In this document: in pieces, positions 1-41,744 of the stretch
Layout: each line of letters begins with the position of its first letter
Position numbering within the stretch: position 1 is the stretch's first letter
NCBI GenBank assembly: GCA_048939765.1
Contig: JBHLPF010000033.1
Coordinates: 1-41,744 of the forward strand
Direction of reading: 5' to 3'
Origin: Promethearchaeota archaeon
GTDB taxonomy: Archaea > Asgardarchaeota > Thorarchaeia > Thorarchaeales > Thorarchaeaceae
Length of the DNA stretch: 41,744 bases
Position numbers and translations under genes: made by a program
The notes under the pieces: generated by a model
Database searches by the model: none
Seen by the model: the letters and a program-made list of their open reading frames with translations, nothing else
What the model was told of the DNA's origin: nothing

Positions 1-1358
1 ATCATCTCGGTCAATGTATTCTTTGTCAAAAGCCACCCCATTGGAGATCCCTTATCGTTCAGGGTGTATCTCCAATAAGTGTATGGGGTTGCCACATCTA
101 TCACCTCAACTTGAGAAGTGATGCCGGGATAATGAACCTCGAGACGATTGATTATCTCTTGCGCAATCTGATTCTTGATATCTTTGTAGTCATCATGATT
201 CTGTCGGAGGTTGTGCCAGTACTCCCAGTCAGTTTCTAACATGACCTGGATGACCGTTTTTCCTCCAGGAGCAAATGCATCACCATAGTTCATGACCCTC
301 AATGGTAGACATGTGATTGAACGCCCAGCGTACTCGAGTGGTTCTTTCATTACGAACATTGTGAATGGTGCTTCTGCTTCAAACTCCCTGTTTACGCCCA
401 AAGAAACTGCTACCATTGGATCATAAGGCTTCCATGTGTCATAGCGTTTCTTGATCTTATCATCGACATACCTGCCGCCTAACAAGTCAAAGATAGTGCT
501 TCTGCCATCGGCAGCAGACACAACGACATCCGCTCTATGCTCAGCCCCATCTGAGAGTACTACACCGACTGCCACATCATCTTCGACCAGTATCTTCTCA
601 ACCTTCGACCGGTATTGAATCTCGCCACCCAACGACTCATACTTCTTCACTATGGATTCTACGAACTCGTGACAGCCTCCTTTGAATAAGCCCAGATGTC
701 CCCCAGCAACTGTAGCCATGATCATAATCACGAACCAGAACGAAACGTCAGGGGAGAAGAGGTTCTTGAATAGAGTCCTCAGAAATGGATCCTTATAGTA
801 TTCGGAATACCCAGCCGCAGTCTTAGACCACTTTCCCACGAAGTACTTCATGAAGCTACGCATATTCCACATGTCTTTCAATGAGTCAAAACGGCCTCTC
901 AGCTCTGGTGGCGCTGTGCTCATGCCCAAGTCGGTCAATAGAGGCGAGTTCTTCATCCAATCAACCTCCTTTATGAACGCCCGAATCTCATCAGCGTCTT
1001 CAGGAGAGATCTCAATGAGGTCTCGCTCGAGTCTATCGAAGTCCATTGTGAATTCAACGACCTTTGACCCAGTTTCATCCATGAACCGCATGTACTTGGT
1101 CATGTCCCTTATCTCATATGATCCGACTGCACCTATCTCATTGTACACGTCATAGATCTGTGTTCCTGGTCTGTGGCAGATAAGGAAGTGAATGCCACCA
1201 TCAATCAGGTATTCCCCTCTTCTCCAAACAGCAGCTACTCCGCCAGGCTTTGAATGATACTCAAAGATCTTGCTCTCATATCCATTCATCTGCGCATAGC
1301 AGCCTGTGGAGAGGCCTCCTAGTCCTGCTCCTATGATAATCATTGATTTCCTAGTCAT
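1..1358 (-). CDS. Phytoene desaturase/CrtI-like NAD(P)/FAD-dependent oxidoreductase (3' end runs off the window)
   Basis: Absent from the ORF track because it is open-ended. Manual translation from ATG 1358: MTRKSMIIIGAGLGGLSTGCYAQMNGYESKIFEYHSKPGGVAAVWRRGEYLIDGGIHFL (GxGxxG, E..PGG, DGG.H), typical of the CrtI/CrtH/RetSat family. Starts 6 nt after the regulator stop. Confidence 0.88.
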   Translation of the reverse strand, partial: MTRKSMIIIGAGLGGLSTGCYAQMNGYESKIFEYHSKPGGVAAVWRRGEYLIDGGIHFLICHRPGTQIYDVYNEIGAVGSYEIRDMTKYMRFMDETGSKVVEFTMDFDRLERDLIEISPEDADEIRAFIKEVDWMKNSPLLTDLGMSTAPPELRGRFDSLKDMWNMRSFMKYFVGKWSKTAAGYSEYYKDPFLRTLFKNLFSPDVSFWFVIMIMATVAGGHLGLFKGGCHEFVESIVKKYESLGGEIQYRSKVEKILVEDDVAVGVVLSDGAEHRADVVVSAADGRSTIFDLLGGRYVDDKIKKRYDTWKPYDPMVAVSLGVNREFEAEAPFTMFVMKEPLEYAGRSITCLPLRVMNYGDAFAPGGKTVIQVMLETDWEYWHNLRQNHDDYKDIKNQIAQEIINRLEVHYPGITSQVEVIDVATPYTYWRYTLNDKGSPMGWLLTKNTLTEM

Positions 1359-1364
1359 CTCTTA

Positions 1365-1853
1365 TTACTCCCTTCCCTCACTAAGATATTCCAGTACCTT
1401 CTCAAGTGCCTGGTCCCAGACTCTCATCACTTTGATTTCTGCATTCAATGCTTTCATTAAGGCGGTATCTGTCTTCTTGTTCCTGGAAGAAAGCTCCGTC
1501 ATTCGAGAAATGAAATTCTGATTTACAATGACAAGTTGCTGAAGCATTGAAGCACCTAGGCTTGTCGAAGATGCGATTTGGTACTGGTACCCTGTCTTTC
1601 GGGATCCTCTCTTCACAACAACACCATAGGTTTCGAGAACCTTGAGGGCTCGATTGACTGAGGTTACTGAGGTGGGATATTTCGACTCAGGGAATAGCTC
1701 ACGAAGCCGTGATGAGATGCCTCGCTGAGTCCATTCTTGAGGTTCAAGCAACATGAGACCCTCGATCCATCCACAGTACTCAGGGTATCCATATTGGTCA
1801 TACATTGTTCCTATCGCAGTCAGGAAATCTCGACGCAGTTTATGCTGTATCAA
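1365..1853 (-). CDS. GbsR/MarR-family winged-helix transcriptional regulator
   Basis: 162 aa, TTG start. 'YGYPEYCGWIEGLMLL...SVTSVNRALKVLETYGVVVKRGSRKTGYQY' is an HTH plus wing, followed by a helical C-terminus. Confidence 0.75.
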   Translation of the reverse strand: MIQHKLRRDFLTAIGTMYDQYGYPEYCGWIEGLMLLEPQEWTQRGISSRLRELFPESKYPTSVTSVNRALKVLETYGVVVKRGSRKTGYQYQIASSTSLGASMLQQLVIVNQNFISRMTELSSRNKKTDTALMKALNAEIKVMRVWDQALEKVLEYLSEGRE

Positions 1854-1889
1854 TTAATTGCCCACATTCATAGTGTCGAGTAGGTTGAA

Positions 1890-1914
1890 TTTAAATATTT
1901 CAGTTTACTGAAAT
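1890..1914. promoter_or_regulatory. TATA box with adjacent palindromic operator (probable autoregulatory site)
   Basis: Perfect inverted repeat ATTTCAGT-TT-ACTGAAAT (1897-1914) abutting TTTAAATA (1890-1897), about 40 nt upstream of the regulator start. Confidence 0.65.
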
Positions 1915-1994
1915 TATGAAATTTATATTTAGGATGGCAGTTATCTCCTAGTACTACATGGTGGGATCTAATTTGGTGATACGGAAAGACCGTG

Positions 1995-3590
1995 TCAATT
2001 TCTGGTCTTCATTGAATTTCTGGCAGCGTACCAGCCCGTAAGGATTGCAGTAGGTATTCCCGCCGGACTATAGGCCCATTGGCCTGCTTGGTATACATTT
2101 GGAATCGGAGTCTTAACTGAGCTACCAATCTTACGGAGTTTATGTACAACAGGAACGGGTGATTCATACGACCAGCCCACGATCGCACCTTCTGAAGTTC
2201 CTGCTATCGATGCAATACTAATTGGAGTTGATGAGAATTGAAAGAGCACCTTATCTTTCAAATCTGGATAGATAGAATTCGAAAGAGATTCCAACATTCG
2301 GTTTTCAACTTCGTTTCGAAATTCATCATACCAATTTGCATCCTTGACTTTCTTGATTAAATTATACTCAAAGAGCATGCTAATTATCAGACCCGTTTTT
2401 TCCTCGGGAGCTAAAGCAGGGTCTCTAAATACAGGAATTGAAATCTCATAAGTCGTTAATTGGCAATACTTGTCCAACCAATGTAGAATTTGCTCTCTCG
2501 ATTTCGTTTCAAAATTCTCAATTAAAGAATCGAGTTCCGACCAATGCACCTCGCCCAATCCTTTTTTGGATGGTGTATAGAAGAAATGTCCATTTGAAAT
2601 TGAGCTAAACTCCTCCGGTGGCATATCTATACCTACGAATAGTGAATAAACAGAATCGCAACCCCGTTTTGAAAGAAGAAGCTCCTTCTGCTCCAATATT
2701 CTGCCAGCTACTTTTTCCTCCAAATCCTGGGTGTTCAATATTCTATATAATGTCTTCAAATCTGCACTCCAGATGAGAGAATCATATGGATACGATGTTC
2801 CATCCTTGTCGATAACATGCTTTTCTGAAGGATTAACTTCGATTATTTCAGTCCTCGTCTGGATTTCTCCGCCCCATTCAATTATTTTCTGTACCAATGC
2901 CTTTGGTAGCTCTCCCGTGCCTCCCCTTGGATACATGTAATCAGTATATGCATAGAAGTAGCCCAAGGCGAAAAACGTTGGTGTATTCTTGAAGAAATGC
3001 TGGGCGATGATGTCGATAAGCGACTGATTCGAAGTCAGTTTTCCCAGATAGGATTCAACGGGTTCATTCTTTCTGTTCATTCGTAATAATGTGAATAGGA
3101 ATTTGCCCAGCCAAGGAAGGAGTTCTTTCAGATAGTTTCTGTCACTCATATCCTTGAAATTGGGGTTATCAATGCCGTATAGGATCGCCATGTCTTTGAT
3201 AATTCCCTCAATCTCTGAGATGATCTTGTCAATATCACTGACGCTTTCAGGATACAATCTCTCTAACAATCGTCTGTAGTCATCCAAGCTAGTTTCCAAA
3301 TCAAGGTTGATAATATCATTCTCTATTCCGATTGATACCGGGCTTTCTAACAAATCAAGTTCTATTCCGAGTTCATCGAGCATAGGTCGAATTATGCCAG
3401 AATTCAGGATAGATCTTGCACCTGCATCAAAAGTGAATCCTTCTCGCTGAAATGAATTGAGGAGTCCGCCGCATTCTTTGTTCTTCTCCAACAAAAGGAC
3501 ACTGTGTCCTGCTCTAGATAAATACGCGGCAGCGGTCAATCCAGACATACCTCCGCCAACAACAATCGTTTGATGACTACGCCTGCTCAT
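1995..3590 (-). CDS. Phytoene desaturase/CrtI-like NAD(P)/FAD-dependent oxidoreductase
   Basis: VVGGGMSGLTAA, EKNKECGG, FDAGA, YPRGG, C-terminal KTPIPNVYQAGQW..PAG. Start moved to ATG 3590, which forms an ATGA overlap with the SDR stop. Confidence 0.88.
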   Translation of the reverse strand: MSRRSHQTIVVGGGMSGLTAAAYLSRAGHSVLLLEKNKECGGLLNSFQREGFTFDAGARSILNSGIIRPMLDELGIELDLLESPVSIGIENDIINLDLETSLDDYRRLLERLYPESVSDIDKIISEIEGIIKDMAILYGIDNPNFKDMSDRNYLKELLPWLGKFLFTLLRMNRKNEPVESYLGKLTSNQSLIDIIAQHFFKNTPTFFALGYFYAYTDYMYPRGGTGELPKALVQKIIEWGGEIQTRTEIIEVNPSEKHVIDKDGTSYPYDSLIWSADLKTLYRILNTQDLEEKVAGRILEQKELLLSKRGCDSVYSLFVGIDMPPEEFSSISNGHFFYTPSKKGLGEVHWSELDSLIENFETKSREQILHWLDKYCQLTTYEISIPVFRDPALAPEEKTGLIISMLFEYNLIKKVKDANWYDEFRNEVENRMLESLSNSIYPDLKDKVLFQFSSTPISIASIAGTSEGAIVGWSYESPVPVVHKLRKIGSSVKTPIPNVYQAGQWAYSPAGIPTAILTGWYAARNSMKTRN

Positions 3591-4540
3591 TCCAGACCCG
3601 CCATTTCTATTGTTTTCTGCCAAAGCTCTTCCGCAGCATCACGGTCCACTGCTGGAGGTGCAGGTTCTTCTTGAGTTGTAAGATTGAAAAACTTCCCACT
3701 TATTCCCTCAACCTCTTTTGAAACCCCGTGATAATACAGTGCCTTTGCAGATCTTTCCGGTGATTTCAGTGAACGATTGACAATCTTCTTCTTGAAGAAA
3801 CGATAGATCCGGCCATTGTTCATGCCCATGTTGGATTTAACATCTCCCGGGTGCACCGCATTTATGGTTACGCCACTATCCTCAAAATACTGCGCAAATT
3901 TGATTATTGATAGAAGCTGAGCCGTTTTCGCAACACCATAGCTACCTAAGCCAGAATGTCGACGTTTCTCATATTTCAGGTCATGCAGTCCTATACCAAA
4001 GACAGCAAAGCGATGTCCTTCAGAATTGACAAGGATGATGCGCGTTTTTCCTCTTGCCTTCAATTCATCCTTTAACATGTAATTCAGAATAAATGACGCA
4101 AGATAGTTTACTTGAAAGACGAGCTCATTATCATCCTCAGTGTATATCTTCTTCGTTGAATAAAGACCGGCATTATGGATAAGGACGTCGATTTCTAGAT
4201 CGGATTCCAGAAGCTCCTTTCCTACTCTACGAACATCAGACAACCGTGTAAAATCTGCGATCTTATAATCACATTCTACTTGATATTCTTGGCGAATCTC
4301 TTCGCATACAGCTATTGATTTTTCTTCATTTCGATTTATGAGAAGAAGATTTGCGCCATGGGCAGCATATTCCTTTGCCGTTTCATAACCAATCCCTGAT
4401 GTAGCGCCAGTGATAACCACCAAGCGTCCTTGGAATTCGTCACTACATATTTCTGGCTCTTTTCGGTTGTTCCGCATCATCGCTATTATGTTGGACATCT
4501 TGTATTGCTTGAGATACTTTGCTTTACTCACGCAGGTCAC
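3587..4540 (-). CDS. SDR family oxidoreductase (retinol dehydrogenase-like)
   Basis: TGATSGIG, HNAG, YGVAK (YxxxK), VHPGDV, ELW near the C-terminus. GTGA overlap with the upstream gene. Confidence 0.9.
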   Translation of the reverse strand: MTCVSKAKYLKQYKMSNIIAMMRNNRKEPEICSDEFQGRLVVITGATSGIGYETAKEYAAHGANLLLINRNEEKSIAVCEEIRQEYQVECDYKIADFTRLSDVRRVGKELLESDLEIDVLIHNAGLYSTKKIYTEDDNELVFQVNYLASFILNYMLKDELKARGKTRIILVNSEGHRFAVFGIGLHDLKYEKRRHSGLGSYGVAKTAQLLSIIKFAQYFEDSGVTINAVHPGDVKSNMGMNNGRIYRFFKKKIVNRSLKSPERSAKALYYHGVSKEVEGISGKFFNLTTQEEPAPPAVDRDAAEELWQKTIEMAGLE

Positions 4541-4977
4541 CCGAATAGCTTCTTCATGAACATCCGATAGCCTTTGGAAACGCCTGGAATATTATCGAAT
4601 ATATCGCCCCACAAATCGTAGTAGTCTCTCTGCTCTACGATTTTCCCTTCCTCATTTAGGGTAAGCCTGCTTAATCCATAAATTGTTGAACTTCGCGTTT
4701 GCCTGAAGGTCAGTGTCATCTCCCACTCGAAAAACAGCAATTTACCTTCCATCATAATGTTGACAATCTTCATCTTCAAGTCTTGCGATCTATTAGTTAG
4801 GCGTTCAGTCATCGCCTTGAAAGTTTTCATTCCGCGAATTTCTTGGATACAATCACGGAAGTAAATGTCCTCATCATAATATGGTAGGATATGAGACCAA
4901 TCAGGCTTCCCTTTGGTATTGTAGGTCTTCTCCCACAACTCCGCAAACTGCTCCAGGTTTTGGATACTACACGCCAT
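4537..4977 (-). CDS. NTF2-like/SnoaL-like protein
   Basis: 'YYDEDIYFRD...GKIVEQRDYYD' pattern. Start reassigned to ATG 4977, preceded by a GGAGGT SD. Confidence 0.82.
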   Translation of the reverse strand: MACSIQNLEQFAELWEKTYNTKGKPDWSHILPYYDEDIYFRDCIQEIRGMKTFKAMTERLTNRSQDLKMKIVNIMMEGKLLFFEWEMTLTFRQTRSSTIYGLSRLTLNEEGKIVEQRDYYDLWGDIFDNIPGVSKGYRMFMKKLFG

Positions 4978-5280
4978 ATTATAGACCTCCATTTTAAACA
5001 ATCGCAACTTGTTTGAATAATATCCTGAATCGAATGAACAAATTTGCTGGAGAGGCCTTTTTTTAACATTACTATATAGCTGATAATTGCTCACTCTAGG
5101 GTGTTACCAGAATCAAGCTGTCTTTTGAAATCCCTTAACGTGTTCATCTCGCGTATCATCATCGCCCTGAATTGCAGCACCGTTCATTATGGTGCACGAT
5201 TCAGTAAGCTGATATAGGCTTTGAAGCTCGCTCGTTGAAAACTCACGATTCCAAATCATCGCTATTGCGGGATTTGCTAC

Positions 5281-5853
5281 ATGAGGTTTGAGGAAGTGGT
5301 CTTTCACGAAATTGCTATGTTCATTGGCATTACTCTGCTTCTCTTTCGAGTATGGCTAGTGGAGATAAAACTGCAAGAGGAGCTTCAGTTTCGGCGACGC
5401 TATTTCAGCCGCTTCTTTGCCTATTATACATGTCTAGCTCTAGCATTTGGCTTGAGTTTCTATCCCCTGAATATTATTGTCATGGTGGCGTTTCCAATCC
5501 TGCTGGTGACTTCCATTTGGGACATAAACTTCTACCGACGATTCAACTCTCAAACATACTGGACCAAGAATCGCAGATGGCTGCTTATTGAAAGAGCAAC
5601 TATGCATCCGCCAGTAGTGCTAGTCGCAATATTCATGATTCTCAATGGGGCGAGGAACTACATTGAACCGCCAAATCTGCTTCTGATGGTATTATCTGTC
5701 GTTCTTCTTTTCATTCCATTCTTCCTCCTTGACGAGAGATGGACAAAACGATACAAGTGGCCTGAGGCATTAATTGTGATTGGATTGATGCTAGCTTCTG
5801 GAATCTCCTTGCTCTTAGCTGAAGCAATCCTTTGGGGGGTTCCGATTTGGTGA
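5281..5853 (+). CDS. Hypothetical multi-pass membrane protein
   Basis: 190-aa ORF with about 6 hydrophobic segments; stop overlaps the next gene (GTGA). Start could be GTG 5296. Confidence 0.75.
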   Translation: MRFEEVVFHEIAMFIGITLLLFRVWLVEIKLQEELQFRRRYFSRFFAYYTCLALAFGLSFYPLNIIVMVAFPILLVTSIWDINFYRRFNSQTYWTKNRRWLLIERATMHPPVVLVAIFMILNGARNYIEPPNLLLMVLSVVLLFIPFFLLDERWTKRYKWPEALIVIGLMLASGISLLLAEAILWGVPIW

Positions 5854-7127
5854 ACGAATTAAAATCATCATTCAAATCGTTCTGGAACTATCTCCAAAGT
5901 TCCCGTCTGCTTAAATTTGGACTTGCTTTTAGTCTGCTCTCCTATTTTGCCGTAGTGATCCTCTTTGTTTTCCTTTTGATTCAGGGAGTAGCATTTGATA
6001 CAGTTTATTCAATGGACTTCCAAGTCTTCTATGAGTCAGGATTAGTGTTTCGAAATTCTCCTGGAGATATCTACACTGTTGCTCCAAATCAACTACCTTA
6101 CAGATACCTTCCTTCTTTTGCCGCTGTGATGGCGATTTTCTCCTTTATTCCTCTTATACCGCTGTACTTGTTGAATATCTCCTTCATGATAATGATTAAC
6201 TTTGGAATAGTGTTTCTTGTTTTCTCAATTACTCAGCAATTGGGAGTAACAACTTCTACAAAGAACTTCGAGAAGACGCTAGCAATTCTTTTCATCACAC
6301 CGCCTCATATCATCAATCTAGTTCTAGGACAGATTACTCATCTCGCGATATTCCTTGTTCTCCTAGCATTATACCTACTTCAGGCTGCTGAGAATGGTTC
6401 TGTTCGCAGATACTTCTTGATTGGAGCACTAATAGGAGTTGCAACTATTCTCAAGCCATTCTTTATCGTTCTATATTCCTTTCTAATTCCAATTACACTC
6501 ACAGAAAGATATAGCCTCAGCATTCCGCTAAAACCAGTCTTTGGAACAACAGCTGGATTCTTAGTTACTATGTTGCCAAATGCTTTCTATTTCATTGCTT
6601 TTCCGAATGCAGTTGGCGAATTTCTTCGAGTGAACTTTACTGGAGGACTGCCCTATCAACACAGTACAAGTATCACACAACTATTGGTTGATGTTCTAAA
6701 CTTGGGTGACTATACTTTCATTGTTTTGGCGATTATGCTGGTCATTGGAAGTCTCATTTTCGTAAGAAGCTACTACAGATTTGTTAGAACGCCGGCATCT
6801 GAGAAGAATTATCTTCATCACTTCACTGATGTGATATTCCTATTCCTGTTAGTCTATGCTGAGTCTTGGTTTCTATTCATAGCAGTACTGTATGCATTTC
6901 TTGCTCCCGCCTTGCTTCAGCTTTACTACACATGCGAAGCTAATGAGAGTGAAACTCGTACTCTCGATTTACTATGGTCTGGTTCAAACAATTTGCTTGC
7001 GTTCTTCTCAATCGGTATTGTCTTAGATTTCTTGGTCTTAGGATTTGACCCCATAAATCCGATATGGATAGCTGCTCTCTATATCCTGTATCAAAGAGAA
7101 TACTGCATGAATCTTAGTAACTCATGA
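5850..7127 (+). CDS. GT87/DUF2029-family (GT-C) membrane glycosyltransferase
   Basis: DFxVFY, YRYLP, LGQ, KPF motifs and many TM helices. GTG 5850 overlaps the upstream TGA. Confidence 0.78.
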   Translation: MNELKSSFKSFWNYLQSSRLLKFGLAFSLLSYFAVVILFVFLLIQGVAFDTVYSMDFQVFYESGLVFRNSPGDIYTVAPNQLPYRYLPSFAAVMAIFSFIPLIPLYLLNISFMIMINFGIVFLVFSITQQLGVTTSTKNFEKTLAILFITPPHIINLVLGQITHLAIFLVLLALYLLQAAENGSVRRYFLIGALIGVATILKPFFIVLYSFLIPITLTERYSLSIPLKPVFGTTAGFLVTMLPNAFYFIAFPNAVGEFLRVNFTGGLPYQHSTSITQLLVDVLNLGDYTFIVLAIMLVIGSLIFVRSYYRFVRTPASEKNYLHHFTDVIFLFLLVYAESWFLFIAVLYAFLAPALLQLYYTCEANESETRTLDLLWSGSNNLLAFFSIGIVLDFLVLGFDPINPIWIAALYILYQREYCMNLSNS

Positions 7128-7234
7128 TGTAGTACTGAAAAGATAAGTGTCCTTATGGCGGACAGGAGTTCAATATCCTGAATCTGGAGTCCGTCTGTGA
7201 TGGTTTGAAGAAGTTGCTTGGAAGGGGACTGACC

Positions 7235-7612
7235 TTATTGCTTGATTCTCCCATCCTCAATCTTCTCAAGCGTTAGAAGTGCGTTGATGTAGTCGTCCAT
7301 GGTTTGGGTTCTCTCTTTCAAGGACAGGCTTGAGTCTAGGATCCGTTTCCTCAGCATGCTCAGGTACCTGTTCTCCAACTTCTCAATGAATGTCGAGGAC
7401 CCCATTTTGGTCACCTTGATCCTTGGCTGACTCTGGATATACTCAATCAGGCGGACCCACGTTTCCGCTGTCGTTGGATTAAGTCCAATCCTTTGAAACT
7501 CCGACTTGGGAAATGGTTCTGGCTGAGCTTCAATGAACCTGAATATCGAATGCACGCGCTGTGTAAGGGTTCTGGTCCTTCGCTGCTTTTCATTTCCACT
7601 TTTTCGAGGCAT
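7235..7612 (-). CDS. Hypothetical basic protein, possible winged-helix DNA-binding protein
   Basis: 125 aa, K/R-rich N-terminus; 'FPKSEFQRIGLNPTTAETWVRLI...IKVTKMGSSTFIE' resembles an HTH plus wing. TATA lies about 23 nt upstream (leaderless spacing). Confidence 0.65.
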   Translation of the reverse strand: MPRKSGNEKQRRTRTLTQRVHSIFRFIEAQPEPFPKSEFQRIGLNPTTAETWVRLIEYIQSQPRIKVTKMGSSTFIEKLENRYLSMLRKRILDSSLSLKERTQTMDDYINALLTLEKIEDGRIKQ

Positions 7613-7634
7613 AATACAGTTCTGTATTATTTAG

Positions 7635-7657
7635 TATATAAACATATTCTTTATATA
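7635..7657. promoter_or_regulatory. Back-to-back divergent TATA boxes
   Basis: TATATAAA-catattc-TTTATATA gives a TTTATATA on each strand between divergent genes. Confidence 0.6.
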
Positions 7658-7705
7658 TTGCAAGAATCTCACCTACTTCAGAACTTCATGTGTCGATGAG
7701 CTGCA

Positions 7706-9763
7706 ATGATTGAAGATGCTGTCGGGACCTGGAAGTCTCGTGTACTCGCCATAGCCAAGGGATTCTTCGAGATGCACTTCCCTGAGAGTGCTGAAGACAT
7801 GAGCAACGCCTTCTCAGAGAGATTCACCTCCTTGGTTGAGGCGAATGAAAGGGATGATGCGACTGAAGTGGAAGGACTGCGAAATCTCATTGTTTCCTTC
7901 AGACCTGCGCTGTCTTCTGTCTTGGAACCCTGCGCAGAATTTGATATGCTCATGACCATGATGGTCTATTCCTTCAAAGCGTCCTGGGAAGGAGCTCACC
8001 AAAGAAAGTCAAAGCCTCCGGCTGCAAAGAAAGGGCCAGTTATGCCTGGCAGCGATCAATCAGTGAGCCTCGAGTTCTTCTGTTCAGTCTGTGGGCAGTT
8101 GGTTGATGTGCCTTATGAGAAGAAGATGGAGATTCTTAATTCTGAGGAAGAGGTTGAGCTGCCCACTCACTGTGAGCAGCCAGTGAAGATTAGAATTTCC
8201 CGGACGGAAGAAGAATCCATAGTTGAGGAGGCAGAAAATGAGGAACCAATCGAACCTGTAGAATTACTGATTGGCCATCTCCCAGCAGATAATGTCGAGT
8301 ATATGAAGGTCTTGAGTGTTGGCATCGATATTGGCTCATCAACTTCACATCTCATCTTCTCCAGGCTCACTCTAAAGCGAGAAACCAGCCTCTTCAACAT
8401 AACCAATCGCTTCAACCTAGTAAATCGTGAGATTATCTATGAGAGCTCGATTATCTTTACGCCCCTCGTTAACCGCTATAATATCGATATTGAGAAGGTC
8501 ATCGAATTTTGTGAGGATGAGTACAAAAAGGCTAGAATAACACCTGAGATGGTTGAAACTGGTGCTGTCTTAGTGACCGGAGAGACCGCCAAAAAGCAAA
8601 ATGCGGCTGAGATAGTTCGCCGCTTATCTTCAGAATCCGGGAAGTTCGTTAGTGCTGCTGCAGGACCCAATCTTGAGTCGCTACTAAGTGCTATGGGAAG
8701 TGGAGTTGTTGATCAATCACTCTATACTCAGAAGGTATGTCTTCACGTTGATGTGGGTGGAGGAACTAGCAACTTGGCAATTGCTGCACATGGGCAGGTT
8801 CTCAGCACCTCTTGCATTAATGTTGGAGGTCGCCTGCTTGGGATTGACAAAGACTTCAAGATTTGGAGGATTGACGGACCAGCTCAGTTTGTCATGAATG
8901 AACTCGGAATGAGCTATCAACTTGGAGATACCATTGCAGAAGGCGATGCCAGGACTATTGCTCGGGAGCTTGCAAAAGCGCTGGTCGAAGTAATGCAAGG
9001 TCCAGCAAAGAGCGTCGTTGCCAAAGAGCTGATGATGACTGACGATTTAGACTTCTCAATGCCAATAGATGCCTATTCTTTCTCAGGCGGAGTCGCTGAG
9101 ATATTCTATGGAAGTAACGAAACCTTTGATGACATCGGCACGATGCTTGCAGAAGAAATCAAATCCCTTGTTGAAGAGCTAAGACTGCCCATTGAAGAAC
9201 CTGAGAATAAGATTCGAGCTACGGTCATAGGTGCAGGTGCTTTCTCTCTCTCAGTATCGGGATCAACTACCTTCTTCGATGAGCATATTGAACTCCCTGT
9301 GACAAACATACCCGTTCTCCCAGTCAATCAAGGAAGTCAGGAGTTCACACCGGAAAGGCTAGTTGAGGAAATTCAAAGGTCATTCAGAACATTTGACATG
9401 ACCGAGGGAGAAGACGTGGCCGCCCTCTATTTCAAAGATCTAATTGTTTCAAGGTATTATGTAGGCGACGAGTGGTTAGCGCCGTTTGCGAAGGCAATAG
9501 AAAAAGCCTTGCCCAATTCCGTTTCTGAAAAGAAGCTAATCATATTGATTTTTGGCTATGATGTGGCCAAAAGGTTGGGCATTGCAATTCGTGACGAAAC
9601 CACAATTAAGAGCAACATACTTGTTCTGGATGAATTGCAATTGGAAGCTGGTGACTGGGTCGATATAGGAACTCCTCTGAAATCAACTCAATCATTTCCT
9701 GTTACTGTGAAGAGCCTGGTATTTAACGAGAACAAGGACTATTCAGAGCCAATGAGGGAATAG
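7706..9763 (+). CDS. eutA: EutA-like (ethanolamine ammonia-lyase reactivase family) ASKHA ATPase with ~200-aa N-terminal extension
   Basis: LSVGIDIGSSTSHLIFSRL, IIYES..FTP, TGAVLVTGETAKKQNA, FVSAAAGP.LE, VDVGGGTSN, CINVGGRL, FSGGV, IRATVIGAG, GDWVDIG.P, PVTVKSLVF. Confidence 0.88.
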   Translation: MIEDAVGTWKSRVLAIAKGFFEMHFPESAEDMSNAFSERFTSLVEANERDDATEVEGLRNLIVSFRPALSSVLEPCAEFDMLMTMMVYSFKASWEGAHQRKSKPPAAKKGPVMPGSDQSVSLEFFCSVCGQLVDVPYEKKMEILNSEEEVELPTHCEQPVKIRISRTEEESIVEEAENEEPIEPVELLIGHLPADNVEYMKVLSVGIDIGSSTSHLIFSRLTLKRETSLFNITNRFNLVNREIIYESSIIFTPLVNRYNIDIEKVIEFCEDEYKKARITPEMVETGAVLVTGETAKKQNAAEIVRRLSSESGKFVSAAAGPNLESLLSAMGSGVVDQSLYTQKVCLHVDVGGGTSNLAIAAHGQVLSTSCINVGGRLLGIDKDFKIWRIDGPAQFVMNELGMSYQLGDTIAEGDARTIARELAKALVEVMQGPAKSVVAKELMMTDDLDFSMPIDAYSFSGGVAEIFYGSNETFDDIGTMLAEEIKSLVEELRLPIEEPENKIRATVIGAGAFSLSVSGSTTFFDEHIELPVTNIPVLPVNQGSQEFTPERLVEEIQRSFRTFDMTEGEDVAALYFKDLIVSRYYVGDEWLAPFAKAIEKALPNSVSEKKLIILIFGYDVAKRLGIAIRDETTIKSNILVLDELQLEAGDWVDIGTPLKSTQSFPVTVKSLVFNENKDYSEPMRE

Positions 9764-9766
9764 ATA

Positions 9767-11071
9767 TTGAGTAAGGATAGGACTGATCTGAATGCTGAGG
9801 CCGAGCCTATTCCTTTCACAGCACGTCTCATAGCACTACACCGGGCCATTGAAAGCAAGCGAAAGGATGCCCTCTTCACTGACCCCTTTGCGGAACGTCT
9901 TGCCGGGGATATGTCCGAATACAGAGAAAAGCATAGGCGGACAGCTGCTGCGAGCGATGCTGCCGTAGTGCGAACTTACTTCATAGACCAGACTCTTTTG
10001 GAACCTTGGTGCAAGAAACATATAGAATCGCAGATTGTCATTCTTGGAGCTGGTCTTGACGCCCGTGCTTACCGATTTCTTCCACTCAGAAACAATACTC
10101 ATACAGTCTTCGAGATTGACTTTGAGGTTGTGAATAATTACAAAGCAAGGAAATTGAAGGATGAAACTCCACTATGCATTCTGAGACGCGTTTCCACAGA
10201 CTTAGCTAGAACTGATCTGACTGAGCATTTGTTGAAAAGCGGATATTCCAAAGAAATTCCTACATTCTGGATTCTCGAAGGACTCGTCTATTATCTTCCG
10301 CGAAACATTGTATTGCGCCTTCTTAAAGCACTTGCAGAGTTGAGTGCAGATGATAGTATGCTATTCGCTGATGTTTGCAATCCAGGACTCGCTGAACTAG
10401 ACTACGGGGCGTTTACAAGGCACTTTGAATGGGGTATCGATATGGAAGAAATTCCTGCGCTCTTTTCTTCCTCCGGTTGGGATGTTTCAGCATCATATCT
10501 CGATGACCATGATCATGGACGGGATGTTGGACAGAGGGGTCTGATGCTTGTCCATGGCAAGCGGAAAGACACACTAGAATTTTGGGAGTACACCGATGAA
10601 GAAGCAGTAAAGGCAGTTTCTACTGAATCAGTATCTGATCCCCATTTGCGGGATTTTGCTTTGAAAGCGAGTGCAAAGTCTGTTCCAGACATTGAGGAGA
10701 TTATTCAGCTTACCACTGAAAATCTCGATGCGGGTCTGAAGAAATACATCCAGTTTTTGAGGAATATTGAGTCTGCTGTTAGGAGAATTTCCTCGGCCTT
10801 GAGTGATCCGATATCATTAGGACAAATCTCCCCACGATTGCTAAAGAGCCCACTCTCCACCGGAATCGAATCAGAAGAATGGTCTACAGAAGAAGTGGAA
10901 TCGCACATGATTGGCTATCTTAGAGCTATCATCTCCCTCCTATATTGTGGGATTAAAGGGTTAGAAGGATGGCAATTCTCTGACACACCTGTGCAAAGAG
11001 CGGGTCAGAGTATTCGAAGTGTCAGAGAAATCAGTGACCTCCTGGAATTCATCAAAAGGACTAGTGGATGA
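9767..11071 (+). CDS. SAM-dependent methyltransferase, LCM (leucine carboxyl methyltransferase)/TIGR00027 family, with ~170-aa C-terminal extension
   Basis: TA...A..RA.E, LFTDPFAERLAG, VRTYFID, QIVILGAGLDARAYR, VFEID, WILEGLVYYL. Confidence 0.85.
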   Translation: MSKDRTDLNAEAEPIPFTARLIALHRAIESKRKDALFTDPFAERLAGDMSEYREKHRRTAAASDAAVVRTYFIDQTLLEPWCKKHIESQIVILGAGLDARAYRFLPLRNNTHTVFEIDFEVVNNYKARKLKDETPLCILRRVSTDLARTDLTEHLLKSGYSKEIPTFWILEGLVYYLPRNIVLRLLKALAELSADDSMLFADVCNPGLAELDYGAFTRHFEWGIDMEEIPALFSSSGWDVSASYLDDHDHGRDVGQRGLMLVHGKRKDTLEFWEYTDEEAVKAVSTESVSDPHLRDFALKASAKSVPDIEEIIQLTTENLDAGLKKYIQFLRNIESAVRRISSALSDPISLGQISPRLLKSPLSTGIESEEWSTEEVESHMIGYLRAIISLLYCGIKGLEGWQFSDTPVQRAGQSIRSVREISDLLEFIKRTSG

Positions 11072-12915
11072 AAATGGCTGAAGTTGATGCAAATCGCTTG
11101 AGATGGAAAATCATAGAAACTGTAAGTGATTTCCTCAAAGAGCACTTTGACGTTGAAGCTAAGGAACTAGAAGAGAAGTTCACCCAGCAATATGAATCAT
11201 TGATTCAGCAAAACGAGCCAAGAGAAACCACTGACATCGCTGGCCTTCATCTTCTCATTAAGCAGTTCAGAGCTGCTCTAAGCACCATCCTCGAACCCGG
11301 TGCGAATTTTGACAGACTGATGGGTCTTGTCAGTCCAATTCTCAATTCAGCACTTTCCAGTGCTGAACACCATAAGCTGAAAGAAACCCTGAAGGCTCAG
11401 GAAGCCGCCAAACCTAGACCCGCACCAAAGGGCATTCTGGTTCCGAAATACGACAGCTCCGAGAATCTAGAGCTTCTGAGCGTGGGTATCGATATTGGCT
11501 CCTCGACTTCGCACCTTGTCTTCTCCCGACTTCATCTCAATAGAGAGAGAAGCTTTCTCAATCCCACAAACCGGTTCATGTTAACTGACAGAGAGATTAT
11601 CTACGAGAGTGAAATCATATTTACTCCGCTTCTTGATAGGTTCACAATCGACATTGAATCGATAATCGAATTCTGTGAAGAGGAATACAGGATAGCCGGC
11701 ATAACACCAGAGATGGTGGAATCCGGGGCTGTGATCGTCACCGGTGAGACCGCTAAGAAACAGAATGCGGAGGAGATTGTTCGACGCCTAGCCTCCAAGT
11801 CTGGAAAATTCGTTAGTGCAGCAGCAGGGCCCAATTATGAGAGTGTTCTCGGTGCAATGGGCAGCGGCATTGTCGACCTGTCTCGAGAGAGTAAGCGAAC
11901 TATAATGAACGTGGACATAGGTGGAGGAACCAGCAATATTGCCATAGCCTCCAATGGCGATGTTCTGAGTACAGCTTGCATCAATGTAGGTGGACGTCTG
12001 TTAGGGATAGACAAGGACTTCAGAATCTGGCGAATCGATGAGCCCACTAACTTCCTCATGCAAGAACTTGGCATGGATTACAAGTTGTATGATATCATTT
12101 CCGAGGAAGATGCTAGGCTAATTGCTCGTGAGTATGCAAAGGCACTGATTGAGGTAATGAGAGGTCCTGCAACAAGTCGCATTGCTAAGGAGCTCATGAT
12201 GACTGACGATTTGGGCTTTTCAATCAAGGTTGATGAATACTCCTTCTCAGGCGGCATCGCAGAAATCTACTACGGTGGCGAGGAAACGTTCGATGACATA
12301 GGACATTTCCTTGCTGAGGAACTCAAGACACTGGTTGACGATTTTGGTCTGAAGTTTGTGGAGCCGGCAAACAAAATCAGGGCTACCGTCATAGGTGCCG
12401 GAGCATTCACACTCTCAGTATCAGGATCAACCTGTTATTTTGACAAGAGCATTGAATTTCCAATCACTAATGTTCCTGTGTTGCCAATCAATGTGACAAC
12501 CGAGAACTATAGGCCTGGGAGAGTCGAGGCAGAAGTTGCTCGCGCTTTCACCAAATACGACCTGAAGGAAGGTGAAGAAGTTGTCGCCTTATACTTCAAA
12601 GACTCGCTTTACAGGTCTTACTCATGGCTTCAGGAATTTGTCGGGGCTATTGAAGATTCCCTCCCAAAAACGGTAGCCAACAAGAAGATGGTGATTCTGC
12701 TCTTTCAGAGTGATATTGGCAAAATGGTCGGACTCGCAACCCGTCAAGAGACATCGATCCAGCACAATCTCATTAGTCTTGATGAGTTGAATCTGGAAGA
12801 AGGAGACTGGATTGACATTGGTGCTCCCCTTCACAATGGTACGGTATTTCCAGTTACTGTGAAGAGTCTTGTGTTTAACAAGAGCAAAGAGTATTCCATC
12901 TCAAATCATCTATAG
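11068..12915 (+). CDS. eutA: Second EutA-like ASKHA ATPase with ~135-aa N-terminal extension
   Basis: Same EutA motifs as 7706..9763. ATGA overlap with the methyltransferase stop. Confidence 0.88.
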   Translation: MKMAEVDANRLRWKIIETVSDFLKEHFDVEAKELEEKFTQQYESLIQQNEPRETTDIAGLHLLIKQFRAALSTILEPGANFDRLMGLVSPILNSALSSAEHHKLKETLKAQEAAKPRPAPKGILVPKYDSSENLELLSVGIDIGSSTSHLVFSRLHLNRERSFLNPTNRFMLTDREIIYESEIIFTPLLDRFTIDIESIIEFCEEEYRIAGITPEMVESGAVIVTGETAKKQNAEEIVRRLASKSGKFVSAAAGPNYESVLGAMGSGIVDLSRESKRTIMNVDIGGGTSNIAIASNGDVLSTACINVGGRLLGIDKDFRIWRIDEPTNFLMQELGMDYKLYDIISEEDARLIAREYAKALIEVMRGPATSRIAKELMMTDDLGFSIKVDEYSFSGGIAEIYYGGEETFDDIGHFLAEELKTLVDDFGLKFVEPANKIRATVIGAGAFTLSVSGSTCYFDKSIEFPITNVPVLPINVTTENYRPGRVEAEVARAFTKYDLKEGEEVVALYFKDSLYRSYSWLQEFVGAIEDSLPKTVANKKMVILLFQSDIGKMVGLATRQETSIQHNLISLDELNLEEGDWIDIGAPLHNGTVFPVTVKSLVFNKSKEYSISNHL

Positions 12916-12975
12916 GATTCGTATGTTACATACTGCAGAATGTCCGGCATTTCGATCAGATTCTCCGAGCTAAAA

Positions 12976-13404
12976 TCATTCCGGTATTATTGGGGACTCT
13001 CCATTATAGCCCACGAACAATAGGACGATAAATGGACCAATGATCATAAGATCGAACGCACCAAAGGGTAGAAAGAACCAAACTGCGACTATTGAAACTC
13101 CAGTAATAAAAAGGGCAGTCCAGACTCCCTTTACCTTATTCTGTAGAATCCAATATCCTGACAATAATCGAAGACTTGTGATGAAGGCAAAAATGGGAAT
13201 GAAAATGACTGGCATTGTTTCTATGAGTCTTCCAACCTCAGTGTCAACACTCACCAATAGCATGTAGAGATTGGGAATTACACCTACCGATATTAGACTA
13301 ATAGCAAACGTGTCAATTAGCTCGAATAATCCATAGGCCAGTTGAATATAACCAGCCCAACAAAGCGCCCTGTTATTCTTGATTGATGCGTGAGCCTCGA
13401 AAAT
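12976..13404 (-). CDS. Hypothetical membrane protein, probable non-canonical ATT start
   Basis: Frame stays open 47 codons upstream of the track's ATG 13263 (FEAHASIKNNRALCWAGYIQLAYGLFELIDTFAISLISVGVIPNLY-M). AAGGAGGA SD at 13411-13418 lies 6 nt before ATT 13404; an in-frame TAA bounds the frame at the SD. Confidence 0.65.
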   Translation of the reverse strand: MFEAHASIKNNRALCWAGYIQLAYGLFELIDTFAISLISVGVIPNLYMLLVSVDTEVGRLIETMPVIFIPIFAFITSLRLLSGYWILQNKVKGVWTALFITGVSIVAVWFFLPFGAFDLMIIGPFIVLLFVGYNGESPIIPE

Positions 13405-13526
13405 AGAAATTCCTCCTTAGATAGTGAGTCGCAAACAATACTGACTGAGTATTCATTATCGTGAGCAATTTAAGGAAATTGTGTCATGGTTGAGAAACAC
13501 AGTCAGTCAGTCTATGAGGTGTATAT

Positions 13527-14048
13527 TTGATGACAGCAGATTGGGTAGAGTGGGTAAACTCGCAACTTGGCGCCGCAATTGAAATGCTTGCAAATGCAAT
13601 GAAATACGCCAGCGATGAAGTTTGGGACAATCCAAGTGATGAAAGGCGTTTTTGGAATATAGCATATCATACAATCTACTTCTTGGATGTTTATCTATCG
13701 GATTTCGATCCCGAAATAACCAATGTAGAAGGACAGTATGAAGTACCAGCATATTTGGAAAAATGGGGAGAAGCATTTGATTTTGATGAGGTTCATGAGC
13801 CTGCTATATCAAAGGAAGTCCTGCAAAGATTCTTTGAAGAAACACGTAGTAAATTGAGATCTCGGTTTGCGGAAGGTATTATTGAAAATCAAGTTGAAGA
13901 GAAAGCGACCTCATGGTTAGAAATGTCAAAAGGATCTGTCCTACTATATAATATGAGACACATAATGCAACATGTTGGGCATCTTAATGACATATTGAGG
14001 GAGCATGGTCTGCCAACAAGTGGGTGGCTAGGACTAGCTCCGATTTAG
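13527..14048 (+). CDS. DinB-family protein
   Basis: FWNIAYH and MRHIMQHVGHL metal-binding histidines; GAGGTG SD. Confidence 0.85.
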   Translation: MMTADWVEWVNSQLGAAIEMLANAMKYASDEVWDNPSDERRFWNIAYHTIYFLDVYLSDFDPEITNVEGQYEVPAYLEKWGEAFDFDEVHEPAISKEVLQRFFEETRSKLRSRFAEGIIENQVEEKATSWLEMSKGSVLLYNMRHIMQHVGHLNDILREHGLPTSGWLGLAPI

Positions 14049-14195
14049 GCACTCTCACAAACCAGGTCAATATACAACGCACGAAAATCAATAGACTTCA
14101 TCAAGTTGGAAACTCAGATTCTTGAATTCCAGATTCCAATGAAAATAAATGAAAGAGGAGATGAATGTCCGAAATGATTCAATATTGAAGCGAGT

Positions 14196-14756
14196 TTGGT
14201 AAACTATGGAGGGATTCCGTTGATTGATATGTGGCCATTATTTAGGATTGCTTCAGCCATTATATTGATCTGCGCAATCATTCTTGCTTTCTCAATACTC
14301 TGGCCTTTAGCTGTGAAGGGTGCAGGATGGACGCCAACTCCACGAGAAACCGTCCGACGAATGCTACAACTAGCCAGGGTGACACCAGACGATACAGTCG
14401 TGGATCTAGGATCCGGAGATGGACGAATAATCATCATGGCAGCGAAAGAGTTCGGAGCCAATGCAATTGGAATTGAAATAGACCCGCTTCGTTTTATATG
14501 GTCAAAGTGGAATGTCCGACGAAGTGGGTCGTACGACAAAGTGCAATTAGTTAGAGGGAACTTTTTCACTCTGGAGTTCTCGGAAGCTACAGTAGTGACC
14601 TTGTTTCAGAGGATAGGTACAAACAATTGGTTGAAAGCGAAGCTGACTAGCGAGCTAAATCCAGGAACACGAGTAGTATCTTATTGCCATCTCATTGAGG
14701 GTTGGTCGCCGGTCGAGGCAGTTGAAGACCCTGACATCTATCTATACACAATTTGA
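14196..14756 (+). CDS. Class I SAM-dependent methyltransferase with N-terminal TM helix (FAM173/aKMT-like)
   Basis: WTPTP, VVDLGSGDGR, GIEIDP, EATVVTLF, PGTRVVSY. Start may be ATG 14229. Confidence 0.85.
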   Translation: MVNYGGIPLIDMWPLFRIASAIILICAIILAFSILWPLAVKGAGWTPTPRETVRRMLQLARVTPDDTVVDLGSGDGRIIIMAAKEFGANAIGIEIDPLRFIWSKWNVRRSGSYDKVQLVRGNFFTLEFSEATVVTLFQRIGTNNWLKAKLTSELNPGTRVVSYCHLIEGWSPVEAVEDPDIYLYTI

Positions 14757-14759
14757 GCT

Positions 14760-15302
14760 TCAAATCCAGCGTCTGACGCGTTTCTTGAATTCTCGATACT
14801 CATCCCCAAATTCCTCTTCCAGAATGGTCTCTTCCCTCTTGATGAAGACATATCTGAAGACAACGTAGGTGAGAACAAGGAGGGCTGCAGTCACCATGCT
14901 ACTCAGAAATACCGCCAATCCGAAAAGCGCCACGAGACATCCCAGATATAGGGGGTTTCGCGAAAATCTGTAAGGTCCCGCTAGGACTAGTGTTTCAGGT
15001 CTCTGCATAGGTTCCCTATTTCTTAGACTTAATCTTCCCACGTAAAGCAGGGTGTAATTCGCCCAGATTATTAAGAGCATGCCTATAGGAATGAATAGGA
15101 TTCCAATGAGATTGTAGGGTTGAGGAATTATGTCCACCGGAAAGGTGAATATGTCTACAAGAATCTGTGTATCTACATTGAATATGAGAAACGGAGCAAA
15201 GAGAATATAGGAAATAATTGTTGAAAGAACTAAAATCCACAACCCTTGCACGATTATCGTGCCACGAGGGTATCTTTCTTTCATCTCTTCATAGTCGACC
15301 AT
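14760..15302 (-). CDS. ICMT/PEMT-family membrane methyltransferase
   Basis: LVLAGPYRFSRNPLYLG and EE..LEEEFGDEYREFKKRVRRW. Confidence 0.88.
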   Translation of the reverse strand: MVDYEEMKERYPRGTIIVQGLWILVLSTIISYILFAPFLIFNVDTQILVDIFTFPVDIIPQPYNLIGILFIPIGMLLIIWANYTLLYVGRLSLRNREPMQRPETLVLAGPYRFSRNPLYLGCLVALFGLAVFLSSMVTAALLVLTYVVFRYVFIKREETILEEEFGDEYREFKKRVRRWI

Positions 15303-15327
15303 TCAAACACCAGGTGCCTGTTTCAGA

Positions 15328-15894
15328 TTATGGACTCTCCAATTCTAGAACATAATGGATTGACTCGATAAGCCTCTTCTTTGTTGCTCCAATGTGCTCT
15401 GCAAGCTTAATCAATCGTGGATCTTCTGTGTCTGCAATGAAACTATGCTCTTTGTATCGACGGACTTCATAGTTGTGAATATCAAAAACTGAAAAAGCGT
15501 CGGCTAGCGCTCTTCTCAGTTGAGGCTCAATTCTATCCGGAATGCCTGTTCCCTTGACTGCGGTCCAAGTTGCTGAGTGAAGCTCATCTATAGTATCCCG
15601 ACCAGCTAACTCCATAATCTCCTCTAATTCTGCGATTAACTCATTCTTGACCCAATTCGCTCTCGATTCTGCCCTATTAGCTCCGAATGCTTCACCAAGT
15701 GCTATAGCAATAAGTACGCCAAAGAACGTGGCAATCAGCTCGATGATCAATGGTTCAGTGGGCAAAAAATCACGGATGAGAATTGTTACTGAGGCGACAA
15801 GTACCAACATGAAGGCCCCAATAAGCCACCAGTACGACTCTCGCATACTTTCTCGATTCTCTTCGCTCCTAATCAGTATTCTTCTTTGCCTCAT
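15328..15894 (-). CDS. Hypothetical protein, two TM helices plus helical soluble domain
   Basis: 188-aa ORF filling the gap with coherent composition; start may be ATG 15846. Confidence 0.65.
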   Translation of the reverse strand: MRQRRILIRSEENRESMRESYWWLIGAFMLVLVASVTILIRDFLPTEPLIIELIATFFGVLIAIALGEAFGANRAESRANWVKNELIAELEEIMELAGRDTIDELHSATWTAVKGTGIPDRIEPQLRRALADAFSVFDIHNYEVRRYKEHSFIADTEDPRLIKLAEHIGATKKRLIESIHYVLELESP

Positions 15895-16034
15895 CCCACA
15901 TCTGGTTGAACTTCTCTGTCAATTCAGCGGCAAACTTCCTTTACCATACGTAGATTGCCGCGAAGTACTCTCTTGTATCAATGGGGTTCCTAGAAAATGG
16001 TATTTAAGCCAGACATGAGACCTGAGAATCTAAT

Positions 16035-17390
16035 TTGAAGATTCATTACTATTCGCGGCTCAGAGCAAGGGAATTCACTGGGCTGTCCACGTTCCAATTT
16101 CTCGCTTTCTTCAGAAGGTCGATAGTATATACTTTTTTGTCAATCTATCTGAGGTCCCTGGGTCTCTCGACAACAGAAGTCACATTGATGGCGACTGTGG
16201 GAATGATCGGCAATACTCTCGCGCAGTCATTGCTCTGGGGCAATCTACTAGATAAGTACCGAAGACCTACCGAGTTCGTTGTCGCGGGAGAATTCTTTGC
16301 AGGAGTCGCACACATCTTCATGGTTCTTGGGTATATGTTCTTTCTTGGATTGAATCAGTTAATCATCGCTGGTTATGTCATAATCTTCAGTCTAGGCGGA
16401 ATCGAAGTCTTCTGGAGTATGTCAAATGTTGGATGGTCAGCGCTGATATCCGAATTGACTGAGGATGATGAAAGGAAGCAGCTAATGGGCCAATTCTCAA
16501 TAATTGGAGGATTTGGAGGAATCGGCGGTGCCCTTCTTGGAGGCATTCTCTATGAAAATGGCATAGGATTCGCCAGTGGAATCATCTTCATTATTGCTGC
16601 TGTTGTCATGATATTCTCAAGCATCATTGTCTACTTTTCAGTCAGGTTGGGAAGGGATGATGAGTCACAGGAATCTGATGATGAGTCCTCAGAGAGCTTC
16701 TCACTCAGTGATCTTCCTTCACAACTTCGCATGGGATACCTCATCTTCATAGTTGCCTTGGTATTCATCAATTTTGGAAGGAACTCTATAGCAATCATAA
16801 CGGCCCTATTTGTCCAGGATCCAACAGGTTTCAACGCGACTGGAATAGAGATTGCACTCTATAGCAATGTCAGAAGTGTTGCATCCATGATAGCTGGCTT
16901 GCTGATTGGATCGGTCGTTGCAAAAACTGATGATAACAGAGTAATGGTATCTGGAGTTGCCTTGTCCATTGCCGGTATTTCTTGGTTAATCGTCGCCCCG
17001 ACATTCTCCTTGGCTCTATTGGCATCTTTTCTCAGGGGAGCATCTGAGGTTATCATTAATGCATCAAGCTATTCCATTGTAGCTAGAATGACGCCTAAAG
17101 AGTACCGTGGCAGATTGTTTGCTTATTACAATGCAACTTTCTTCCTTAGTTGGGGTATCGCAGCCACCCTGATTGCTGGACCAATTGCGGACATCCTCAT
17201 TGGTCAAGGATTTTCAAACGCGAATGCTTACAGAGGTAGTTTCGTTGCTGCTATCCTTCTCATCTTCATTGGAGTTGCTATTCTCTTGTATTCCTATAGG
17301 TACATCCGAAAACACAATCTATACAAGTTCAACGAAGTCGAGGTCCCACCTATTGATTCTGAGATAGACTCTCGATACGAAGCTCTATAA
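16035..17390 (+). CDS. MFS transporter
   Basis: About 12 TM segments; WGNLLDKYRR (motif A-like), PKEYRGR. Confidence 0.88.
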   Translation: MKIHYYSRLRAREFTGLSTFQFLAFFRRSIVYTFLSIYLRSLGLSTTEVTLMATVGMIGNTLAQSLLWGNLLDKYRRPTEFVVAGEFFAGVAHIFMVLGYMFFLGLNQLIIAGYVIIFSLGGIEVFWSMSNVGWSALISELTEDDERKQLMGQFSIIGGFGGIGGALLGGILYENGIGFASGIIFIIAAVVMIFSSIIVYFSVRLGRDDESQESDDESSESFSLSDLPSQLRMGYLIFIVALVFINFGRNSIAIITALFVQDPTGFNATGIEIALYSNVRSVASMIAGLLIGSVVAKTDDNRVMVSGVALSIAGISWLIVAPTFSLALLASFLRGASEVIINASSYSIVARMTPKEYRGRLFAYYNATFFLSWGIAATLIAGPIADILIGQGFSNANAYRGSFVAAILLIFIGVAILLYSYRYIRKHNLYKFNEVEVPPIDSEIDSRYEAL

Positions 17391-17453
17391 GCTGCATCCC
17401 TTTATTTAACAAATCATTTGATTTGCTTGGAACCTTGGAGGGAGTGATTTCCA

Positions 17454-18941
17454 ATGAAACCACTCGGCACAATCACAAAGTACTACCCGTTCATTGATGA
17501 GGAGTCGAAGTCTATGCTGAACTCTCTCATGGATGAGTCGAGTAGTTACTATGATTTCATGCTAGAGCTATGCGAATTCGTACTCGAGAATGAAGTTCCT
17601 ATTGACGTAGCGTATATTGCGGCGATGCAAGCATGGTGGACCCGGAGCGGGGATACCATGAGCAGAATTCAGCAGAAATACAGAGATTTCCCTTGCATAA
17701 GACCATGGGGATTTCGTTACGCCTCCACAATCAGTGACCAAGCGCGGTATCATGATGCTGTTGTTGAAGCCATAGATAGAGCAATTGAAACGTCTCCTCC
17801 TGATTGGATGTTGATCGAGTTTTACTTCCTTCATTCGAGGTTTCATCTCCCCATCTTCGGAGATATTCCAAGTCTACTTGAGCCTATTGAGATGGCAAAA
17901 GTCTTGATAGCCGCCAATCCTCTCCTGAGGTGCTTTGAGCCTCTAATTTGCTTCATCGAAGGCTGGGCAGAATTGCGTGAGGGACATAAGGAGAACTCTA
18001 TCGCTATCCACCAAAGGGGTTTGGAACTTGCCGAAGTCGATAATGATCCAGTAATTGCGTATGAGAATCTTAGCTGCCTAGCAAATGCTACGAAGTTCAT
18101 CAATATCAAAAAATCGCAAGAACTGTGGGAAGAAGTCTATGATTCGGTTCAGGATCTTGAAGTACCTTCCATAATAGGTGAGGTCCTGCATGATTCTGCT
18201 CTTGCGTTCGAAACCGCTGGTGAATATGATCTCGCAATCTCCAGCCTTCTTGAGTATATCGATGTGGGGAGCGTGGATGATACAGTTTGCCTCACTCTCT
18301 CCAGAATCTATGCAACTATGGGCAATGGCCAAAAGGCTCTCGAATGGATTGATCGAACCTTCGAATACGTAGGGTCTCTCACATTTCCAACATTATATCT
18401 CAGGAAAGCTTGGGCCTTAGTATTATTGAATAGACTGGAAGAAGCCGAAAGAAACCTAGATACTGCACACTCATTGATATTAAAGACAGGTCAAGAAATT
18501 CGATTGGCACGCTACTACCATGTTTCAGGAGTGCTCGAGCTAGCAAGAGGTGATCACTCGGCTGCAGTAGATTTTCTTGAAAAGTCCTATGAAATCATGG
18601 ACCGGTTTCAAGAAGGGCTATATCTGAACATCTCACTACTTGATTTGGTTCGAGCGGAGATTTCTCTTGCAGACCAATCCATAGATAGTACGGAGAGTGT
18701 TACACCAGGAACGTGGCTCACCAGGCTTGAGAAGTATGCAAGAAATCGCAACTTGCCAGGCATCAGAATGCAGGCCGCCCTGCTGAAGTCTGAATTCTAT
18801 CAGAAACATGGTCAGCTCAAGGATGCGCTAGGGACACTTGAAGATGCACTTGATATAACCGATTCTTTAGGAGTTAAGACACTCAGAAAGATGATTACAG
18901 ACCGAATAGCTGAGCTAGAACGACTTCTCAAAGAGGCATGA
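17454..18941 (+). CDS. TPR/helical-repeat protein, paralogue 1
   Basis: TPR-like units (GEYDLAI, GNGQKALEW, GDHSAAVDFLEKS, GQLKDALGTLEDAL); GGAGGGAGTG SD. Confidence 0.85.
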   Translation: MKPLGTITKYYPFIDEESKSMLNSLMDESSSYYDFMLELCEFVLENEVPIDVAYIAAMQAWWTRSGDTMSRIQQKYRDFPCIRPWGFRYASTISDQARYHDAVVEAIDRAIETSPPDWMLIEFYFLHSRFHLPIFGDIPSLLEPIEMAKVLIAANPLLRCFEPLICFIEGWAELREGHKENSIAIHQRGLELAEVDNDPVIAYENLSCLANATKFINIKKSQELWEEVYDSVQDLEVPSIIGEVLHDSALAFETAGEYDLAISSLLEYIDVGSVDDTVCLTLSRIYATMGNGQKALEWIDRTFEYVGSLTFPTLYLRKAWALVLLNRLEEAERNLDTAHSLILKTGQEIRLARYYHVSGVLELARGDHSAAVDFLEKSYEIMDRFQEGLYLNISLLDLVRAEISLADQSIDSTESVTPGTWLTRLEKYARNRNLPGIRMQAALLKSEFYQKHGQLKDALGTLEDALDITDSLGVKTLRKMITDRIAELERLLKEA

Positions 18942-18986
18942 TTTCATTCACCCAATCCGAGGGCTGCAATAGCCACTACATGCAAT

Positions 18987-19073
18987 ATCCGGAAAAGGCA
19001 GCTATGCAAATTCAACGAAATCAAAGTCCCACATCCTGATTTTGATACAGACTCTCGATACGAATCTCTATAA
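18987..19073 (+). pseudogene. Duplicated 3' tail of the MFS gene (28 codons plus stop)
   Basis: IRKRQLCKFNEIKVPHPDFDTDSRYESL* versus MFS end IRKHNLYKFNEVEVPPIDSEIDSRYEAL*. Offset of 1683 nt equals the TPR1-TPR2 start offset. Confidence 0.85.
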
Positions 19074-19136
19074 GCTTCATCTGTTTAATTAGCAGGTCAT
19101 TTGATTCGCTGGAGACACTGGAGGGAGTGATTTCCT

Positions 19137-20633
19137 TTGAAACCACTCGGTACTATCACAAAGTACTATCCTTTCATCGATGAGGAAACCAAGACAATAC
19201 TGGACTCGCTCATGGAGGGCTCGAGTAGTTACTATGATTTTGTCCAGCTATTGTGTGACACAGTCCTTGAAAATGAGGTTCCTGAGAATCTGGCTTATAT
19301 CGCAGCTGTCCAAGCATGGTGGTGCAGACTCGATAAGGCCATAGAGGACATCCGAAAAAGATACGATGATGTGCCTCGCATGAAACCATGGGGGTATCTT
19401 CACTCAACTGCTGAGATTGATCAGGTCCGTTATCATGATTCTGTCGTTGAAGACATTGAGCAAGTGATGAGGTCCTCTCCCGAAGATTGGATTCTGACAG
19501 AACTTCACCTACTTCATGCACATTATCACTGGCCTATGTTCGGTGACATTCCAAGTCTTCTCGAACCGGTCGAAAGGGCAAGGGAACTGATGGCTGCAAA
19601 TCCTCTTCTGGAATGTTTTGAGGCTCAAGCCTGTTGGTATGAAGCATGGGCTAATAGAATTGAAGGTGACATGAAGACTGCGATTGACATCTATCAAAGG
19701 GGCATTGAGCTCGCCGAGACTCACAATGATTACATACACCTGTGCATGAATCTGGGCGGAAAAGGTGATGCCCAGAAGAATGTGAGCATTCAAGATGCAA
19801 TGGCCTCTTTTGAAGCATCCTATGTGGTCACCCAGGACCTAAAGGTACCTTATTTAGAGGCCGAAGTCTGTCACGACTCTGGGGTTGTGTTTGAAACCGC
19901 AGGGGAGTACGACTTAGCACTCTCAAGTTTTCACGAAGCTTGGAAAGTGCAAGGTTTCACGGTTTTACCGGCACTGTCTAGAGTCTATGCCAGGTTGGGA
20001 GATGGTCAACAAGCTCTTGAATATGCGCAATCCTATATGGACTCTTTAGGTCAAGACGAGATTCTTGGTGGTTATCTTGTGAGAGCTATAGCTCTGGCAG
20101 AGCTAGATAGAGTGGCGGAGGCAGAAAGGGACCTTGTCAAGGTGTATCCGCTCGTGATGCAGAGGGGTTTGGATCGGGTTCTAGGCAGGTACTATATCGC
20201 ATCGGGAATTGTTGAGCGGGCAAGGGGTGATTACTTAGCTGCTTCAGATTCCTTTGAGAAGGCTCTAGATATTTTCGAGCAAGTAGGCGATGTTCGTGGT
20301 GAGAAGAGTCGCGCACTCTTGGGATTGGCCAAGGCTGAGATTCTGCTTGCTGAGAAGTCAGCAAGTGGCGAGAAGAGTATCACACCAGGCACTTGGCTCT
20401 GCAGGGCTGAGAAGCATGCGGTGGATAATGACTTCCCTGGCATTAGAATGCAGGTTGCCCTTCTAAAGGCTGAATTCTATCAGAGCCATGGACAACTCAA
20501 AGATGCACTTGGAACACTTCAAGAAGGATTGAAGATAACTGACTCACTTGGTGTCGAATCGCTGAGGAGGAGAATCCATTCGCGAATCCGAGAAGTCAAA
20601 CAGTTGATTTTAGATGAGGAGATTGTTTCATGA
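19137..20633 (+). CDS. TPR/helical-repeat protein, paralogue 2
   Basis: Collinear with paralogue 1; TTG start with the same SD context. Confidence 0.85.
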   Translation: MKPLGTITKYYPFIDEETKTILDSLMEGSSSYYDFVQLLCDTVLENEVPENLAYIAAVQAWWCRLDKAIEDIRKRYDDVPRMKPWGYLHSTAEIDQVRYHDSVVEDIEQVMRSSPEDWILTELHLLHAHYHWPMFGDIPSLLEPVERARELMAANPLLECFEAQACWYEAWANRIEGDMKTAIDIYQRGIELAETHNDYIHLCMNLGGKGDAQKNVSIQDAMASFEASYVVTQDLKVPYLEAEVCHDSGVVFETAGEYDLALSSFHEAWKVQGFTVLPALSRVYARLGDGQQALEYAQSYMDSLGQDEILGGYLVRAIALAELDRVAEAERDLVKVYPLVMQRGLDRVLGRYYIASGIVERARGDYLAASDSFEKALDIFEQVGDVRGEKSRALLGLAKAEILLAEKSASGEKSITPGTWLCRAEKHAVDNDFPGIRMQVALLKAEFYQSHGQLKDALGTLQEGLKITDSLGVESLRRRIHSRIREVKQLILDEEIVS

Positions 20634-22123
20634 AGCCGATGGGGACCATCACAAAGTACTATCCATTCATTGATGAGGAAAGCAAGTCTATACTCGACTC
20701 GATCATGGATGATTCGAGTAGCTACAATGATTTTGTGCAAAAGCTAAGTGAAGTAGTTCTCGAGAATGAAGTCCCTGTCAATCTAGCATATGTCGCTGCA
20801 GTTCAGGCCTGGTGGTGCAGATTTGAAGAGACCATGAATCGGATTCAAGAGAAATACAATGAAGTATTATGGATTAAACCCTGGGGCTATTATCACGGGT
20901 CCATGGAGAGAGACCAAATACTGCAGCATGACGAACTAGTTGGCTCGATAGATAAAGCAATCGACTGTTCTCATGAGGATTGGATAGAAACAGAACTTCA
21001 CTTGCTTCACACGTTCTTTCATCATCCCCTTGGTGATGTTATAAGCGTGCTCGAGCCACTTGAAAAAGCAAAGGTTTTGATTGATACACGTCCTCAATTG
21101 AGGTGCTTTGAATCTCTCATCTATGTATTCGAAAGCTTGCCAAAAGCGAGAGAAGGGGACATGAAGGGATGCCTTAGCGTTCTTCGAAAGGGTAGGGAAC
21201 TTGCTGAAGAGTATGATGATACGCTATACAAGTACATGAACATGCTCTCACAAGCAAACGTGTTGAAAGCCATTGATGTTCAGAGTGCGGCATCAGTGTT
21301 CGAAGACCTCTATGACCTCGTTCAAGATTTGGATGTTCCTTATTATTTGTGTGAAGTCTTGAACGATTATGCCATCGTGTTTGAAGCTAAAGGTGAGTTT
21401 GATCTGGCAATTTCAAGCCATTTTGAGGTCTTGAAGATTATGGGTGACCTTCGCCAATTTGACACATCTTGGATACTACTTGCTCGGAATTACGCCGAAC
21501 TAGGTGATGGTCATCAGGCTCTTGAATGGATTAACAGAGGGCTCGAAAGTTGCGGCCCCCTTGATACTCCAACAATGTATAGTGTAAAAGCATGGGCATT
21601 GGCATTGTTAGACCGAATAGAAGAAGCCGAAGAAACACTAGAAATTGCACATTCATTGACAATCAAATCTGGCTTGGAAGTTCATTTGCAAAACCACTAT
21701 CATTTTTCAGGTGTTGTCGATTTGAAAAAGGGCAATCTACTAGATGCATTGGGTCTTTTTGAAAGAGCTTGGGAAATCGCTGGACGGAGTCTAGATATTA
21801 CGGCCATGAACCGTGTGCTCCTTGATCTAGCTCGGGTCGAGATTTTGATTGACAACCAATCAACCAATAGAACGAAAGTTGTCGTTCCGGGAAAGTGGCT
21901 CTCCAAGCTTGAAACACACGCAATGGAACGTGACTTGCCTGGTATCAGAATGTACGCTGCACTCCTCAAGTCCGAGTTCTATCAGAAGCATGGTCAAGTC
22001 AAAGATGCAATTGCGACACTTGAGGATGCGCTGGGTATCACGGACTCGCTGGGAGTAGAAACTCTCAGAAAGAGGATAACTGAAAGAATCACCGAGCTGA
22101 ATCGCGTTCTAAAGGATGCATGA
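20630..22123 (+). CDS. TPR/helical-repeat protein, paralogue 3
   Basis: Collinear with paralogues 1 and 2; ATGA overlap with paralogue 2. Confidence 0.85.
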   Translation: MKPMGTITKYYPFIDEESKSILDSIMDDSSSYNDFVQKLSEVVLENEVPVNLAYVAAVQAWWCRFEETMNRIQEKYNEVLWIKPWGYYHGSMERDQILQHDELVGSIDKAIDCSHEDWIETELHLLHTFFHHPLGDVISVLEPLEKAKVLIDTRPQLRCFESLIYVFESLPKAREGDMKGCLSVLRKGRELAEEYDDTLYKYMNMLSQANVLKAIDVQSAASVFEDLYDLVQDLDVPYYLCEVLNDYAIVFEAKGEFDLAISSHFEVLKIMGDLRQFDTSWILLARNYAELGDGHQALEWINRGLESCGPLDTPTMYSVKAWALALLDRIEEAEETLEIAHSLTIKSGLEVHLQNHYHFSGVVDLKKGNLLDALGLFERAWEIAGRSLDITAMNRVLLDLARVEILIDNQSTNRTKVVVPGKWLSKLETHAMERDLPGIRMYAALLKSEFYQKHGQVKDAIATLEDALGITDSLGVETLRKRITERITELNRVLKDA

Positions 22124-22197
22124 GCACCCCTGATATATACAATATTTATTATTATAAGATAATAACATATACTAAGACTGTTGTTGGAGGCTTTGCG

Positions 22198-22359
22198 ATG
22201 TCGAACTCTCAAGTTTGCAGATTTCGTTATAGAAATGGGTCGAAGTCCTTCCGTCTCAATATTCGGTATTATCCTGTGGATTCAAAGCACCCGGAAGAGA
22301 TAATGGCCAATTTCGCTGATCTTCTTAGATATGCATTGGGCGTATCCTTAGGCAGCTAA
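22198..22359 (+). CDS. Small hypothetical protein (53 aa)
   Basis: GGAGG SD 7 nt before ATG 22198; AT-rich TATA-containing tract at about 22134-22172. Confidence 0.55.
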   Translation: MSNSQVCRFRYRNGSKSFRLNIRYYPVDSKHPEEIMANFADLLRYALGVSLGS

Positions 22360-22472
22360 TTCAGCATTCCTTTTCTGTATCAGCTATTCCTGCAATTGCG
22401 TCATAAGGTCAAGGCCATCGACCAGATTTATTATAGCGCAGTGCTGCCCTTCCGTTCCAGGGAATATTCAAC

Positions 22473-23960
22473 ATGGACGGCACTGAAGAGGAAATGAATG
22501 GGCTCCCCACTGATTTTGATGAGCGTTTGCCACCAAGATCTAAGTTTGCCTTTGGTCTATCTCAGGCCTCCATAAACATCCTTCAAGTCATTGCGCTAGG
22601 GTCCGCAATCACTTTCTTTTACAATGTCAAGCTAGGACTAAGTGAGGAATGGGTCTCTCTTGCTTGGCTCCTGTTTGCCATATGGAACGCCATTAATGAT
22701 CCTCTCTTTGGAATTCTTCAAGAGCGGATTAATACGGACATCGGACGGCGGATTCCTGTCTTGCGCTTCGGAGCCCCAGTTTATACGATTACTTTTCTCA
22801 TATGCTGGTTTCCCTTCTTGGATAGCACGCAAATAGCCCTCTTCTGGAACTTTCTACTCGTCTTATTCCTTTTCGATTCAATGTTCACAATGGTTGGACT
22901 CGTGCAAACGGCTTTGCCCGCTGAGATGTGCATAACCCAAGAAGCTAGATCTGGACTTAGTCTGTATAACGTGGTTCTAGGGTCCATTGGTGGACTATTG
23001 GGGATGATAATCCCATTGGTCCTCCTCACTGATGTGTCCACAACCGTGCTCAATCCTCTCTTCAGGCCAGTGATGATTCTGGCAGGCTTCATTGCAGGGA
23101 CAATCCTGTTTCTCTCAAGTTATGCTCTCACGGAAAACGAGTACGCAAGGATTGAGGAGACTCTCAGCTTTAAGGAATCCATGGTTGAGACTCTCAAGAA
23201 CAGGGAATTTCTGGCATTTGAGGCAATGAATTTCCCTCGTGAGTTTGCCTTCACGATAGTGACTGGTTCCATGATCTATTTCGTCCAGTATGTGTTGGAC
23301 TTACAGGGCTTCATGGCTTCTGTTCCCTTGGCAGCCATTTTCGTTGTCATGCTCATCTTTAGTTTCTTGGCAGACAGAATGGTGAAGAAGCGGGGACTAA
23401 AGCAGGTCTATATTATTGGATCAGTGATAGGTGGTGCCGGACTTTTTCTATTGCTATTCGCTGGTAGTATGCAATTGACAGTGATGCTATGCTTTGTTGT
23501 GGTAGGAATTGGCCTAGCTCCAGTCCTCTTGATTTTCAATCCATTGTTGGCTGATGTTATGGATTACGATGAGCTGCTCACAGGCAAGAGGCGAGAAACG
23601 ACTTACGCAGGAATGAACGCGCTGCTCACAAAACCAGCAATCTCTATTGCCAATGCGCTGTTCTTATTGATAATCAGTGGATTCGGCTTTGACAATACTC
23701 AAACTACGCAGTCAGAATCGGCAATCCTCGGAATTCAGTTGGGATATTCACTAATTCCAGCATTGGCATTCATACTTAGTGCCATTGCACTCTGGAAGTT
23801 ATACAAGTTAGATGGCAAAGAGTGGATAGAGAGGAAGGTCGAATTAGGAAAGGTTCGTCTGCAGAAAGAGAGGGATTACATTGAGCGTCTTCGGAGAGAA
23901 GGCAAGATATCCAAGGTTTATGAGAGAATCTATGGAGAGTCCCAGGACGAGACACGGTAG
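22473..23960 (+). CDS. MFS transporter, GPH (MelB-like) family
   Basis: WNAINDPLFG, GRRIP, LADVMDYDELLTGKRRE..YAG. Confidence 0.9.
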   Translation: MDGTEEEMNGLPTDFDERLPPRSKFAFGLSQASINILQVIALGSAITFFYNVKLGLSEEWVSLAWLLFAIWNAINDPLFGILQERINTDIGRRIPVLRFGAPVYTITFLICWFPFLDSTQIALFWNFLLVLFLFDSMFTMVGLVQTALPAEMCITQEARSGLSLYNVVLGSIGGLLGMIIPLVLLTDVSTTVLNPLFRPVMILAGFIAGTILFLSSYALTENEYARIEETLSFKESMVETLKNREFLAFEAMNFPREFAFTIVTGSMIYFVQYVLDLQGFMASVPLAAIFVVMLIFSFLADRMVKKRGLKQVYIIGSVIGGAGLFLLLFAGSMQLTVMLCFVVVGIGLAPVLLIFNPLLADVMDYDELLTGKRRETTYAGMNALLTKPAISIANALFLLIISGFGFDNTQTTQSESAILGIQLGYSLIPALAFILSAIALWKLYKLDGKEWIERKVELGKVRLQKERDYIERLRREGKISKVYERIYGESQDETR

Positions 23961-23982
23961 GCTGACCGTTGGGAAGTGCTTG

Positions 23983-24420
23983 TCACAATTCTACGGTGTA
24001 CTTTGAGCGAGTTTCATGATGGTCAAATAACATCCTCTTCAAATCAAGTCTAATCAGCGTGAAATTCGGATCTTCGGGCGATTTCCAGTATCCTGAAAAC
24101 CAAGGGATGACTGATGCAACATCATTGCGTGTACTCTGGTCTTCAACGATGATGGCATCTGCAGTCGCCCTCAAACAACCTGTCCTCTCTTCACCGGGAA
24201 CAACAAAAGTAAACTCCACATTAGAGTTTTTGCGTATTTGGCTCACTTTGTCATCTGCTGTTCTGGTGACAATCCAGAGATTATGATTGTGGACAGTTAA
24301 TGCCATCATTCGAACACGCGGTTGGTCCTCATCCAAGGTTGATAGGTGCACCAATCCTCCCGCCTCGAATAGCGGCCACACTTCGGAAAGCGGCATTCTT
24401 TCAGGATACGTTTTCTTCAT
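23983..24420 (-). CDS. Pyridoxamine 5'-phosphate oxidase-like FMN-binding protein
   Basis: LSTLDEDQPRVR.M, KVSQIRKNSNVE, YWKSPEDPNF. Start moved to ATG 24420 to remove the overlap with the upstream gene. Confidence 0.85.
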   Translation of the reverse strand: MKKTYPERMPLSEVWPLFEAGGLVHLSTLDEDQPRVRMMALTVHNHNLWIVTRTADDKVSQIRKNSNVEFTFVVPGEERTGCLRATADAIIVEDQSTRNDVASVIPWFSGYWKSPEDPNFTLIRLDLKRMLFDHHETRSKYTVEL

Positions 24421-24487
24421 AATGAGGAGGAAACGAGGCGGGATAATAAGGTACAATATCCAAGCAAGTTTTGTGCTTAGCATTGAC

Positions 24488-25321
24488 TTAGCGAGCCAGA
24501 GTCCAAACGTAACCTTTCTTTTCTCTTGATAGCCTCTTGGTGATTCTTTGCTCTTGTTCAAGCAGAATCAGATTTCTAGGGACACGATCCTTGCACTCAT
24601 CTGATTCCTTAGAAGCCTCTTCAATGATTTCTGATGTCGTTGCTTCGCCAAGACGTTCTAGGATTCTGATGACCCTCTGTTTGGTATCAGGGCTTTCAAG
24701 ATCCATACGCAGTGCCTTTATGATGAGTGTAAACGCAAGAGCAACTTCTGCGATGATTGCAAATAGCACTCCGTAAGTCGACAACCAAATAGCGTCCGAC
24801 ATGATAGTATGAGTTAGACTTTGGAATAGGTAGCCAATTGAACCACCAATTATCAGCGAAATGCCCAACACTCTTCCAAGGTAGCCTGAGATGAAAACCA
24901 AATACCCGACCACTAGCAGATGAAGACCAAAGACAGCTATTCCAAAGAGCAACACTTGGTAAAAGAATGGTATCTCGGCGAACAGCAATATCATACTTAC
25001 TATGAAGATTACGACCTCAATCTGACGCAATCTTTGGGCCACCTTTGAAATCTTCTTGTTCACTGAGGTTAGTACATTATTGAGTGGAATTGGAATGATG
25101 AAGCTAAACAGGGACATGAAGAACAAAGCGGTTATTACGCCAATGAAGAGGATTAAGTTAGATTTAACAGCTTGAGCAGCAACTATCATAGCTTCTCCAG
25201 GAACGTAGAAGATGGTGTTCAAAGAGAGAAATACTAGTGACCCGAGTGCTAGTCTTACAAGTATGAAAATCCCCGAATTCCTTGCACACCCTTGTCTTTC
25301 TAGAGATAATCCCTGACTCAA
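24488..25321 (-). CDS. DUF4386-like membrane protein fused to a C-terminal winged-helix domain
   Basis: FGLHLLVVGYLVFISGYLGRVLG...GY...AEV membrane part; tail RVIRILERLGEATTSEII...LE....ITKRLSREKKGYVW. GGAGG SD before TTG 25321. Confidence 0.7.
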   Translation of the reverse strand: MSQGLSLERQGCARNSGIFILVRLALGSLVFLSLNTIFYVPGEAMIVAAQAVKSNLILFIGVITALFFMSLFSFIIPIPLNNVLTSVNKKISKVAQRLRQIEVVIFIVSMILLFAEIPFFYQVLLFGIAVFGLHLLVVGYLVFISGYLGRVLGISLIIGGSIGYLFQSLTHTIMSDAIWLSTYGVLFAIIAEVALAFTLIIKALRMDLESPDTKQRVIRILERLGEATTSEIIEEASKESDECKDRVPRNLILLEQEQRITKRLSREKKGYVWTLAR

Positions 25322-25482
25322 TTGACTTCCTCCGACTTCTTTGCACACATTTCGAATTCATCGCGACTTTATCTCTTTTGGAAGGCTGCTGATAGTGCCT
25401 GTTCACAGAATCTCATACCAAAAGAATTAACTATTGTTAATGCTTCATGGAACTACTCGAATTGGGCAAGGGATCTAGCGAA

Positions 25483-25905
25483 ATGACAAAAGAAGGAAAC
25501 ATCGAAACCGTTCGAAGATTTGTGAAACTTCTCGAGCAGAGAAAATTCGACGAATTTGCTGAACTCTTCAGCGAGGATGCAGAATGGATTCAACCATATA
25601 GTTCCGGCCTATTTCCCTCGAAAGTAGTCGGTCGGAATGCCATTCGAGATGCTATCGCAGATTCAGCTTCGAATTTTGATGACATTCGATTTCCGATTGA
25701 GGAGATTCTTCCTCTGGAGGATTCAAGAAGAATTGTAATGAAGCACACTGGAAAACTCGAGATCTCCGGCGGCAAGGGTACCTATGAGAATGACTACTTG
25801 GCTTTCTTTTCCCTTGATGAAGAGGGGAGAATAACAGAGTGGATTGAATACTACAATCCGATAACTGCTGCGAAGGCATTCGGTTTGATTGACAAGATAA
25901 AGTGA
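25483..25905 (+). CDS. NTF2-like (SnoaL/PhzA-B-like) protein
   Basis: LFSEDAEW..P, GRNAI, YENDY, GRITEWIEYYNP. ATG 25447 is an alternative start. Confidence 0.85.
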   Translation: MTKEGNIETVRRFVKLLEQRKFDEFAELFSEDAEWIQPYSSGLFPSKVVGRNAIRDAIADSASNFDDIRFPIEEILPLEDSRRIVMKHTGKLEISGGKGTYENDYLAFFSLDEEGRITEWIEYYNPITAAKAFGLIDKIK

Positions 25906-26035
25906 GGACGTAATCGCTTGGTATAGTTCCCTCTTCTGCTGACCTCATAGCTACGCGATAGGGAGATTGAAACTCAATCACAGGCATTGAATGGGACAGT
26001 AGTGGATTAACTAGCCCAATTTAATTCCGACGTGA

Positions 26036-26260
26036 TCATTCATTACCTCTCGGGAAATCGATGTAGGTTCCAGAATCCTGAAGCCTCACATGCAGGCCGG
26101 GTACATTCTTCATGTGTTCACTATTGCCCTCTCCAAACCGCTCTTGGGTTTCTTTTTTCTCAATGCGGATACGTATTCTGAGAGAGATGTAAAGGAGAGT
26201 GAAGAGAAGTAACAAGTATATTGACAGTCTTGATGCAACAGCAGCTGCTTCCCCTACCAT
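26036..26260 (-). pseudogene. C-terminal remnant of an ICMT/PEMT-family gene
   Basis: RLSIY...LRIRIRIEKKETQERFGEGNSEHMKNVPGLHV...FPRG aligns with the end of the adjacent gene (RLSVY...LRLHIRREERELIERFGDGYSDYMRSVPALYV...FLRG). Conserved E/Y residues are decayed and the 5' part is missing. Confidence 0.72.
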
Positions 26261-26304
26261 GCTTATTAAGTGGCTACAACACGTTCATTTTATTCGTGGT
26301 TGCG

Positions 26305-27192
26305 ATGCATCTGAAAGGAATTGAGAAACTGCGAGAGAAATTGCCCGACTATCCCGGGAACCGAATAGGAATCATTCTTCTAGGAGGCTTCTTTGGGATG
26401 ATAGTGGGCTACTCCCTCATGATATTCCTAGACATAATTGCCCGGATTCTTCCTGACGTCACCTTTCTTGCGTCAATTGAACCCTATTTGCCGTTTGTTG
26501 GGAGTGTCATTGTCGGAGGAATTGGAATACTACTCATCAGAAGAATCTGGGACCTACGTGATGAGAGGAAGAGGGAATACGGGAATCTGGCATATCAGAG
26601 AATGATTCCTATTGGAGTGGCGGGGGTCTTCCTCATCCCCTCAGTTGTCTTTCATGCGTTTACATCTATTCGATCCTTGCCACCTGGGCCCCCCGTTAAT
26701 AATCTGACATCCCATTGGTCACAATCCCTTCTCTCAATAGTCGGAATTCCGGCCGAGTTTGATGTTATTCTTCGCCTAGCAATCAGCTCAATCTTTATCC
26801 TTATTGGTATCCTACTTGTAAGGAGCGCAATCCTGACTTTCGGGATAGACTACATGACTGTCGTCTACCTATACTTCCCAGAAGAATCAGAAGTGCAGCA
26901 GAGTGAGATCTACTCCGTCATTCGGCACCCCGCCTACCTTGCTGTTGTTCTTTTTGGATTAGCGGCCCTGTTCTTTAGGCTCTCTGTCTATTCGATTGGA
27001 TTCTGTATCATTATCTATGCATTACTCAGGCTCCACATCCGAAGAGAAGAAAGGGAGCTTATTGAAAGATTTGGAGATGGGTATTCTGATTATATGAGGA
27101 GTGTTCCTGCGCTATACGTCAGTCCAAGGAATTACAGGAAGTTCTTCAGATTCCTTCGGGGAACTGCTCCGCTTCATAGTATGGGTGGCTGA
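26305..27192 (+). CDS. ICMT/PEMT-family methyltransferase with extended N-terminal membrane region
   Basis: IYSVIRHPAY, EERELIERFGDGYSDYMRSVP. Start reassigned to ATG 26305. Confidence 0.82.
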   Translation: MHLKGIEKLREKLPDYPGNRIGIILLGGFFGMIVGYSLMIFLDIIARILPDVTFLASIEPYLPFVGSVIVGGIGILLIRRIWDLRDERKREYGNLAYQRMIPIGVAGVFLIPSVVFHAFTSIRSLPPGPPVNNLTSHWSQSLLSIVGIPAEFDVILRLAISSIFILIGILLVRSAILTFGIDYMTVVYLYFPEESEVQQSEIYSVIRHPAYLAVVLFGLAALFFRLSVYSIGFCIIIYALLRLHIRREERELIERFGDGYSDYMRSVPALYVSPRNYRKFFRFLRGTAPLHSMGG

Positions 27193-27202
27193 TAGCATGT
27201 GC

Positions 27203-28828
27203 TCAGGGAATTGCTTGGTCATCGATTATCTCTATCTGGAACATCTTGCCGTCTCGCCAAAGCTCACAGGTCCTTTGCAGTGACCACAAGTAAGTTCCAT
27301 CCCATGCCAAAGCATCTGTTCCCCATGCGACGGGATAGATTTTGCCTGCTAGGGTCCAATTCGAGTCCCATTTTGTTAAGTGGAGGCCTGATTCTCCCCA
27401 AAAGAAAGACCCTGTCCATACAATAGAGCCCGCAGAAGGTCCTCCTTTAAAGGGGATCTCCGAAATCAGACTCCCTGTCATGTTCATTTTGTAGACAACT
27501 GATCCCGCGACTGTGTACAGGAAGTTGCCATCACATGCCAGGGTAGCGTAACCTGCCTCCTCCGAATGAGGGGTAGAAAATGAAGTCAGGAGCTCTATAT
27601 GACCGCTTGAGTTGATTGTGAATTTGAAGATTTTCCGGAAGGTCAGGTCATTGACCCAGAAGTATTTGCCATCATTGGCCAAGCCGCGAGGATTGAAAAC
27701 GAAATCATTGCCGTAGAAGGAACGGTTTCCTGTAACAGGATCGATCCTCACGAAATCCTGATAGGTTCCTTTTGTGTACGAAGCTAGGTCGAAACGCCAG
27801 AGACTTCCATTCAAGAAGGTGAGTGCAGCCCCAATTGTGGTTTCATTGTCAATGCGCTTCACAACTCTGCGTGTTTCATCCTCCACTGAATAGACATAGA
27901 GATACTCGTCCTCTGGATCACCAGGAATGTACCCTAGCTCTACTCGTTTACTATCTGGAAAATCGAGAGTTGGAATAGATACCGTGCCGCTTCCAAAATC
28001 ATTGTCGTGTGTTGTATTTGTCGTCGTAGAATCAAGCATTACTGGGGGATCTTCGATATTCTCGAATCGGTTCCCGATGATTGAAACTCTGGAGAATTCT
28101 CTTGCAGATATTGCTCGGCCCGTGTAATTGACGAAATAGTTCCCTTCAATTGTTGCGTTTGAGAATTCTGCGTGAATTCCATTGTGCCCTCCTCTGAAGA
28201 TGTTGTAGCGAATTGTTACATTGGGATTTCGAAGTTCCATTATGAGTTCATGGTAGGCATTTTCGTAAAGGAGATTGTATTCAATAATAGGGGATGATGC
28301 AAAAGAAGCAATCCCCTCTGTATTTGACCATCTCACAATAGAATGAGAAATGATGACTTGTGAGCCCCACTGTTCAATCCCTATTATGCTAAACTCAATG
28401 ATCACATACTTGAAGACGGTGTCATTTGTACCTGAACAACTAATTCCTCCCCAATCACCATTTATTGGCTCATCAGCATCCGACGTGAACCATATCTGCT
28501 GCTCTGGAGTGCCTATGGCAATCACGGTGCCGCCTGCAACAAAGAAGCTCACAGAGGTGTCTTCTCTGTACCCTCTGTAGTGCCTGAACTCAACCCACGT
28601 ACCAGGGAGGATTGTTAGGGTTACATTCTCAGGAACAACCACAGTATCATCAACATGAACCAGCCCAGACCAAGTGGTGTCCTCCTCCAACGTTCCTTCA
28701 ACGAATGTCACTCCATCATCTGGAAAGCCGTAGTTAATAAGAACCAAAATTGATACAGTTGAAATAACCACAATAGCCACGATGAGTAGGGCGATGAACT
28801 TCTTGCTTGACAGCATTGAATTGGTCAT
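27203..28828 (-). CDS. Membrane-anchored extracellular protein: parallel beta-helix plus beta-propeller-like domain
   Basis: N-terminal KK plus TM helix; TLTILPGT, FTS....GDWGGI, IxxNxF repeats; C-terminal LAxDGxYxW repeats. Confidence 0.8.
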   Translation of the reverse strand: MTNSMLSSKKFIALLIVAIVVISTVSILVLINYGFPDDGVTFVEGTLEEDTTWSGLVHVDDTVVVPENVTLTILPGTWVEFRHYRGYREDTSVSFFVAGGTVIAIGTPEQQIWFTSDADEPINGDWGGISCSGTNDTVFKYVIIEFSIIGIEQWGSQVIISHSIVRWSNTEGIASFASSPIIEYNLLYENAYHELIMELRNPNVTIRYNIFRGGHNGIHAEFSNATIEGNYFVNYTGRAISAREFSRVSIIGNRFENIEDPPVMLDSTTTNTTHDNDFGSGTVSIPTLDFPDSKRVELGYIPGDPEDEYLYVYSVEDETRRVVKRIDNETTIGAALTFLNGSLWRFDLASYTKGTYQDFVRIDPVTGNRSFYGNDFVFNPRGLANDGKYFWVNDLTFRKIFKFTINSSGHIELLTSFSTPHSEEAGYATLACDGNFLYTVAGSVVYKMNMTGSLISEIPFKGGPSAGSIVWTGSFFWGESGLHLTKWDSNWTLAGKIYPVAWGTDALAWDGTYLWSLQRTCELWRDGKMFQIEIIDDQAIP

Positions 28829-29025
28829 TGCAGGTCCACCTAGTAGATTGTCTTTTCACGATTGGCTCAGTCCTCTTTAAAGCTTTCAAACATTTCTGAC
28901 AGCCACTAATTGCAGAACTCCATGAATCATTTCTGAATTCAGTTATTTCTAAGACGCGATATCATTGATGACATGAGTTAATAGGTGGGGCAGTTATCTA
29001 GTACCCAATAGGAGTTGGAGATTGA

Positions 29026-29628
29026 ATGGGATTCTTGAAAAGAAGTGACAAGAAATCAGATGAGTCTTCACCAACGAAGGATGCTAGGAAGGCCTATGAG
29101 CTTTTTATAGAGGCAGAAAAACTGAAGACGAAGGGGGATCACAAGAAAGCTGAGAAGTTGCTGAACGAATCAATTAAACTGGATTCATCAAACAATGAAG
29201 CTTGGCTCAGTAGGGCCGCAATGTGTATAGTAGCCAAGAAGTATAAAGATGCAATAGAAGCTTCTCGGGAATCGATTAAACTAGATGATTCAAATCCGCG
29301 GGCATGGGGAGCATTAGCTGTCGCATTGGGAGATTCTGGTAAAACAGATGAAGCCGAGGAAGCTCTCCTCAAGGCTATTGAGCTTGAACCAGACGGCAAG
29401 GGATGGTTATTCACATTAGGTGGACTCTATTTAAACACGGGGAAGTGGGCGGAAGCTCAAGAACAGCTGGAGCGAGTCGTCCAGATAGATCCTGAATTCC
29501 TACCTGCACACCACATGCTTTTCCAAGTCTATACAGCACAAGTATCACTAGCTACTGATGCAGAGATGAAGCAGCAATTTGCCATTAAGGCTGCAATGGC
29601 CTTGATGAAATACCAAGGCAAGCTCTGA
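29026..29628 (+). CDS. Tetratricopeptide repeat protein
   Basis: About 4 canonical TPRs (AW...A...SIKLD, KAIELEP, VVQIDP). Confidence 0.88.
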   Translation: MGFLKRSDKKSDESSPTKDARKAYELFIEAEKLKTKGDHKKAEKLLNESIKLDSSNNEAWLSRAAMCIVAKKYKDAIEASRESIKLDDSNPRAWGALAVALGDSGKTDEAEEALLKAIELEPDGKGWLFTLGGLYLNTGKWAEAQEQLERVVQIDPEFLPAHHMLFQVYTAQVSLATDAEMKQQFAIKAAMALMKYQGKL

Positions 29629-29863
29629 CGTATATCAATGCTGAATGAGAGAAGCAGACTAAGACTATGCAATTTGATTTTACCCTTGGCCAAAGACCAG
29701 CAAAGAAGGATATGAATAGTAATGTTGCAGCGTCGATCATTGTGTCGAGACAAGCCTTCTGACTGAAGGCTCTATTTCATAGATGAATGCTTTGAGATGA
29801 TGAAAAGACTCTTTTTGTCACAGTTCACTACTCAGTGGCTATAGCAATCAAGAGCGGTCGGTA

Positions 29864-30886
29864 ATGAAGGTCCTGGGATATGCAGCAAGAGGAGTTGGAC
29901 AGGCGTTAGAGCCATTCACGTATACGCCGCCCAAACTAGGGGAACATGATGTCCGGGTTTCGATAACGCACTGTGGTATGTGCCATTCTGACATCCATGC
30001 CATCGACAACTACTATGGAATAACCACCTTTCCCTTTGTTCCAGGTCATGAGGTAGTTGGGCATGTGTCGGCTGTTGGCCGCAAAGTATCCAATCTAAAG
30101 AAAGGGGATCGCGTAGGCATCGGCTGGCAGGGCCGTTCTTGCATGCAATGTGAGTGGTGCCTACAAGGTGAAGAGCAACTCTGTATGGACATTGTTCCGT
30201 CAGGAACATGGGTCCCCTATGGCGGCTTTTCCACTTCCATAAGTGTGGACAGCCGCTTTGCATATCCGCTACCAGACGCCATGCCTTCTGAGGCGGCTGC
30301 TGTGCTCATGTGCGCCGGGGTCACAGTCTATTCCCCACTGCGATCGAACGCAACGAGAAAAGCGCAGAAAATTGGCATCATCGGTGTGGGAGGGCTGGGT
30401 CATCTCGCATTGCAGTTCGCCCATGCACTCGACTATGAAGTAACCGCCATTTCCTCTTCTCCAGACAAGGAGGACGAAGCGCTCCACTTTGGAGCAGACC
30501 ATTTTATCGATTCGCATGACCAGACCAGCTTGGAGAAGGCTGAGTTTGGCTTCGACATGCTGCTATGCACCGCCTCTGGCAAAATCAACTGGGAACTGTT
30601 GTTGAACACCCTGAAGAAGAATCGGAGTTTCGTTCTCATTGGCTTCCCAGACGTATCTTTCAATTCAACTGATTTAGTGGCGCACCAACTATCACTTACG
30701 GGGTCGTTCCTTGGCAATCGGGCTACAATGCGGGAGATGCTCTCATTTGCGCAGAAACACGACATCGTGCCCAAGTTAGAGTTGATGCCCATGACAGAGG
30801 TAAACGAAGCAATTCGAAAGGTGAGAGAGAACAAGGCACGCTATCGAATCGTACTATTCAACGACATCACCGATACAGGAGTCTAA
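29864..30886 (+). CDS. Zn-dependent NAD(P) alcohol dehydrogenase (cinnamyl-ADH/Ahr-like)
   Basis: CGMCHSD, VPGHE, CxxCxxC...C structural Zn site, GVGGLGH, ARYRIV. Confidence 0.93.
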   Translation: MKVLGYAARGVGQALEPFTYTPPKLGEHDVRVSITHCGMCHSDIHAIDNYYGITTFPFVPGHEVVGHVSAVGRKVSNLKKGDRVGIGWQGRSCMQCEWCLQGEEQLCMDIVPSGTWVPYGGFSTSISVDSRFAYPLPDAMPSEAAAVLMCAGVTVYSPLRSNATRKAQKIGIIGVGGLGHLALQFAHALDYEVTAISSSPDKEDEALHFGADHFIDSHDQTSLEKAEFGFDMLLCTASGKINWELLLNTLKKNRSFVLIGFPDVSFNSTDLVAHQLSLTGSFLGNRATMREMLSFAQKHDIVPKLELMPMTEVNEAIRKVRENKARYRIVLFNDITDTGV

Positions 30887-30921
30887 GTGGGTCTTTTTTC
30901 AGCAGAAGGCCAAGTCATAAG

Positions 30922-31776
30922 GTGAAAGCTGTGGAGCGTATGAACCTAGGACAGATCGTAGCTGAGCATCCTTTCCCTGAATATGCTCACTGGTGGCCTA
31001 TAGGCCAAGAATTCCTCAGCTTCATGTCAGAGGCCATCTTTTCTCAATGGTCGGAACTATATCACAATGATGGAGAATTGCGGATAGTAAGAGAATACTG
31101 CTCAGATTATCTCCTAATCGTATATGGCAAAGAAACCAACGCATCCTTGGTCGATGAATTCGTTTCCCAATCCTTTTCTTCACCACCCATTCAATCGGGA
31201 GAATTTGATGCTCTTTCCTATGCGTTTTATCGATCAGCATTTGAGCTGATCGAGCAATATTCCAATGAATACTCCTATCCTATGGAGAGAGAGCGGCGGC
31301 TTTTCACCAGGCGAGTGGGGAGGATATTCTTCACACAGGTGCGCAATTATCTGGATTTAGATTTGCCAGCAAGTTTGGTCAATGAACAAGATTTCAAGAA
31401 ACTGAAAGGCTGTATTCAGCGTGTGGGAACCTTCTTGATGGAACAAAGATATTGTCGCAATCACTTCGATTTTCGGTTTACTCTTGACGTAGAAATTGAT
31501 GGTTCGCAGGTTACACAATCTGACTCAGATTTTCTTGATAGTCTGAAGCGAAATGGGATTGCCTATGCGATTTACGAAATGGGTTACCCAGTGATCCTTC
31601 CCTCGGCTGTTTACCTTTACCATACAATTGGGGAGGCACAACATCACACCTCACGGACCATCGAAGAACTCTTTGCCTTGGTTGGTCATGAAGCCAGAGA
31701 AATACCGGGTTTCGATCCCAGTGAATACCCACCAGACAGCGTTGTTGAGCTATGGAGAATCATGGGCGGTCCGTAA
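30922..31776 (+). CDS. Hypothetical soluble protein
   Basis: 284-aa ORF co-oriented 35 nt after the ADH; no family recognised. Confidence 0.7.
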   Translation: MKAVERMNLGQIVAEHPFPEYAHWWPIGQEFLSFMSEAIFSQWSELYHNDGELRIVREYCSDYLLIVYGKETNASLVDEFVSQSFSSPPIQSGEFDALSYAFYRSAFELIEQYSNEYSYPMERERRLFTRRVGRIFFTQVRNYLDLDLPASLVNEQDFKKLKGCIQRVGTFLMEQRYCRNHFDFRFTLDVEIDGSQVTQSDSDFLDSLKRNGIAYAIYEMGYPVILPSAVYLYHTIGEAQHHTSRTIEELFALVGHEAREIPGFDPSEYPPDSVVELWRIMGGP

Positions 31777-31888
31777 GGTACTGCTCCACAATAGTTGAGC
31801 TGGTCTGTCGGAGGAACTTGGGCGTAGATACATGCCAGTTTACCTGCCTTAGAGAAAAATACCCTAGCCAAAGCATGATATAGCTGCA

Positions 31889-32638
31889 ATGATTCGAATT
31901 GCCCGACTGATGATGAATATCCTTCCTGATGTTCCAGATGATTTCCAACCGACTTACCTGGACCTGGTTTTTGCTACTTTGGCTGCAATCGGATTGCCAT
32001 TTGCTGCTGCATTTATCTTCAATGCGACAGGAGCACTGATTCCATTGATCCTTTATTATGGTGTGTTTTGTTGGGCAATCGTGAGATGGCGTCGGGGAGC
32101 AGTTGGATATGAAATAAACCGGGGAGAAATTCGAAAGCAGTTTGCTAGTTATGTAGGTTCAGTCTTCTTGGTGTTACTGATACTTCAGCTGATTCTAATC
32201 GGATTTGAATTCATCACTGTTCAGCGTGTGTCGGACTTCAACCTTCTGGGGTTCATATTCACACTTGCAATCTGGGCTCCCTTGAATGCATTTTCTGAAC
32301 AACTCATCTGGATCTATACTTTCGACTCTTATGCAGAGTTCTTCAAGGATGGTCCAAAGAGGAAGGTGATGATTGGGCTTGGGGGCTTACTGTACATCGC
32401 TCTCATTAGTCTGATTCATCTTCTGTTTTGGATCTTGGTTCTTCCTGAGGGGCAATACGTTTTCCCATTCAGTGAGCTGTTTGTTCCCATTCAGACAGCG
32501 ATATCAATTGGCTACATCTTTCTATATAGAAAATCGAAGAGCATGTGGCCCTTGGGAATTATCCATGTGCTGATAAACATCACAGCGATTGCACTCAGTG
32601 GATACTCGATTCTTCCAGTAATGCTAGTATTCAACTGA
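31889..32638 (+). CDS. CPBP/Abi (Rce1-like) intramembrane protease-like protein with degenerate motif 1
   Basis: FSEQLIW in place of EExxxR; SLIH; YRKSKSMWP..IIHVLIN (HxxxN). Start may be 31910 or 31913. Confidence 0.68.
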   Translation: MIRIARLMMNILPDVPDDFQPTYLDLVFATLAAIGLPFAAAFIFNATGALIPLILYYGVFCWAIVRWRRGAVGYEINRGEIRKQFASYVGSVFLVLLILQLILIGFEFITVQRVSDFNLLGFIFTLAIWAPLNAFSEQLIWIYTFDSYAEFFKDGPKRKVMIGLGGLLYIALISLIHLLFWILVLPEGQYVFPFSELFVPIQTAISIGYIFLYRKSKSMWPLGIIHVLINITAIALSGYSILPVMLVFN

Positions 32639-32724
32639 AGTAATATTCCACACAAATCATACTGAATCTATTTATCCTGCTTTCCTCTGACCATACAGCT
32701 AACTAGTTCGAGAGGGAGCGACTA

Positions 32725-32925
32725 ATGAATAGGTTTCAAGCTACAACTATCTTAGGTATCTGTATACTTTGCTCAGCAGCAATTCCCTTCTTGCTTCCAC
32801 GTACTGTTACCGCGGGAAGTCCACTCCCGGATCCACCCATGCTCTCAGCAATGATTGCCTTAGCAGGTATCATTGTGCTTCTAATTGCAGTCGTATTCAA
32901 GTTCAAACCAGTACCTGCAAATTGA
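32725..32925 (+). CDS. Small 2-TM membrane protein
   Basis: 66 aa, GAGGGAG SD, two hydrophobic helices joined by a Pro-rich linker. Confidence 0.6.
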   Translation: MNRFQATTILGICILCSAAIPFLLPRTVTAGSPLPDPPMLSAMIALAGIIVLLIAVVFKFKPVPAN

Positions 32926-33022
32926 GAATAGGATAGAACTGAACTTGAGCCGGTTTGGCAGAGTCAAGAGAGCGATTGGTTTAGCAGGTGATATAGGTTC
33001 TCAAAATCAAATAGCAACCAGA

Positions 33023-33457
33023 CTAGATTAGGGTTTCAAGAATCTCAGCCACATCTTCAACATATTTCGGACAGTTGTCGAATGCACTCTTTTCGAAGGC
33101 TTCTTTCAGGTCTTCAGCAGCGGCCAAGTCATATTTGATCAGTTCTCTACATAGCGTCGAACCATGAAGCTTGGTGAAATTTCCGAGAAGCGTGTTTGCG
33201 GCTTGAAAGGCTTTCTCCTCCATCATTGACCCTCCGTACTTCAGTCCTAGAGCCATGATTGCTCCAGTCAGAGCTCCGCAAACATTTCCATTACTAGCTA
33301 TACCTCCACCGAACCCAGATGCTATATTCATGCAGGTATCATAGTCAAGTTTTCGGGAACTGAGGTGTACACCATAGGTAGCGAATATCGCTTGTGAACA
33401 AGAGCCTCTCTGTTCATCCATTATCTTCTTTGCTTCTTTCACGCGATTGGCTGACAT
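33023..33457 (-). CDS. C_GCAxxG_C_C family putative redox protein
   Basis: CSQA, GFGGG, CGALTG, LCREL, C..YV. Confidence 0.9.
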   Translation of the reverse strand: MSANRVKEAKKIMDEQRGSCSQAIFATYGVHLSSRKLDYDTCMNIASGFGGGIASNGNVCGALTGAIMALGLKYGGSMMEEKAFQAANTLLGNFTKLHGSTLCRELIKYDLAAAEDLKEAFEKSAFDNCPKYVEDVAEILETLI

Positions 33458-33510
33458 AAAGAGCCATATGTTTGAACATTATTATACATTTGCTACTAAA
33501 TCACTATTAT

Positions 33511-34164
33511 TCAAGAATTCAAATATCTCTCTCTTCTTAATAGAAGAGCAGAGAGAATTCCAATCCATAGCATATATCCGTAGACCATAATCCGCTCGAC
33601 AAGTCCGAGCCATGGTGTCGATAGGCCTTCCTCAACCTGTGCAACGCCTAAGAAAGGTAATGACCCTAATGCCAGGTAAATCAAGATAGTTCCTATAGAA
33701 TAGAACCCAAATCGCTTTCTCTGAGTATAAGCTCCAACTGCGAGAGACAGCAAAATAAAGAGGACAGTTACACCAGCAAGAGTTTGATGCATTGCATTGG
33801 TAAATGCTGTCCCTAGCTCACTAGGATCCATTGGAAAGAATAATCCTACCAAACCTCCGAGTACATAACCACAGAGAAGACAGGACAACATCTGTAAATT
33901 GCGTTTTCCGATTGAACCTTGCCAGACACCTGCAATGAATGCCATTACAAGAAAATTGTACACAATATACAGTGAAACAACAAATGGTCTTGAGGGTGAT
34001 CCAATCGCACTCAATTCACTTACATATTGAGAAGTAAAATCATAGTTCCCGCACATGATGCCTCCAAGAATATCAGTGACTACATAAAGTATCGAAGAAA
34101 GAATTCCACAGACGAACATGGTTCTTTGCAGCCTATCAGAATCGTGCACTGTTTCGAGTTTCAC
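33511..34164 (-). CDS. DUF998-family membrane protein
   Basis: Y...SQYVSELSAIGSP, FPMD, MH, GLVERI. Confidence 0.82.
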   Translation of the reverse strand: MKLETVHDSDRLQRTMFVCGILSSILYVVTDILGGIMCGNYDFTSQYVSELSAIGSPSRPFVVSLYIVYNFLVMAFIAGVWQGSIGKRNLQMLSCLLCGYVLGGLVGLFFPMDPSELGTAFTNAMHQTLAGVTVLFILLSLAVGAYTQRKRFGFYSIGTILIYLALGSLPFLGVAQVEEGLSTPWLGLVERIMVYGYMLWIGILSALLLRRERYLNS

Positions 34165-34177
34165 CTCTGTCCGTTGA

Positions 34178-35386
34178 TTACTCCTTCTTCCCTACCAGTA
34201 AATCTGACCTGCCTATCGCTTCATATAACGTGGTGCGTAAGGCAATATCTCTTGGGTCATGTGGAAATGATGTTCCAAGCCCATTGAGAACATATCCATA
34301 CCCTATCCCGACTTCCGGATCAGCATATCCAAACGATCCACCTGTTCCTGGCATCCCAAAGGAGCTTGGTGAACCAAATGGGCTTTCTGGAAGACCCTTC
34401 GCAAACCCAAGTGAATAACTTGTATTTATCTTGAAAGCACCATCTTTGAAACCATGTTTTGGAGGTACTGCTGGAGCCATAAGTTGTTGAAGTGTTTCTT
34501 CGCGAATTCCAAGCTCTTTGCCACCAGTTGCAAAGACACTATAGGCACGAGCAATTGCACGAGCTGTTCCAACACCTCCCCCAGATGGAACTTCGAAATT
34601 TCGAGTAAAGATACGATCATCATCAAGACAAAATTCAGTTCCAACCAAGGCACGTCGAAGTGCTGAGCGCGGATTCATCGCGGCGAGAATCATTCCTATA
34701 CTTGTTGACCTCATGGCCGAGAAGGAGAATTTGATTTCTCTAAGTGGAGCAAGCCTGGAATTTGGAATATCTTCTGGTAGACCTATGTAAAAGTCGATAC
34801 CCAAAGGAGTGGCAATCTCACTCTGGAAGTATTGACCAAGGCTGCGACCCTTTGGGTCAACCCTTCGTAGGAGTTCACTCTGGTAGAACCCTAATGTCAA
34901 CGCATGGTATGTGTGTCGGGTTCCTGGTTCATAGGCTGGTTTTTGCTTGGCTAGAACAACAGCAAGACGATCGAGGTCTGCAATGATTTCCCTATCACCT
35001 AGTTCATCAAAGGCGTACAAACCAGCTTGATGCGCCATAAGTTGTCTGACTGTGATTCTGTCTTTCCCGTTCTGAGCAAACTCAGGCCAGTATCTCGAAA
35101 CTGGCTCATCATATTCAAATAATCCCTGAGAGTGTGCAAGAGCCATTGCGAGGGCTGAAAGTCCCTTCGTTGTTGACCAAACGAGCACCATAGTATCTTC
35201 TTCCCAAGGCTCTCCAGTGGCTTCGTTCCTGATTCCACCCCACAGGTCAACTACCTTTTCTCCTTGATAATAGATACAACAAGCTGCACCTAACTCATTA
35301 CGTTGTTCGAAGTTTTCAATAAAAACTTCCTTCACAGGTTCAAACTGTGGTTTGACAAAACCTGAAATCATGCTATCTGTCGTCAA
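34178..35386 (-). CDS. Serine hydrolase, beta-lactamase/class C-like esterase
   Basis: VVDLWGG, STTK (SxxK), YWPEF..GK..ITVRQL..HQAGL, YHA, FG.PG.GGS...ADP. Confidence 0.92.
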   Translation of the reverse strand: MTTDSMISGFVKPQFEPVKEVFIENFEQRNELGAACCIYYQGEKVVDLWGGIRNEATGEPWEEDTMVLVWSTTKGLSALAMALAHSQGLFEYDEPVSRYWPEFAQNGKDRITVRQLMAHQAGLYAFDELGDREIIADLDRLAVVLAKQKPAYEPGTRHTYHALTLGFYQSELLRRVDPKGRSLGQYFQSEIATPLGIDFYIGLPEDIPNSRLAPLREIKFSFSAMRSTSIGMILAAMNPRSALRRALVGTEFCLDDDRIFTRNFEVPSGGGVGTARAIARAYSVFATGGKELGIREETLQQLMAPAVPPKHGFKDGAFKINTSYSLGFAKGLPESPFGSPSSFGMPGTGGSFGYADPEVGIGYGYVLNGLGTSFPHDPRDIALRTTLYEAIGRSDLLVGKKE

Positions 35387-35559
35387 TTTGATTTAGCCAA
35401 CGTGATTTTTTGTTTCAATTGCAGTACAATGACATATTTTAATATCTCTTTCACCAGCGATTCCAAAGCCTTGAAAGAAGTGCTTGAGTAGATCAAGCAT
35501 CAGCTTGGTTTCAACTAAGATTGTTCTTCATGAGTTTAAGACGTCAGGAATTAGATGGA

Positions 35560-36366
35560 ATGAGTAAAGAGAAAAATGACACTTCATTTAGGGTGATAAC
35601 GCATAGATTCACTTTACCTATAGAACTACTTAACAACTTGGCTCCAAAGCATCGTATCTATGGATTGGTCGAAGTTGATGTCACTCAAGCTCGGAGGTTT
35701 ATTTCTGAGAGAGAAGAAAGAACGGGGGAGAAGATGTCATTCACAGCCTGGGTGATAAAATGTATTGGTCAAGCAGTCAGTGAACATATAGAGGTTCAAG
35801 CTCTCAAGAAAGGGAAGAAGAATCTTGTCATATTCGATGATGTTGATGTTGGAATAATTGTTGAAAAGCAAACGAAAGTCGGAAAGATTCCAACTCAATA
35901 TTGTGTACGGAAAGCAAATGAAAAGAGCTTCAGGCAAATTCATGATGAAATCCGTCAAGCTCAGAAGGCTGACTCTGGCGATAGCATCGTTGCTGGAAAG
36001 AGAGAATCTTCCTCAGATAGCAGGCTTCGCCGTTTCCCAGGTCCATTTAGAAAACTATTCTGGAGAATATTCAGATCAGATCCGTTTTTGAGGAAGAAAA
36101 TGATGGGTACAATCGGAGTCACCGCCGTGGGAATGTTCGGAAAAGGTGGAGGCTGGGCTATTCCTGTGGGTTTACACCCTGCTGTGTTTGCATTAGGTGG
36201 CATCTCAAGGAAATCAAGAAACCCAATAAATCAAGATGATATTGGCGAATTCCTCAATCTTACTGTGATGTTTGATGAGGAGGTCTCTTATGGCGCTCCT
36301 GCCACGAGATTCGTCGCGAGACTCTTGGAGCTTATGGAAAGTGGCTTTGGACTTCAAGAGAAGTAA
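35560..36366 (+). CDS. Stand-alone 2-oxoacid dehydrogenase E2 core-like domain (no lipoyl domain, catalytic His replaced)
   Basis: EVDVT, SFTAWVIKC, VDVGIIVE, GTIGVTAVGMFG, LNLTVMFDEEVSYGAPATRF. Start reassigned to ATG 35560. Confidence 0.8.
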   Translation: MSKEKNDTSFRVITHRFTLPIELLNNLAPKHRIYGLVEVDVTQARRFISEREERTGEKMSFTAWVIKCIGQAVSEHIEVQALKKGKKNLVIFDDVDVGIIVEKQTKVGKIPTQYCVRKANEKSFRQIHDEIRQAQKADSGDSIVAGKRESSSDSRLRRFPGPFRKLFWRIFRSDPFLRKKMMGTIGVTAVGMFGKGGGWAIPVGLHPAVFALGGISRKSRNPINQDDIGEFLNLTVMFDEEVSYGAPATRFVARLLELMESGFGLQEK

Positions 36367-36395
36367 CTAGGTTGTACAAGGATCCTCCACCATGG

Positions 36396-37241
36396 TTAGA
36401 GTTCAGGTGGTCCCTGCTTGACTCGTTTCATAATATCTCTAGGAGTTACTCCCCAATCTATGAGATACTCTAGCCACCAAGTCATTCCTGCTTCAGCGCA
36501 TAGCTGAAGCTTCTCAGAGTCTACTTTCTTATCATCGCCTGTAGTATCACCTGAAACCACAAGGTCATAGTTCTTGAGATTCCCTCGCTCCTTCTCTATG
36601 ATTGAGAATGTCTCTTTATATCCCTCAATGCTCAGCCCATCTTCCCCTTCCGCAAGAGGAAATGCGCCATCATATCGTACTGCTCTCTTGAAAGGCGCTT
36701 TCTTTGGCCAAGTGCCTGCAACCCAGATTGGTATCTTCTTCTGGACCGGTTTTGGGAGAAATGTCACTTCCTTTTGCTGGTAGTACTCTCCCTCAAAAGA
36801 GAATGGTTCACCACTCCAGAGACCTGTAAGGACTTCGAGCCCTTCGTCCAACATCTTTGCTCGAGCTCTTAAATCAGAAGTTTCGCCAAAGTGATCGAAC
36901 TCCTGTGAGGAGCCTCCAAGGCCTACCCCCATGATTAATCGACCGTTTGAGAGATGGTCTAACGATACAGTTTCCCGTGCCAGCTTGGAAGGTCGTCTTC
37001 GCGGAATCGGAGTGACCATTGGGCCTATCTTAATGTTCTCCGTCCTAGCAGCCACAGCAGCCATTACAATCCATGGATCCACAACTCCCATAGTACCTTC
37101 CCAGCATGCCCAGATGTGATCCCATATGAAGAATCCATCCCACCCTGCATCTTCTGCCGCCAATGCAAGGTCCACATGAAAATCTATTCCCTTGCTTCCA
37201 TTTCCATAAAGGAAACAATATGGGTATATTCCATACTTCAT
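36396..37241 (-). CDS. LLM-class flavin-dependent oxidoreductase
   Basis: AEDAGWDGFFIWDH, DPW, PRRRP.KLARE..SLDHLSNGR, IPIWVAG.WP. Start reassigned to ATG 37241 (MKYGIY). Confidence 0.9.
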   Translation of the reverse strand: MKYGIYPYCFLYGNGSKGIDFHVDLALAAEDAGWDGFFIWDHIWACWEGTMGVVDPWIVMAAVAARTENIKIGPMVTPIPRRRPSKLARETVSLDHLSNGRLIMGVGLGGSSQEFDHFGETSDLRARAKMLDEGLEVLTGLWSGEPFSFEGEYYQQKEVTFLPKPVQKKIPIWVAGTWPKKAPFKRAVRYDGAFPLAEGEDGLSIEGYKETFSIIEKERGNLKNYDLVVSGDTTGDDKKVDSEKLQLCAEAGMTWWLEYLIDWGVTPRDIMKRVKQGPPEL

Positions 37242-37406
37242 TCGACGTAGCCTCTGAAAATTGATAGCTATAATCCCTGCTTCACTATTATTTTGCAGTT
37301 CCACTCATTTCCTCCGAGTGAAGATCATCACGTCCTTCTATCAAGGTGTGAGAATAGTGGCAACAATGACTATGAGAATCGTCGTCAGGTCTCAATTATT
37401 ATGATC

Positions 37407-38279
37407 TCAGAAGTCTGTGACAGTGGGAATGATTTCTTCTCCAAACTTCTCAAGCGGGATTATCTCATGTACATTTGGCATGTTGAGAATAACATGGTCA
37501 ATACTCTCATTTGCCAGTCCTTTGCACATTCCAATAACATCCTTTGCTGACATATTCCCCGAGGATAGATTCGCTGTACCCAAGGCTGTACGTTCTATTT
37601 CATCGTATGGTCTTCCAATGGTTTCACAATGTTTCTTCAAGACCTTGAGTTTGTGATTGATCACTTCAAGACCTGAATAAGTGAACAAATTACATGCATC
37701 AGCATATTGAGCCACGAGCCGTAGAGTCTTTTTCTCACCCATTCCTCCTATCAATATCTTAGGATGTGGTTTTGAGAGCGGCTGTGGACTGCTTATAGGT
37801 TCAGATAACTGATGATGTTTGCCGTTGTACGGATCTCGTTTTCCTGACCACATTTGCTTAGCTATTTGTAGGGTTTCTTCTAACATTTCAAATCGGTGCT
37901 GAATTTTCGGAAAAGGCAGTCCCAAGCCTCGTGCTTCTCGTTCATACCAGGCAGCTCCCACACCAAAATACGCTCTCCCACCTGATAACACATCTAAAGT
38001 TGTAACAGTCTTTATCAAGGCACCCGGATGCCTATAAACAACTCCTGTTACTAATGTACCCAACTTTACTTTGCTAGTTAGGGCAGCTATATAGCTTAGG
38101 GTACTATAAGCTTCCAACATTGGCTGAGCAGCATCACCAAACATTTCTAACTGAAAGAAATGATCCATAACCCAAATACTGGAAAATCCTGCCTTTTCAG
38201 CAGTTCTTGCGATTTCGCTCAACGTTGCTCTTATTTCACTAGACCATGTATAGACGGGAATTTGTAGACCTATTTGCAT
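37407..38279 (-). CDS. LLM-class, probably F420-dependent, oxidoreductase (TIGR03560-like)
   Basis: WVMDHFFQ, MLEAY, LVTGVVYRHPG.L.K.VTTLDVLSGGRA, IGG.GEKKTLRLVAQYADACN. Confidence 0.9.
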   Translation of the reverse strand: MQIGLQIPVYTWSSEIRATLSEIARTAEKAGFSSIWVMDHFFQLEMFGDAAQPMLEAYSTLSYIAALTSKVKLGTLVTGVVYRHPGALIKTVTTLDVLSGGRAYFGVGAAWYEREARGLGLPFPKIQHRFEMLEETLQIAKQMWSGKRDPYNGKHHQLSEPISSPQPLSKPHPKILIGGMGEKKTLRLVAQYADACNLFTYSGLEVINHKLKVLKKHCETIGRPYDEIERTALGTANLSSGNMSAKDVIGMCKGLANESIDHVILNMPNVHEIIPLEKFGEEIIPTVTDF

Positions 38280-38377
38280 AGTATATCATCTCCTTCATTC
38301 AGCTTAACTTATTTCAATCTTTCACAGAAGTTATCCAACCAAATTCTGATAGGTACATGCCATTTTTGCCGACATCC

Positions 38378-38383
38378 TTAAAT
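38378..38383 (+). promoter_or_regulatory. Putative TATA box of the tRNA-Cys gene
   Basis: TTAAAT about 30 nt upstream of the mature tRNA 5' end. Confidence 0.45.
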
Positions 38384-38411
38384 CCAGTCTGAGGTATCCT
38401 CTCCCAGCTGG

Positions 38412-38486
38412 GCCGGTTTGGCGGAGCAGCTACGCGACAGACTGCAGATCTGTTTTACCTGGGTGCAAATCCCAGAGCCGGCTCCA
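38412..38486 (+). tRNA. trnC: tRNA-Cys(GCA), intronless, CCA encoded
   Basis: Acceptor GCCGGTT/AGCCGGC; D stem GCG/CGC; anticodon arm ACAGA-CTGCAGA-TCTGT (GCA at 38444-38446); T arm CTGGG-TGCAAAT-CCCAG; U73 discriminator, then CCA. Confidence 0.95.
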
Positions 38487-38510
38487 ATTTCATTCTAGAG
38501 ATGATTTCAA

Positions 38511-39077
38511 TTGGCCGATTTCTTCAACCTCTGGATTCTCTATATTGGTGGCTATGCTATCGTCTACCCATTGCGAATTTGGGCAGAGAGGAAGCGGGGT
38601 GCGCCATTTGAGGATCCGGATTTAACATCCCAGAGAAGAGTGATGATCCCTGCTGCAATTTGGATGTTTGCCGGACTTGCCATAAGCCTCTTTGTACCTA
38701 TTAACTTTGGAGAATTGGCGCTAGGAGGGCTTGCCATCGCCGTAATTGGAATAGTCTTGGTTGGAATTGTATTCTATTCCTTTGCAAACCAGCCAGGACT
38801 TGCCACAAAGGGAATCCATCGCTATTCACGAAATCCAAACTACATTGGATGGACTGTCTATTTCCTTGGTCTGACATTGATTGGTTGGTCTGAATCGTTC
38901 TGGAGCCTTCTCTTTCTGGCATATCTCATATATACAGCAGTGTACCTTCATTGGAATGTGCTTCAGGAGGAGAAATTCCTCATGGAAAAGTATGGCGAGT
39001 CCTATCAAGAGTATCTGGAAACAACGCCAAGGTATTTTGGGGTAGTAAGAACCATCAAGAGTGAAGCAGAAGAGTAA
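38511..39077 (+). CDS. ICMT/PEMT-family membrane methyltransferase (tandem copy 1)
   Basis: GIHRYSRNPNYIG, EEKFL..KYG.SY.EY...TPRY. Confidence 0.85.
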   Translation: MADFFNLWILYIGGYAIVYPLRIWAERKRGAPFEDPDLTSQRRVMIPAAIWMFAGLAISLFVPINFGELALGGLAIAVIGIVLVGIVFYSFANQPGLATKGIHRYSRNPNYIGWTVYFLGLTLIGWSESFWSLLFLAYLIYTAVYLHWNVLQEEKFLMEKYGESYQEYLETTPRYFGVVRTIKSEAEE

Positions 39078-39087
39078 GTTGATAATC

Positions 39088-39630
39088 ATGAATCTATGGG
39101 TGCTCTATTTAGGTGGCTATGTGATTGCTTACGCCATTCAGGAGTGGGCAAACAGAAGACGTGGCGAACCTTTTGATGATTCTGAGTTTATGTATCAGAA
39201 GAGAGTCTTCATTCCTGCATTGGCTTGGATTTTCGGAGGATTCATACTCAGCATCTTCGTCCCTATAGTTTTGGGGTACCTTTTCTTCTTTGGCCTAGTT
39301 ATCGCAATCATAGGAATGGCAATAGGGATATTGGCTTTGTACTCGTTTGCCAATAATCCCGGTCTTACCACAACTAGGATTCATCACTATTCAAGAAATC
39401 CAATTTATGTTGGGTGGACCATCTTCTTTCTTGGTCTGACACTAATAGGCTGGTCTGGCTCAATCTGGAGTGTTTTATTTCTGATGTACTTCCTCTACAC
39501 TATCGGCTACCTTCACTGGACGGTTCTGCAAGAGGAAGGATTCCTAATTGGCAAATACGGTGCCCCCTACAAGGAGTATATGGAGAATACTCCGAGGTAT
39601 TTGGGCCGACTACGCAAATCGCAAGAATAG
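39088..39630 (+). CDS. ICMT/PEMT-family membrane methyltransferase (tandem copy 2)
   Basis: YSRNPIYVG, EEGFL..KYG..Y.EY...TPRY. Collinear with copy 1 from NLW.LY.GGY; start ATG 39088. Confidence 0.85.
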   Translation: MNLWVLYLGGYVIAYAIQEWANRRRGEPFDDSEFMYQKRVFIPALAWIFGGFILSIFVPIVLGYLFFFGLVIAIIGMAIGILALYSFANNPGLTTTRIHHYSRNPIYVGWTIFFLGLTLIGWSGSIWSVLFLMYFLYTIGYLHWTVLQEEGFLIGKYGAPYKEYMENTPRYLGRLRKSQE

Positions 39631-39654
39631 CGAATCGTGAATATGGTGGCAAAG

Positions 39655-39676
39655 GCAATTCTCAGAGCCAGCTCCA
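39655..39676 (+). repeat. Degenerate direct repeat of the tRNA-Cys 3' end (att-like scar)
   Basis: GCAATTCTCAGAGCCAGCTCCA versus tRNA 38465-38486 GCAAATCCCAGAGCCGGCTCCA: 19/22 identical, ending at CCA. Confidence 0.65.
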
Positions 39677-39727
39677 CTTATTCTCCGCAAGTTTCTTTTA
39701 GGAGCAGACCACTCATTTGTGGCTGCA

Positions 39728-40093
39728 ATGAGGGAGGACAAGTATCTCATCACCTTCAATCTCTTGATCCTGTTAGCTTTGGTGCTACAACTCCTTTCTT
39801 TCTGGGGATATGCTCCAGCCCTTGACATGATTGGTTCTTTCGCAATGGCGGGAATAGCGTTGATTGGATTGACAATAGGTCTAGTAGGACAATACCGCAA
39901 CCCGATCGAGAAATGGGGTTCAGTAACGGTTTCAATTGGTCTAGTCATAATGACTTTCTTTGTTCTGCCCTGGTCCTTTCATCCTATCTTTCTAGGTATA
40001 GGACTCATCCCTTACATCTTAGGGTTATATCGCCAACAGCAAGAAAGCGAAAAAGGAGCGTCCTCAACGGTCAATGATGATTCACTGGCATGA
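39728..40093 (+). CDS. Hypothetical 4-TM membrane protein
   Basis: Four hydrophobic segments; start ATG 39728 or GTG 39719. Confidence 0.68.
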   Translation: MREDKYLITFNLLILLALVLQLLSFWGYAPALDMIGSFAMAGIALIGLTIGLVGQYRNPIEKWGSVTVSIGLVIMTFFVLPWSFHPIFLGIGLIPYILGLYRQQQESEKGASSTVNDDSLA

Positions 40094-40139
40094 ACTCATC
40101 TTCTGATTCTTCACTAACCTAATAATCCACTTCATTCTA

Positions 40140-40793
40140 CTATCTTTCAGCATGTTTCTGCGCATCAAAGGCTAGTCCTACAATTACCACGATGGGCATA
40201 AGGATGACCATAGCGAGGGAGAAGATCACCATAATACCTGTAGTTGCAGCAACTTCCAGCGGGAGGCCAAGAATCTGAATTCCAACTGCAGTCCAGAACA
40301 CAATGACAAAGAGGATGAGTATGGAGGGCCACAGTTTTGCCAAGGATGCTCGAGCAGGAAGACGTTCGCGCCACCAATTCAGAGACTTGTTGATTCTGGT
40401 TGCGATTCCAACAGCAAGGAGAGATAGGAAGATTGGGGCAAAGCCACCACCGACGAGAAAGACAGTGAGAGTAAGGATGAGTAAAATACTCGCCCCGTAT
40501 TTTCTCTGAACAAAGAAGGCAGCCCATACACAGACTATCGTGCCGAGGATAACTGCAAGAATCCCTGTCCAAAGGAAGTTGGGCACGATTGTCAGGGCGG
40601 TCTCCATCCCGCCCTCCCAGAATCTGATGTTATCACCAATAGCATCTATCATGATCCCACCTGTTGGTGTGTCGCCCTGAAGAATCTCGAAGATGCCATG
40701 CTCGATGCTCGCAAGACCAACGAGAATTCCATATACTGTAGCTACAGCTCTTGCTGCGTTTGATCTGAGCCAGTTCTCTCCCGAGGTTGTCAT
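40140..40793 (-). CDS. Hypothetical multi-pass membrane protein
   Basis: 217 aa, about 6 TM; conserved-looking EHGIFEILQG, E.ALTIVPNFL.TGILA, LVGGGF.P. Confidence 0.8.
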   Translation of the reverse strand: MTTSGENWLRSNAARAVATVYGILVGLASIEHGIFEILQGDTPTGGIMIDAIGDNIRFWEGGMETALTIVPNFLWTGILAVILGTIVCVWAAFFVQRKYGASILLILTLTVFLVGGGFAPIFLSLLAVGIATRINKSLNWWRERLPARASLAKLWPSILILFVIVFWTAVGIQILGLPLEVAATTGIMVIFSLAMVILMPIVVIVGLAFDAQKHAER

Positions 40794-40851
40794 ACCGAAT
40801 CGAGAATCAAACTGCTCTCCAATATATGAGCCTGATGCTTCGAAATCAAAC

Positions 40852-40989
40852 TCAACTCATTACGCAATCGAGAATCTGTAATTGAATTCTAATCGAGGTT
40901 TCAAGATTCTCAAATGCTTTCCATTCGGGTGCGGAATGCACTCTTGTACCGCACCAATCTCCCTTTTGCACCCAATTGGCCAGATTCAC
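40852..40989 (-). CDS. Possible 45-aa small protein ending in CVMS
   Basis: GAGGAG SD 5 nt before GTG; below the ORF-track cutoff; may be spurious. Confidence 0.25.
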   Translation of the reverse strand: MNLANWVQKGDWCGTRVHSAPEWKAFENLETSIRIQLQILDCVMS

Positions 40990-41059
40990 AGCAACTCCTC
41001 GTAAGAAAGATAAGTAAGGCAGATGACCAGAAGAACATCACCAAAGTGTGTGGTTAGAA

Positions 41060-41446
41060 ATGAGCGGGGAAATTCCCAGCTTTGCAAAGTATGTGTTTCT
41101 ACTCGGCTTCATCGCTTCTATCATCTTCGGAGTGTGGGCCTTCATATCTCCGGAATCGTTTAGCACACTAACTGGATGGCCAGACGAACCTGCAGCGACT
41201 CGATTGGTAGGATCATTCCTCATTTCGCTCGCAATCGCAGCGCTTCTAGCTTATCGAGCTTCATCCTGGAAAGATGTTGAGCTTTATGTGCTGATTATAA
41301 TCCTGTGGACGGTCCTAGGTACAATCTCACTGGCCTGGAGTACATTGGTTGTACCACTGCCTATCATTGGTTGGGCACTTGCTGGTCTGCTGATGCTATT
41401 CTTTGTCTTGTATCTGTACGTCTACATGCAAGGAAGAGCCAGTTGA
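41060..41446 (+). CDS. Hypothetical 4-TM membrane protein
   Basis: Four TM segments, WP..P...RL.G motif; ATG 41060. Confidence 0.75.
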   Translation: MSGEIPSFAKYVFLLGFIASIIFGVWAFISPESFSTLTGWPDEPAATRLVGSFLISLAIAALLAYRASSWKDVELYVLIIILWTVLGTISLAWSTLVVPLPIIGWALAGLLMLFFVLYLYVYMQGRAS

Positions 41447-41598
41447 AACTCAAACTGAACATAGCTAATCAACGAAAGCATGGAGCTACAAGATAGCTCC
41501 TCAAGCAGTGGAATCGCCGTCTACACTTTTCTCCTCCGCTCGATACAATACAGTTTTCATTGAGATTTCCAAATTCGAATTATGAGGAGAACTTGTGC

Positions 41599-41744
41599 AT
41601 GAATATAAAGTTCGGAGTCCACATTGAACCACAGTTGGGGTATACTTTCGAGCAAGCATTGGCGATTGCCTTAGAAGCGGAGAAGATTGGCTACGAGTCC
41701 TTCTGGTGTAGTGATCATCTATTTCTCAATGAGAATTCCGTGAA
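41599..41744 (+). CDS. LLM-class (F420-type) oxidoreductase, N-terminal fragment (runs off the window)
   Basis: GAGGAG SD; MNIKFGVHIEPQLGYTFEQALAIALEAEKIGYESFWCSDHLF. Confidence 0.85.
   Translation, partial: MNIKFGVHIEPQLGYTFEQALAIALEAEKIGYESFWCSDHLFLNENSV

Follow-up and report, generated by a model that had tools for sequence, protein, structure and literature searches.

A long EutA-family ATPase of Thorarchaeota with a private N-terminal domain, an optional paralogue and, in few lineages, a probably captured methyltransferase

INTRODUCTION

EutA is an ASKHA reactivase that removes damaged cobalamin from ethanolamine ammonia-lyase, and it is usually encoded together with eutBC. Its function was reportedly defined by Mori et al. 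in 2004 as cobalamin exchange on the lyase, to our knowledge the only function characterised for any member of the family. The reactivases of diol and glycerol dehydratases, DdrAB, PduGH and GdrAB, are likewise ATPases of the ASKHA type with a catalytic cycle on a client enzyme, and the activators RACo and RamA join an N-terminal metal-binding module through a linker to an ASKHA ATPase of a different family (PF14574). Among methyltransferases of the LCM family, LCMT-1 and PPM1 act on the C-terminus of PP2A and TYW4 acts on tRNA; eukaryotic PP2A biogenesis uses PTPA, an ATP-dependent activator, and LCMT-1 one after the other.

Our literature search found no paper pairing EutA with Thorarchaeota, and the titles returned for EutA, ASKHA or reactivase were those of bacterial eut work only. 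Here we describe a locus of a Thorarchaeia genome (3.37 Mb, 88.5% complete) in which two EutA-family genes flank a methyltransferase gene. The whole stretch of DNA analysed, 41,744 nucleotides of one contig, is called the window below.

RESULTS

Locus layout

Three genes lie on the forward strand of the window. L1 (7706-9763; 685 aa) is a long EutA-family ASKHA ATPase, MT (9767-11071; 434 aa, TTG start) is a SAM-dependent methyltransferase of the LCM/TIGR00027 type by both Pfam and NCBIfam, and L2 (11068-12915; 615 aa) is a tandem paralogue of L1. The three reading frames are intact and tightly packed. The initial annotation had reported a 3-nt gap before MT and an ATGA overlap after it, and the sequence bears this out: the L1/MT junction reads TAG-ATA-TTG and the MT/L2 junction ggATGAaaATG. 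In close relatives the ATA of the first junction is replaced by ATG, and MT-bearing loci in general have a gap of 0-3 nt 5′ of MT and an overlap of 4-8 nt 3′ of it. An alternative L2 start is the second ATG, at 11074, which matches the L2 start (MADAN) in SMTZ-45. Apart from the two EutA genes themselves, the 33 larger open reading frames of the window gave no match to a family of the eut, microcompartment or cobalamin systems, in agreement with the initial annotation.

The long EutA

L1 consists of an N-terminal four-helix bundle (residues 3-102; 7712-8011; pLDDT about 90 in the AF2 model), a CxxC...HC knuckle (residues 121-165; 8066-8200) followed by an acidic linker, and a EutA core (residues 201-674; 8306-9727; Pfam EutA, E 1.5e-130). 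Residues C126, C129, P153 and H155 of the knuckle region are invariant in 18 homologues, as are the ATPase motifs D208/G210/S211/S212/T213, D349/G351/G352/G353 and G509/A510/G511. Full-length homologues fill more than 100 clusters, nearly all labelled Thorarchaeota, and the long EutA appears almost confined to Asgard archaea. The N-domain was seen solely as a fusion to EutA cores, in about 30 representative clusters. A protein-atlas search with residues 1-195 gave no usable match. The AF2 model of L1 has ASKHA fold matches; in the search with the whole protein, the N-domain matches are generic helical ones and, like those of residues 509-672, have Z scores of 7-8, a range counted as common. 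DdrA (2d0o) is among the matches (Z 7.3 over 142 residues), no better than PPX/GppA, MreB, ParM and PilM (Z 7-9.7). Unlike DdrAB, PduGH and GdrAB, L1 and L2 have no beta subunit. A search of the genome for a diol or glycerol dehydratase gave no match, but the controls gave none for this family either.

The divergent gene and the palindrome

Upstream of L1, on the reverse strand, lies the gene for a basic protein of 125 aa, U125 (7235-7612). The spacer between the two genes (7613-7705) forms a divergent promoter region, with the palindrome AATACAGTTCTGTATT at 7613-7628, touching the U125 start, and two TATA-like boxes next to it. Of 11 loci compared, 10 keep the pattern AATACA-N4-TGTATT together with TATATAAACATAT and CTTTATAT; elsewhere the spacer diverges. 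Only two copies of the palindrome occur in the genome. The second (contig C16, position 23887) was rejected as a site: it falls within coding DNA, and it is taken as a chance occurrence, of which about 0.2 are expected in the genome (3.4 Mb / 4^12, a rough estimate).

Wherever the sequence of a related locus extends upstream of L1, U125 is found there next to L1, even in another family within the phylum (46% identity). It matches no Pfam family; its protein-atlas neighbours include clusters of winged-helix regulators, at scores of just 0.83-0.86. We therefore take U125 as a lead, probably a small winged-helix regulator, and the conserved palindrome as its likely operator, a candidate proposed from sequence conservation. 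Synonymous divergence differs between the two neighbours: against locus L041, dS is 1.16 for U125 and 0.21 for L1, and against SMTZ-45 it is 0.28 and 0.96, respectively. This mismatch shows that the cassette has recombined at its edge. The conserved unit of the locus is L1 itself, with its four-helix N-domain, knuckle and EutA core, and its conserved partners are U125 and the palindrome.

The paralogue L2

L2 has the same N-terminal four-helix domain (11068-11367), without the knuckle, and a EutA core at residues 135-604 (11470-12879; Pfam EutA, E 9.5e-136). The two proteins are 62% identical in the core and 32% in the first 125 residues or so. Again the ATPase motifs are invariant, here in 13 homologues (D142/G144-T147, D283/G285-T288, G443-G445). 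L2 is a tandem paralogue of L1 present in a subset of lineages, with only about 20 clusters in 5.8 billion proteins; L1 has more than 100. At every locus read, the L2 gene comes directly after that of L1 or of MT.

Family assignment and the missing lyase

Both proteins match the Pfam model PF06277 end to end (model positions 2-475 of 475), with 436.7 bits for L1 and 453.8 for L2 against a cut-off of 27. The DIGSSTS, D[VI]GGGT and SGG motifs that led the initial annotation to call two intact EutA-family ATPases are present and invariant in homologues; both proteins keep all ATP-binding motifs and are predicted to be active ATPases. Neither reaches the level of a EutA equivalog (NCBIfam NF007991-NF007994, with cut-offs of at least 598 bits): the best scores are 376 (L1) and 393 (L2) bits against 598, and with the other three models both fall still further under the cut-off.

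The presence of EutBC was judged by the EutB model PF06751 alone. This model found no match in the organism's own genome and none in any of 87 Thorarchaeia genomes, and the E. coli control was positive. EutA-family genes occur in 21 of the 24 family members sampled, and the genome has a third EutA, of canonical length (484 aa; contig C69), also without eutBC. These counts favour the earlier suggestion of a repurposed role away from ethanolamine ammonia-lyase. The database label 'ethanolamine ammonia-lyase reactivating factor EutA' is misleading for these proteins, because no searched genome of the class has the lyase. We also considered in-frame TAG codons read as pyrrolysine in the EutA genes of relatives; the apparent internal stops were natural stop codons at alignment ends.

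The methyltransferase

MT, whose model has a pLDDT of 89, consists of a catalytic domain (9818-10576) and an all-helical C-terminal domain (residues 292-433; 10640-11065), so that, as the initial annotation had it, all three proteins carry extra domains. It matches Pfam LCM (PF04072; E 1.9e-36, 126.1 bits against a cut-off of 22.3) and TIGR00027 (residues 18-244; 156.9 bits against 93.55), and it has a class I Rossmann fold, a glycine-rich SAM motif and an acidic ribose ligand. All 63 family members compared share LGAGLDAR (G94, G96, D98) and E116/D118 without variation, and MT also retains the family-invariant E171 and G172. The best sequence matches are the mycobacterial TIGR00027 proteins ML2640c (E 2.6e-12) and Rv0731c (E 3.4e-12). 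The latter is also the best fold match to the catalytic domain (Z 26.9 over 256 residues, 27% identity), followed by LCMT-1 (23.5), PPM1 (22.3) and TYW4 (21.7), all well above the other methyltransferases (at most 16.6). Sequence similarity to LCMT-1, PPM1 and TYW4 is marginal (E 7e-3). Compared with ML2640c and Rv0731c, the Asgard family adds the conserved helical C-terminal domain of about 140 residues, which the fold search barely probed since its lists were filled by the catalytic domain.

MT is under purifying selection (dN/dS 0.21 and 0.16), which marks it as functional, and it is predicted to be co-expressed. Its dN of 0.25 is close to the 0.24 of the adjoining half of L2. It is the single copy of its family in the genome. 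MTs embedded between EutA genes group in a single clade, set off by a long stem, to which only four clusters in 5.8 billion proteins belong. A metagenome scan with the single MT protein as query found no relative; with an MT alignment as query, the matches listed were distant MTs only, at no more than 57% identity.

Loci with and without the methyltransferase

The L1-MT-L2 trio was found in four populations, three of them close (a crown clade) and one a divergent contig with MT 63% and L2 66% identical. L1 and L2 are joined directly, without MT, in nine independent loci with spacers of 0-11 nt: SMTZ-45 (11 nt), five genomes of the same genus, and three metagenome contigs that diverge further (0-2 nt), among them AbJk2RLx. 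L1 stands alone, again without MT, in at least five loci. One of these is in the complete genome CP070761, where the two genes map to different places, L1 to 0.17 Mb and MT to 0.61 Mb. Members of the MT family occur across the Asgard archaea, usually as stand-alone genes not flanked by EutA genes; the family is present in just 2 of 16 other same-genus genomes, and among the 87 Thorarchaeia genomes only the organism's own has an MT above 51% identity. No gene family recurs beside the stand-alone MTs (maximum 4 of 19 loci), save in near-identical contigs.

The proposal of the initial annotation that the methyltransferase is dedicated to the system, as part of a conserved three-gene unit, is not supported by these counts. 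Only two lineages have MT between L1 and L2, which makes the trio a local variant rather than a general ATPase-methylation machine. The outcome that the initial annotation set against its own reading, a one-off insertion absent in relatives, largely holds: MT is absent from most relatives, but the trio recurs and MT is under selection, and for these reasons a lineage-restricted functional link could still exist. Mapped on the L2 tree, MT presence takes two changes. Its history may be one insertion followed by at least four losses, or movement by recombination.

DISCUSSION

We consider the conserved machine to be the long EutA L1, with L2 as an option, and MT to be a captured accessory rather than part of a three-part ATPase-methylation system; we give this reading a probability of about 0.6. 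L1 would be expressed from the compact divergent promoter that it has in common with U125, with the palindrome as the likely operator. L2 would descend from an early tandem duplication, with loss of the knuckle and retention in some lineages only. By analogy with EutA, the two proteins most likely use ATP to remodel a client or to reactivate it in some such way, and this client is probably neither ethanolamine ammonia-lyase nor encoded by a neighbouring gene. MT is a functional member of the normally stand-alone, Asgard-wide family of LCM-type (carboxyl-)methyltransferases, and in a small sub-lineage it would have been captured into the short spacer between L1 and L2. Capture at this place would make it co-transcribed, translationally coupled and subject to the same regulator. 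Co-regulation, rather than a physical or enzyme-substrate partnership with L1 and L2, is most likely what was gained.

Membership of one operon often mirrors shared function in prokaryotes. MT sits exactly in the operon and is kept in two lineages whose MTs are just 63% identical, an observation that runs against capture.

An alternative, which we regard as rather unlikely, is that L1, MT and L2 are a functional unit in the MT-bearing lineage, in which MT carboxyl-methylates the client or the ATPases themselves during the remodelling cycle. The coupled junctions, the recurrence of the trio at 63% MT identity and the selection on MT argue for it, as do the closest folds, which are those of carboxyl methyltransferases, two of them acting on macromolecules, and the 4-5 extra residues that the C-terminal tail of L1 has gained in MT-bearing loci. 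The position of MT, its matching dN, the selection and the single clade would all fit a long-standing functional association in the sub-lineage. On the other side, an adjacent MT is missing from the majority of L1-L2 pairs and from every L1-only locus, the MT family is rare within the genus, and MT itself has the architecture of its stand-alone relatives and no EutA-specific adaptor. The C-terminal leucine of L2 in this genome, considered as an LCMT-like substrate, is not shared: the L2 of MT-bearing locus L130 ends in ...SLVFS.

It is improbable, in our view, that L1 and L2 are reactivases or activators of another corrinoid enzyme encoded elsewhere, such as a methylmalonyl-CoA-mutase-like isomerase or an MtaC-like protein. 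Cobalamin exchange is what the characterised member of the family does, the layout of L1 resembles that of RACo and RamA, and the genome has 11 proteins with B12-binding domains and two MM_CoA_mutase genes. However, the mutase locus has its own MeaB, between the mutase and the B12 subunit, and a RACo/RamA homologue already adjoins a corrinoid protein on contig C21. The window's contig has no B12-binding protein, and in the related loci read no gene next to L1 was assigned to a corrinoid-related family. The knuckle of L1 differs from the module of RACo and RamA: it provides only four ligands (C, C, H, C/H) and does not form an Fe-S ferredoxin domain.

We attach a similarly low probability to a role of L1 and L2 in the ATP-driven loading or renewal of a metal centre in a small cupin protein. 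A 98-aa Cupin_2 protein, a monocupin, adjoins L1 or L2 in four related loci and lies within about 4 kb in two more, but its gene is convergent rather than operonic, and tblastn (E<=1e-4) found no homologue in the organism's own genome, which is 88.5% complete. In the window and two related loci, a small membrane protein takes the place that the cupin has in others. Besides the cupin, candidate clients are the luciferase-like oxidoreductases and the GNAT-OB protein.

Highly improbable is a scheme for MT-bearing lineages in which a hetero-oligomer of L1 and L2 remodels or metal-loads a client that the LCM-type MT then carboxyl-methylates; if true, it would be an archaeal counterpart of PP2A biogenesis, with the stand-alone Asgard MTs doing the same job in trans.

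With MT as a probable captured accessory, the locus serves as a caution that tight packing in one genome can mean recent capture rather than a system conserved across lineages. The LCM-type family found throughout the Asgard archaea, which has a conserved helical C-terminal domain, is itself uncharacterised. The long EutA is an undescribed branch of its family, in which a private N-domain and a metal knuckle are combined with a probable regulator, a likely operator and, optionally, a paralogue. Identification of its client would broaden the known roles of the EutA ATPase family.

Gene content of the locus

The initial annotation described an operon in which two EutA-like ATPase genes enclose a methyltransferase gene, and its open reading frames, family matches and junctions were all recovered. 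The upstream ATPase gene L1 (7706-9763; 685 aa), the methyltransferase gene MT (9767-11071; 434 aa) and the downstream ATPase gene L2 (11068-12915; 615 aa) are co-oriented on the plus strand. L1 and L2 each match the Pfam EutA model along its whole length (E 1.5e-130 for L1, 9.5e-136 for L2); their cores share 62% identity and their common N-terminal stretch 32%. For MT the Pfam match is LCM (E 1.9e-36), and its TIGR00027 score exceeds the cut-off. By the protein names of its near-identical homologues, the window belongs to Thorarchaeota.

The L1/MT junction reads TAG-ATA-TTG (ATA-TTG at 9764-9769). Because the ATG that starts MT in the close relatives L041 and L130 is ATA in the window, the start here is TTG at 9767, the first usable codon, and MT translation may possibly be tuned down by it. 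The MT/L2 junction, ggATGAaaATG, gives either an ATGA overlap or a 2-nt gap with L2 starting at 11074, the equivalent of the position where L2 begins (MADAN) in the related SMTZ-45. In MT-bearing loci, L1 carries a short C-terminal tail past its usual ...EYS end (9746-9763 in the window), with the sequence EPMRE in the window and L130, EPMGE in L041 and GANQ in the divergent contig L046; it arose by read-through into the old spacer. The L2 tail ISNHL (12895-12915) is present in the window and L041 and absent from L130.

EutA family membership

L1 and L2 are members of the Pfam EutA family but not EutA proper, their best scores against the NCBIfam EutA equivalog being 376-393 bits versus a cut-off of 598. 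A search for EutB matched nothing in the whole host genome (an assembly of 3.37 Mb, 88.5% complete) or across 87 Thorarchaeia genomes, with the E. coli control positive, and EutA-family genes were present in 21 of the 24 sampled genomes of the host's family; these counts support the suggestion that the ATPases have been repurposed. The reported absence of eut, microcompartment and cobalamin genes nearby also held, no such family being matched in the window's 33 larger ORFs. Known corrinoid clients in the host genome have helpers of their own already: on contig C2, MeaB separates a mutase gene from that of its B12 subunit, and a RACo/RamA homologue adjoins a corrinoid protein on C21.

The host also has a third EutA gene, of canonical length (484 aa; G000:C69:48025-49479, equivalent to L004:10026-11480), and eutBC is absent there too. 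Beside it, in divergent orientation, is a nitroreductase-family gene (L004:9392-9961), which adjoins the orthologue in six of eight related genomes, with an ACT-domain gene next in two of those.

Distribution and function of MT

The methyltransferase had been proposed to be dedicated to the system, and as a system-level feature this was not supported, since L1-L2 pairs lack MT in nine loci and the MT family otherwise stands alone. The two ATPase genes are directly adjacent in SMTZ-45 (spacer TAGgcggaatcaagATG), in five sampled genomes of the host's genus (G002, G009, G013, G014 and G016) and in the more divergent loci L127, L128 and AbJk2RLx, where spacers are 0-2 nt. A survey of the three-gene synteny found the trio, with MT embedded, only in the window, in two close populations (L041/L042 and L130; L1 94%, MT 89% and L2 89-90% identical to the window) and in L046, where identity is 63% for MT and 66% for the N-terminal half of L2. 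The embedded MTs group together in a single, long-stemmed clade. MT is a lineage-restricted insertion, and a dedicated link with L1 and L2 could exist only as a lineage-specific association.

Members of the MT family (420-460 aa) join the LCM domain to a conserved, helical domain at the C-terminus, ~140 residues long, with motifs ISPRLL..PL and EAHIVGYLKAIL. The family is Asgard-wide, with labels from Thor-, Hod-, Heimdall-, Loki- and Hermodarchaeota (e.g. P0128-P0243), and occurs in 27 of the 87 Thorarchaeia genomes, copies other than the window's being at most 51% identical; the window's copy is the only one in the host genome. EutA does not occur within 1.5 kb of any stand-alone copy, and no recurring neighbour gene was found for them; in the complete genome CP070761, MT and L1 are 0.45 Mb apart.

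MT is functional where present, on the basis of its dN/dS (0.21 against L041 and 0.16 against L046; 0.06-0.15 for L1 and L2), the family-invariant SAM-binding residues kept in the window's copy, and a model (pLDDT 89) that superposes on Rv0731c, LCMT-1, PPM1 and TYW4 at Z 21.7-26.9 and on other methyltransferases at 16.6 or less. LCMT-1, PPM1 and TYW4 are carboxyl methyltransferases, and we know of no substrate for Rv0731c. Because these three are among the top folds, carboxyl-methyltransferase chemistry is our best guess for MT.

History of the insertion

On the L2 tree, one MT-bearing locus (L046) is basal and others (the window and L041) belong to the crown, so that the MT label needs two changes there. 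An old insertion, lost repeatedly since, would fit: between the window and L046, MT (dN 0.25) has diverged about as far as the half of L2 next to it (dN 0.24), and spacer-like sequence flanks MT on both sides (gcgaatcag to the left and gattcaagATG to the right in L046), through which precise deletion could perhaps have occurred.

Recombination also acts at the locus. U125, a 125-aa gene divergent from L1 (7235-7612, minus strand), is 98% identical in the window to that of SMTZ-45 (dS 0.28) and 83% to that of L041 (dS 1.16), whereas L1 has the reverse pattern, with 87% identity to SMTZ-45 (dS 0.96) and 94% to L041 (dS 0.21). This four- to five-fold difference in dS across the divergent promoter (7235-7705 versus 7706-9763) places a recombination breakpoint inside it. 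Whether MT was inserted long ago and lost repeatedly or was moved by recombination, it is accessory.

Neighbouring genes

Methyltransferase genes (class I, PEMT/ICMT) abound around the locus, where gene content differs among close relatives. A 260-aa class I methyltransferase gene found upstream of U125 in relatives (compared at L041:6733-7515 and L043:3832-4614) is missing from the window (7128-7234); in L041 it is flanked directly by a GT87-like gene and U125, and in SMTZ-45, which has extra genes in this region, it is placed farther upstream. A conserved 98-aa Cupin_2 protein is encoded beside L1 or L2 in L023, L027, L030 and L128 and within ~4 kb in L043 and L045; tblastn of the 88.5%-complete host assembly found no homologue. 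At this position the window instead encodes a small membrane protein (12976-13263, minus strand), whose gene is probably longer, as it is in L041. The window also has, at 36396-38279, two neighbouring genes for luciferase-like monooxygenases; since luciferase-like genes also stand next to U125 or no more than ~2.6 kb from it in L127 and L045, this family is loosely associated with the surroundings of L1.

The conserved module

L2 is optional. Only 20 protein clusters are of its type, and trees place it in a clade of its own that splits off close to the base of the L1 group, with all ATPase motifs kept; L1 occurs without it in four sampled genomes (G004, G005, G007 and G015) and in CP070761.

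L1 is the core component of the locus. More than 100 protein clusters (90% identity) span its full length, at 56-94% identity, and nearly all the named ones bear the label Thorarchaeota. The ATPase motifs, C126, C129, P153, H155 and a GPxxPG linker are invariant in an 18-sequence alignment, with C or H at position 156. The AF2 model (mean pLDDT 71) shows a four-helix bundle (3-102), predicted with confidence, together with a small ribbon (121-165) and the ASKHA core. Residues 1-195 had only 30 matches among 1.84 billion representative proteins, and the scanned matches that reach past this N-domain (three full-length proteins, two contig-end fragments) all enter a EutA core.

Wherever a locus includes upstream DNA, U125, which has no Pfam family, is the divergent neighbour of L1; one such locus, at 46% identity, comes from a different family of the phylum. 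The two genes are separated by 93 nt, within which CAT-AATACA-N4-TGTATT and two TATA-like boxes are kept in 10 of 11 loci, and the palindrome has a single further copy in the host genome, within coding DNA. We infer that U125 may be a local regulator, atlas scores of 0.83-0.86 serving as a lead only. The literature searched contained no description of the long-EutA module, which, with its putative regulator, represents a hitherto undescribed variant within a known family.
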